In this document: positions 1 through 57,657 of the stretch, piece after piece | How positions within the stretch are numbered: the first letter of the stretch is position 1 | How the letters are laid out: each line of letters opens with the position of its first letter | Origin: Octopus bimaculoides | Lineage: Eukaryota | Direction of reading: 5' to 3' | NCBI RefSeq assembly: GCF_001194135.2 | Contig: NC_068988.1 | Span: 82,492,982 to 82,550,638 of the forward strand | Length of the DNA: 57,657 nucleotides | The notes under the pieces: model-generated | Database searches by the model: none | What the model was told of the DNA's origin: nothing | The model's input: the letters and a program-made list of their open reading frames with translations, nothing else | Position numbers and translations under genes: made by a program

Positions 1-123
1 ATCATAAGGGTTTTTTCGTTGTAAGGCTTTCTTTTTTAGTTGATTTTCACCTAGCAAGACTTATCGTAGATGGCGTAATAAGTCACATCCGGACAAGGTC
101 GGGTTATACTGCTAGTGTATATA

Positions 124-378
124 TGTGCAGGTGGCACATAAAAGACACCATTTCGAGCGTGGCCATTGCCAGTACCGCCTGACTGGCCTTCATGCGGGTG
201 ACACGTAAAAGCACCCACTACACTCTCTGAGTGGTTGGCGTTAGGAAGGGCATCCAGCTGTAGAAACTCTGCCAAATTAGATTGGAGCCTGGTGTTGCCA
301 TCCAGTTTCACCAGTCCTCAGTCAAATCGTCCAACCCATGCTAGCATGGAAAGCGGACGTTAAACGATGATGATGATA
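124..378 (+). mobile_element. RTE-tail SINE or RTE 3' UTR fragment
   Basis: gagtggttggcgttaggaagggcatccagctgtagaaac...catgctagcatggaaagcggacgttaaacgatgatgatg, ending in a (GAT)n tail. The same tail recurs throughout the window. Confidence 0.75.
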
Positions 379-644
379 CATTGTTGGTTTGGATCATGCC
401 AGATGTCAGTCATGATTATTAGCTCTGCAGCTTCCAGCTTGTGATTGCTAGTGGTTTACATTGAGGGGATATTGATGAAGTAATTACTTAATAAATCAAT
501 TAATAATATTCCCATTTTATTACTCCATTATAAAATCAAGTGATTATTTAAAGATAACAGATATTCAACGACTCCAATCTCAGGAGTAAGTCTAGTCATG
601 TATGGTATGCAGTAAATAAACACAATAAAAGAATGGATAATGTA

Positions 645-1788
645 CAGGGGTTGGACAAAATAATGGAAACACCTAGCATCATAGCATCATAATTTTTAAA
701 TATCTATAAAACTGTCAAAAGCTTGTTTATTTTTATGTTTTTTTTATTTATTATTAGTGTTGCTTAAAATGTTTGGCTAAAATTGCTGTTTCTTTTCAGA
801 TATCATCAGAAAAAGGTAATTAAAATTCATTAAAATGACGGATCTATCGGACTTTCAAAGAGGTCAAATTGTTGGTGCTTGTATGGCAAGCACTAGCATA
901 ACAAAAACAGCTGAAATGTTTGGTGTATCAAGAAGTATTGTCTCGAAAGTAATGACAGCCTTTGAGGAAGATGGAAAAACCTCCTTGTTGAAACAAAAAT
1001 CCAGAAGAAAACCAAAACTTTCAGATAGGGATGTTGGACTCTTACACAAATTGTTAGAAAGGACCACAAAAGTACAGCTCCCAAAATTACTGCAGTGCTT
1101 AAAGACCACCTCGAGAGCCCAATTTCCACAAAAACTGTTTGCTGGGAGCTGCACAAAGCCGGATTTCATGAGAGGGCTGCAATCAGAAAACCACTACTTT
1201 CAAAAACAAACGTTACAAAGCTTTTAGAGTGGAGTAAAAACCTACAGAATTGGTCCCTAGAGCAGTGGAAGCATGTTTTCTCGGACGAGTCATCCTTTAC
1301 CCTATTTCTGAGCACCAGCCAAGTATACGTGTCGAGACAGCCAAAAGAAGCATTTGACCCAGACTGCCTTCTTCCAACTGTTAAACATGGAGGAGGATCA
1401 GTGATGATCTGGGGGGCTATATCTTGGAAATTCGCCAGCCCAATGGTTTCCCTTCATGGCAGAATTAATAGTCAAGACTATTTAAGCATTTTATCTGATC
1501 AAATTCATCCTATGATTGCAGAACTGTTTCCAGAGGGAAATGCAATCTTTCAGGAAGATAATGCACTAATTCACACAGCTAAAGTTGTTATTGAATGGTA
1601 TGAGGTATTATCTGGCCACCACAGTCCTCAGATCTCAATATTATTGAATATTTATGGTGCATTTTAGAAAAACAAGTAAGGAGTCGATATCCTCCACCAT
1701 CATCACTACAAGAACTGGAGACTGTTCTAGCTGAAGAATGGACAAGCACGGAATGGACAAGCACGGAATGTTGCCCGACAATTCAAAG
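645..1788 (+). mobile_element. Tc1-like (DD34E) DNA transposon, decayed and 3'-truncated
   Basis: TA at 643-644, then TIR-like CAGGGGTTGGACAAAATAATGGAAACACC. Frameshifted transposase from 835: MTDLSDFQRGQIVGA..., FSDES, TVKHGGGSVMIWG, FQEDNA, WPPQSPDLNIIE-like. Right TIR not found. Confidence 0.92.
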
Positions 1789-4289
1789 GTAACTGGTGTA
1801 GGCTACAGCTGTGATCTCTCTTTACTTCCTGGGTCTTCTCAATCACAGCAGATCTCCAGAGGTCTCGGTCTTTCGTCATTGCCTCTGTGAGCTCCAACAT
1901 CCAAAGGTCATGCTTCACCACCTCATTCCATGTCTTCCTGGGTCTCCCTTTACCATGGGTTCCTTCCACTGTTAGGGAGTGACACTTCTTCACACAGCTC
2001 TCCTCATCCAAACACAAAACATGACCATACCAGCACAGTTGTCTCTCTTGCACACCACATCTGATTCTTCTTATGCCCAATATTTCTCTGAGAGCGCTTA
2101 CACTCTGTTGTGTGTGCACACTGACATTACACATCCAGCGGATCATACTAGCTTCATTTCTTTCAAGCCTATGCATGTCTTCAGCAGTCATGGTCCATGT
2201 TTCACTGCAGTGTAGCGTGGCAGTTCACACATCTGCATCATACAATCTACCTTTCAGTCTGAGCGAGAAACCCTTTGTCACCAGTAGAGGTAGGAGCTTT
2301 CTGAACTTTGCCCAGGCTATTCTTATTCAAGTGGCAATGCTCTCCAAGCCTCCACCTCCATTACAGACTTGGTCACCTAGGTAGCGGAAGCTATAAACTA
2401 TTTCTAGTTTCTCCCCATGGCATGTGATGGAATCAGTTTTCTGAGCATCTGTGGTGTTTATTGCCCTTGTGCATCTACCACACACAAAAGTTATCTTTCC
2501 AGTTAACCTTCCTTTGATGTTGTTGCACCAATTATGTGTCCATAGCTTACACTGGGTATATCTTATGGAATTTCTACCTACACCTTTTCTACAGATCAAG
2601 CAGGGCCATCTACCTGAAGGGATTTGTGATGTGTTCACTTTCCTACTTACTAGGACTTTGGTTTTTGCAACATTTGACTCTAAGGCCCTTCAATTATAAA
2701 CCTTGCTTCCACACCTGAAATTTCTTCTCTAGTTCTGGAAGGGATTCTGCTATGAGAGCAAGGTCATCAGCATAGAGGAGCTCTAAGGGGCATCCTGTCT
2801 TGAATTTCTCTGTTATTGCCTGCAGGACTATGCTGAATAAAAGGGGGCTGAGTGCTGATCCTTGGTGAACCCCTACTTCTGCCCAGAATTCTTCACTCTA
2901 CTCATTGCCGACCCTTGCCTTACTAACAGCATCCCTGTACAGATCTTGCTAACCGCTCGTCTATCCCCAGTTTCCTCATCACCCACCAGATAAGCAATCG
3001 GGGGACCCTGTAAAAGGCTTTCTCCAAGTCAACAAAAGCCAAGTATAGGAGTTTATCTTTGACTAAGTATTTCTCCTGCAGTTGACATACCAGGAATATA
3101 GCATCAGTGGTGCTTCTACCTGACACAAAATCAAACTGCATCTTATCTAAGCAGACTCTCTCCCTAATTAGTTGGGCTATGACCCTCTCTGTGACCTTCA
3201 TCACCTGATCCAGCAGTTTGATACACCTGTAGTTATTTCTATCTAAAGCATCACTTTTATCTTTGTAGCAGTCGACCCTGGTGCTGCTACACCAGTCATT
3301 GAGTATGACTCCTTCGTGAACTACCTGGTTTACAATACGGTTGACTAGACCATAACCCACACCACCAGATATTTTAAGCATCTCAGTAGTGTTTCTTGAT
3401 GGGCTGGGGGCTTTTCTTGACTTCATATCCTTAATTGCTTTATCTATCAGGGTGCTATCAATTCAGGTAGCTGGTCCCTCTACTGAATCAACATTTGGCA
3501 GGCTCTCCTCCTCCCATTCATTCTCCACATTCAGCAACTGTTCATAATGGCTTCTTCAAGCCTCTTTCTTTGCAGAATCAGTAAAAGCAAGTGCACCATC
3601 ATCCATGTGGACACATTTCTCTTCTGTAACATCACAATTTTCTCTCCCACACTGTCTTGCAATCCAAAATACTTCAGTTCTCTGGTCCTCATGTTGCTGA
3701 ACATTGGCAAACTTCTTCTTCTTTTTCTGCTTCTCCCTTGGTTAAGTAGACCTGTCTCCCAGCCTCCCTTCTGGCTATCTGGTACAGTTCCCTGCTATCC
3801 TCACCCTTCCAGGCTTTCCAGGCCTGTTTCTTTGCTCTAATAGCCTTGTCTACTGCATTATTCCACCACTCTAGGTCTGGAAGAGACTTTGCACCAGCCA
3901 CAGATTTGGTCTGTGGTGCTCAGTAAGCTGTCCTATAGGAATTTCCAGTTACCCTCTATGTCCAAAGTCTGTAGCTCCTCCTCCCACTTATCAAATTTCT
4001 CAATGAAGATGTCCCTAAATCTCTGACCATGTAAAGGGTTCTTTAGCTTCCAAATCCTTCTTTTCTAGATTGGTCTGCTTCTTGGCATCCTTCTTGCTTC
4101 AAGTCTAAAGTCACTAATGACTAGTCTATGCTGGGGGGTACATTCTTCACCAGGGAGGGTCTTTGTATTTAAGAGCAACCTTGCATCCCGCTGCCTGGTG
4201 AGGATGAAATCAATCTGGCTAGCAGAGTCACCTGATTGATAGGTTATCTGGTGGCTGTCTGGCTTCCTGAAGTTAGTGTTGCAGATTAA
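1789..4289 (-). mobile_element. RTE-clade LINE, RT and C-terminal part (disrupted)
   Basis: ORF pieces 1727-2191, 2327-2638, 2923-3426 and 3689-3901 give RT motifs (YRCIKLLDQVMKV, QFDFVSGRSTTDAIF, LAFVDLEKAFYRVPR) and the RTE C-terminus (WYGHV...GRPRKTWNEVV). Confidence 0.93.
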
Positions 4290-4291
4290 TA

Positions 4292-5198
4292 TTGGGTTGG
4301 CAACTAAGTTCCTGCCATTTTTTTAAATTTTGGAATTTATTGCGTTTTTCAATTTTGGAATTTATTTTGGGTTTTTTTCCTAGTTAATTTTAGTTAATTT
4401 TTGTTTATTTTCAGATCATTAAAATGGAATGTCAAGTTACGAAAAACAAGCATTTTCAGCACCTCCTTCTTTTGCTTTTAATCAAAGTTCTAAGGCCACA
4501 AAAGCTGCTCGNNNNNNNNNNNNNNNNNNNNNNNNNNNNNNNNNNNNNNNNNNNNNNNNNNNNNNNNNNNNNNNNNNNNNNNNNNNNNNNNNNNNNNNNN
4601 NNNNNNNNNNNNNNNNNNNNNNNNNNNNNNNNNNNNNNNNNNNNNNNNNNNNNNNNNNNNNNNNNNNNNNNNNNNNNNNNNNNNNNNNNNNNNNNNNNNN
4701 NNNNNNNNNNNNNNNNNNNNNNNNNNNNNNNNNNNNNNNNNNNNNNNNNNNNNNNNNNNNNNNNNNNNNNNNNNNNNNNNNNNNNNNNNNNNNNNNNNNN
4801 NNNNNNNNNNNNNNNNNNNNNNNNNNNNNNNNNNNNNNNNNNNNNNNNNNNNNNNNNNNNNNNNNNNNNNNNNNNNNNNNNNNNNNNNNNNNNNNNNNNN
4901 NNNNNNNNNNNNNNNNNNNNNNNNNNNNNNNGATTCCACCTCTTTCGATCTCTTTCAAATGCTATGCACGGAGTTTCGTTCAATACTGATGCAGAATTGA
5001 GAGCTTGGTTGGATCAATTTTTTGAGTCGAAATCGGGTAATTTCTGCCAACGAGGTATTGAAAATCTTGTTGAACATTGGGAAGAAGTTGTAAATAACAA
5101 GGGTGAATACATTATTGATTAATTAGTTGCTATTTTTTATTAAACCTTTTAAAAAATTTAAATTTTAAAAATAAGCGGGAACTTAGTTGCCAACCAAA
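4292..5198 (+). mobile_element. mariner (DD34D-type) transposon inserted in the RTE LINE
   Basis: TA duplication (4290-4291, 5199-5200). TIRs ttgggttggcaactaagttcc and ggaacttagttgccaaccaaa. N-terminus MECQVTKNKHFQH, C-terminus FHLFRSLSNAM...WEEVVNNKGEYIID*. The middle is an N gap. Confidence 0.92.
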
Positions 5199-5200
5199 TA

Positions 5201-5830
5201 GTTTGCATGCATCACGGAACTCCAGTAGCCTAGTTCCCTCTTCGTTTCAGGAACCAATTCCATGGCCCCCGTGAACACCATAGAAGATACAGGATTGCCA
5301 TCCAACATGTCCATTAAAATCTCCAGTCACAAAGATGAAGTCATTGCCACTCGTCTGGTCATTTGGTAGGCCCGCTTGTGGGGCATAGGCAGAGATAATT
5401 GTAACTATACTATTCTGCAGGACTAGCCTGAGCTTAAGTACTCTATTGCATATCCTGGCAACATCTTTGACCTTATCCACCCATTTCTCTGCAAGGAGTA
5501 TGCCTACAACCTCTACACCCTCGCTGTTACTTTTACAGAAGATTTTATACCTATGTGCCTTGCCTGTGAGGACCCTAGCTGAAGCTCCTCTCCACCTTAC
5601 CTCTTGTATGCAGCATACATCAACACATCTCCGATCAAGCATCTCTAAAATCTCACTAGACCTACCTTTCAGTGTGCCTACATTGAAAGTACCAACTCTA
5701 AAAACTGGGAAAGGAATGTGGGAGGTGGCATGTGGAGGAGAGATGCTATTCAGTGCCTGAAAAGAAGGTTTCCATGTTCATTTGATAGACATGCTACACC
5801 TGTTCTCACTTTCGACCTGACATCATTCAA
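5201..5830 (-). mobile_element. RTE LINE, apurinic endonuclease segment (same copy as 1789-4289)
   Basis: Encodes MLDRRCVDVCCIQEVRWRG...ISAYAPQ...GDFNGHVG. The frame is restored across the mariner when one TA is removed (EFRDACKLLICNTNFRKP). Confidence 0.9.
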
Positions 5831-8800
5831 ACATTCCAGCGTGTTAAGATATATATATATATATANNNNNNNNNNNNNNNNNNNNNNNNNNNNNNNNNNN
5901 NNNNNNNNNNNNNNNNNNNNNNNNNNNNNNNNNNNNNNNNNNNNNNNNNNNNNNNNNNNNNNNNNNNNNNNNNNNNNNNNNNNNNNNNNNNNNNNNNNNN
6001 NNNNNNNNNNNNNNNNNNNNNNNNNNNNNNNNNNNNNNNNNNNNNNNNNNNNNNNNNNNNNNNNNNNNNNNNNNNNNNNNNNNNNNNNNNNNNNNNNNNN
6101 NNNNNNNNNNNNNNNNNNNNNNNNNNNNNNNNNNNNNNNNNNNNNNNNNNNNNNNNNNNNNNNNNNNNNNNNNNNNNNNNNNNNNNNNNNNNNNNNNNNN
6201 NNNNNNNNNNNNNNNNNNNNNNNNNNNNNNNNNNNNNNNNNNNNNNNNNNNNNNNNNNNNNNNNNNNNNNNNNNNNNNNNNNNCTTTCTAGAATATCCCA
6301 GCTATTGGAACATCATGTGAAACAAGGATTTCAAAGGCTGAGTATTCCACCATTGGAGAGAGACAGGTTAAACATATGTAACAGTGGAATAAAAAAAGAA
6401 CATTCCTTATCAATAATAGTCATTGTGGTTCATTACGTATAGAAAGGGAGGAGAAATCAAATTAAAACCAAGGAAAATTTCCAGCATTCCCTCATTCAAC
6501 AATGAGAACTCAGTAGTTTGATCACACTGTTTGTTTTGTCTTTTCTGTTTTAATCTATCTATCTGTGCGCGCATGCATGTGTGTATGTGTGTGTGTGATT
6601 GTATAAGTATAATTAAAGGTATTCCAATCATAGTCATTGCATTTTCTTGTCCATCAGTTACTGCATTATTCAAAGTATTCATTCTTTATTCAAGGTGCCA
6701 GAGTGTGAGTTGAAGGAGATTTAACTGTTATTTACAGTAGTTTGATAAACAGGAAAAGATATCTTCATAGGCTTATGTCAAATCCAATATTTTTCTTTGG
6801 TAAAGACAAAGCCACTGCCTTTTGTATTAAGAATGTAAACATCTGTTACTGATGTAAACATTTTCTTACAACAGAATTAAACAATCTCCAAGAGCTCATA
6901 CGATTAAGTTTACCATGAGTTTCTATCATACTACTTCTGAAATTTATTCAGTCCATTTCAGCGTACTATCCTGTAGTTACTAAGTGTTGTAGTGTAAATA
7001 GTATTAGACCAACAAATTTATCAATTTGACAGCTTATTTACATTTCTTAATGGCTTGTTTAACTCATATATGAACATACATGTTTGTATACACACACACA
7101 CACACACACACACGCACGCACACACATATACGCACATGTACATACCTGCATAAATACAAACACACACACACACACGCACACACATATACGCACATGTACA
7201 TACCTGCATAAATACAAACACACACACACACACATATATATCCAGACACACATGTACAAGGGCAAAGCATTCTGATAAATATAAAAATGTATTTGTAATT
7301 TGTTGATGAAATCATTTAAAGGTAAATCTTTCACTTCATTCTTTGAAATGCAATTCAGGTAGGATGCCAGTGCAACTAAGATAAATATAGATATTTCAGC
7401 CAGGCATAAATACCAGTTATTACCTACTCACGTGTAACATAATAATAAAAATGATTTTTTTTCCTACATAGCTTCATATGAGTCTAAATGAACTATCAGG
7501 TGTGTTTATTTTAATGGCCTATCAATGTATACAGAGTTTCTTTATCCTAGGGGTTGGGGAGACACTCAGCAAGAAATGGAAACAAAACTCATAATAATAA
7601 TATATTCTTCTGCCATTGCAATTTGTTTCAAGAAAATAAAAGTTATAAGAAAACTCACCTAAATCTATAATATTCTCTTAGGATTTGTATTTATTTATAT
7701 TGCAGCTTGTGAACAATAGCAACAATGGTTTCATGTCTGCAACAGACCAATCACAGATTTTCTATATTCAGAAGCAGAGAGAGAGAGAGACAAAAGAGTG
7801 TCTGTGCAACTTGGGATCAAACAAATATCCCATGGGGTTTCATTCATAAAACGCTGGCTTTGGCTTTTTCTTGTTGCCATTAATAACCTGCATCGATATT
7901 TCTTACCAATGCACTATCACACACACACACACACGCACATATATGCATGTGTGTGTGTATGGTAGTGATGATGAGGAAAATTTCTATCATTCCACCATTC
8001 AACAATGAGAACTAAGTTGTTTGATCAACTGAATTATCTGCCCTTGAATTAATATCTAGGTGGTTATGTATTCCACAGACATGTGTACCTTTAATGTACT
8101 TCTCAGGTGGACTCAGAATGTGACAAGGCTGTACATTTTGAATTACATATATAATTCATCCAATGAGGTTCTATACAATTTCTACTTTCCAGTTTCACTC
8201 GCCAAGTATGGGATGATCCAAAGCTACAGAAGATGATATTTGCCTAAGATGCCAAGCAGAGGAGCCAAAGCTAGGACCTCATGGTTGTAAAGCAAACATC
8301 TTGACCATTTGGCCGTACTGCTCCTGCATGCATACATAACACACACACACACGTATACGATAAGCTTCTGCCCACTATCTGATTCCCAAATTCCACACCC
8401 ACAAGGTATTGGTCAACCCATGGATATTGTACAGGACATTTTACTTAAGTGCTGTGCAATAGAATTGAATTCACAAGTATATGGTTCCATAGCAAACTCA
8501 TGTAACACTTTAGTTCTGATGATTTTCATCAAACTATAGTTGTATTAGGGTGAGCAAAAAGTAAGCAATGCTTTGAACCATGAAGAATTTGTAGCAGATT
8601 TTTGCAGAGTTTAAAATTTTTTAAATATCTTTTTGAAATTGTCTGATAATACAGACATAGACTTGCCCAAATGCATCTGATGGTGTGTGTGTGCATTCAG
8701 TATGATATACAGTTGGTTATGCAGCAAAATATTATACAAACTAATAAAGTCAAAATAATATTTCAGTCAAAGCTGGATGAAATTTCATCCATTGTGACTG

Positions 8801-9120
8801 ATTACTTTAAAACAATGGCAGAGCCTCTATATAGTTACTTGACTTGCTAGAAGTAGAAACCAAAATTTCCTCAAATTGCACCCTACTTTCTGTTAAATGG
8901 AAGGTCACATTCAACATACTTCTAAAATAACATATAATCATAGCTGGAAACCCTTTAATCATAGATTTATTGAAGCAAGGCTGACCAAAGGTTTAACAAG
9001 AAAAACTATATAACAAGCAAACAAAGCAACCCCTATCAGAGTCATCAACCTGCATCAACAGCAACCACACCCCAGCGTTTATAAAATGCTGGGATGGTCA
9101 TTGTTTGAACACCTTTTATT

Positions 9121-9585
9121 ATTAGTCTGACCTGGGAATAAACAATTCTAAAATGACATTTGTCTGATAGCAGCAACTTTTAATCATTAGTCTGCTGAAT
9201 CAAGAATATTTTTAATCATTAGTCTTCTCAATCAAGAACACCCTTAATCATTAGTCAGTTCAAATCAGGAAAACCTTTAATCATTAGTCTGCTCAATCAA
9301 GAACTCCTTTAATCATTAGTCTGCTCAATCAGGACTGACCTTGGGCTAAACAGTTTTAAATTGACATTTGTCTGATAGCTACAGCCTTTAATCATCATCC
9401 TGTTCAATCAGGAACTCTAAAAATCATTAGTCTGCTCAACCAAGAAAACCTTTAATCATTAGTCTGCTTAGCTAGGAACACTTTCAATCATTAGTGTGGT
9501 CAGTCAAGAACAGCTTTAACCATTAGTCTGCTCAATCAGGACTGACCTGTGGCTAAACAATTTTGAGACAACATTTGCCTGATAA
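9121..9585. repeat. Higher-order minisatellite: five 32-bp units plus a 47-bp linker, period about 208 bp, about 2.3 copies
   Basis: The AATCATT core (variants AATCATC, AACCATT) starts at 9182, 9214, 9246, 9279, 9311, 9390, 9422, 9454, 9486 and 9518. Linker CTGACC...ACATTTG starts at 9127, 9335 and 9542. Confidence 0.9.
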
Positions 9586-9739
9586 ATTTGAACATATTTA
9601 AATAGGATCAGCAGACATTCTTAAATACATGTCAGTATTTGACTCACAGATTAACAACACTTGAGTGTTGTGTCACTGCACGTGAACAGGTGAACTAAAG
9701 GTGGTCAGTCACACACCAATGTCTGTCTCATCTAGGTTG

Positions 9740-9741
<2 letters not shown>

Positions 9742-9795
<54 letters not shown>
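9742..9795. repeat. (TG)n microsatellite
   Basis: Direct reading. Confidence 0.95.
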
Positions 9796-9799
<4 letters not shown>

Positions 9800-10425
9800 T
9801 GCATGTGTGTTTGTTTCCATTAGATATACAAGAGGCAGCAAAAGCAGAGATAATGTCAGACAAGAAAATGAACAGAAACTGCTATTGAATAACAGAGAAA
9901 GCAAGGAAGGAAAGAAGGAAGGAGAAGGAGGTGGGATGACTTTGAAGTGAATGACATAAAAATGGAAAGAGAGAACGAGAGAAGGAGAATCATGTATCAA
10001 ATTTTAATGGTTTCTTCATCCTGTATGTCTTTTGCAATAATTTCTATTTTAATACCATTTACTAAAATAGAGATTTTTTTCTTTTTCCACCGAGACACAT
10101 ATTAGTTGTTGTTGTAGTTGTTGTTTAACTCCGAGTCAGCTCTGATCAACCCCATCTGTTTAAGCATATCTCTTTTTTTTTTTTATCTTTTTACTTGTTT
10201 CAGTCATTAGACTGTGGCCATGCTGGAAGAATTTTAGTCGAACAAACTGACCCCAGGATTATTTTGTAAAGCCTGGTACTTATTCTATCATTCTCTTTTG
10301 CCAAACCACTAAGTGATGGCAATGTAAACACAATGGCACCAGTTGTCAAGTAGTGATGAGAGACAAACACATATACAAAGGCATACATACGCACACATGT
10401 ATATATATATATATATATATATATA

Positions 10426-10470
10426 CTAGCTGGTGTACCCGGTAATTCCCGGGGGTAAAGATGTTCTATT
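10426..10470 (-). mobile_element. Helitron 3' terminus, same family as 53304
   Basis: Minus strand cccgg-aatta-ccggg hairpin (10452-10438), 8 nt upstream of CTAG|T, running into (TA)n. The 5' end was not located. Confidence 0.7.
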
Positions 10471-11504
10471 GAAATCCTATCAAGGTCAACTATGCTTTTC
10501 ATGTTTTTTGGGTAGCTAAAATAAAGTACCAGTCAAGTTCTAAGGTTGGTGGTATTGACTAATGCTTTCTCTCAAAACTGTTGCCCTTGAACATAAATCA
10601 GAAACCATTATTTGAAATGTGTTCTTTCTTCCCTAGGATGGTAGCATGTAATTTTAGGGGTATTTAGTTGCAATTTCTAGCAGGTTGAATGACTACATAG
10701 AGGCTCTTTCTTTGTAAAATAGTAGTATGTGGTGTTTTGAGTGGGGTGATCCTCTTACTAATTGGAGCTGTGTCCATAGCCTGCATAGATTGGTGATCTC
10801 AATGCAGTTGATGTTAAATAAAATATGGTGAGGGAGAGAATTCCTAAAGAAGAAGGCTTGGATACAGTGGTTGGAGTAGAGGATACAATATAAGTCAAGG
10901 GGAATAAAGGATTGGGTACAGGGGTTAGTGGAGGAGACACATTATAAGATACAAAGGGCATAAAGATGAAGGGGTCAAGACTGCCTGAATGAAAGTGACA
11001 CAAGATCAATGAACACTGATGAAAAGAAGTCACTAAAGTAGCACTAGAAGAGAAAATGTAAGAAGATTGTACATCTGTGTGCCCAAAGAATGGAGTGTGT
11101 TCATGAAAGATTTCATGCCAAACAATTCAGTGGCTTTTTTTTTTAAGGGGATTGGTTGCTTTTTCTGTCAATTTAATAGTTCAAGTACTGATTGGATTTG
11201 ATTTTATCAGCTCAAGAGGACTTGAAGAGTAAAGATGATCTCTGTGTGATTTGTAAGGTATTCAGCCAACACATGAAAAAAAGAATTTTATTGAGGAGAC
11301 AGAAAATTGAATATTATCAGATTATTTGAACCTTTAAAAAATGTGTATATCCCTAACATCTTACTTCTTGTTACTTTGTAGAAAATCAAATGTCTATTAG
11401 TACACCAAATTATCTTGTTGCAGTTTAGTTCCATTTATGGTTTTAGCTTTTTAGCAAAAACAAAAATTAACAACTATATAATCAAAATATTAAATTAATC
11501 CATC

Positions 11505-11700
11505 ATGTGTCATCATCATCATCATCATCACCATTTAATGTCTGTTTTCCAAACTGGCATGAGTTGGATGGCTTGACAGGAACTTGGTTTCTATGGCTAG
11601 ATGCCTTTCCTAATGCCAACCACTCCACAGAATGTACTGGGTGCTTTTTACATGGCACCATCATGAGCGCTTTTTATATGGCACCAGCACCAGTGCTTTT
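11505..11700 (-). mobile_element. RTE-tail SINE fragment
   Basis: (CAT)n followed by the reverse complement of the shared tail (tggcatgagttggatgg...ggctagatgcctttcctaatgccaacc). Confidence 0.7.
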
Positions 11701-12630
11701 TTACGTGGAATCAACACCCACACCAATGCTTTTTACATGCTTATTTTATTGACACCAAGGTGTAAGTTAACCTCAGTGAGATTTAAAATCAGAATGGAGT
11801 GAAGTAAAGTAAAATACCATAAGTTTAGTCTAGTCTATGCAGAAATGAAAGCCTAACAGGTCTGACTATATAATGGTTCCTAATTTAGGTAGAATACCAG
11901 CAGGCTTAAGAGGAAGGAGTTAGTTGATGCTATTGACCCATGTACTTTGATTTTATAGACCTGGGAAGAAGAACAGCAAAGTAGACCTTGGTAGGATTTG
12001 AACTCAAAATGCAGAAGAAAATATTGCAAGATATTTTTTCTAAGGCTCTAACAATGCTATCAGCTCACCACTTTGATAGGTCTAACTATATTAGAAAAGC
12101 CTTATAGAAGTTGTTCTTTTTTGTTTGTTCTAGTTTCTTTCAAGTGGAATAACAAGTAACAGGTTATTAGTTAGGATAGAGCCCAGCAGAGTAACAAGTA
12201 TCTTTTCAAAAAGGTCAAAATAGTAGCTGTAACAAAATTTGAACTCATGCCTGTGACCAGCAGACTAACAAGTTAATTTTACAACCACTAAAAAAATGTG
12301 CTTTCAAACAATAAATGTTTAGGTGGTTTCAATTTTTTAAATTGAAACAGTGGAATGAAAAGAACCAGGGACGGACTACCTCAGCAAAAAATATACAAAC
12401 CTTATAATGAAATATGCTACTTCAATAGTTATGTCTCTAGTGAAAGGTTAAAACTTTTCTTCCTCACAACAAAATAATTTAATCTTGTAATGTTCATTTC
12501 CAGTTTGACATTTCTAGGCTAAACTAACCTAAAAATAGCATTAAAAAAAAAATTATTGTTAGTTGGAGGATTATTGTCTGTTTGTTAGAATGTCTGTAAT
12601 TTTTTGTGGTAGGCAACAAAAGATGGCAAC

Positions 12631-12834
12631 ATCTATGGACCTCTGTCGGCATTTCTAGTGGTAAAAAGGAGAAGACCAGCAGTGTCCATGGCCACTGTAA
12701 GCATTTCTGGTAGACACAGAGAAGATAAGGAGTGCCTATGGTCATTTGTAGGCGTTCCTAATGGGCACAGTAGGGAGGATCAACAGAGCCTATAGCTCCT
12801 GTAGGCATTCCTAGTGGACACAAAGTGATCAGTA
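12631..12834. repeat. Degenerate 50-54-bp tandem repeat, about 4 copies
   Basis: Units start at 12631, 12684, 12734 and 12788. Shared pattern (G)CCTATGG....GTAGGCATTYCTAGTGGACACA...GA.CA. Confidence 0.7.
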
Positions 12835-14479
12835 CAATTAAACGAATCTGAATTTCTGTAGATCAACACTTAGAAAAAAAAATGGACAGAGAAGAAATTG
12901 CAGAGGTATACATTCTTTGGAGGAAAAGGATTGTCTTTATTGCAAAGTGGTATGGAGCTGACTAATTCAGATATGCAGACATCATTGTAAAAAAGTAGAA
13001 AAGGTAATAAAAATATATGAAAAGAAAGAGAAACCAACCAGTTTATTTATAGGATGATGATTGTCATATGTTGGTGAGTAAGTCTTCACCAATAAGGGTG
13101 CGGAACCACAATGCAGTCTGAAAGCAGAACTCCTACACAGGTAGCATTTGAGCTTTGTAAAGGTCAATAACTAAACAGAGTTGAAATATTAGTATACTTC
13201 CCTAATCCCTACTTCTCTAATACTCATTTCTAGCCCTTCTGTCACCATTGTTTTCCAAATTTATATTTACTGTGCACAAGACTCTGCTCAACACATACAA
13301 ACACCAACTTTCACACTGTAAAATGACTGGTTAAATAAGCAGACAAAGTTTAAGGTTATAAACTCCCTCTAATTTTGACTACCTAGAGTTAGTGCTGTGA
13401 GAAAATGCACCGAATACACTCAGTAAAGCAAGTTGGTGAGAAGAAAAAGCACCTAGCCAAATAACACATACAAGCATCAAGTCTTTGGGAGATGTAGCTC
13501 CTGATAGGAGATGACACAGACAGTAATGATTCATCTGAGCAATGCCAGCACAGAAAGCAGATGTAAAATGATGATGATGACAAAAAAAAAAACAACTCCA
13601 AATGTATTTTATTGTATTCATAGAGATTAATTCATGATAAACCAATTCAGTTTCAATTTATGGCAAGATATATTTCACTTTCTCAACTTCAATGGAACAA
13701 GGTAAATATCACACTTCATTTCCTCACCTCTCTGGTAAGTCTGCGATACCCTCTCTCTCTCTCTTTCGGAGAGAGGCACAAGCACATACACAGACATATA
13801 CACACACGGCAGTAACTTCCGCCTACCAAATTCAATCACAAAGCTTCGGACAGCCCAGGGTTATAGCAGAAGACACATGCCCAAGGTGCCACACGGTGGG
13901 ACTGAACCCAAAACCATGTAGCTGGGAAGCAAGCTTCCTAACCACACAACTAAAGTGCATATACATATGCGCAGCGCTATTCGTGTAGCAAGTTTTCTAC
14001 AGCCGGATGCCCTTCCTGCTGCCAACCCCCACTTGTTGCCAAGCGAGGTAGTTTTTTCCCTCTCTCGCTCTTTCAGGTAATGTTTACATGAACCAATTAA
14101 TGATTTTAATGAGATAGTTCCTGTATTTCATATAAATCCCTGGAAATGGTTTACAGTTATATGATGGCCAATCTTAATTTACATTTGTTAAACATAATAA
14201 ATTAATATAGAATACCATCAACAGACTTGGTATTTTACCATTTATTGCCCTCACCAACATTATTATAATTAATAATGCAGCATGCTCGCAAAATTATTAC
14301 CACATAAGACAAAATGTGGCATTTCTTCTGATTCATTATGTTTTGAGTTCAAATTCCACTGATGATGATTTCAGGGTTGATTGAGTCCTGGGGTTGATGT
14401 TATCAAATTTCCATTTTCCCCTCAAAATTGTTGGCCTTGTGCCTTAATTATAAAGAATTATGATTGTTATTATTTTTAA

Positions 14480-14552
14480 GCCTCCATAGCCGAGAGGTGA
14501 GAGCACTGGTCTTGTAAAGCAAGGATTGCGAGTTCAATTCTCACTGTGGGCT
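14480..14552 (+). pseudogene. tRNA-Thr(TGT) pseudogene
   Basis: GCCTCCATAGCCGAGAGGTGAGAGCACTGGTCTTGTAAAGCAAGGATTGCGAGTTCAATTCTCACTGTGGGCT is 73 nt with a Thr-type CTTGTAA anticodon loop (TGT at 14513-14515) and a TTCAA T-loop. About six stem mismatches: one acceptor, two D, two anticodon, one T stem. Confidence 0.75.
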
Positions 14553-15366
14553 TTGATGTAACATTAAGACAGCAAACTGACAGAATCTTTTGCATGCAGA
14601 GTGAAATACTTAGTAGCATTTTGCCTGTCTTCACGTTCTGAATTCAAACTGTGTCATGTTCAACTTTGCCTTTCATCATCGACGAAATAAGTACCAGTGT
14701 TGATGCAACAAACTTACCCTTCCCTGAAATTGCTGGCCTTGTGCCAAAATTTGAAATAATTTTTAGCATGCTTTTTAGCAGTTTTATTAAATAACGAAAT
14801 AAGTACCAGGGTTGATGCAACAAACTTATCCTTCCCTGAAGGTCTTCTCTTATATTGTGCCAATGTTAAGTGCATGCCTTTTGATGCAAGTCTGATAAAA
14901 TGCCACTCTCGTGATTAAAACTACAAATATGTAACTTTTTCACAATGGTGTTAAAAACAGAGTGGTACCGAAACAATTGCAACTGGTCATTAAAGATGCG
15001 CTAAACTCATTCTTTCCTTATTTGGTCTATATTAAACTCTTACATTGGATTTACCAGAGTGATACCTGGACTCATTGGGGACACAGGATTAAGGGAGGTG
15101 GTTTTATGCTAGATGTGTGTGTGTGTACCATTGTCAAACATCACATGATGTTTGTAAATGGGTATCATCATCATCATCATACAAGCAAGGTTCTTCATTT
15201 CTAGTCTTTTGTGAAAAATATGTCTGGCTAAGAAGAAATATTACTGTGCTTGAAAACAGGTGAGGATTGACAACAGGAAAGGCATCCAGTTGCAGAAAAT
15301 CTCCTTCAACAAATTCCATTCGACTCATGCCAACATAGAACAGATGTTAAATGATGATAGAGGTGC

Positions 15367-15368
15367 AC

Positions 15369-15425
<57 letters not shown>

Positions 15426-15690
15426 CACACACATATGTACATATACGCATATATATACACACACACACATATACATTATATATAGGCGCAGGAGTGGCTG
15501 TGTGGTAAGTACCTTGCTAACCAACCACATGGCTCCGGGTTCATACACATATATACACATACACATATACACACACACACACACACATATACATACACGT
15601 ATATATATATATATATATACACATATATATACACATATACACACACACACACACACACAGATATATATATATATATATATATATATAATA
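15367..15690. repeat. Compound (TA)n/(CA)n low-complexity tract interrupted by a SINE head
   Basis: Direct reading. Similar tracts at 52086-52370, 37960-38075 and 55231-55291. Confidence 0.9.
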
Positions 15691-15970
15691 ATATTATTAG
15701 GGACAAAATCCAAAATTACAGGTAAAAAACTCAATTAAAATCAATTTATAAAAAATTAAATTGAGCCTTATAGATAAAGTATATATAAAATATATATAGT
15801 TTTAGGGAAAATAACCAATTTTCAAGAACTCATCGATGAAAATCCACTATCACATATAGAAAAATTAATAATTAAAAGCACAATAAATGAGTATAATATA
15901 AAGTAAAGTAAATATCATAAGATAAATATAATAAAAAGATTACACGTGTTTCATAACCAATTTTCAAATA
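15690..15970 (-). mobile_element. Second copy of the hammerhead-bearing repeat family, with split hammerhead halves
   Basis: Plus-strand aatattattagggacaaaatccaaaattacaggtaaaaa resembles the reverse complement of 53850-53890. Minus strand carries GAAAC-ACGT-GTA (15952-15941) and a CGATGA half-core (15835-15830). Exact 15-bp direct repeat at 15811 and 15953. Confidence 0.45.
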
Positions 15971-18474
15971 TATAAATAATGGGCTTAGTATAGTCTTTGT
16001 CTGCCCAATTCTTTCATAAGGTATTGGTTGGCCTGCTGTATAGCAAGGGCTGAATATGAAACCTTGTGGCTGAGAAGCAAACTTCTTATCCATGCAGCTG
16101 TGCCTATATCTATTCTACATGAAACAATGTTTGTGCACGTGTGTGTGTGTATTTTATTTGTTTCAGCCATTAGACTGCAATCATCGCTAAACACGTTTTT
16201 CACAAAACACTGGAAATGAACAACTTTGCTTGTATGACAATGATGCCCATTTACAAAGGTCTCTCAACATCTAGCATACAGACACCTCCTTTATCACTGT
16301 ATTCCCACCGAGTTAAAGGGGCTTTATCTTGGGAGTTACTTGGTGACTTCACCGGTGCCAATGCCACCTAAAAAGCACCCAGTACACTCTGTAAGGTGAC
16401 TGGTATTAGAAAGGGCATCCAGCCATAGAAACCATACCAAAGTAAACACTGGAACTTGACACAATCCTCCAGCTCATTGGATTCTGTCAGAGCATGCAAT
16501 GCATGCCAGCATCAAAAGCATGCTGAGCAAAATGCTTAGTAGTATTTCATCCTGCTTTACGTTCTGAGTTCAAATTTCACCAAGGTTAAAACTTTGCCAT
16601 TCATCTTTTTGGGCTCAATAAAATAAGTACCATTTAAGCACTGGGATCAATATAATCGACTTATCCCTCCCTTTAAATTGCTGGGCTTGTGCCAAAATTT
16701 GAAACTGATATTTTATNNNNNNNNNNNNNNNNNNNNNNNNNNNNNNNNNNNNNNNNNNNNNNNNNNNNNNNNNNNNNNNNNNNNNNNNNNNNNNNNNNNN
16801 NNNNNNNNNNNNNNNNNNNNNNNNNNNNNNNNNNNNNNNNNNNNNNNNNNNNNNNNNNNNNNNNNNNNNNNNNNNNNNNNNNNNNNNNNNNNNNNNNNNN
16901 NNNNNNNNNNNNNNNNNNNNNNNNNNNNNNNNNNNNNNNNNNNNNNNNTCCGATCTATATATATGTTTCTGCTCACTTGAGCAGCAAGCTAAATGCTACA
17001 TCATAATATTGATTAATAGCTAAGTGTTCTGAATGATTCAAAGTTAAGTGTCTTTACTAGAGACACTTCATACAAAAGATGATTGTAAACAAAGTATCAG
17101 TCAACTTGACCAGCTGCAATAGGTATTTCATTAGCAGAAGATGGACATGTTTTCAAAGCAAACAGCTGAGAACAGAAAGTAACTACAATTTTCAAATAAA
17201 ACATATTGCATTAAATCATGAATGCATTAAATCATGAATGAAGTGCTAAAGTTTACAAAGAAAGTGAGCATATGAAGTTGCTTCAATCAACCTTCATTAT
17301 TCACAGGTATTTATTTGATGAGATTCAGGCACAAATTAGCCTGAAAAAAAAAATAGCCAGATGCTACCATCTAAATCAAATACAATATGTTACTAAACAA
17401 AACTTGTAAAATTCAGGAATGAGGACAGAAATAAACATTCTGATTTTTTTTCTAGAACAGCTTCATAAAGATAGACTGTTTAGCTGAGAAATTAAATACA
17501 ATTTACACCATACAATAACCAACATATCCTGTTGGCTTGCTCTTGAAATTGCATCAATATAGTATAGCTGAGTGCACTCTGTTTTTTTAAATACATATAT
17601 AGGGTTTCATTTACTTAATATAGTGAGTTGAAAAATTTCAATTAACTGAGATTATCCAAACAATTATAGGTAAAAGCTCCCACTAGAGGCATGTAAAAAT
17701 CTAAAATGCAGCAGGCAAGGGAGACAGCACCAATAAAATAGATCACTGAAATATTGGAAAATATAGAAAATACAACACAAAAAGTGGATCTGGTCACAAA
17801 TTATGATCCATTGTCCAGTCAATAACAACAGTTCTACGCACACATTCTTTACACTTCTTTTTCACTTGCATTTTCAATGAAGAGGAAGTCTAACTGGAAA
17901 GTATTGAGGTGTGGTGTAAACCTTAATAGAGAATACAATAAGATTTTTAATGAAAGGCTACAATAAAATATAATGCTGGACTTTAAATTCAGACTTACGT
18001 TTACCAAGCAAATAAATGGGCTTAGTCAACTAGTAGTTATTATATAAACTTCTCCCATTCAACTAACCTACGCACTTAGTTAATGCTAATAATGTACAAT
18101 GACAAATTTGATTTAAAGAGAATGTCAGGCAAAACTGAAAGGAAATTCTTTAGAAAAATAGCAGAAAATAAGAAGGTTTAAACTCTTCACTTTGATCAAA
18201 TAATGTAAATACAACAACTGCTGCAACAACAAAATAATTAGAGTGAGTAGAGAGTGAAATTATTCAAAACTATATTAGCGCAATGTGGACAAGCTGTTGT
18301 TAATAAAAAAAACACCTGTATATCAAATAATTAAAACCTGCATCCATAATAATCAGCAGGCCATGTTTGATACTTTCTACAGCATTTCTCATCATCATAA
18401 TCTTTTGTTATTCTTTAATTAAATATCTATAAGAAGAATTATAATTCCAAATATAAAGTGTTGTTTCCAACATA

Positions 18475-19692
18475 CAAGGGTCAGCTGAAATGTTCATAGG
18501 CTGACCGAGATACTCTCATGGAATGTGACCAAATGAGGTTTATTTTTCAATATCATCCCCCTTGCACTTCTTCCATCGGTGTTGCAGTGTTTGGATCCCA
18601 TTGGTGAACTGGCTTTCATCTTATTCTATATTTAAGAGATCAGGAATTATGTAAATAATGGCTTTCATCCTGTTGGTCAAAAGAGGCATCAACAGCTGAT
18701 ACTGGTTCCCAACCAAGTGCTTTATAATGTTGAGGAACAGATGATAGTAAGATGTGGACAAATCCAGTAGGGAGGGTGACCAACCAGTTCCAAGCCACCA
18801 TCAAGCACAGCAGCCATTGGAACCAAGGACTTACATACTGAAGAATTGTCCTCATGAAACAAGACCCTTTCATCAGTTTTCCTGGGTGTTCGGTCTTGAT
18901 AGCTTTTTGTAATTGCCTCAGCAGGTTGGCATAGTACTATGGCCTTTTTGAAGATAGTCAATAAACAATGCCTTCTACACCCCCAAAAATTGTGGCCATC
19001 ACTTTCCCAGTAGATGAAACAACCTTGGTCTTCTTTGGAGCAGGTAAGGAGGAGTGTTTCCACTGCATGGATTGTCCCTTTGTCACTGGCTCAAAGTGAT
19101 AAACCCAACACTCATCCTGACTTAGGAAGCGTTCAAGGAAACCAACTGGATCTGCCTCAAGCAATATCAAATTTTCCTGTGATGTGATCAGCCTGGTGTG
19201 CTTTTGATCAGGTGTCAGAAGATGTGGTACCCACCAAGCAGAAACCTCCATCATGCCAAGTTCATCATGTACAATATTCTCAACTCTCTCATGGGACATG
19301 CTAATAGCATTGGCTACTTGATTTATAGTCAACTGCTTGTCATCCATCACCATGTGGTGAACATGATTTTTGTTTTCCTCAGTGGTGGTAGCTGCAGGAT
19401 GTCCAGACATCAGGTCATCTTCAAGAGTCTCCCTTCCCCTCCTAAATTCAGCTGCCTGCTTTTGCACTGTTGATAAAGCTGGAGTGTCATCCCCTAATGC
19501 AGCAGCCTTGTTTGACCATTTTCAAGAGTAGTTGTCACAAGTTACTTCTGAAGTCTTCTTTGAACAGTGAAATTACCTGGAAAGAAACAATGCATTTATT
19601 AAGAAGAAGGGTTGAAATTAATGCCTGCAAGATTTCACAGCTCTAGCATCACTCCTTCATTGCCAGCCTATAAACTTTTCAGCCCACCTTCA
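18475..19692 (-). mobile_element. Near full-length decayed mariner (DD34D, irritans-like)
   Basis: TA at 18473-18474 and 19693-19694. Related TIRs caagggtcagctgaaatgttcataggctg and cagcctataaacttttcagcccaccttca. Transposase with WVPHLL, QDECW, GKVMATIF and HPPYW(S)PDL-like motifs, broken by stops and frameshifts. Confidence 0.92.
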
Positions 19693-19884
19693 TAAATATA
19701 CAAATTTAAATATTATTTTTTGCGTATCAAATGTCCAAACATTTTAGCCTACAAAGCAAGAAATAAAAATAAGGTCAAGAAAATGTGGGCAGCACGCAAA
19801 TCACAAGATAGGAATTTCAAAGTTGAATGTCTATTTTTGGAATGTAATTTTTCCAATGACAGTGCTTCAAAATGTGATAGTTTT

Positions 19885-20659
19885 ATTCTCTCAATGAAGA
19901 TGATTTACACCAAAGAAGGGAGTTTTACAAGTGGTACTTGACAAATTATGTAGTAGAAGTACACTTTCCAACAATTATTTGCTTGGAGTGGTGAGGCTAC
20001 ATTCAAATTAAATGGCTCAATTAACTCTCACAATTGCACCTATTGGGGTGCCTGAGAATCCACATAAATTTGGAGGAACATCATATTAATCTATCAGGAA
20101 TTACTGTATGGTGGGGCACCTATTGTGACTAGTCCCATTTACTTGAACTTTCTGCAACATGTTCTGTCATGCCAAGCATTCAAGAAGGTGTTGAAGATAT
20201 GGAATTATATTTCCAACAAGATGGGGCACTCCACACTACCACAGCAATGTAAGGGTCAACCTTGATGAAATTTAGCCAAACAGGTTGATTAGATGAAGAG
20301 GTTCAGCAGAATATCCTCCATGTTCACTGGATCTTAAACCATGAAGTTATTTTTCTTACAGGGATGCTTAGAAAATAAAGTTTGCAGTACAAAGCCAGCA
20401 ACAGTCAAACTGAGAGCAGCCATCGAACTAGAATATGCTCAAATACCAAATGAAATGTTTCTTGATGTTTGCAATTCCATTGCTTTGCATTATCAGCAGT
20501 GTCTGGAGCAGACCAGTCATCAGTTTGGAAACAAGCATTCATTAAAAAAAAAAAAATTCTTTCTGTAGATGATATTAAATTTTGAAAATGAAATGTATTT
20601 TAATAAACACTAACTTTATAATCATTCATTGAGTGTATACATTTTCTTGGGACACCATG
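19885..20659 (+). mobile_element. 5'-truncated DD41D (rosa-like) IS630-Tc1-mariner remnant
   Basis: Decayed [26 protein letters not shown] and YPPCSLDLKP motifs, with about 41 residues between the second and third catalytic positions. Right TIR-like gtgtatacattttcttgggacaccatg. Left TIR not seen. Confidence 0.7.
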
Positions 20660-21214
20660 TGCATGTGTACACACACACAACCAGTTTCCCCTCTACCAAA
20701 TTCACCCCACAAGGGTTTGATAGGCCCTGGTCTATTGTAGAAGACACTTGCCTAAGGTCACACAGTAGGACCAAACTGAAAAACTATGTAGCTGAAATTT
20801 TCAAAATTGTACTTTACATAAATAGAACTTTCCTGTTAAGCGAAGGCACACCTTAGAAAGAGAACACTTATATTAGATTTCTTCCATACACCCCCATAAA
20901 CAGCTACTAGCATATTCCCGTAATGCTGTCAGCTATCAAAATATTTCTATAAATATGTTGCACACACTGGTAGTCTCCAGTGTATAAGTGACTTTCTGGT
21001 ATTGTGTTAATGTATTACAGTAAATCAATGAAGGAGGAGAATAAAGCTCTAGTCTCACTATGGCTGCTGCTAAAAAATTTAAGGAACACCCATAAATTTT
21101 TTTTCGTTCAGAAAACATCAGTAATGATGAATCACCAAATAGAATTTCTCATTGAACAGAAACAAGAAATATTGTTTGGAAAAAAGCATTTTTGTGAAAT
21201 AAGGTAAAGAGTAG

Positions 21215-23256
21215 AATTTAATAAAAATCTTCAGTTTATTCATTTATACAAGAAAAGATGTTACAATGATATATTTGTTTTTCATGGGGGTAAGGGATAA
21301 TCCAAGAGTGAAAAGTTGTTCAGTTCTGACATCTTATAGTTAAGAGGGATGGTGGGCACATATGCAAAACTGACTCCACATTTTCGGTATAAGAAGAAAG
21401 CATCAACAGACAGTATTAAAAGAATGCTGCCAGTTTTGTCAGCTGCAGTACCAGTTTAACCTCTGGCTTTACAGCAAATGAGTAGGATTTTTTTTAAAAA
21501 GATACAGCACAGATATATACACAGATATAAATGTTTGGATTGAATAATACATTCAAATGTATTCTTTTTTTTTGTTTTTTATTTTTGTTTTTTTGCCTTG
21601 GCTTTGTCCATTCATTGAATGCCTGAGTATAAAATATTGTACTGTATTTATTAAGTTTAGCTTAAACTTCTACACGTTGTGAGAAGTTAACAAAGGAAAC
21701 ATACAATATAGTATGTAATGCACTTCAAAAAAGTTTACATGTACAATCTTAGGAACTGTTTGTGTTCCTGCTCACATCTGACTGCAAATATACCTGCAAG
21801 CAATCTCATGTATGTTGCAATGTGCAATGTTGTGTTATGTAAGCTGAATGTAAGTTGCAAATACATATCAAAGTCCGAAGACTTGTAGAATTGGCCTTTG
21901 GCTACTCTGATCAACTGCCATTTGTCAAGCAGTGAAATGCCCAGTTGAAGTACAAATGTAATTGTAGTAAAGCAGCACTGAAAAGAGGAAGTAAAACCAA
22001 GGTTTCTTCAAATCAGGTAATTCACAAGTTTGAAAATAAACTGCTTTTGAATTTATATTTTTTAATATAGAATTTTTTTTTTAATTTAGAAATTCAAATA
22101 TCACATTGTTTAAAGAAAAATAATTAAATTATGCACTTGCAAAACATTGTGGTATTAAGATAGCAAAGAATTAAATTATCTTTAATAGTAATAACAATAA
22201 TAATAATAATTTCTTTTTAATATTTATAATGATTTTGTTTTCAATATTAATAGTAATTAAAAATAAAAATAAAAGCTGAAGAGTAAAAGAAAAAAAAAAT
22301 CATATCTACTGACATTCTTGAAATATTTTCAGAATAAGACCCTAAAAACAAGAGCACTTGATAATTAAATCAGTTTTCTGTAGAATATACAAATATTGTA
22401 TGTATAGCAATCAGCTTAAGTAAATAAATATTCCATTTAATGAAAATAGCATCAATAAAAAGTCAACTTCAAACTGAAGCCTAAAAGATTAACAATCTAT
22501 TTAGAAAACTATTAATCTTAATGTGTCCAAAAAAAAATGAAAGAAAAGAAAAAACAAGGCAGATTTGTGTCACTGAACACAGAAAAGCCAAATTAATAAG
22601 GATTGTGATTGTTACATCCAATAGCAGTGAGCAGCCAAAGAGTTACATTTTCTCTAGAGTGAAATCAGGAAAAGAAATCAAATGGTAACAACTGGTGGGG
22701 GATGGGGAGATTATAAACAGGTATGTAAATTAGTAGAGTATTAAATAAAATAGTTGGAGTAATTAAAAAAAAATATATGTATTAAAAAAAATTAAATATG
22801 TCTACGAAATAGAATTTTTAAAAAATGATAACTTCAGTGACAATGGCTCTGACATACCAACTATCATGCTGTTTTCAGTACTTGTTTTACTTTCAAATGC
22901 CATAACCATTTATTTACTCATTGCTCCCAACAACATTTTTTTTCAATAATCAAAACAAAAGGAAAGCCAACAGTTTCATGTTTTCAGGAAGATGTTGTTC
23001 AAACTTTTTGTCAACCAACCCGTCTTGACATCTTCATGGTATCTAGCAAGCCAGCCGCTGTAGTATGTGAAATCATTCATCGGCATGAAGCAGTGCTTGA
23101 AATCATAATTTCCTATAGTTGGTGATAGAAGTGATAGAGGTGGCAATAGAAATTAGAAAGAGTATAAATCCAGCCAGATGGCATAGTTACATACACCACT
23201 ATATCACTAGCTTGACATAACAGTGATATTCCTGCACTGACCAGGTAAACATACTG
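21215..23256 (-). other. Probable 3' UTR of the TSC22 gene (about 2 kb)
   Basis: Follows the stop codon. No recognisable TE or long microsatellite, unlike the flanks. U-rich on the sense strand and ends at an AATAAA. The end is inferred. Confidence 0.6.
21235..21240 (-). promoter_or_regulatory. Candidate polyadenylation signal AATAAA
   Basis: Plus-strand TTTATT near the boundary between TE-free sequence and the repeat-rich region, followed on the sense strand by U-rich sequence. Other AATAAA hexamers exist in the UTR. Confidence 0.45.
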
Positions 23257-23451
23257 TTAAGAAGTGGTCGCAGCAGGGGGTTGTGGTCGAGGTTGACTTA
23301 GTTTTGATAATGTATCTGGACTTGCAGAAGTTCGCAAAATACTGTTTTCATACTCTAATTGGTTATTTTTCTCTGTCAATTCCTTGATTTGTTCTTTCAG
23401 AACTTCTACCTCTTCTCTTACAGCAAACATCAAATGACTTTTCACCAAGTC
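23257..23451 (-). CDS. TSC22D: TSC22-domain family (bunched-like) gene, terminal coding exon: [64 protein letters not shown]
   Basis: Translation matches the TSC box/leucine zipper of TSC22D1-4 and Drosophila Bunched, with heptad leucines [22 protein letters not shown]. Acceptor ctctttattttaacag precedes 23451 (AG at 23453-23452), phase 0. TAA stop at 23257-23259. Confidence 0.97.
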
Positions 23452-26400
23452 CTGTTAAAATAAAGAGTAAACATATTAAAACATATTCAACACCCATCAC
23501 ACAATTCATATTTTTTCCCTACTGCTTTTTCACCCCACTACAAAACCTATTTCTCTTAAAACACATTTTACTGCTGTTAATCGCAAAAGTATTTACACTG
23601 ATTATTTTCCATTTAGGAAATGATGAAGTACATAGATATATTTTCTGGTTTTACAATGCATTGATGACACTATATATATATCAATCAAATAATGGGTATA
23701 TGCAAATAGTTATTTCTAATTGTCAGTTGAGATGATCAACACCATCCATTCAATTTCTTTCCATAAGTAGTGAGCTATTCTATCAACTAGAATAGAAATC
23801 TTCAATTTATTTTTATCCACAGAAAATTAGGGTAACAAAAGAATCATAGGAAAGTAGCACAAGCAAAACCAAGTCTTCTGTGACTTCACAATGTTGCTAC
23901 CAATGATAATAAAAATAATAATTTCAAACAGAAGCAAGCAGCTGCAGAAATTTTAAATTACAGACCAAATTTCTAATCCATTCATCTGTAATGACATGTT
24001 TTATGCTGTTTCATATTTTATGACAAAATTCAAATATTTCCTTGTAAATTATTGGTTTTATTGAATATCAAATGATTGAAGGGCTTCCTAAATGTATGGT
24101 GGTATGGGTGGATATTAAAGTCTACTCCAACAATCTCAGAATATGATAGTGTAAAAGGAACCTTTCTAACATACATGTAGGAAAGCAACCACAATGAAAT
24201 AAAATGATTAGGGATGCAGAAGGTTTTTAGTGTACAAGACAACTTAATTAGCTTTCATACAATCATAAACACATCAAGTGCACTTCCTACTAAATCAGAT
24301 GTGTAGATAATATAATAACAGCACCAAATGTATTAAGAAGGCTGATCTTATACATGTGATCAACTCTCAACTGGCATCACTACCACCAACCAGTTTCATT
24401 TTCATCAGGTTATCAGTTTCTGCTCTGCCACTGTCAACAGTGTCCTGGTACATAGGTGGATATGGGAAGAAGGTCCAACCTGATAATAAGGAATCACAGC
24501 TTTGATAATGCATGGTGGTAACTAATGGTAACATGCCACGCTGCAAACTTATGTCATGGGAAAACCAATTTAAAACATAGTCCACACCCTTTCGTATATA
24601 TTTGCACTCACATAAGCTAATATGTGTATAAAACATGAAACAAGAAAAAAATATCAACAAATGACTTCCTTATTGTTCACAAATCTTTTGGCATCAAAAT
24701 GTAAAATAGTTTCTTTGGTGGAGAAAGAATTTGGCTACAAAAGGAATATTGCAGCTGCTGAGAAACCTAATTTTTTCTGCTCATTACAGCAGATAGTCTC
24801 TATTTTACATCAAATACAAATGACTCACTATAATATAATTGACAACAACATCACTTTAAAAAAAAAAATTATTCTGTATCAAGTATTCTTTGAAATTTTT
24901 GCTTACCAAATATGACAAAATAAACAAAGAGAAACAGTGATACATGGAAGAGAAAAATGGTGAAATAAGTAAGGTAAACTTATTTGTTGTGATATGAGTT
25001 AATTTCAATGGAATTTCAACTTGAAATGTAGAAGGCGAAAACTACTTCAAAGCATTTAATGTAATATTTCACAATTTCTACCAAGTCCCTCTCATCTGCC
25101 TAATCTGTTCTGGTATGAAACAAAATTGTGCATAATTTCATTTTTTGTTATTTAATTTTAAATTGCATTAATCTATTTTAATCCTATATGTGGTGTGGAT
25201 ACACATTATTATTTAAGTGGTTTTCCTTCTTGTTCTGCAACTTAACTGCTGCAGTGTCATATCAAATTAAAGTGCTTGACTAATAACTATAATCATCATC
25301 ATTATCATCTGTTCAATGTGATGGTATTATACAAGACATTACTATGTTGAAAACCAGTACCACACCCACTTCATACATTTTGTCGGTTGTTAATAGCAGC
25401 AGTACTATTGAAAAATGCTCAAATTTATAAAATCCACTCTATTCAAATCAGCATGTTAGAAATAAAAATAATATTAGTGCTAGGGAAAACCATTCAGCCA
25501 TAAAATTCTTATTCTCTTCTCCAATATTCATGATACAATTATACAATTACGAGTGACGAATCTATGCAGATGGAGCGACAATGGACTAAATGTTTTATCA
25601 CATATGCTTCATACAATATATAATTTTATAATCATTAGAAAAATTACATTTATTTGTATTTCTTTTCAAACTGACTGACATGTGCATATCCTGCCAACAT
25701 TTTCTTTCAAGTTATTCTTCTTTATGTTATCTAGTTCAGTCACTTCCTAACTATAGCACTCATCATCAATATCAAATTCTTTAAAAGACAATGGTCATCA
25801 TGAGGTAGATTAAATACTTTACATACATCCCAATGTGTTCTCGGTTTAACTCCTGTTGAGAATAACTTGCCTCCATCTCTCAAGGTCTAACATATTTCAA
25901 AGAAAGCAAATATATTTTCCAGGATCTAAAACTGGAAAGAATATAAATTGATTCAACCTAGAACTACCTCACTATAGCACCTTCCCAGCCAATATAATGA
26001 TTTGATAATTGATTATTAACTAAAACTCATTCTCCTGTCAGGTTTAGCTATTTTCAAATATCCTTGTTCCATTATGATTAATACATTTCTGTATATTATT
26101 TGGAAAAGAATGATTTTTCTTTCTACTATTATTTCTTTCAAACTGTTCACACATGCTAGCAAACAGTAGCAAATAGTTAATAGAAATTTCATGTTATTTG
26201 CTGGAGGGAATATTGATTATGAATAGACAAGTATCTCTGGTCAAAAAAAGGTTTTTATATTCTTAGAATATTTAACAACAGATAAAGCAATGTCAAGAAC
26301 AATGTGAGAACAGCTTACTAACTAGATACCAACTAATGAAAATTAAGATAATCCAGAAAAAAATCGTACAAAATTTTATTTTTAGCAGTAGAAATATTGC

Positions 26401-26849
26401 CATTGATTGATATCAATCCCAGGTTAAAATATTACTGTTAATTGATCACTATCAATCTCAGATTCAAAATGTAGTCCTCAATTCTAAAAGAACTGTGAGG
26501 GGAAGAAAATGTGAATGTAATTTTTAACAAGAAAAAAAAAAAAAAACACTGGTAACAGTATTAGCAGTGAAAAACTTGATTCAGTCATAAGGAAAGCAGG
26601 ATAAGAAATGGCATATCATTATCAAATTTTCTCGATAAAAAAAGCTTAGAGAGAATTTCAATTCGTATTGATCTATTATTTTTGCACATGTGAGAAGTTA
26701 AACTATAATGAGAATTGAGATAATAGTTTCTCATTCAGGAAATCGAGGAAATGGTTTAGGAAGTAGTTCTAAACAATATAGCAATTAGAAAGCTACATTT
26801 TATAACAGTCTGACAAGAGTTCAGAATTAGGGAAGTCAATTTGGCAACA

Positions 26850-27405
26850 ATACAGAGAAAATGGAAAAAGCACTAGGTGTATTGAAAGAAAAGTTAAGCA
26901 TAAGAGGAATTATATATGCAGTGTGCAAGAGAGGAGGCTGCACTGGTTTGGTCACATGAGCTGGAAAGATGAGGACAGATGCATAAACAAGTGCTGATCT
27001 CTTTAAGTGGATGGAGTTTGTGGAAGAGGAAAACCCAAGAAGACATGGGACAAAGTACTGAAGGTTGATTCTTACAAAGCAGATGACAGAGGACTGAGAT
27101 ATGTGGTGCATTGCTGTACTCAAGAAAAGTTGTTCACCACAACAGAATTGATATCCTAAAACCAAGGTTCCACATAAAACATATTGGTGTTGGTGTCACA
27201 TAAAAAGTACTGGTGATGGTGCCACGTAAAAATTACCCAGTACACTCTGTAAAGAGGTTGGCATTAGGAAAGTCATCCAGCTGTAGAAACCAAACCAAAA
27301 CCGATTATGGAACCTGGTGCAGCTCCTGACCATGCCACTTTTTGTCAAGCTGTCCAACCCATGCCAGCATGGAAAACAGACATTAAATGAATGATGGTGA
27401 TGATA
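26850..27405 (+). mobile_element. 5'-truncated RTE LINE (C-terminal coding remnant plus 3' UTR tail)
   Basis: QERRLHWFGH...GRGKPKKTWDKV followed by the ggcattaggaaagtcatccagctgtag...catgccagcatggaaaacagacattaaatga tail. Confidence 0.8.
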
Positions 27406-28377
27406 ATGCACTAATATAGGGAATTCTAGAAATTCTTCAGATAGATAAGAAAATTCCTCAACTAAATTCATATATTTTGCAACCTTTACTCACCTACAAT
27501 CTCAGTTCTTTTGTCCTCACTCCCACTCACCTCGCATCTCGAGGATTCATCCAAACTACTCATCACCACTATTTTTTACCTTTTCCCAGTTCCATCCTGA
27601 TCACCTTTGCCTTCTCTTCTAAAACATGGATAGCCATGTAGCTTTTCTACAACAAGAAAGTTGTCCTGCTCTGGTACCTTCTCTAATACTTTTAACTCCT
27701 CATCTCTGAGCATAAAGTTACCCCTATCAGGAATTATAGTCTTGCAAGCTGCATGGCAACCTCACTAATGCTGGCAGCACAAAGAAAAACACCCAGTATA
27801 CTCTGTAAAGTGGTAGACATTAGGCACTGTCTACATTGGCATCCATCCACGTCAAAGTAGACAGTGAAGTAAAATGTACTCCTGAAGGGGTGCACTATGC
27901 TCCAGTCTACTTTGTCTATTTCACTGTCTAGTTCTTGTCAAACTAAACCAACCCAAACCAGCACGGAACAAGAAAATTAAATGACGATGATAAATAATTA
28001 TTCAGAAGGTTGAAGATGTTTTTTAATTTCTGCTAATTAAAAAAAAAAATTACTTTTAAATATTTACTAAAACAACCAATGGAGATCTATACTAGAGTAG
28101 AAATTTTCAAAACTATTACCAGCCTAAAGTTAGCTACCTAAACACAGAATCAATAACTACATAGTTTACACCCATCACATGCATTCCTACTACTTTCAAT
28201 ATGTGCACCACACTATACAAACCAGATATACGGATTGATTCAACCACTTTCATTCAATGTAAGCAATTAATGATTTCACCGTCTTGATGCCATTCCTAAC
28301 ACAATCCAACCATGAACAGATCTCTCTTTATAACTATTTCTTTATTCTACACAGTCCCCCATCTCTCTCTCTCTCTT

Positions 28378-28379
<2 letters not shown>

Positions 28380-28431
<52 letters not shown>
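28380..28431. repeat. (CA)n microsatellite
   Basis: Direct reading. Confidence 0.95.
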
Positions 28432-28434
<3 letters not shown>

Positions 28435-28684
28435 GCAACAGTCAAACAACAAATCCATTTCCAATATAACCAAACATGTCTAGCAATACAACTTTCCTTT
28501 ATCCTAATATGTATGAATGTTTCCAGTTCTAAAACTGTCAATTGAGCATTAGTCATCAGCTCATGTTGAGAGACGCAGTACTAGACACCTCAAATATATA
28601 AACAGTTCAAAAGGTATATAATCAATATTTTGAAGATAATTTTCCAACATTAATTGCAAAGAGTTATTTAAAAAGATCACTTAC

Positions 28685-28730
28685 CATTGCTTGTTCTATT
28701 TTATTATCAATGGCTACTGTACTTGAACCA
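28685..28730 (-). CDS. TSC22D: TSC22-domain gene, 46-nt internal exon encoding (x)GSSTVAIDNKIEQAM
   Basis: Minus strand reads tttattttgttttgcag|T GGT TCA AGT ACA GTA GCC ATT GAT AAT AAA ATA GAA CAA GCA ATG|gtaagt. It encodes the conserved VAIDNKIEQAM and joins in frame to the 23451 exon across a 5233-nt GT-AG intron. Not in the ORF track. Confidence 0.96.
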
Positions 28731-28816
28731 CTGCAAAACAAAATAAATATATATAAATATTATTGCTAAAACTTTTCACAAAAATAATGATATATAACAA
28801 TATAATTAGTAGTGAC

Positions 28817-28921
<105 letters not shown>

Positions 28922-29807
28922 TGGTGTGTAATAATAACAAAAACAATGAACACTAATTATCACTAGTACCTTTTTGTGCAACCATGACAATGTAACTTCA
29001 ATCAATGGACAAAGTAGATTTTCATTTTGTCACCATAGTATTGTGATCATATTACTAGGCTAAAACCACAACTCTGGTAACTTGTTGAAGTTTCACTTCT
29101 TATTCAAGGATAAAAGGATGCAAATATCTATGACATCTGATAGTGCAATTATGAAGATGTTGGTGATGATTTATTTTTCAAGAGATACAGGCCCAAACTC
29201 TAGCATCTAATAATTCATCAAGCCCAGTATATGTGATGTTGATAACAATAATGAGTGTTGATTAAACTCTTTACTTGATTGGTACTTATTTTATCAAGAT
29301 TTGAACTCATAACAAAGAGATATAACACTAAACAACACAACACAACCAATCCTGCCAAATAATGTTGATAAGACAAGGCCTCGAATTTAGGGGACAGATA
29401 CAGTTGACTAGATTTGAACCTCATCCTCTCAGTATTTAACTAGTGCTTGTTTTATTGACCCTAGAAAAATGACAGGCAAAGTCTATCTAGGCAGGATTTG
29501 AGCACAGAATGTAATGGTACACAACAGAATATCATAAGGTATTTTTATCTGACATGTTTCTGATTCTGAAATGTTAATTATTAATTAAAATCAATTCAAA
29601 AAATGATTTTTATAGGTCTCCACCTCAAATTCTGAAGTAGCATGGCTGAAGTGCATTGTTTTTGAGCAAAACACTTCCTTTCACAATGCTCCAGTCCACT
29701 CAGCTGTAAACGAGGTTCCAGCAATAACTGAGAAGCTAACCCTGTGACAAACTAGCAGCTCATTCAGTAACTTATATGCTATAGAAACCAAGGATCTTTT
29801 TTAAAAC

Positions 29808-30246
29808 GGGGGCCACATTTTTCATTAACGAAACACTTTGAAACTTGGATCACTGGTAGAATGTGTTATATAAAACATCTTTCTCTCTTAGTCTTCTTAA
29901 GAAAAAAAGAAATCCATAAATTATTCCATGTTAAAGTTGTCGTATTTCTGTAATTTCAACCAATCACTGACGTCCATTCAGCCGATATACATTAAGTGCC
30001 GACTACATAAACAAACGATTCTGAAACAATTAACCCTAACCCTAACCCTAACTTTAACCCTAACCCTAACCCTAGGGTTAGAGTTAGGGTTAGGGTTAGG
30101 GTTAAAGCAAATTTAAAATGAAAAAAGCAAATAAAACGAAGAATCGTTTGTTTATGTAGTCGGCACTTAATGTATATCGGCTGAATGGACTTCAGTGATT
30201 GGTTGAAATTATCGAAATAAGACAATTTTTTACATGAAATAAATTT
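29808..30246. mobile_element. Fold-back/MITE-like element with long inverted arms and central inverted telomeric repeats
   Basis: 29915-30022 is the reverse complement of 30140-30246 (inner roughly 70 bp with one mismatch). Centre (TAACCC)n-CTA-(GGGTTA)n at 30031-30104. The right end is lost in an N gap. Confidence 0.75.
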
Positions 30247-31062
30247 NNNNNNNNNNNNNNNNNNNNNNNNNNNNNNNNNNNNNNNNNNNNNNNNNNNNNN
30301 NNNNNNNNNNNNNNNNNNNNNNNNNNNNNNNNNNNNNNNNNNNNNNNNNNNNNNNNNNNNNNNNNNNNNNNNNNNNNNNNNNNNNNNNNNNNNNNNNNNN
30401 NNNNNNNNNNNNNNNNNNNNNNNNNNNNNNNNNNNNNNNNNNNNNNNNNNNNNNNNNNNNNNNNNNNNNNNNNNNNNNNNNNNNNNNNNNNNNNNNNNNN
30501 NNNNNNNNNNNNNNNNNNNNNNNNNNNNNNNNNNNNNNNNNNNNNNNNNNNNNNNNNNNNNNNNNNNNNNNNNNNNNNNNNNNNNNNNNNNNNNNNNNNN
30601 NNNNNNNNNNNNNNNNNNNNNNNNNNNNNNNNNNNNNNNNNNNNNNNNNNNNNNNNNNNNNNNNNNNNNNNNNNNNNNNNNNNNNNNNNNNNNNNNNNNN
30701 NNNNNNNNNNNNNNNNNNNNNNNNNNNNNNNNNNNNNNNNNNNNNNNNNNNNNNNNNNNNNNNNNNNNNNNNNNNNNNNNNNNNNNNNNNNNNNNNNNNN
30801 NNNNNNNNNNNNNNNNNNNNNNNNNNNNNNNNNNNNNNNNNNNNNNNNNNNNNNNNNNNNNNNNNNNNNNNNNNNNNNNNNNNNNNNNNNNNNNNNNNNN
30901 NNNNNNNNNNNNNNNNNNNNNNNNNNNNNNNNNNNNNNNNNNNNNNNNNNNNNNNNNNNNNNNNNNNNNNNNNNNNNNNNNNNNNNNNNNNNNNNNNNNN
31001 NNNNNNNNNNNNNNNNNNNNNNNNNNNNNNNNNNNNNNNNNNNNNNNNNNNNNNNNNNNNNN

Positions 31063-31106
<44 letters not shown>

Positions 31107-31284
31107 AAACAGAATAGTTGCATTTATATATATAAAGTATTGTTATACAATTATAATAGCAACAGGTTAGGCTATGGTAAAGAAACAATGAACCTTGCCC
31201 CTCCCACATATCCCAGTGAAAAAGTATCTAAAAAGCAAACCACATAGAAATGTGTGAAAAATTTGAACAGCATATGAATGAGGA

Positions 31285-31386
31285 TGACTACTAAAATATT
31301 TCACACCCACAGACATCATAACTAAAGTGGGTAATTATATCTTTAGATACTCTAACTGAACTCATTCTGAATGTCATCAGGTCAAA
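31285..31386 (-). ncRNA. Degraded hammerhead-like motif
   Basis: Minus strand: tttgac-CTGATGA-catt caga...tctg tg ggtg t-GAAA-T-atttta-G-TA-gtca. Same stem I (tgac/gtca) as the 53.4-kb motif, but the first stem II pair is out of register and stem III has a U.G pair. Confidence 0.4.
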
Positions 31387-32349
31387 GCAATAAAAAAAAA
31401 AGCACATTTATATAATTTAGTTATTGTGATATTCAATTTATCTAAAAGAAGGATTTTGTCATCCACAATATCTGTTTCAAAAACACACCATCTAATGCAG
31501 AATGCCAAAAAAATAACAATAATGGTGTTTGTTTATTTTTGTTACTGCATGACAGTCTATATGTATATATAATGGTAAATTCAAGACAAAACTACTGTGG
31601 GACAAAACAGGTGTCTTGCTAAAGAGATGAATAAAACATGGCTTTCCCAATAAGAGCAAGTGAGAAAGAGAATGAGGAGGTACACACAAGATACAAGGTG
31701 AATATGAGAGAGAATATTTAATACAAAATATAATGGTTGTCAAATGGGGATACTTTGTATTCCAACAGCTTCACTTAATCCACATGCTAGGTAATAACTA
31801 CTACACAGTAGAGAGGGGGTGAGAGGGAGACAGAGAAGTGGAGAAGAGATAGGAACTGTGCCAACAACCATTTTAAACTTTATTATAGTGAAATTGCATA
31901 CTTTCCTAAAGATACCATCTTCATAATCAAGAGCCACACATGTAGCATATGAGGATGTCAAATCCTTCCTAAATTATCTCTTATTACATTCTTGAGTTTT
32001 CAAATAGTAAAAACTTCTAACAAATCAAAAGTGTGATAAAGAAACCAGAGAAGCTTAAATATACGAATGAGATGGAACAGCACAGTCTTAATAAGAACAA
32101 TGAATAAGCAATAACAGCAATTCAATTCATAAGACTGACCATATGATTTAAACTACAACAGCTTAACTACAAAAGAACCATCCAACTAATACAATTCATA
32201 AGACATAAACTTAGCTCAATTATGGTTATCTCTGAAGTTGCCAATATTAAAAGTATTAATGAATTTATTTTGCTCATAATTTTGCAGCTATAAATTAGCT
32301 CTGATAAGTTGAACATAAATTTATAAATCTAATACAGCCTTAATGTCAT

Positions 32350-33075
32350 TGCCCAGAATACATATGTCCAACGTAACTGGGGTGTCAGATGCAAGTCTAC
32401 CTTCAGGCAGATTGAAAAATCATTAGACGAGCATAGTGCAGGCTGGTTCCCCCAACACACTACTCTGAATGACATAATTAGAAGGGGCCTTGATGTGGTC
32501 AGCTTCCTGTTACAATTGGAGCCAGTAGGTCTCGGTCACAGAGGTGGTAAGCACTCCAACAGAATAACCCTCTTTCTATTCAAGGGAGACAGATCCTTAA
32601 TCTGGGAATGCAACATGCTACAACATGTTCTCTAGCTCCAGCCCTGCTGCATTGGCCACAAACCCAGGTATCACTGCCCATAAACACAGGGATGAGAAAA
32701 ATAAAGAGATACAGAAGTTTGATCAGCCACTATCAGTTTGTGCCGTTCACCATTGACACCCCGGGTATTCTGACCTTGCACTATTGATTTCCTCTGCAAA
32801 ATTGGGGTAACTGTGGCCAATCTGAGAAATGAGACCTGCAAGGTGGGGGTGGCTGCTGCAGTGAGTATTGCCAGCCATTCTCCACAGCAATGCCTTTGCA
32901 CAAAGGTGCTGCTAAATACACCATTTTTTCTAGGGTGTACAACCCATTAATCCGACCCCCCATCTTTGGCTGCTTAATCTACCCCACTTCCTACTTTTTC
33001 TTTGTTTCCTTGATCTATTATACTTTTAACGTTTTTTTTTCTCCATTTCTTTCTGTCAATGTATGTTAATAAAAA
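32350..33075 (+). mobile_element. 3' fragment of a restriction-like-endonuclease non-LTR retrotransposon (CRE-like)
   Basis: Decayed translation SAGWFPQHTTLNDIIRRGLD...LEPVGL...RITLFLFKGDRSLIW...KRYRSLISHYQFVPFTIDTPG...WLLQ*VLPAILHSNA follows the RLE pattern RH..LNDII..AL, EP.GL, RPDG.TL.PW..G..L.WD, Y.FVPF.VET and QRGNA. AATAAA at 33068. Confidence 0.75.
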
Positions 33076-35284
33076 CAAAGTCTATTTCCTGTAAAAAACG
33101 AAAAAATGTAAAAAGTTACTGAAAATGCTGACTATTAAATTAATACAGTGTCACCAAAGTTAATTATAAGAACATTCACTATGTTGTTACCAAAAGATAA
33201 CTCTAGCAAGCATTAGTTTTCTTTCATTGTCATGGTTTACAGAGATTATATTATATACAGAATGTAGGTACAATAAAATCAAGTGAGAGCATTAAGGAAA
33301 CCTGTTCGTATCAATGCTGATCATAGACTAAAGGTTACACTAGATATTTTTTTAATATGTTCCATTTTTAATACTAAAGCAATAAATTTGAAACAAAAAT
33401 AACTCTTGCTTTAGTGAAACAATCATTATGACATTTCATTGGATCAATAATTTTTAAGCATTATTCAGTTTAGAATTTGATACATTTTATTTTATTTTAC
33501 CCATTTCAGCTTGTTGAATATAATCACATACTTTAATTTAATTTATTAAATTAAAATACAATTTTTATTATGAGCAATAATTTCAGTTTTCTCAGGACTC
33601 ATAATCAGAATTTATTTTTAAAACAACACAAATAAGATCCCAAAAGTATTTAATTAGTCTCTGAATCATTAAATTAACAACATCTCAAAATATCAGCCTA
33701 ACCACTCAAAGCTAGTTTCCTTGGTTAAACAGTAAGAAACTATAGAGAAAAAAAATCAAAATGAATAACAACACACATAAAAATACACTTCTCTTGTCTT
33801 GAGTTCTATGGATTCATATCTTTTATAAACTCTTCCAACAATATTGGTAGCATATAAAACAGCAATAAAGTTAGAAATAAAACAAAAAAGGTTCACAACC
33901 AACAAATCACTTAACCCATTAATGCATAGTCTAATTTACCATTTTAGAATTAATTACAGTTAAATAACAAGAAAAATAGTAAGGACAAAAAGTCATAAAA
34001 TAATCATTGAACAATTGTTTGGATTCATGAAAAGTTAATGTGAGCAGAATTTAAACTAGAAATAAATACTTGTTATTGTATAATTTTCTGAATGACCTGC
34101 TTTCAGGCATACAATGTATTGTCAATAGGTTATGAACCTTAATCTAAATGGCGGCCAAATACACATCAGATTCAATAAGAGGAGATCTAAGGCATAAGAT
34201 GTATATCACAAAATGCAACATAAAAACATATACATATGATGATATATAAAATGATTTAAGTACTTAATACTATTAGATTTTCAAAGACACAGTAAGGTTT
34301 GTTTACATAAATTAGTTTGCTAAATGATGCACATAACAAAAAAAAAAAAAGAAAAATTAGGTGTACTTAAAGACATCATTAAATACAGATCAGCAAATAA
34401 ACAGAATGTTTGATTTATATAATTCTGGCAGAAGCTTATTTCAGACTGACTGAATAAAAGTGAATTTGTTTAAATAAATATTGATCTCAAAACACATACA
34501 CCAATAATCTTCAGAATTTTACTAGTGAATCCAATCTTAAGCTTTTCAATTGACAGTCTCAATAGACTTTTCCACCTATTCTCAGCACCCATTTTCAAAA
34601 CTATCACTAAAATTATATTCTCTTTAAACTTATAATCATTATAAAACAATAAAAAATCAAAATGACAATAGTAACTTGATGTATTAAAATACTTGCTAAT
34701 CAAAAACAAAGCTGTTTTAATGCCTAACATTAACAAAAACATCTATCATCTCAAAGTTACACATTACTTGGAATTTGAATTTTATCTCTGGCTGTAAAAA
34801 ATCTGATCTGAACAATGACATTTGTGTCAAAGTAACAGTAAAAGAGCAACTATTCATAATAAAACTAGCTAAAATCTAAAACAAAATACAATAAAAATTC
34901 AGAAAAACTGAGATTTTTATACATCCCAATATTTCCTCAGTATAATTAGTATAGTGACAAAACCAAATTGATGATAGAATTTTTTTTAATTTTTAGAAAA
35001 TACCACTGAATTTGACTGTTTCAAAATTGTATAACAATTGACAGTTTCGTAGCCAAAAGTCTCTTTCTTGAGTCATAAATTCATAGGGCTGCTTTCACAG
35101 ATTCTCTGGTGTGTATACTCCCCAGTAGATAGGATGCCAGTCTGTCCCAAGAATACTCATTTTTCCTAGCTAAATAGATTGGAGCAAAGTGAAAGAGTTT
35201 TGCTCAAGAACATAATACATTGCCTGGTCCAAGAATCGAAACACACACACCACTGTACATTGTGATGATTCAGCCTCTGAAAAT

Positions 35285-36050
35285 GGGGCCAAAACTAACA
35301 GCTTTTAGGACTGCCATCCGATATCAATGGTCTGCCCTATCAAATGCCTTGTACTGACCCAAACTGACCCGTACCCCACCAAAGTCAGATCTATTCCCAA
35401 CTGTCTTACTGTGTAATGCATGAGGTAGAGGTCACTGCAGATAGATCTGCCAGGAATCAGACAGGTTTGTCTGTCTTTGACTATACTACTAACAACAAGC
35501 ACTAGCCTCTTGGTGAGCACTTTAGCTAAAATTTTGAACTGGGTGTTGAGCAGAGTTATGGGTCTGAAATTTTCAATCACAGTCCCCTAGTTCAGATCTT
35601 ACCCCAGCACAATCACCGCTCCCTGCCTCACATGACTGGGAATTCCCCCAGTCTGTTGCTAACTACACTAGATAGCAGCCTGAACAGGAGTGAACAAGTA
35701 AAACATGTAGAAATATAAATCAAAGGGCAGACCATCCAATCTTGGTGAGTTATGCCTGAAACAGTGACTCAGCACATCTTCCACTTCCTCTGCTGAAATC
35801 AGCTACTGACAATATTCAATCTCCTTGTACGATAGGCATGGCACATCATTGCTGCCTCAAGTATAACACCCCATCAAAAACAGTCCTGCAAAGTGCTTCT
35901 AAAACATTGCACTCATCTGCTTGGAATTGGAGGGCACATGGTCACTGCAGTCCACCACAGACCAAATTCTAACTCTGCTGCTGTGATGTGCCTCTACCAC
36001 CCAGGCCCAACAAACATGCTAGAGCATGCAGTCCAACTCAGCTCTGGGCA
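35285..36050 (-). mobile_element. L1/Tx1-like LINE reverse transcriptase fragment
   Basis: ISAEEVEDVL...SPRLDGLP...IENFRPITLLNTQFKILAKVLTKRL...QTCLIPGRSI, typical early RT domains of L1/Tx1. Decayed. Confidence 0.85.
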
Positions 36051-36357
36051 TATATCCCTAGGTTGTCACACATACTTTTTAACAAATTAACCATGTAGCC
36101 AACAGTAGCATAGTAAGAGTTTTGTTTGACTGCTGGGGATGGGTTTCAAAATTATAGTTAGGTAGGTAGATTCACAGACAAGGACATAGAGATTAATAGG
36201 AAGACAGAAAGACACAGACAGGATGTGTATGTGTGTGTGTACGTATAGACATACACACATATGTATATATAGTAAAAAGATGAAGGAAGGATGATGATGT
36301 AACTTTAACACAAGTTACTAGAATATATTTTGAGAATTTCTAACAACCATATAGATA

Positions 36358-36748
36358 GGTGTAGGCATGGCTGTATTTTAACAAGCTTGCTTCCCAACCA
36401 CATGGTTCAGGTTCAGTCCCACTGTATGCCACCTTAGGCAGGTGTCTTCTATTATAGCCTTGGCTCAACTAAATCCTTGTAAGTAGATTGGTAGATGGAA
36501 ACTAAAAGAAGCCTGTCATGTGTGTGTGCGTGTCTTTGTATCTTTGTTTATTTCCCACCACTGCTTGACAACCAGCATTGGTGTTTTTATGTCCCTGCAA
36601 CTTAGTGATTCAGCAAAAATGACCAATAGAATAAGTACCAAGGGTAAAAAAATAAGCACTAAGGTAGATTCATCTGACTAAAAATTTTTCAAGGTGGTGC
36701 CCCAGCATGGACGCAGTGTAATAACTGACACAAGTAAAACATGAAAGC
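36358..36748 (+). mobile_element. Near full-length tRNA-derived SINE (family A)
   Basis: tRNA-like head ggtgtaggcatggctgt...ggttcagtccc, central caccttaggcaggtgtcttct, internal (TG)n, tail ccagcatgg...acaagtaaaa. Further copies or fragments near 10186-10400(-), 13790-13960(-), 15486-15540(+), 20680-20800(-), 38060-38220(-), 40320-40470(-) and 42900-43010(-). Confidence 0.75.
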
Positions 36749-37968
36749 AACAATATATATACACATACACACGCGNNNNNNNNNNNNNNNNNNNNNNNNN
36801 NNNNNNNNNNNNNNNNNNNNNNNNNNNNNNNNNNNNNNNNNNNNNNNNNNNNNNNNNNNNNNNNNNNNNNNNNNNNNNNNNNNNNNNNNNNNNNNNNNNN
36901 NNNNNNNNNNNNNNNNNNNNNNNNNNNNNNNNNNNNNNNNNNNNNNNNNNNNNNNNNNNNNNNNNNNNNNNNNNNNNNNNNNNNNNNNNNNNNNNNNNNN
37001 NNNNNNNNNNNNNNNNNNNNNNNNNNNNNNNNNNNNNNNNNNNNNNNNNNNNNNNNNNNNNNNNNNNNNNNNNNNNNNNNNNNNNNNNNNNNNNNNNNNN
37101 NNNNNNNNNNNNNNNNNNNNNNNNNNNNNNNNNNNNNNNNNNNNNNNNNNNNNNNNNNNNNNNNNNNNNNNNNNNNNNNNNNNNNNNNNNNNNNNNNNNN
37201 NNNNNNNNNNNNNNNNNNNNNNNNNNNNNNNNNNNNNNNNNNNNNNNNNNNNNNNNNNNNNNNNNNNNNNNNNNNNNNNNNNNNNNNNNNNNNNNNNNNN
37301 NNNNNNNNNNNNNNNNNNNNNNNNNNNNNNNNNNNNNNNNNTTTTTTTTTTTTTTTTGTCAATCTGTGATTAAATATTTCTACTTTGTCTAAATGCTTAT
37401 ATCTTATTTTTAATATAAATGAAAATATACTGCTATATATCAAACCATTATCATTTCCATTTGATTACTTGGCTACTCAATAAGAGATTATGCCATACCA
37501 ATTCCATTTTCTAAATTGATTCCTACAATAGGCACAAGAACACAATTTGTGGCAGGAGGCAACAGCCAATTGCATGGGTACCAAAATGATACAAGATACA
37601 AGTTGATCTTAATGGCATTTTTTAATTCAGAATATAGAGAGCATCATTAACATGAAAGGTATTGTAATTTCTCAATCAGAAGAAAATCAATTGTTAAATA
37701 ATAATTATCATAAAAATATCCCAAGCAATTGTGCTTACATATACCAAGCATTAGATTTAGTGTTTGATTAATACTCTATAACTTGTTTCAAGGCATTTGA
37801 CTGGCCATGATGGGATTCCACTTTAATGGATTCAGTCATCATTTAAATCGATCCCAGTATCCGTATTCTACCCGATCCATTTTACCTAACTGCTAAATTA
37901 CAAGGGATACAAACAAACCAACACCAGTTATAACTGGTGAAAAAATAACACGCATACATACATATATA

Positions 37969-38023
<55 letters not shown>

Positions 38024-38025
38024 GC

Positions 38026-38059
<34 letters not shown>

Positions 38060-40485
38060 CACACACACACATATATGAGGGGCTACCACATTGTTTTCAG
38101 CAACTAGATTCACTCATATACCATTGGTCAGCCTAGAGCTATAATAGGTAACATGGTAGGATTGAACCCAAAATGCGGTTGTGAAAGGAGTGTCTTATCC
38201 TTGCAGCCATGCTTGTACCTGTAGAGATTAATTATGTGACAAATGGTATTTAATGTCAGGAATAATAGGCAAGATGCAAAGTTCCTTAGTCGTTACAAAG
38301 ATGAAAAAAACCAGCTGACTGAAATGATCTCAGAATACTATTGGTATTTATTGATGATAAAGGAGTGGAATGCATGTATGGGTGGATTTGAACTCAGAAC
38401 ACAGTGACAAAAATATTTTATCTAGTGTGATGCTATTTCTGTTGGTTTGTTGCAGAAATAGAACTGACCCTAAGAATTTCAGAGACGTTAGAAATAAATT
38501 TAGATTTCTTAATAATGTCTTTTGGAGAAATATCTTTTTATTGAATCAATACAAACTTTGGTTAATCAATAAATATTGAGCATGTTTTGTTTTGTTTTTC
38601 TGTTAACACATGACAACTGTTTTTAATAGATTTTTACATCAATATATTACATATAAAATAAAAACAACTCACCACATACTGATAATTCCACATGAGAAAT
38701 ACAAAGAGATTTTCAAATGCAAATAGTATACATAGAAAATTACATGAATAGTCCAAGAGAAAGTGATCAGTGCAAAAGAACAAAACTAATGGCAACCTTG
38801 GACGAGAGGTAGCACCAAGAACAAAAGACTAATGTGTCTAGTAGTTAACTAGTCTGAACCAAAACAAAACAGAAAAGACACTACAAGTTCCGCTAAACAC
38901 ACTTGGAACACATATTCTCCTACCCAAGGGAACTTAGACACAACACTCTAGCAAACAAAACACACCAGTATGTTGCAGAGAAATATTAATAAATGGTTTT
39001 ATAAGCACTGAAAACAGCTAACAGAATGATTTTAGGCTTTTAAATTAGATCTTAAATCTGAAAAACTACATTTTTAATTGCAACAAAATTAAATGTAAGA
39101 GAAATTCAGAAATTACAGGTTGTGTGATTTGTATAGTATTTTTGGCAAACAACCAGTCAAGTTAGTACTTCACATTAAATTAGAAGTCATGAGCTGAGTA
39201 TTTAGTAATTAGCAAACAGGATTAGAGGTTACACATACACATTATCTTAGAAAGAATATTTGCAGACACTTTTTACACTTCTAATATAAATAATTGAATA
39301 TCAAAATTTTTTTTTTTAATTTTGAAAGGATGAATTATCTTTGTTTTCGGGGGGAGGGGGGTAAGGAAAGAATTTAGCAGTTTAAAATTTTATAATACAA
39401 TTAGCTAAGAGAGTTGTACTTTAATACCAATAAAGATTAGCTGTAACATCAAGAATTTGTTGAGAATATTTTTAAAAGGTGTGCCTTTTAAGAGGAGAAA
39501 CAAGTTTAATGAGATACTAGTCAGAACACTTACACAAACTGCAAAGGAAGTAACATATTGTCTAGTGCAGTTATAGATCATTAAAAATCAAGATATATTT
39601 GCATTTAGAAGGAAAATTATATCACCATGTTACAATCACCTTCAAATCAGGTCATTAACACTCTAAGACTTGAATTTCTACATTAACATGACATTTCAGA
39701 TTTACAGGAAGGAGATGCAGGAAGGGATAAGAATTCAGTTTTCATACTTTTCCTATGTTATATAAAATTGTTACAATCAAAAAAATACAAATTGTTTATT
39801 TTTTATGAAGGTAAGAGCATTTTTTTGTTTTCCAACTAAATGACTGAACGGAAACAGAGAAGCATACTTTATATAATCTCTCAACACCCAGCATAAAGTT
39901 ATTTCCTTCACTACTGCACGACCACTCAGTTGAGAGGTATTATTTAGTGACCTCACTAGTGACAGTGTCTCGAAAAAGACACCCAGTATATTATGTAAAG
40001 TGGTTGGCATATGGAAGGACATACAGCTCCAAAAACCATGCCAAAGCAGACACTGGAGCTCAAAAAGTCCTCTGGCTTGACAAAAAACTTGTGAAACTAT
40101 CCAACCTAAGTCAGAATGGAAGACAAGCATTAAACAATGATGATGATGGCATGTGTGTGTGTGCGCATGTGTGTAAACAATAATATTGGTTGTGTTTTGT
40201 TATTTTTTTAAAAGAGAATCACTGGCTCTCTGCATTTCCAGTGATGACACTTGATGCAGTTCAGGTAGATGTATTTTTTCAAACCAGTTCCATCCATTTT
40301 CTTATAAATGTCCACACACATTATAGATTTTTACAGTCCCTGCCTACTAAATTCCACTCTCAAATTATGGATCAATCCAAGTTTAAGTCAAAGACACGTC
40401 TCAAAGGTGCCATGCAGTAGGATCAAGCCCAGAACTATTTAGTTGTGAAGGAGACTTAACTACATAGCAATCCATACTTATAGCC

Positions 40486-40516
<31 letters not shown>

Positions 40517-40610
40517 TGTTTAATGTCCGCTTTCCATGCTAACATGGGTAGGACGATTGGACTGAGGACTGGCAAGTCAGAAGGCTGCACCAGGCTCCAA
40601 TCTGATCATG
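40486..40610 (-). mobile_element. RTE-tail SINE fragment
   Basis: (CAT)n then ttgtttaatgtccgctttccatgctaacatgggtaggacg, the reverse complement of the tail at 330-378. Confidence 0.7.
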
Positions 40611-42360
40611 CACAGCAGAGCTGAAGGTCAATCTGTGCCAAGCAGCTTCTTTCTGTGCACTTTAGCTTCATTACTTTGGCAACAATCTGGATACTTATTG
40701 ATCAGACCTTGTATACACATTCTTCCACAAGTAAATGTTAGATAAATAAGGTGGCATGTTGCAAACCTGTATCTTATGAGTAAAAATATGATGGATCACA
40801 ATGGATCAAAGATAAGAATTCATAATTTTTTTATTTCCCCTCTACCAAAGTTGCAGAAAGCCTCTGCTAAGGGGCACACTATCACTGATGAAAATAGCTG
40901 AACATACACACAACACATGGAAACGCACCTCCTGCCACTTTCAACATGGCTAGCTAGTAGAAATAACAAATTTATACAAGTTAGCCATGTTATAACATAC
41001 TAAATTTGTTTTTTTAACCCATTTGTATTGTAACTCCTAGTGACAAAGATAGATAATATAAAAAGGTCACCATATTTCTTATGAAATGTACTATATGTGC
41101 TTCAACTGATATATTAAATTGTTCATAATTTGGAAGGATTTAGTAAATAACTCTATTATTAACTTAGAACATGACAAAAGATAAAAATCACTTACAATAA
41201 AATGACTTTTTTTAAATCATAGAAGACATGATGTGAGGAAGGGCGGTATCAAAATGGTTGAGTCAAAGAGATTACATTTTAGGATCATCAAGTAGCTTGA
41301 AATTCAATTCTAATTTGAATACTGAATTAGCAGTAAAAAAAAAAAAAAAAAGTCAAGGGTTTTTAAGTAGAAACCATCAACACATTCCAAAAGAAACAAC
41401 AGCCAGACCTTTCACTTGTTATTGTTAACTTATTTTAATTATATAAATGATTTTTAAAATACACCGATAGAAATAATGATTCCTTCACTAATTTTTTACA
41501 TGGATTTTGAGATGGTTCATTTTTTGCCTTTTTCATTTATTTTTAGAACAAAAAACAGTTCTCATCACAAAATATGACACCCACCTCCTTAAAATCCCAT
41601 TAGACAATTATCATTTTGAAAACAACCTAAAATTTAACAAAAGGAAACAACTGAAATACACAAGAGTTTATATAAAATGCATTCAACATTCACGTCATTA
41701 CAACTTAAAATTAGCATAGAAGAGACAGTTTGAAAATCCGTTTTAAGTAGTTTTTAAAGTGTTCCACTGTACAGTTTACAAGATCCTGAAAGAGAATTTT
41801 AGTGACATTTTGAAAAAAAATAATGAATTAAATCTACATTTCTAAAAATATTTAAATCAGCATATTCTAGATCTTATGAACATAACTATTGATTTCATTA
41901 AAATTCTATTTCTTTCTATCAAAATGAAACTAAAAAGAAAAAATATTAAATTAATTTTACTAATCTTAATCCAAAGCTGTCATTGGTAAGAATAAAATAG
42001 ATTAAATACCATTTGAATATATGGAAAATTTGTTAAACAATTTATTCACTTATTCAATGGTAGTTTACATGGAACATCAATTAAAGAAGTATGTTTGAAG
42101 CTAAATGTGAAGCTGTTATTATCTGTTTGATGCGACTAATGAAGGAAATTAAAAAGTGCTGTAAAAGTATCCCATCAGACCTTGATTTATTTAGTAACTG
42201 GTAAGAAGTACAAAGACACAGCTAATGAAGTCTAATTGTATTCTTTGCCCACCAGATCCAGACTTCTATGAGTAACAAAGTGAGATTGTGTGTGTGTTAA
42301 TGATAAATAAACATATCAAGTAAATTATTTCTTAATAGTTGTTACTGACAATGGAAATGG

Positions 42361-42402
<42 letters not shown>

Positions 42403-44874
42403 ACATGCACATAAGTACAAGCAAGGCTGTGTCTGCAACTACATTCATTTGGGTACAGTCCCACTGCATGAAAACTTTGGCAATTGTGTTCTACTACAAT
42501 AGCTTTGTAAGTGAAACTGGTAGGCAGAAACTTAAAAAGGCTCATCATATATATGTGCATGTTTATTTTCCCTTGTTAAAATCAGAATATTAATATATAC
42601 AATACTCTACCGAAAAGTGGTGAATAATCCCTCAACATTGAACTGTTTTTATGTAATATCATTCTCATTGCTTTAACATTTGCTTTTCTATGCATGCATG
42701 GGTCAGATGGAATTTTGTTGAGGCAGATTTTCTACAGCCAGATGCCCTACCAACACCCACTTGTTTCCAAGTAAGGTAATATGCTCTCCAAGACTAGACA
42801 TGTTTTCACAGATGATTAGAAATGAATGACACTGCTTGCATCAAATGATGCCAAAGAAAGGGGACAGTAACATATACACACACTTTATACATACACTACA
42901 CACACATGCTGGGCTCCTTTTAGCTTCAATTTTCCTAATGCACTTACAAAGCTTGGGTCAACCTGGGGCTATAGCTGAAGACACTTGCCCAGGGTAACCC
43001 TAATCCATGCTTGTGCCTATATAACGATAAATATTTCTATGTGTTACACATAAACACCCATACACTTTTTTTTAATATACATCTTTACAAAAAACAGTCA
43101 AACATAAATTGAAGAATCATATAAACACACACACACATACACATACACACATACAATTAAGTTTGAGTGTTATTTCCATGTGCTCTCACTAAAACCACTA
43201 GAAGCAAAACTGTTATATGGTTAATGCTTTCTAGCAATCATCACTCAGCTATCTTGTCAGCCTTTATGTGTGAGGACCTGTTTGAATGGGAATAACTTCG
43301 TTGAAAAGTGGGTTGGTGCAAAGAAGACCACCTCGCAGTAGAAAATCATACCTCAACAAGTTTTGTGTAACCCATGCTAGCATCCACACACACACACACA
43401 CACGCACACACACACATAGTAAAATTTGGGTTCAGACTATATGAAAATATAAATGATGACAGGCAATAAACAGAGGATTAAATACTAAATCAAAATATCT
43501 AGACACTAATTAAATACTTGTCTCTTATTATATATCAGTTTTCTCTTTCCAGTGAGATGTTAAATAAACAACACTTTGTTTTGTTTGTGTTTCTCTTTTG
43601 GTGAATGTGAAATTACTCCCCTCTTAAGTTGCCGAGTCATAAAGGGTGTGGTTTGCAGTCATAACTTGGTAGACATACACTAACAGTAAAGAATTTCATT
43701 ATTATTTCACTTCTTTGACTCATTTTGCAAGGATGCTTTAAACATTCTAAGCCATAAAGATGTTAAGAAATTATCAATATATGTGGGTGTGGGGGTTGCC
43801 TTGCACCACACAGTATAATGCATATATGGGCCAAGAAGGAAACAACAGCTCTTCATTAATAATTTAATCAGTAATGAAGTTTGCATACTGAATGTTTTCA
43901 TATGCATGAAGATAAATACAACCAAAGCTGACTAGAATTACTATTGGAAGACTCTGTGCGCACGCGTGTGCGTGTGCGAATTAAGGAGACTCAACTGGTT
44001 CAATAATTTGAAAAAGAAGACATTCATTAGTGTTCAAAAAGGAAAAACAGATACAGTAGTCTTCTGCCCACCACTTCTTCAAAGACAGACCAAGGCCAAC
44101 TGACTAGGCATTATTGGGCCAAGAATATCAAGATAGTCAGAGCCAAAACATTTAACTCTGGACTGAAAGTGTCATTGTTTAGGTTTATATCAATGTTGAA
44201 ACTATAATGTGTATGTTGGGGGGGGGGGACTGATTCACAGAAGTAGCTAGTCTAAGTATAAAGGTGTTTTCTAAACCTTATGTATTTCATGATGCTCTCC
44301 AGATTTCTAGTGGTTTTAAATGTTATCTAAATCTAACTTCATTTGAATACCAGTAAAGATAATCATCACTGGAAATGGCTGATGTCTATTAAAAGTGAAT
44401 AGCATTACCAATGAATGGATATTTAAAGCAAGAGGAAGCTTTGAAGCTGACAGACAAATTTTGGATTGACATTTTCGAGCAAAACAACCTTTTCACAAAA
44501 TAAATAAAATAGCTTAATTTACAACCCCAGTTTTGTTAGGTTCCTAGTTTTCCATACAATGGAGGGAAATACCATTCTAAACAGAATAATGAAATTTATG
44601 TTGATCAAAGTGAATTTCAATCCACAGAAGACAATACCAATGAAAATGACACAACAAAGATCATAGTGAGGATGAAGATGATGGCATTAAAGTTAACAAT
44701 AATAAGGAGAAAATATTTTGTAAAAGCAGTTTCTGAAAGTATCAAAACTGATTATGAATTGTTTTGAGCAATGTTTTTGTTGACACTTTCATAAAATAAA
44801 TATGCCAGCCATCTATCAAATAACAGCAGTTAATGCAATCCTGAGGAAGAATACTTGAACTCAATCAGCCTAAA

Positions 44875-45120
44875 CCATTTTAATGACAATCAATCTGAGA
44901 CCACCACTGGTTTTAATACCAGCCTACCTGAGACTATTCCTGGACTTACAAACTTGTTTTAAAGTTATCTAAATCAAAACCTCCCATTAATATTTCATGC
45001 TAATTTGTGCTCCAAATACAAGCTTAAAATTCAAACTTATTTTACAAAATTCCTTCATTATTTTCAAAATTAATTGAAACAAAGGCAGTGTATTTCAACA
45101 GAAATATGCTAACAAAAGGG
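44875..45120. mobile_element. piggyBac-like MITE, second family
   Basis: Right end ...tatgctaacaaaaggg|TTAA. Degenerate left end ctaa|accattttaatgac. Confidence 0.5.
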
Positions 45121-46447
45121 TTAATAACTAACTGCAGATTTTAATTTAAACTGAAATGATATTGTAATGTCCAATACTCTCCCCAAACTTTTTTTCCTTT
45201 TAATTTTCAAATCAAAGCAAATTTTCTAGCATAGTTAAATTAATATTTCCTATACTTCATAATTTTTTTAAAATATAATTAAAAGATTTTTTTTTGCTTT
45301 TTATCAAGAATAAACCAAGCCACTACAAAAACCAAAACAAAAAAAAAAGCATTAAAATAACTCATCAATTAACAATAAAAAAAATTACTAAATAACCTTC
45401 AACACTGTTTTAAACTGAGAAATAATTAACTAAATATAGCTCAAGTAACATTGAAAATGACAAATACCTGAGTATATTCCCAACAAATAGTTTAAACAAC
45501 TTCATTCATTATGACAAATACCTGAATTAATATATTCCCAAGTTTAATATAAACAAGAATTAGCCAAGAATTTTGAATGTAGTTCCACATACAAATAATA
45601 ATAATAATAATAATAGCAATAATAATCCTTTCTACGACAGGCACAGGGCCTAAAAATGTGGTGGAAGATGTTAATCAATTACACTGACTCCAGGGCTTAT
45701 CTGGTACTTATTTTATTGACTCTAAAAGGAGGAAAGGTAAAATAAACCTCAACGTAATTTGAACTCAAGAGCCAGAAGAAATGCCACTAAGCATTTTGTC
45801 CAACTAACTAACGATTCTGCCAGCTTGCCATCTTAATAATTCCTTCAAATTTTGGCACAAGGCCAGCAATTTTTAGAGGAGGAGGGGGTAAGTCAATTAC
45901 ATCGATCCCAGTGCTCAACTACTACTTATTTTATTGACCTCAGAAGGATGAAAGGCAAAACCAACCAATAGAACTATGTAAACTGAACGACAAATACTGT
46001 GTAAACTAAAACCTTATAAACCTAAACTTTGAAGAACTTTAACAAATATATTCATTCTATGAATAGAGAGTAAAATGACAACAAAGTTGAAAGACTTGAT
46101 TAAATTACATTAGAAACTGATTTTGACTTCTTTTCATTTTGTATACACATATGCAGGCAGATGCACAAACGCACTCACACACACAATATATGTTATGTAA
46201 AACTTGTAAAACATACAGAAGTGTAAGTTATACAGAATGTACACATTGTTCAATACACAAATCTATACTCTGAATAGAGTGGAAAGATATGTTTATTATA
46301 GCAAAAGGTGACAATTTACTCCAGTTTCACTGGTTAGTCAACTGGCTGCTAAAACAGGAATAAACTGTCATGTTAACATCATTGTTTCATGTCTGCCTTC
46401 TATGCTGGCATGTGTATCCAAAAATTAAGGAATGGAGTAGAAAAAAA

Positions 46448-46539
46448 CCCAGGCTACGTATGTTTCATAGTGAGCAGAACCTCAGAAGTAGTAATTATCC
46501 AAGCGAGGTGTATGCCGCAGGCTACTCTTCAGGCCAAGG
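46448..46539 (-). ncRNA. Minimal type I hammerhead ribozyme, same strand as the TSC22 gene
   Basis: Minus strand: ccttggc-CTGAAGA(46532-46526)-gtag...ctat-GAAA(46466-46463)-C-atac-G-TA(cleavage between 46455 and 46454)-gcctggg. Stem I 6 of 7 bp. Stem II gtag/ctat, then gcgg/ctgc and acctcg/tgaggt. Confidence 0.8.
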
Positions 46540-46944
46540 ATATCTTGATTATATGAAGTTTACATAGCTATTAGGAGACCTATGTTAACACATCAGCAAA
46601 GGAAACCGATAGAATAAGTACTAAACAAAACAAAAGTACTGGAGTTGATTTGCTCAACCCTTCAAAGCTACAGTTCAATGAATTTCTTACCACACATGTG
46701 TGTGAGAGAGTGCACACACATACACACACCTGTTTCATAATGAAAGTGCAGTATGCCTGAAAATATTCACATAACATAAAAATGCCTCACTCCACCATTT
46801 TTTTTTTTTCGCAAATTTATTATCCATTGTGTTTCTATAGTTATTGTTTACCAAGTCAACAGTTCAGGGATAAAGAAACAGTGGAGAGAGATTATGAAGA
46901 TTCAGTAAGCAAAATGGTTGAATGAAAGAATGAACAAACACATT

Positions 46945-47107
46945 CTTTTCTACTATAGGCACAAGGCCTGAAAATCTTGGGGAGGGGGCCAGTCGATTAG
47001 ATCAACCCCAGTATGTAACTGGTACTTAATTTATCGACCCCAAAAGAATGAAAGGCACAGTTGATGAAAGGCACAGTTGATGAAAGGCACAGTTGATGAA
47101 AGGCACA
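46945..47107 (+). mobile_element. SINE family C fragment (aggcacaaggcctgaaa...gtacttaatttatcgacc...tgaaaggc)
   Basis: The same core recurs near 11880-12070, 14330-14450, 14570-14760(-), 16520-16710(-), 29360-29570 and 45620-45960. Confidence 0.65.
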
Positions 47108-47185
47108 TATTACTCAGGTGCATTGCAGCAGTTGAACTTTGAAAACAATAAGTGTGAATGTTAAGCATTTATTTTTTCCACATGT

Positions 47186-47570
47186 ATGGCTGTGTGGTTA
47201 AGAAGTTCACTTCTCAGCCACTTGATTTGGAGTTCAGTTCCCCACTATGTGGAATCTATGGTTCCAGGCTGACCAAAACTTTGTGAGTGGATTTGGTGGA
47301 CAGAAACTGAAAAAAGCCTGTTGTGTATGTATGTTAGTGTCTTCTTGTTTTGACACTGCATGGTAGTTGTAAATAAGTGTCACTTCATACAAGTGGCGCC
47401 TATCATTACCAAAATCCCATGAAAACATATCTGGTCACAGGGAAATATCTTACTTGGAAACAAGTGGGGGGTTGCAATAGGAAGGGCATCCAGCAGTAGA
47501 AAATCTGTCTCAACAAATTCCATCCAAACTATACAAGCATGGAAAAGCAGATGTGATGGTGTTGATGATG
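47186..47570 (+). mobile_element. SINE with family-A head and RTE-derived tail (family B)
   Basis: The 5' half matches family A (atggctgtgtggttaagaag...gagtggatttggt...aactgaaa). The 3' half is the ggaagggcatccagc...gcatggaaaag...gatgatg RTE tail. Confidence 0.7.
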
Positions 47571-49545
47571 AAGAATTAATTTCTTAAAAGACTGTAAAAA
47601 GTAAGGCATTGCTGTATGTTGATGTAGAAAATACTTTAACTTGTGTGTGAACATACAAACAAAGATAACATAGTAATTATTAAATTCAGTTTTAAGTATA
47701 TATATATATATTTGAGGTTATTGTGTTTGAATCAGGAGTGTGGAGTCAGAAAGAATTATTGAATTACTGGAATTAGACTCGGAGTCAGTAAAAATGTACT
47801 AATTCTAAACTAAGTATAAAATGTAATGTGTTAATATTTCTGATATTACAAAGACTAATTTGAAAATAATACAGCTTTAAGAGCTTCTAAGAAGGGTCAT
47901 GAAACATAGATTTTTGTTTCTAAGACACTAGTCAATAAAAGGTTTGATTTAATCCCTATTCTAGATACAATATTTAATATATTCTGAAAGGTTAAATTTT
48001 TCAATCCTCTACAATATAAGTTTTTGTTTCATTTAATAGAATCTTTCATGTTCCACTCAACAGTTTTATATTCCAACACTTTAATCTTAGAAAAGAAGTG
48101 TTATGTATCTAATTAAGTTTATATCTTAAAATTTGTTCGACCTTTTAGTTTTAACTCTGATGTACTTCAGATTTCTGAACTGGTAAATAAAAACATTCCT
48201 GATTTTCATTTATAATATTTTTATAGTTTATTTCTTTTATACTTCATTTTTACTATATTTGTGAATTTTGTCTCATGCTTAATTGCTTGTATGCTTCATT
48301 AATAAATAATATAAAATCACTCACACTGGCATTGTTATTGCCTCTAAACCTACACATATACATACAAGGTGATGCCCCAGCATAGCCATAATCTAATGAC
48401 TAAAACAAGCAAAAAGAAAAATGAAAAAAAAGTACACATATATATATGTGTGTGGGTGCACACCCACATATACTTCTATTACCCTGTTTTATTTCCATTT
48501 ATCATGCTGACATGAGTTAGACAGGTTGTCACAAATGAAGTCAGTACTTCCACATCTCACTCAAACTTTCCATTTGCTATGGTTTCTTGTTATGATGCTG
48601 GATGCCTAACACCAGCCACTTTACAGAATTTTACTTTAAATGGTTATAGAAACACAAAGAGATATATACCTCTCTCTCTCTCAGAGAGAGAGAGAACTCA
48701 GAAAGAGTTGTGCAAACAAGGAGAAAAAATGAATATTCAATATGTATTTTAAAAGCTGATCACATTTATTATAAACTGAAAACTTCACTGTTAATCTAAA
48801 TTTCCTATTTTTATGATTTATGAATATCCACTTATATTTGAACTAAGCGGTGATAATTCATACTAAGTATGGAAAAATATGTAGGCATTAATTAGTTAAT
48901 ATTGAACTCTGGCTAGTACACAAACAAACTGGACCACACTCTGCTGACATAATTGTGCTGAAACTCATAACCTTAGACACATTTTTTACTTAAGGACCAC
49001 AAGGAATATTTCAATAAGATTAATTAATGCCACAAGACATAAGGCTTGGTAGCTAAGGTATTGAACTCATGATCATAAGTTTGTGGTTTTCATTCCCAGA
49101 CTGAGTAGTGTTATAGTCTTGAATAAAGCACTTCATGTTTTGTTGCACCAGTCCACTCAGTTGAAAATGAGTACCAGCAGCAGATTGGGAGTTAACTCTA
49201 CAATGGTCTGCCCTACCATTCAAACGAAGGGGCAATACTGTACTTTCTTAGTCACCTATAAATCATGGAAATCAAGATAAGATCCAGCCTAACAAGCCTG
49301 TAGGCTTGGGATAGACTTCTTTTAACATTATACATGATGAGTAAATACAGTAAGTAGAATTAATTATCTAATTCTTGATAGGATCATACCTAAAAGGCCC
49401 AGTTACATTTATTACTAGAAAAAGAGAAAAAAAACACTGAGCCATTATCTAGGATTGTTGCTTCCCAAATGAGCAAAATACTAGCTTTCTGCAATTTGAT
49501 ATTAGAAATTACTAGGCTTCAGAGACCTTAACACTGCTAGCTGAA

Positions 49546-49763
49546 CCCTTTAGTGTTCAGATTATTCTGTCAAATGTAATGTTTATTTATTCACATCGTT
49601 TTGAATTATTCATTCATGATCAAATAGTTTTTAAGATTTTGGTGATGTGATTGTGTATTTTTAGAATGACATTGTAGGGTAAGTGTGAGAAGCTAGAAGC
49701 CTTTTTGAATAGAAAAGATGTAGAATATTTGGGCCAGATATGGCTGGTTTAAATGCTAAAGGG
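49546..49763. mobile_element. piggyBac-like MITE
   Basis: TIRs CCCTTTAGTGTTCAG and TTTAAATGCTAAAGGG, flanked by TGAA (degenerate) and TTAA. Confidence 0.7.
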
Positions 49764-49964
49764 TTAAGGCTCTATACTTTGCTATGTCTATTACAAATAC
49801 TGAACAATTAGAAATCAAGATTTTGTAAGCCAGGGATAAAACTGTTGTAAATCATGACCAGTCCCACTGTGTGGGCATATGTCATCTATAACCTCATGTT
49901 GACTAGAACCTTGTGAGTGGGTGTAGTAGATATAGAAACTGAGAGAAGCCTGTCATTAGTGTAT

Positions 49965-49995
<31 letters not shown>

Positions 49996-50835
49996 CATGC
50001 ATGTGTGTGTGTATCTTTGACTTGACATTGTAAATGAGCATCACCATCATACAAGTGACGTTGTTGATTTCCAATCTTCTACAAAGAATATGACTGGCCA
50101 AAGGAAATATTACCTTTCTTGGAAACAAGTGAGGAATAGCTACAGAAAGGCAAAAAGGCTGTAGAAATCTGTCCCTCTATACCCAAATTCCAAATGACTC
50201 ATGCAAACATGGAGAAGTAATTATGATAATGATGATGGAGTTAATGACTTAGCTGAAGTAACAGATCTAATTGAGCTGTAACTGCTATTTAAATTCAATG
50301 TGATTTCCAATTATATCAGAATACATTTTACCAAGCAGATAGCTTATTATCTTACTTGCAACTCACAAACAATGCATAGAATTGAGAAAAAAATCCTTCA
50401 TTTTCTTTTTTTATATTTACATGGATAATTCTACCACTGTAGATTCTAGCATTACCACAGTTAACTGCTCAGACATAATACTTAACCTTACAAATCATCT
50501 CTAATATCCTTATTGCAAACCCAATGAGACAAAAACTATCTAAATAGATAGTCGAACCAATCCAGAAAACTCACAAGGAATATAGATGAAGAACAATATC
50601 ATGAGACCTTAGTAAGAAGTATCTTTAAAAGCAAAATATATAACATTCCACCTAATGGAATAAGAAACACTAGAGCTAGATCTAAACAAACCTGTTTGGT
50701 ATAATTTTCCACATATTTAAAAGTAACTACTCGTATAACCTACTTAGAAAAAAATCTCTCTCCTCAGCATAAATTCTGTATGGTAAGAAAGATTGCAGTT
50801 GAGAAGCAAGCTTCTTACCACACAGCCATGTCTGC

Positions 50836-50878
<43 letters not shown>

Positions 50879-51242
50879 TGCTTCATCTTACCCTCTCCCA
50901 ATTAAAACTTTTCTTCATGTTTTGTTATCCTAACACCACACACATTTGTATATAAATACAAAATACACATTCAACATTGTACCTTTGGACCCTTAATGGT
51001 TATCTCAACAAGTTATTAACAATTGTTTCTTGGCTTAGCAATCACATAAAGAATGAAATCTGGATAAGATTCATCAAGAATTGGTTCATACCATTTATAT
51101 ATATGATTCAAAAGTTTGAATTTGATGTAATTTAAATAGGAAACATTTTTGTAAATATAAAGAACACACAGTTTAAACAGAAGAACTAATATAATGTCAT
51201 GTATTTATACACAAAGTTTAACTTTCTCATTTCTCTTTCAAA

Positions 51243-51629
51243 TGTAAGAAGCTTGCTTCCCAACCACATTATTCACAGCTCACTCCCACAGTGAAGCAAC
51301 TTGGGAAAGCTATCTTCTACAATAGCACTGGGCCAACCAAAGGTCTGTGAGCGGATTTGGTAGCCCAAAACTGAAAGAAACCAGTGTGTGTGCGTGCGTG
51401 CGTGTGTGTAAGAATTTATTTGTATATGTCTTTGTGTTTGTCTTCCACTGTTGCTTGACAGTAGGTTTTGTTTGTTTACATCTCTAACTTAGTGGTTCAG
51501 AAAACAGGTGAATAGAATAAGAATCAGGCTTTAAAATAAGCACTGGAATAAGTTCACTCAACTAAAATTTTTAAGATGCTGCCCCAGCATGGCGACAGAA
51601 CAATCACTGAAACAAGCAAAAGGTAAAAG
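51243..51629 (+). mobile_element. Near full-length tRNA-derived SINE (family A)
   Basis: Colinear with 36358-36748 from head to tail. Confidence 0.7.
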
Positions 51630-52107
51630 CTGGAAGTTTTGATCCTGACGCAGAAGATTAAAAGGATTGTGCCCCTGACCACCATCCACAGCTATTCAAA
51701 GGTCACTGACTTCTTGTATGTAATTACTTTCTCTGTGTTTAGAAATAAAAAGCCGCAGACTTCCCACTGAGTCATGTTATCCATGGTTAAGAGGAAAGAA
51801 AATATTCTCAGCAGCCAAGATAGCTCCAGCTGCAAGTGCATGACAAAACTTCGTAAATTAGTAGAATGTACTACCAGACATACACATGAGGACATAAGAA
51901 ACAAAAATGTCCTGTGTAGTAAGAAGACAGTTCCAATCAGAAAGATGAAATTTAAGACAGGCTGTGGTACATTATGTTTTGACATTTTCCATATATTACC
52001 TGCAAAATATGTCTACAAGCAAACACACGCACTGCAGCTGGTATCTTCTATCTAGTTATTCATCAATTTTGATAAATACATGTGCATATATATATATGGG
52101 TTGGATG

Positions 52108-52149
<42 letters not shown>

Positions 52150-52383
52150 CATCTAACCCGTGCCAGCATGAACAATGGACATTGAATGTTGATATATACA
52201 CACAAACATAGATACACATATATAGAGGGATATATAGGCATATGTATATATATACATATATATACACATATATATACATACATATATACACATATATATA
52301 TATACTTAAATATATATACATATATATATNNNNNNNNNNTATATATATACATACATACACACACACGTTGACATAAACACATA

Positions 52384-53303
52384 TCTACTACATATGTGGA
52401 AATCTGTGGGTGTGTTTGTTTGTGGCATTGTTATCTAACTCCTACATCATTGTATCGATTTTGATGAAACTTAACACGTGAGTAGAACTCATGTATGGAA
52501 AACTAGTGACATACTTAGATTGTTGAAAAAATTGATAATAGGGCACCTAGAAGGGATTCTTATACATACTACGTATAACTAATATATTATTTTTAAACAT
52601 CCAAGGGGAATAACCCATTTGCTCCTGAAAGGATCCTTATATATATATAGCCATGGGAAATAACCCATTCATGTTCGTAAATTTATTTCATATAAATCAA
52701 ATTGAGCATGCTTATTTCTTAGTATTTGAACTATTTGAGTTATTCTTGCAAGTTATCCAGTACAGTGCTTAAATAAGTAAATAGTATTTTCCTAATCAAT
52801 ACATCCACTTCTTTCAGTTAGTGACTTATGCACGAATATACCAACACTACCGCCACTGAGGGTAATATTCTCTGCAAACGCACAAAAGCTTTTTTCTAAG
52901 TTTTTTTACTTTGAATTGTTATTATCACATATCTGATTAGCCTGTTATTACATAACATGCTTCACGATTTTAGTATACATACCTTATTAGTATTTCCTCC
53001 TAAGTTCTATATACTTTGGAAAGGTATTAAAGCCCTTTTCAGGGCTACTTTATTTCAATTCTTACTATCGTGTAATTAATTTATGTTATTTCATACCTGC
53101 CTTCACAATTTGGTTATTCATAACTTATTGGAAATTCCTAAAAACAAGATCCTGAGTAAGACAGTTCAGTAATCTCAGTAAATGCAAAGAAACCATTTCA
53201 AGGGCTACATACTTTGTATTGTTACTGGATTAGCAAAACAATTATTAAAACGGAAGCAAGAGATAAGCCCTGCTTTCCTGGGAATTACAGGTTACGTCAG
53301 CTA

Positions 53304-53304
<1 letters not shown>
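52384..53304 (+). mobile_element. Non-autonomous Helitron (921 bp)
   Basis: A|TC 5' end (52383-52385), gtttgtttg microsatellite and cgattttgatgaaact core, hairpin CCTG-ggaatta-CAGG (53277-53291), CTAG|T 3' end (53301-53305). No TSD. Confidence 0.75.
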
Positions 53305-53329
<25 letters not shown>

Positions 53330-53338
<9 letters not shown>

Positions 53339-53900
53339 TATTGATACCGTTAACGTTTTGTCTCTTTATATATATTTTTATTTCTCATGTTTATGTTTAT
53401 TCCTTGAATGATTTTAGGTATTTTTTTTAGGAATTTGACCTGAAGAGTGACTGATTTTGGGAGTAAAATCATTTCCCCATTCTAATGAACTTGAATAGAA
53501 TTTGCTTATGATTTTATATAGTCCTATTTCAGCCATGAAACGCACGTAGTCATGTACTAGCACTGACTTTTATACATTATATTATTGTATTAATTTTTAC
53601 TGTCCTATTTATAATTTATTTGATTTTTAAATTAATATTCTAATGATGAATGTTTCTTTATATGATATATATTATTAAATTATTAAAATTTTAGATTAAA
53701 ATCGTAGATAAATATTGATATGGTATATGTCTCACAGTATGATTGTGGAAGGGTTCTTAGTTGAGTGAGTTGTAGAGTGGTGGTTCGTCTCTAAATTAGT
53801 TATATATATATATTTATATATTAGGAAACTCGGTGTAATATTATACCAATTTTTGCCTGTAAGGTTGGAATAAGTTTTTATTCCCTAATATTATTACTAT
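53330..53900 (+). mobile_element. AT-rich hammerhead-bearing repeat (Penelope pLTR or retrozyme-like, non-coding)
   Basis: Contains the 53433-53555 hammerhead. Its distal part (minus strand aatattagggaataa...ttacaggcaaaaa, 53850-53890) resembles 15690-15730. Boundaries approximate. Confidence 0.5.
53433..53555 (+). ncRNA. Minimal type I hammerhead ribozyme with a long stem II (Penelope/retrozyme-like)
   Basis: atttgac-CTGAAGA(53440-53446)-gtgactga...tcagccat-GAAA(53537-53540)-C-gcac-G-TA(cleavage after 53548)-gtcatgt. Stem I tgac/gtca. Stem II 7 of 8 bp, continuing with tggga/tccta, gtaaaatcat/atgattttat (10 bp) and attcta/tagaat (6 bp). Confidence 0.85.
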
Positions 53901-53910
53901 TATACATATT

Positions 53911-53952
<42 letters not shown>

Positions 53953-54397
53953 NNNNNNNNNNNNNNNNNNNNNNNNNNNNNNNNNNNNNNNNNNNNNNNN
54001 NNNNNNNNNNNNNNNNNNNNNNNNNNNNNNNNNNNNNNNNNNNNNNNNNNNNNNNNNNNNNNNNNNNNNNNNNNNNNNNNNNNNNNNNNNNNNNNNNNNN
54101 NNNNNNNNNNNNNNNNNNNNNNNNNNNNNNNNNNNNNNNNNNNNNNNNNNNNNNNNNNNNNNNNNNNNNNNNNNNNNNNNNNNNNNNNNNNNNNNNNNNN
54201 NNNNNNNNNNNNNNNNNNNNNNNNNNNNNNNNNNNNNNNNNNNNNNNNNNNNNNNNNNNNNNNNNNNNNNNNNNNNNNNNNNNNNNNNNNNNNNNNNNNN
54301 NNNNNNNNNNNNNNNNNNNNNNNNNNNNNNNNNNNNNNNNNNNNNNNNNNNNNNNNNNNNNNNNNNNNNNNNNNNNNNNNNNNNNNNNNNTATATAT

Positions 54398-54550
54398 GAG
54401 TGGTTGGCATTAGGAAGGGCATCCAGCTGTAGAAACTCTGCCAAATTTAGATTGGAGCCTGGTGTTGCCATCCGGTTTCACCAGTTCTCAGTCAAATCGT
54501 CCAACCCATGCTAGCATGGAAAGCGGACGTTAAACGATGATGATGATGAT
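54398..54550 (+). mobile_element. RTE-tail SINE, near-identical to 227-378
   Basis: Only a handful of differences from 227-378 over about 150 bp. (GAT)n tail. Confidence 0.75.
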
Positions 54551-54584
54551 ATATACACACACACATACACACACATATATATAT

Positions 54585-55080
54585 GTTAAGCATGAAGGAG
54601 GATCGGTGATGATCTTGAGGGCTATATCTTGGAAATCTGTCTGTCCAATGGTTTCCCTTCATGGCAGAATTAAAAGTCAAGGCTATTTAAGCATTTTATC
54701 TGAACAAATTCATCCTATGATTGCGGAACTGTTTCCAGGAGGAAATGCAATCTTTCAAGAATGATTAAAAAAGACTCTTTATCTATGGCTCCTTGTTACA
54801 TGGCTAAAAATGACCCAAGATTTGTTGGATAAGAACGGCATTTAAAAGCTTCCATGGCCAAGCCAGTCACCAGATATGAACCCTATTGAACACCCCTTGT
54901 GCATAATGGACAGGACACTTCATAAAAAGAACAATAAAGCATCTTCAAAACCAGATCTTTGAGATTATTGCATGAAACTTGGCAAGAAATTCCTCAAGAG
55001 AATATTCGTTATCTGATCATTAATATGCCTAATAGGGTCCTTGCATTGAAAAATGCAAGGGGCAGGTTTACTAAATATTA
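54585..55080 (+). mobile_element. Composite Tc1-like fragment (two different transposase families)
   Basis: 54585-54760 matches the 645-1788 family (VKHEGGSVMIL...PMIAELFPGGNAIFQE). 54783-55080 encodes a different C-terminus (LPWPSQSPDMNPIEH...ETWQEIPQENIRYLIINMPNRVLALKNARGRFTKY*). Confidence 0.8.
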
Positions 55081-55226
55081 AATGTTCACATTATAACAAT
55101 TAATAAATAATTTGAATGTATAATTTCAGATTTAAATAAAGTTTAATGATTATAAGGGTGTCTATTACTTCTTGTGTATGTATATATAAACACACACACA
55201 TATGTACATGCTTAAAAATAAGTATA

Positions 55227-55293
<67 letters not shown>

Positions 55294-56054
55294 TTAAAAA
55301 TAAGTATATACACACACAAATTCACATCAAATTCAAAATTTATTTCATGAGTTATCACAATTTTGTCATAACACAACTGCGACCAGGTCACTGACATAGT
55401 TCCAATGCAACTCAGTGGAATTGTGTCATGTGTAATAATGGCAATTTTGACACTTCATGAACTAAATTTGAATTTGTAGTGGTTAAGAGCTTGGTGTGTT
55501 ATTAAATGGCTTTTCCATGATGTTGTTGCTACACCTGCACATTTGATATATATATATATAAATCAAATGTGTTTAGAAACTACATATGCATGTGTATGTA
55601 TGTAATTTCATTAACCCTTTATTTTAATTAAAACAATACAAAAAAGAGTTAATAAAACGTGATCAATCCAGGTCAAATCGATAAAGATTTGGTCAATTCA
55701 CAACAGATCTAACCAGTGGCAGATGTATTTATTCACACACACTCACATATATATATATATATAACTCAGAGGAAAATGAAATGAAATGAAATGAATAGGA
55801 GGAATGTTACTGTGATAGATCAGCAGAGCTTATCAGCCTGTAATAAATTGAATAACTATAGGTAACACAGCAACCAGAGAAAACATCTGTCAGACATTAG
55901 ATTCTTACATGTGACCATGCTTATTTTAAAATAAAACCATACATTTTTCTGCTAATTCTCTGTAATATGATATCCATTCTAGTTTTAATTAGTTTAAAAG
56001 GGTAGATATTAAATAAGCGACTACCTGATTTTACATACATACTTGCATGTACAG

Positions 56055-56090
<36 letters not shown>

Positions 56091-56629
56091 CAGAGAGGGA
56101 GAGAGAAAGAAAGAGAGAGAGAAAGAAAGAGAGAGCCTGCACTGTAAAGCTCTTCAGCGCATATCAACATGGAAAATGGATGCTAAAATGAAAATTTAAG
56201 ATGACATCCTAGATAACCTCAACCAGATTCTCTGACAAGAGAAAAGTCAATAACCTTGATTTTTCTATCTATTTGTGTGTGTTGACATGGATTGTATAGA
56301 CTAAATCACAAATAAATGTGATTCTTAGATACGAAAGTTCATTCCGCATAGTAATGACACTAGCAATAAAGCAATGAGGGGTAACTACTTGTCTTTACGA
56401 GTGATTACTCAAATAGGAAAGAGACAATACACTTATGAAAACAAAAGATGTCAAGCTTTCTATTAATTTCCATCTCTGAATAACTATCAACATCATAATC
56501 CTAGTAAAAAGCTAACTGTGGACAAGTGATCCAATGAAAGTTATGTAAATATACAACACAGAACAGGAGACTGCAAAAATAAACATACTTATATACACAG
56601 ATACAACTACTACAACAATTACTACTTAC

Positions 56630-56802
56630 TCATGACGAAGAGCCACCCCCAACTTTAGGAAACACAGATGGGATGAGCCATGCACATTCCGTTGAATATG
56701 AAATAAATATCTAAACATAACCATAAAGTAACATGCACTAAGACTTACATCAGCAGTGCAAACATGCAAAAGAAACTGAGTAATTGTAGTTATCATCCTC
56801 AT
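56630..56802 (-). CDS. Candidate upstream (short-isoform) coding exon of the TSC22 gene: MRMITTITQFLLHVCTADVSLSACYFMVMFRYLFHIQRNVHGSSHLCFLKLGVALRH(D)
   Basis: 57 open codons plus 2 nt ending at GA|GTAAGT. Phase 2 is what the 28730 acceptor requires. In-frame ATGs at 56802, 56796, 56724 and 56718. An alternative acceptor at 56711 gives an 81-nt symmetric phase-2 exon. No strong homology, so the link is inferred. Confidence 0.35.
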
Positions 56803-57086
56803 TGCTCCGGATCCCCCCCACCCCGGAAATAGATATTACAGTTTATCTTGATAGGGTTATTTTTAATGCTATTTCTTACAAATTGCTTTATGTTTCTCAA
56901 ATCCCTTCTGAAAATTACACTTGTTCCTTTTTTGTTGTTGTCTTTTTAATATTGCGTCTAAATTATAATTTCCATCTAATTTATAGGAAATCAAATCATT
57001 CCTAGACACTTCTGTGGTGCTTACTTTACAGTTGAAATCTCTCTTCAGACCCCAGAAACTCAATTCCGTTTCATCCGTTACCCTAG

Positions 57087-57093
57087 TTATATA
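57087..57093 (-). promoter_or_regulatory. Candidate TATA box (TATATAA), with CCAAT near 57183-57187
   Basis: Motif lies about 60 nt upstream of a GTAAGC donor (57024) in unique, relatively CpG-retaining sequence. Weak on its own in AT-rich DNA. Confidence 0.25.
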
Positions 57094-57540
57094 TTGCGTG
57101 TGTTTAGTATGAAGAAGTGCCTAATCTTACAATTTCCATAGTAAACAGACAGAACTATTTAGGTCCCAAGGTTGGCTATACAATTGGTTTATTAGTAATT
57201 GTTATTTAGTTCATTAGTTAGCTGTGTGTGTGATGTTCATAAACACACCTAGTTTTAAACAAATCAGTGATATGAAGTAACAGACCTACTTTTAAACAGA
57301 TGTAAAAAAAAAATCATTTCAGATCCATTGACTTTATCGACATTGTTAAACTCCGACCAAAAATATTCACGTAAATAAAACCTATTTTCATATATTGTGA
57401 AAGAAAATTGTTTTTCCAGTATAGAGGTTTTTTCCTTCTTTTAATACAGGTAAATATAACAGAATAAAGATAAGTATATAGGCCGCGAGAGACAGACATA
57501 ACTATATAGATATATATAGTATATATATATATATGTATAT

Positions 57541-57657
57541 ATATACATACATACATATATATTATATACATACATACATATATATTATATACATACATAC
57601 ATATATATTATATACATACATACATATATATTATATACATACATACATATATATTAT
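57541..57657. repeat. 23-bp minisatellite ATATACATACATACATATATATT, at least 5 copies, runs off the window
   Basis: Units start at 57541, 57564 and onward every 23 nt. Confidence 0.9.

What the first reader, a model, noticed from the sequence alone, without database searches (positions are those of the whole stretch)
46448..46539. Hammerhead ribozyme on the sense strand of the presumed large TSC22 intron
Seen: complete core (CUGAAGA / GAAAC-atac-GUA), 6/7-bp stem I and a three-segment 59-nt stem II. Its stems differ entirely from the 53.4-kb motif while the core is the same, so it is an independent family or a structurally conserved one. The loop context CATACG is one CpG-type transition from the palindrome CGTACG. 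Inference: the gene's upstream exons must lie beyond 28730 on this strand. If they lie beyond 46.5 kb, the motif is transcribed inside the pre-mRNA, where cleavage could affect long-isoform splicing or create new RNA ends.
Basis: partly seen in the sequence, partly recalled or inferred. Interest (0 to 1): 0.85.

Follow-up and report, generated by a model that had tools for sequence, protein, structure and literature searches.

The report
Decayed hammerhead ribozyme relic, octopus intron
A 92-base stretch in the long first intron of an octopus TSC22 gene carries every conserved hammerhead-ribozyme nucleotide and belongs to a small family of such motifs in octopus DNA, but this copy looks like an old, neutrally drifting mobile-element fossil, not a working RNA-cutting switch.

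Summary
On the minus strand, 46539-46448 reads CCUUGGC|CUGAAGA|59-nt helix II|GAAA|C-AUAC-G|UA^|GCCUGGG. That is a complete type I hammerhead core, with cleavage predicted between 46455 and 46454.

It is not chance. A general descriptor finds two perfect hits in the window (this one and 53433-53555, + strand) against 0.028 expected. The two also share about 10 positions the descriptor does not require. A third, much better formed copy lies in the orthologous Octopus vulgaris locus that I fetched.

The intron inference is supported. The window is colinear with O. vulgaris TSC22, whose annotated intron 1 is about 70 kb. The motif's ortholog sits inside it on the sense strand.

A working ribozyme is not supported:
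- Helix II folds no better than shuffled sequence.
- The catalytic fold is 6.3 kcal/mol above the minimum-energy fold.
- Helix III is one base pair plus a non-palindromic loop, and there is no partner copy on the same strand.
- Between species the motif changed at 7.6% against 5.8-5.9% in the flanks, with two uncompensated stem I breaks.

Rfam detects none of the copies, so its silence says little. The best reading is an old solo relic of a retroelement-type hammerhead family.

The parts
46533..46539 (-). Stem I, 5' strand (CCUUGGC)
   Evidence: pairs 6/7 with 46448-46454. In O. vulgaris it reads CCUUAGU, giving 4/7.
46526..46532 (-). Core box C3-A9 (CUGAAGA)
   Evidence: Identical in O. vulgaris.
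46467..46525 (-). Helix II region, 59 nt. It closes with G10.1.U11.1, U-A, A-U, G-C. The interior is poorly paired.
   Evidence: -10.1 to -10.6 kcal/mol, z about 0 against shuffles. Four transitions relative to O. vulgaris.
46463..46466 (-). Core G12 A13 A14 A15.1 (GAAA)
46456..46462 (-). Minimal helix III: C15.2, tetraloop AUAC, G16.2, U16.1
   Evidence: Self-duplex of ACAUACGU is -2.1 kcal/mol against -9.8 for the palindrome ACGUACGU.
46455..46455 (-). A17. The predicted scissile bond is between 46455 and 46454.
   Evidence: Read directly from the sequence. Cleavage itself was not tested.
46448..46454 (-). Stem I, 3' strand (GCCUGGG), followed by a U7 run
53433..53555 (+). Second family member, antisense to TSC22. 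It has the same core, a 90-nt helix II that folds end to end, and helix III C-GCAC-G.
   Evidence: helix II -20.0 kcal/mol, z = -2.8. No ortholog in O. vulgaris.
46565..46680 (-). Flanking fragment of an abundant tRNA-derived SINE ('SINE-B'), 5' of the motif
   Evidence: 68-nt BLAST match at 78-82% to about 30 fragments in the window and L007. The homology stops before the motif.
46377..46415 (+). Flanking fragment of a second SINE-like repeat ('SINE-A' head), about 30 nt 3' of the motif
   Evidence: The motif region itself is not similar to SINE-A bodies (score 26 against null 24.8 +/- 3.2, P = 0.34).
28684..28731 (-). TSC22 exon 2 (GSSTVAIDNKIEQAM), preceded by a 3' splice acceptor
23257..23451 (-). 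TSC22 last coding exon ([25 protein letters not shown]...TTS*)
   Evidence: 100% amino-acid identity to O. vulgaris CAI9726736.1.

Best explanation
The motif is a solo, old copy of an octopus family of type I hammerhead motifs of the kind carried by Penelope-like elements and animal retrozymes.

Shown:
- The core is complete.
- It shares family signatures with at least two other copies, in the window and in O. vulgaris.
- It was already present before the window species and O. vulgaris diverged.
- It lies in sense orientation about 17.7 kb upstream of exon 2, inside the roughly 70-kb first intron of TSC22. It is therefore part of the pre-mRNA of the isoform annotated in O. vulgaris.

Inferred:
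- In the parent element such motifs cut multimeric transcripts. Two neighbouring copies pair their short palindromic helix III regions into one extended helix.
- This copy has lost that ability. It has no partner, its helix III loop is no longer palindromic, helix II is not a stable hairpin, and a competing fold sequesters the GAAGAG box.
- It has since drifted at the neutral rate, so it most likely does nothing to TSC22 RNA, or cleaves at a negligible rate.
For: Core and stems.

Non-random occurrence.

Family membership:
- m46 and m53 share N7=A, G10.1.U11.1, U10.2-A11.2, C15.2-G16.2, a 4-nt loop ending in AC, A17 and G1.1-C2.1, plus a 14-nt local match (P = 0.003).
- A third copy at L007 47047-47121 has stem I 7/7, an 8+8-bp helix II, the palindrome ACCUAGGU, and again G10.1.U11.1. 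It folds at -26.4 kcal/mol, z = -3.9.
- A degenerate fourth copy resembling m53 lies about 130 nt upstream of that one.

Age and position: the O. vulgaris ortholog is at L007 62456-62547 within gene range 10001-86993.

Decay and neutrality:
- Fold z-scores of 0.06 and -0.26.
- Constrained fold -14.4 against minimum -20.7 kcal/mol.
- Dimer helix -2.1 against -9.8 kcal/mol.
- 7.6% substitutions against 5.8-5.9% in the flanks, at the 75th percentile of 92-nt windows.
- Two stem I pairs broken and no double changes.
- The O. vulgaris copy folds worse than shuffles, z = +1.4.

Architecture matches published descriptions. Metazoan type I hammerheads have a single-pair helix III capped by a palindromic tetraloop, act as dimers, and occur mostly as dispersed solo copies with very variable sequence (PMC4209133; PMC7229834).
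Against: - No Penelope-like reverse transcriptase or GIY-YIG coding remnant lies near any copy, and there is no tandem array. The retroelement origin is inferred from architecture only.
- Helix II (42-90 nt) is far longer than the 4-8 bp described for these families.
- The 10.1-11.1 pair is G.U, not the G-C that PMC4209133 calls highly conserved.
- Rfam hammerhead models do not match, even at E <= 10. They also miss the well-formed O. vulgaris copy.
- All 19 core and helix III nucleotides are unchanged between the species. That is what selection would give, but P is about 0.25 under neutrality.
- Only two species and three to four copies were available.
- No cleavage data exist.
Confidence: 0.62

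Rival explanations
1. The family's conserved boxes look like a hammerhead but the family was never catalytic. The boxes would be conserved ends or binding sites of a lineage-specific repeat, and the long 'helix II' and the G.U closing pair would reflect that.
For: All three intact copies have U at 11.1, and helix II is 42-90 nt, outside described ranges. Rfam models do not score any copy. No retroelement coding context was found.
Against: The conserved positions are exactly the hammerhead core, while helix sequences differ yet still pair. The O. vulgaris copy has perfect stems and a palindromic helix III, as dimer-type hammerheads require. Helix II of m53 and Ov47 is significantly stable, z = -2.8 and -5.7.
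Confidence: 0.18
2. It is a working intronic ribozyme. It cleaves nascent TSC22 pre-mRNA from the distal promoter, perhaps conditionally, and so tunes isoform output.
For: Sense orientation inside the annotated 70-kb intron. Core fully intact in two species. The three paired helix II substitutions all preserve pairing. There is a precedent for conserved intronic hammerheads in amniotes, cited in PMC7229834.
Against: - No thermodynamic support for the fold.
- Stem I drops to 4/7 in O. vulgaris with no compensation.
- Substitution rate is not below the flanks.
- Helix III is too short for a monomer, and neither a dimer partner nor a palindrome is present.
- The sister copy m53 is antisense and lineage-specific, as expected for random insertions.
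Confidence: 0.07
3. It is a pure chance match to a permissive hammerhead pattern in AT-rich repetitive DNA.
For: The core has few specified bases. With stem I of at least 5/7 and no helix II requirement, about 0.9 hits per window are expected. One such weak hit exists at 28474-28566. This copy's helix II is not stable.
Against: Two perfect hits against 0.028 expected, with 0 of 400 simulations reaching 2. About 10 further positions are shared with m53. A third independent copy exists in O. vulgaris. The joint pattern is nearly absent from a metagenome collection of 241 million records.
Confidence: 0.07

Closest known systems
Minimal type I hammerheads of Penelope-like elements (Cervera & de la Pena 2014, PMC4209133)
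   Same: Type I topology and a complete core. Helix III is reduced to 1-2 bp with a palindromic or near-palindromic loop, implying action as dimers. Helix II is longer than in canonical hammerheads. Copies are mostly dispersed and solo, with very variable stems. Monomer activity is expected to be low.
   Different: Helix II here is 42-90 nt, not 6-8 bp. The 10.1-11.1 pair is G.U, not G-C. There is no extra unpaired nucleotide between A9 and 10.1. No pLTR or RT-EN open reading frame was found nearby.
Type I hammerheads of amphibian satellites and animal non-LTR retrozymes (Cervera & de la Pena 2020, PMC7229834; bioRxiv 10.64898/2026.07.22.740005)
   Same: A single-pair helix III capped by a tetraloop, as described for HHR_Amex1. 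Helix II begins G10.1, U10.2-A11.2, as in the widely used CUGAUGAGUCC...GGACGAAAC hammerhead (string confirmed in papers). Dimer-dependent cleavage.
   Different: Those motifs sit in tandem repeats of 170-400 bp and have a 4-bp helix II with loop-loop contacts. The octopus copies are solo or loosely paired, no tandem array was seen, and no loop 1/loop 2 contact can be identified.
Conserved intronic hammerheads of amniotes, HH9 and HH10 (Rfam RF02275, RF02277)
   Same: A type I hammerhead on the sense strand of a long intron of a protein-coding gene.
   Different: Those are defined by deep sequence conservation and are detected by Rfam models. This motif gives no Rfam hit and shows no constraint between two Octopus species.
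'HHR_half_core' of Naiad Penelope-like elements (Craig et al. 2021, PMC8557442)
   Same: Hammerhead core halves separated by unusually long spacers (35-50 nt). These elements insert into microsatellites and survive as remnants in cephalopods.
   Different: Those cases do not fit stem descriptors. The octopus motifs have stems I, II and III. No Naiad coding sequence was found here.

Membership tests
Hammerhead ribozyme (any type) | Conserved core: C3 U4 G5 A6 N7 G8 A9, G12 A13 A14, A15.1-U16.1, H17 | tested here: met
   CUGAAGA / GAAA / A-U / A17 at 46532-46455, minus strand. Identical in O. vulgaris.
Hammerhead ribozyme (any type) | Three helices radiating from the core | tested here: inconclusive
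   Stem I 6/7 and helix III (A-U, C-G, tetraloop) are present. Helix II closes with 4 bp, but the 59-nt hairpin is no better than shuffles and the full fold lies 6.3 kcal/mol above the minimum. This feature is met clearly by m53 and Ov47.
Hammerhead ribozyme (any type) | G10.1-C11.1 closing pair of helix II | tested here: not met
   G10.1.U11.1 in m46, m53 and Ov47. This is either a family trait or CpG decay of C11.1-G12; CpG observed/expected is 0.21.
Hammerhead ribozyme (any type) | Site-specific self-cleavage after H17 | not testable with these tools
   No transcript-end or biochemical data are accessible.
Rfam hammerhead families (RF00163, RF00008, RF02275, RF02276, RF02277) | Covariance-model score at or above the gathering threshold | tested here: not met
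   No hit at gathering score or at E <= 10. The models also miss the well-formed Ov47, so this failure has low weight.
Penelope-like-element minimal hammerhead | Located in the pseudo-LTR flanking an RT / GIY-YIG open reading frame | tested here: not met
   No PLE-type RT or GIY-YIG motifs in the window or L007. The only RTs are LINE-type, at about 2774, 35308-35586 and L007 50931-54108. The literature notes that most genomic copies are solo.
Penelope-like-element minimal hammerhead / amphibian-type type I hammerhead | Helix III of 1-2 bp with a palindromic loop that allows a dimeric active form | tested here: inconclusive
   The architecture is present. The palindrome is intact in Ov47 (ACCUAGGU). 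In m46 (ACAUACGU) and m53 (ACGCACGU) it is one substitution away; duplex energies are -2.1 and -3.1 kcal/mol against -9.8 and -13.3.
Animal non-LTR retrozyme | Head-to-tail tandem repeats of 170-400 bp, each with a type I hammerhead | tested here: not met
   No tandem repeat covers either motif. Only in O. vulgaris do two dissimilar motifs lie about 130 nt apart.
Conserved intronic hammerhead (HH9/HH10-like) | Purifying selection on core and stems across species | tested here: not met
   Two-species comparison: 7.6% substitutions against 5.8-5.9% in the flanks, stem I falling from 6/7 to 4/7, no compensatory change. Power is low with two species.

The most novel reading that the evidence does not exclude
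Octopus genomes carry an undescribed hammerhead lineage with a long helix II and a G.U closing pair, invisible to Rfam, that was still mobile after Octopus species diverged. On this reading, sense-strand intronic copies such as this one (or Ov47 in O. vulgaris) retain conditional self-cleavage, for example through pairing in trans with other copies. They would then truncate distal-promoter TSC22 pre-mRNA and create new RNA ends.
Probability: 0.06. Interest if true: 0.8.

Novelty: new member of a known kind. Interest (0 to 1): 0.4.

Why it matters
Dispersed type I hammerhead motifs tied to retroelements are known in many animals. I found no report of them in cephalopods in the searchable literature, and Rfam models miss all the copies seen here.

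The three to four copies found in about 150 kb hint at a large octopus family with an unusually long helix II. That would extend the known structural range of natural hammerheads. It would also show that covariance-model scans undercount them.

For TSC22 itself, the evidence says the motif is a passenger. That guards against over-reading 'ribozyme in an intron' as regulation.

Tried and rejected
1. Rfam at gathering score and at E <= 10 on the region, the whole window and L007: no hammerhead hit. I rejected this as evidence of absence because the clearly structured Ov47 is also missed.

2. Looking for the motif inside a repeat: self-BLAST of the window, inverted repeats and context-to-context BLAST of the two motifs. 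Nothing beyond microsatellites.

3. SINE derivation. The motif is flanked by fragments of two SINE families, but the motif region shows no significant similarity to them. Rejected.

4. Orthologous ORFs through the protein database, using a concatenated six-frame query and exact look-ups: no hits.

5. A Tc1 transposase query meant to sample more octopus DNA returned non-octopus contigs with CpG observed/expected of 1.04. Abandoned.

6. Mapping the 5' exon of a related cephalopod transcript (L001) onto the window: no match.

7. CpG-island search for a promoter: none found.

8. Metagenome scan for the family pattern: two chance matches only.

9. An inversion between (TA)n tracts as the explanation for m53 and Ov_up being on opposite strands: no extended inverted homology. 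Rejected.

10. Flanking microsatellites as insertion-target evidence: (TA)n is too frequent in 52-57 kb to carry weight.

11. Exact look-ups of L007 LINE and mariner ORFs, and of further TSC22 clusters, to reach more octopus loci: nothing usable.

Full report
**What is there.** Read on the minus strand, 46539-46448 is CCUUGGC-CUGAAGA-[59 nt]-GAAA-C-AUAC-G-UA-GCCUGGG. This is the order of a type I hammerhead:
- helix I strand;
- C3-A9 box;
- helix II hairpin;
- G12-A14;
- a minimal helix III (A15.1-U16.1, C15.2-G16.2, tetraloop);
- H17 = A at 46455;
- the other helix I strand.

Stem I has 6/7 pairs.

**Is it chance?**
- I wrote a general descriptor: exact core, helix III of at least 1 bp with a loop of at most 8 nt, helix II of 8-110 nt, stem I of at least 6/7, and helix II closure of at least 3/4. 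It finds exactly these two sites. In 400 first-order Markov sequences of the same composition the mean was 0.028 hits, and none had two.
- GAAACNNNCGTA occurs twice against 0.09 expected from dinucleotide shuffles.
- Allowing one core mismatch adds nothing.
- Beyond what the descriptor demands, the two share A7, G10.1.U11.1, U10.2-A11.2, C15.2-G16.2, loop length 4 ending in AC, A17 and G1.1-C2.1. They also share a 14-nt local match (P = 0.003).
- Their helix II interiors and flanks do not align.
- The joint pattern is found only twice in 241 million metagenome records, and both matches lack a stem I.

So the two motifs are related members of one lineage-specific family, not accidents.

**Gene context.** TSC22 is on the minus strand. 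The TSC-box exon GSSTVAIDNKIEQAM is at 28731-28684, behind a splice acceptor. The last exon is at 23451-23257. No further exon, long ORF or CpG island is visible upstream within the window.

A cluster look-up of a related transcript's protein led to O. vulgaris CAI9726736.1, and from there to its locus L007 (OX597821.1:43458828-43555820).
- The window is colinear with L007 in reverse orientation at about 90% identity, with roughly 6% substitutions. Its exon 2 and 3 peptides are identical to the O. vulgaris protein. The window therefore comes from a sister Octopus species.
- In the O. vulgaris gene model, exon 1 is at L007 10001-10114, exon 2 at about 80293-80340 and exon 3 at 86799-86993.
- Intron 1 is thus about 70 kb. 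Exon 1 would lie about 32 kb beyond the window's right end.
- The ortholog of the motif is L007 62456-62547, + strand, which is the sense strand inside intron 1.

Other promoters may exist. A related cephalopod has an 'MCGSS...' isoform whose 5' exon I could not place.

**Is this copy a working ribozyme?** The evidence points the other way.
- The 92-mer folds no better than shuffles (-20.7 kcal/mol, z = 0.06). Its minimum-energy fold pairs GAAGAGUAG with CUACUUC instead of leaving the core free.
- Helix II alone has z = -0.26 (dinucleotide-preserving shuffles) and -0.08 (mononucleotide shuffles).
- Imposing the hammerhead fold gives -14.4 kcal/mol, which is 6.3 kcal/mol worse than the minimum.
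- A helix III of one C-G pair plus A-U needs a second copy to form an extended helix, as described for amphibian and Penelope-like-element hammerheads (PMC4209133, PMC7229834). No second copy lies on this strand.
- ACAUACGU self-pairs at only -2.1 kcal/mol, against -9.8 for ACGUACGU.
- Between the two species the motif has 7 substitutions in 92 nt (7.6%), against 5.8-5.9% in 1-kb flanks. That is the 75th percentile of 92-nt windows.
- In stem I one change gives U.G and two break pairs, taking it from 6/7 to 4/7. The three helix II changes at paired positions are one-sided transitions, and none is compensatory.
- The O. vulgaris copy folds worse than shuffles, z = +1.4.
- The 19 core and helix III nucleotides are unchanged, but at this divergence that happens about one time in four by chance.

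**What the family looks like.** Scanning L007 with the same descriptor gave a third, independent copy, Ov47, at L007 47047-47121, + strand. It reads AUAGCCA-CUGAUGA-GAACUCCG...UGGAGUUU-GAAA-C-CUAG-G-UA-UGGCUGU.
- Stem I is 7/7 and helix II is 42 nt with 8+8 bp.
- Helix III is the perfect palindrome ACCUAGGU, and the closing pair is again G10.1.U11.1.
- It folds at -26.4 kcal/mol (z = -3.9), and helix II has z = -5.7.
- About 130 nt upstream lies a degenerate copy, UUUUAGUAAUUUUA-GAAGAGUAACU...CUGAAACCGCACUUGCGUAGUG. It resembles m53 (P = 0.003).
- m53's helix II is also a real end-to-end hairpin (-20.0 kcal/mol, z = -2.8).

m53 has no ortholog in O. vulgaris, and Ov47 has none in the window. 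The 1.6-kb stretch between conserved anchors (window 52961-54583, L007 45672-47297) is unalignable in either orientation.

So octopus DNA holds a hammerhead family with a long helix II. Some copies are well formed and lineage-specific, while m46 is an older and more eroded copy. Rfam sees none of them.

**Carrier element.** The architecture is that of hammerheads carried by Penelope-like elements and retrozymes. However, I found no PLE reverse transcriptase or GIY-YIG remnant and no tandem array. The motif sits between fragments of two abundant SINE families, but it is not derived from them. The retroelement origin is therefore an inference from similarity to published families, not something shown here.

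**Verdict.** The intron and sense-strand placement is supported by orthology. The claim of a functional ribozyme is not supported. This is a new, somewhat atypical member of a known class. The specific copy is most likely a neutral fossil.

Noticed in passing
L007 47047-47121 (+), O. vulgaris OX597821.1: A well-formed type I hammerhead motif (stem I 7/7, 42-nt helix II with 8+8 bp, palindromic helix III ACCUAGGU) on the sense strand of the same TSC22 intron in O. vulgaris. It is absent from the window and not detected by Rfam.
   Followed up: yes
L007 about 46903-46975 (+): A degenerate hammerhead-like copy (box UAGAAGA with a 3-nt deletion; GAAACCGCACUUGCGUAG) about 130 nt upstream of Ov47. 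Its 5' part resembles m53 (P = 0.003).
   Followed up: partly
window 52961-54583 vs L007 45672-47297: A segment of about 1.6 kb between well-aligned anchors is completely non-homologous between the two Octopus species. It is rich in (TA)n and carries different hammerhead motifs on opposite strands in each species. An inversion was tested and not found.
   Followed up: partly
window 28474-28566 (-); ortholog L007 80459-80580: A weak third core match (CUGAUGA...GAAA...) beside TSC22 exon 2, with stem I only 5/7 and no helix II closure. It is within chance expectation.
   Followed up: partly
window 14480-14552 (+): Rfam tRNA hit just above threshold (34.3 bits) that ARAGORN does not call. It is probably a tRNA-derived SINE head or a pseudogene.
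   Followed up: partly
window 10200-10385, 36356-36728, 46595-46658, 51246-51382 and others; about 20 more in L007: A very abundant tRNA-derived SINE of about 370 nt (...GGGACTGAACCYGGAACCATGTGGTT... in reverse orientation). About 30 fragments occur in 155 kb.
   Followed up: partly
window 279-377, 11518-11568, 13542-13580, 27308-27404, 40091-40148, 40503-40603, 46377-46415, 54449-54550: A second SINE-like repeat whose head is (ATC)n-ATTGTTTAATGTCYGCTTTCCATGCTRGCATGGGTTGGAC. Part of it resembles the reverse complement of the start of the other SINE, suggesting a shared core domain.
   Followed up: no
L007 50931-54108 (+); window about 1831-4286 and 35308-35586 (-): An apparently intact LINE (endonuclease plus RT ORFs of 614 and 443 aa) lies inside the O. 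vulgaris TSC22 intron. The window has only diverged fragments of related LINEs (77% identity).
   Followed up: no
window 54534-55078 (+): A frameshifted C-terminal remnant of a Tc1/mariner transposase (DDE_3). The nearest database relatives are 47-60% identical and come from unidentified eukaryotic contigs.
   Followed up: partly
window 47048-47107: A perfect 16-nt tandem repeat (ATGAAAGGCACAGTTG x 3.8), adjacent to a repeat of about 115 nt that is also present at 45844-45959 and 16590-16704.
   Followed up: no
L004 (Logan SRR11869391), aligned to window 23574-22190: A public-run contig from another related Octopus species, 91% identical across intron, last exon and 3' UTR. Read data from sister species therefore exist and could be used for the conservation test.
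   Followed up: no
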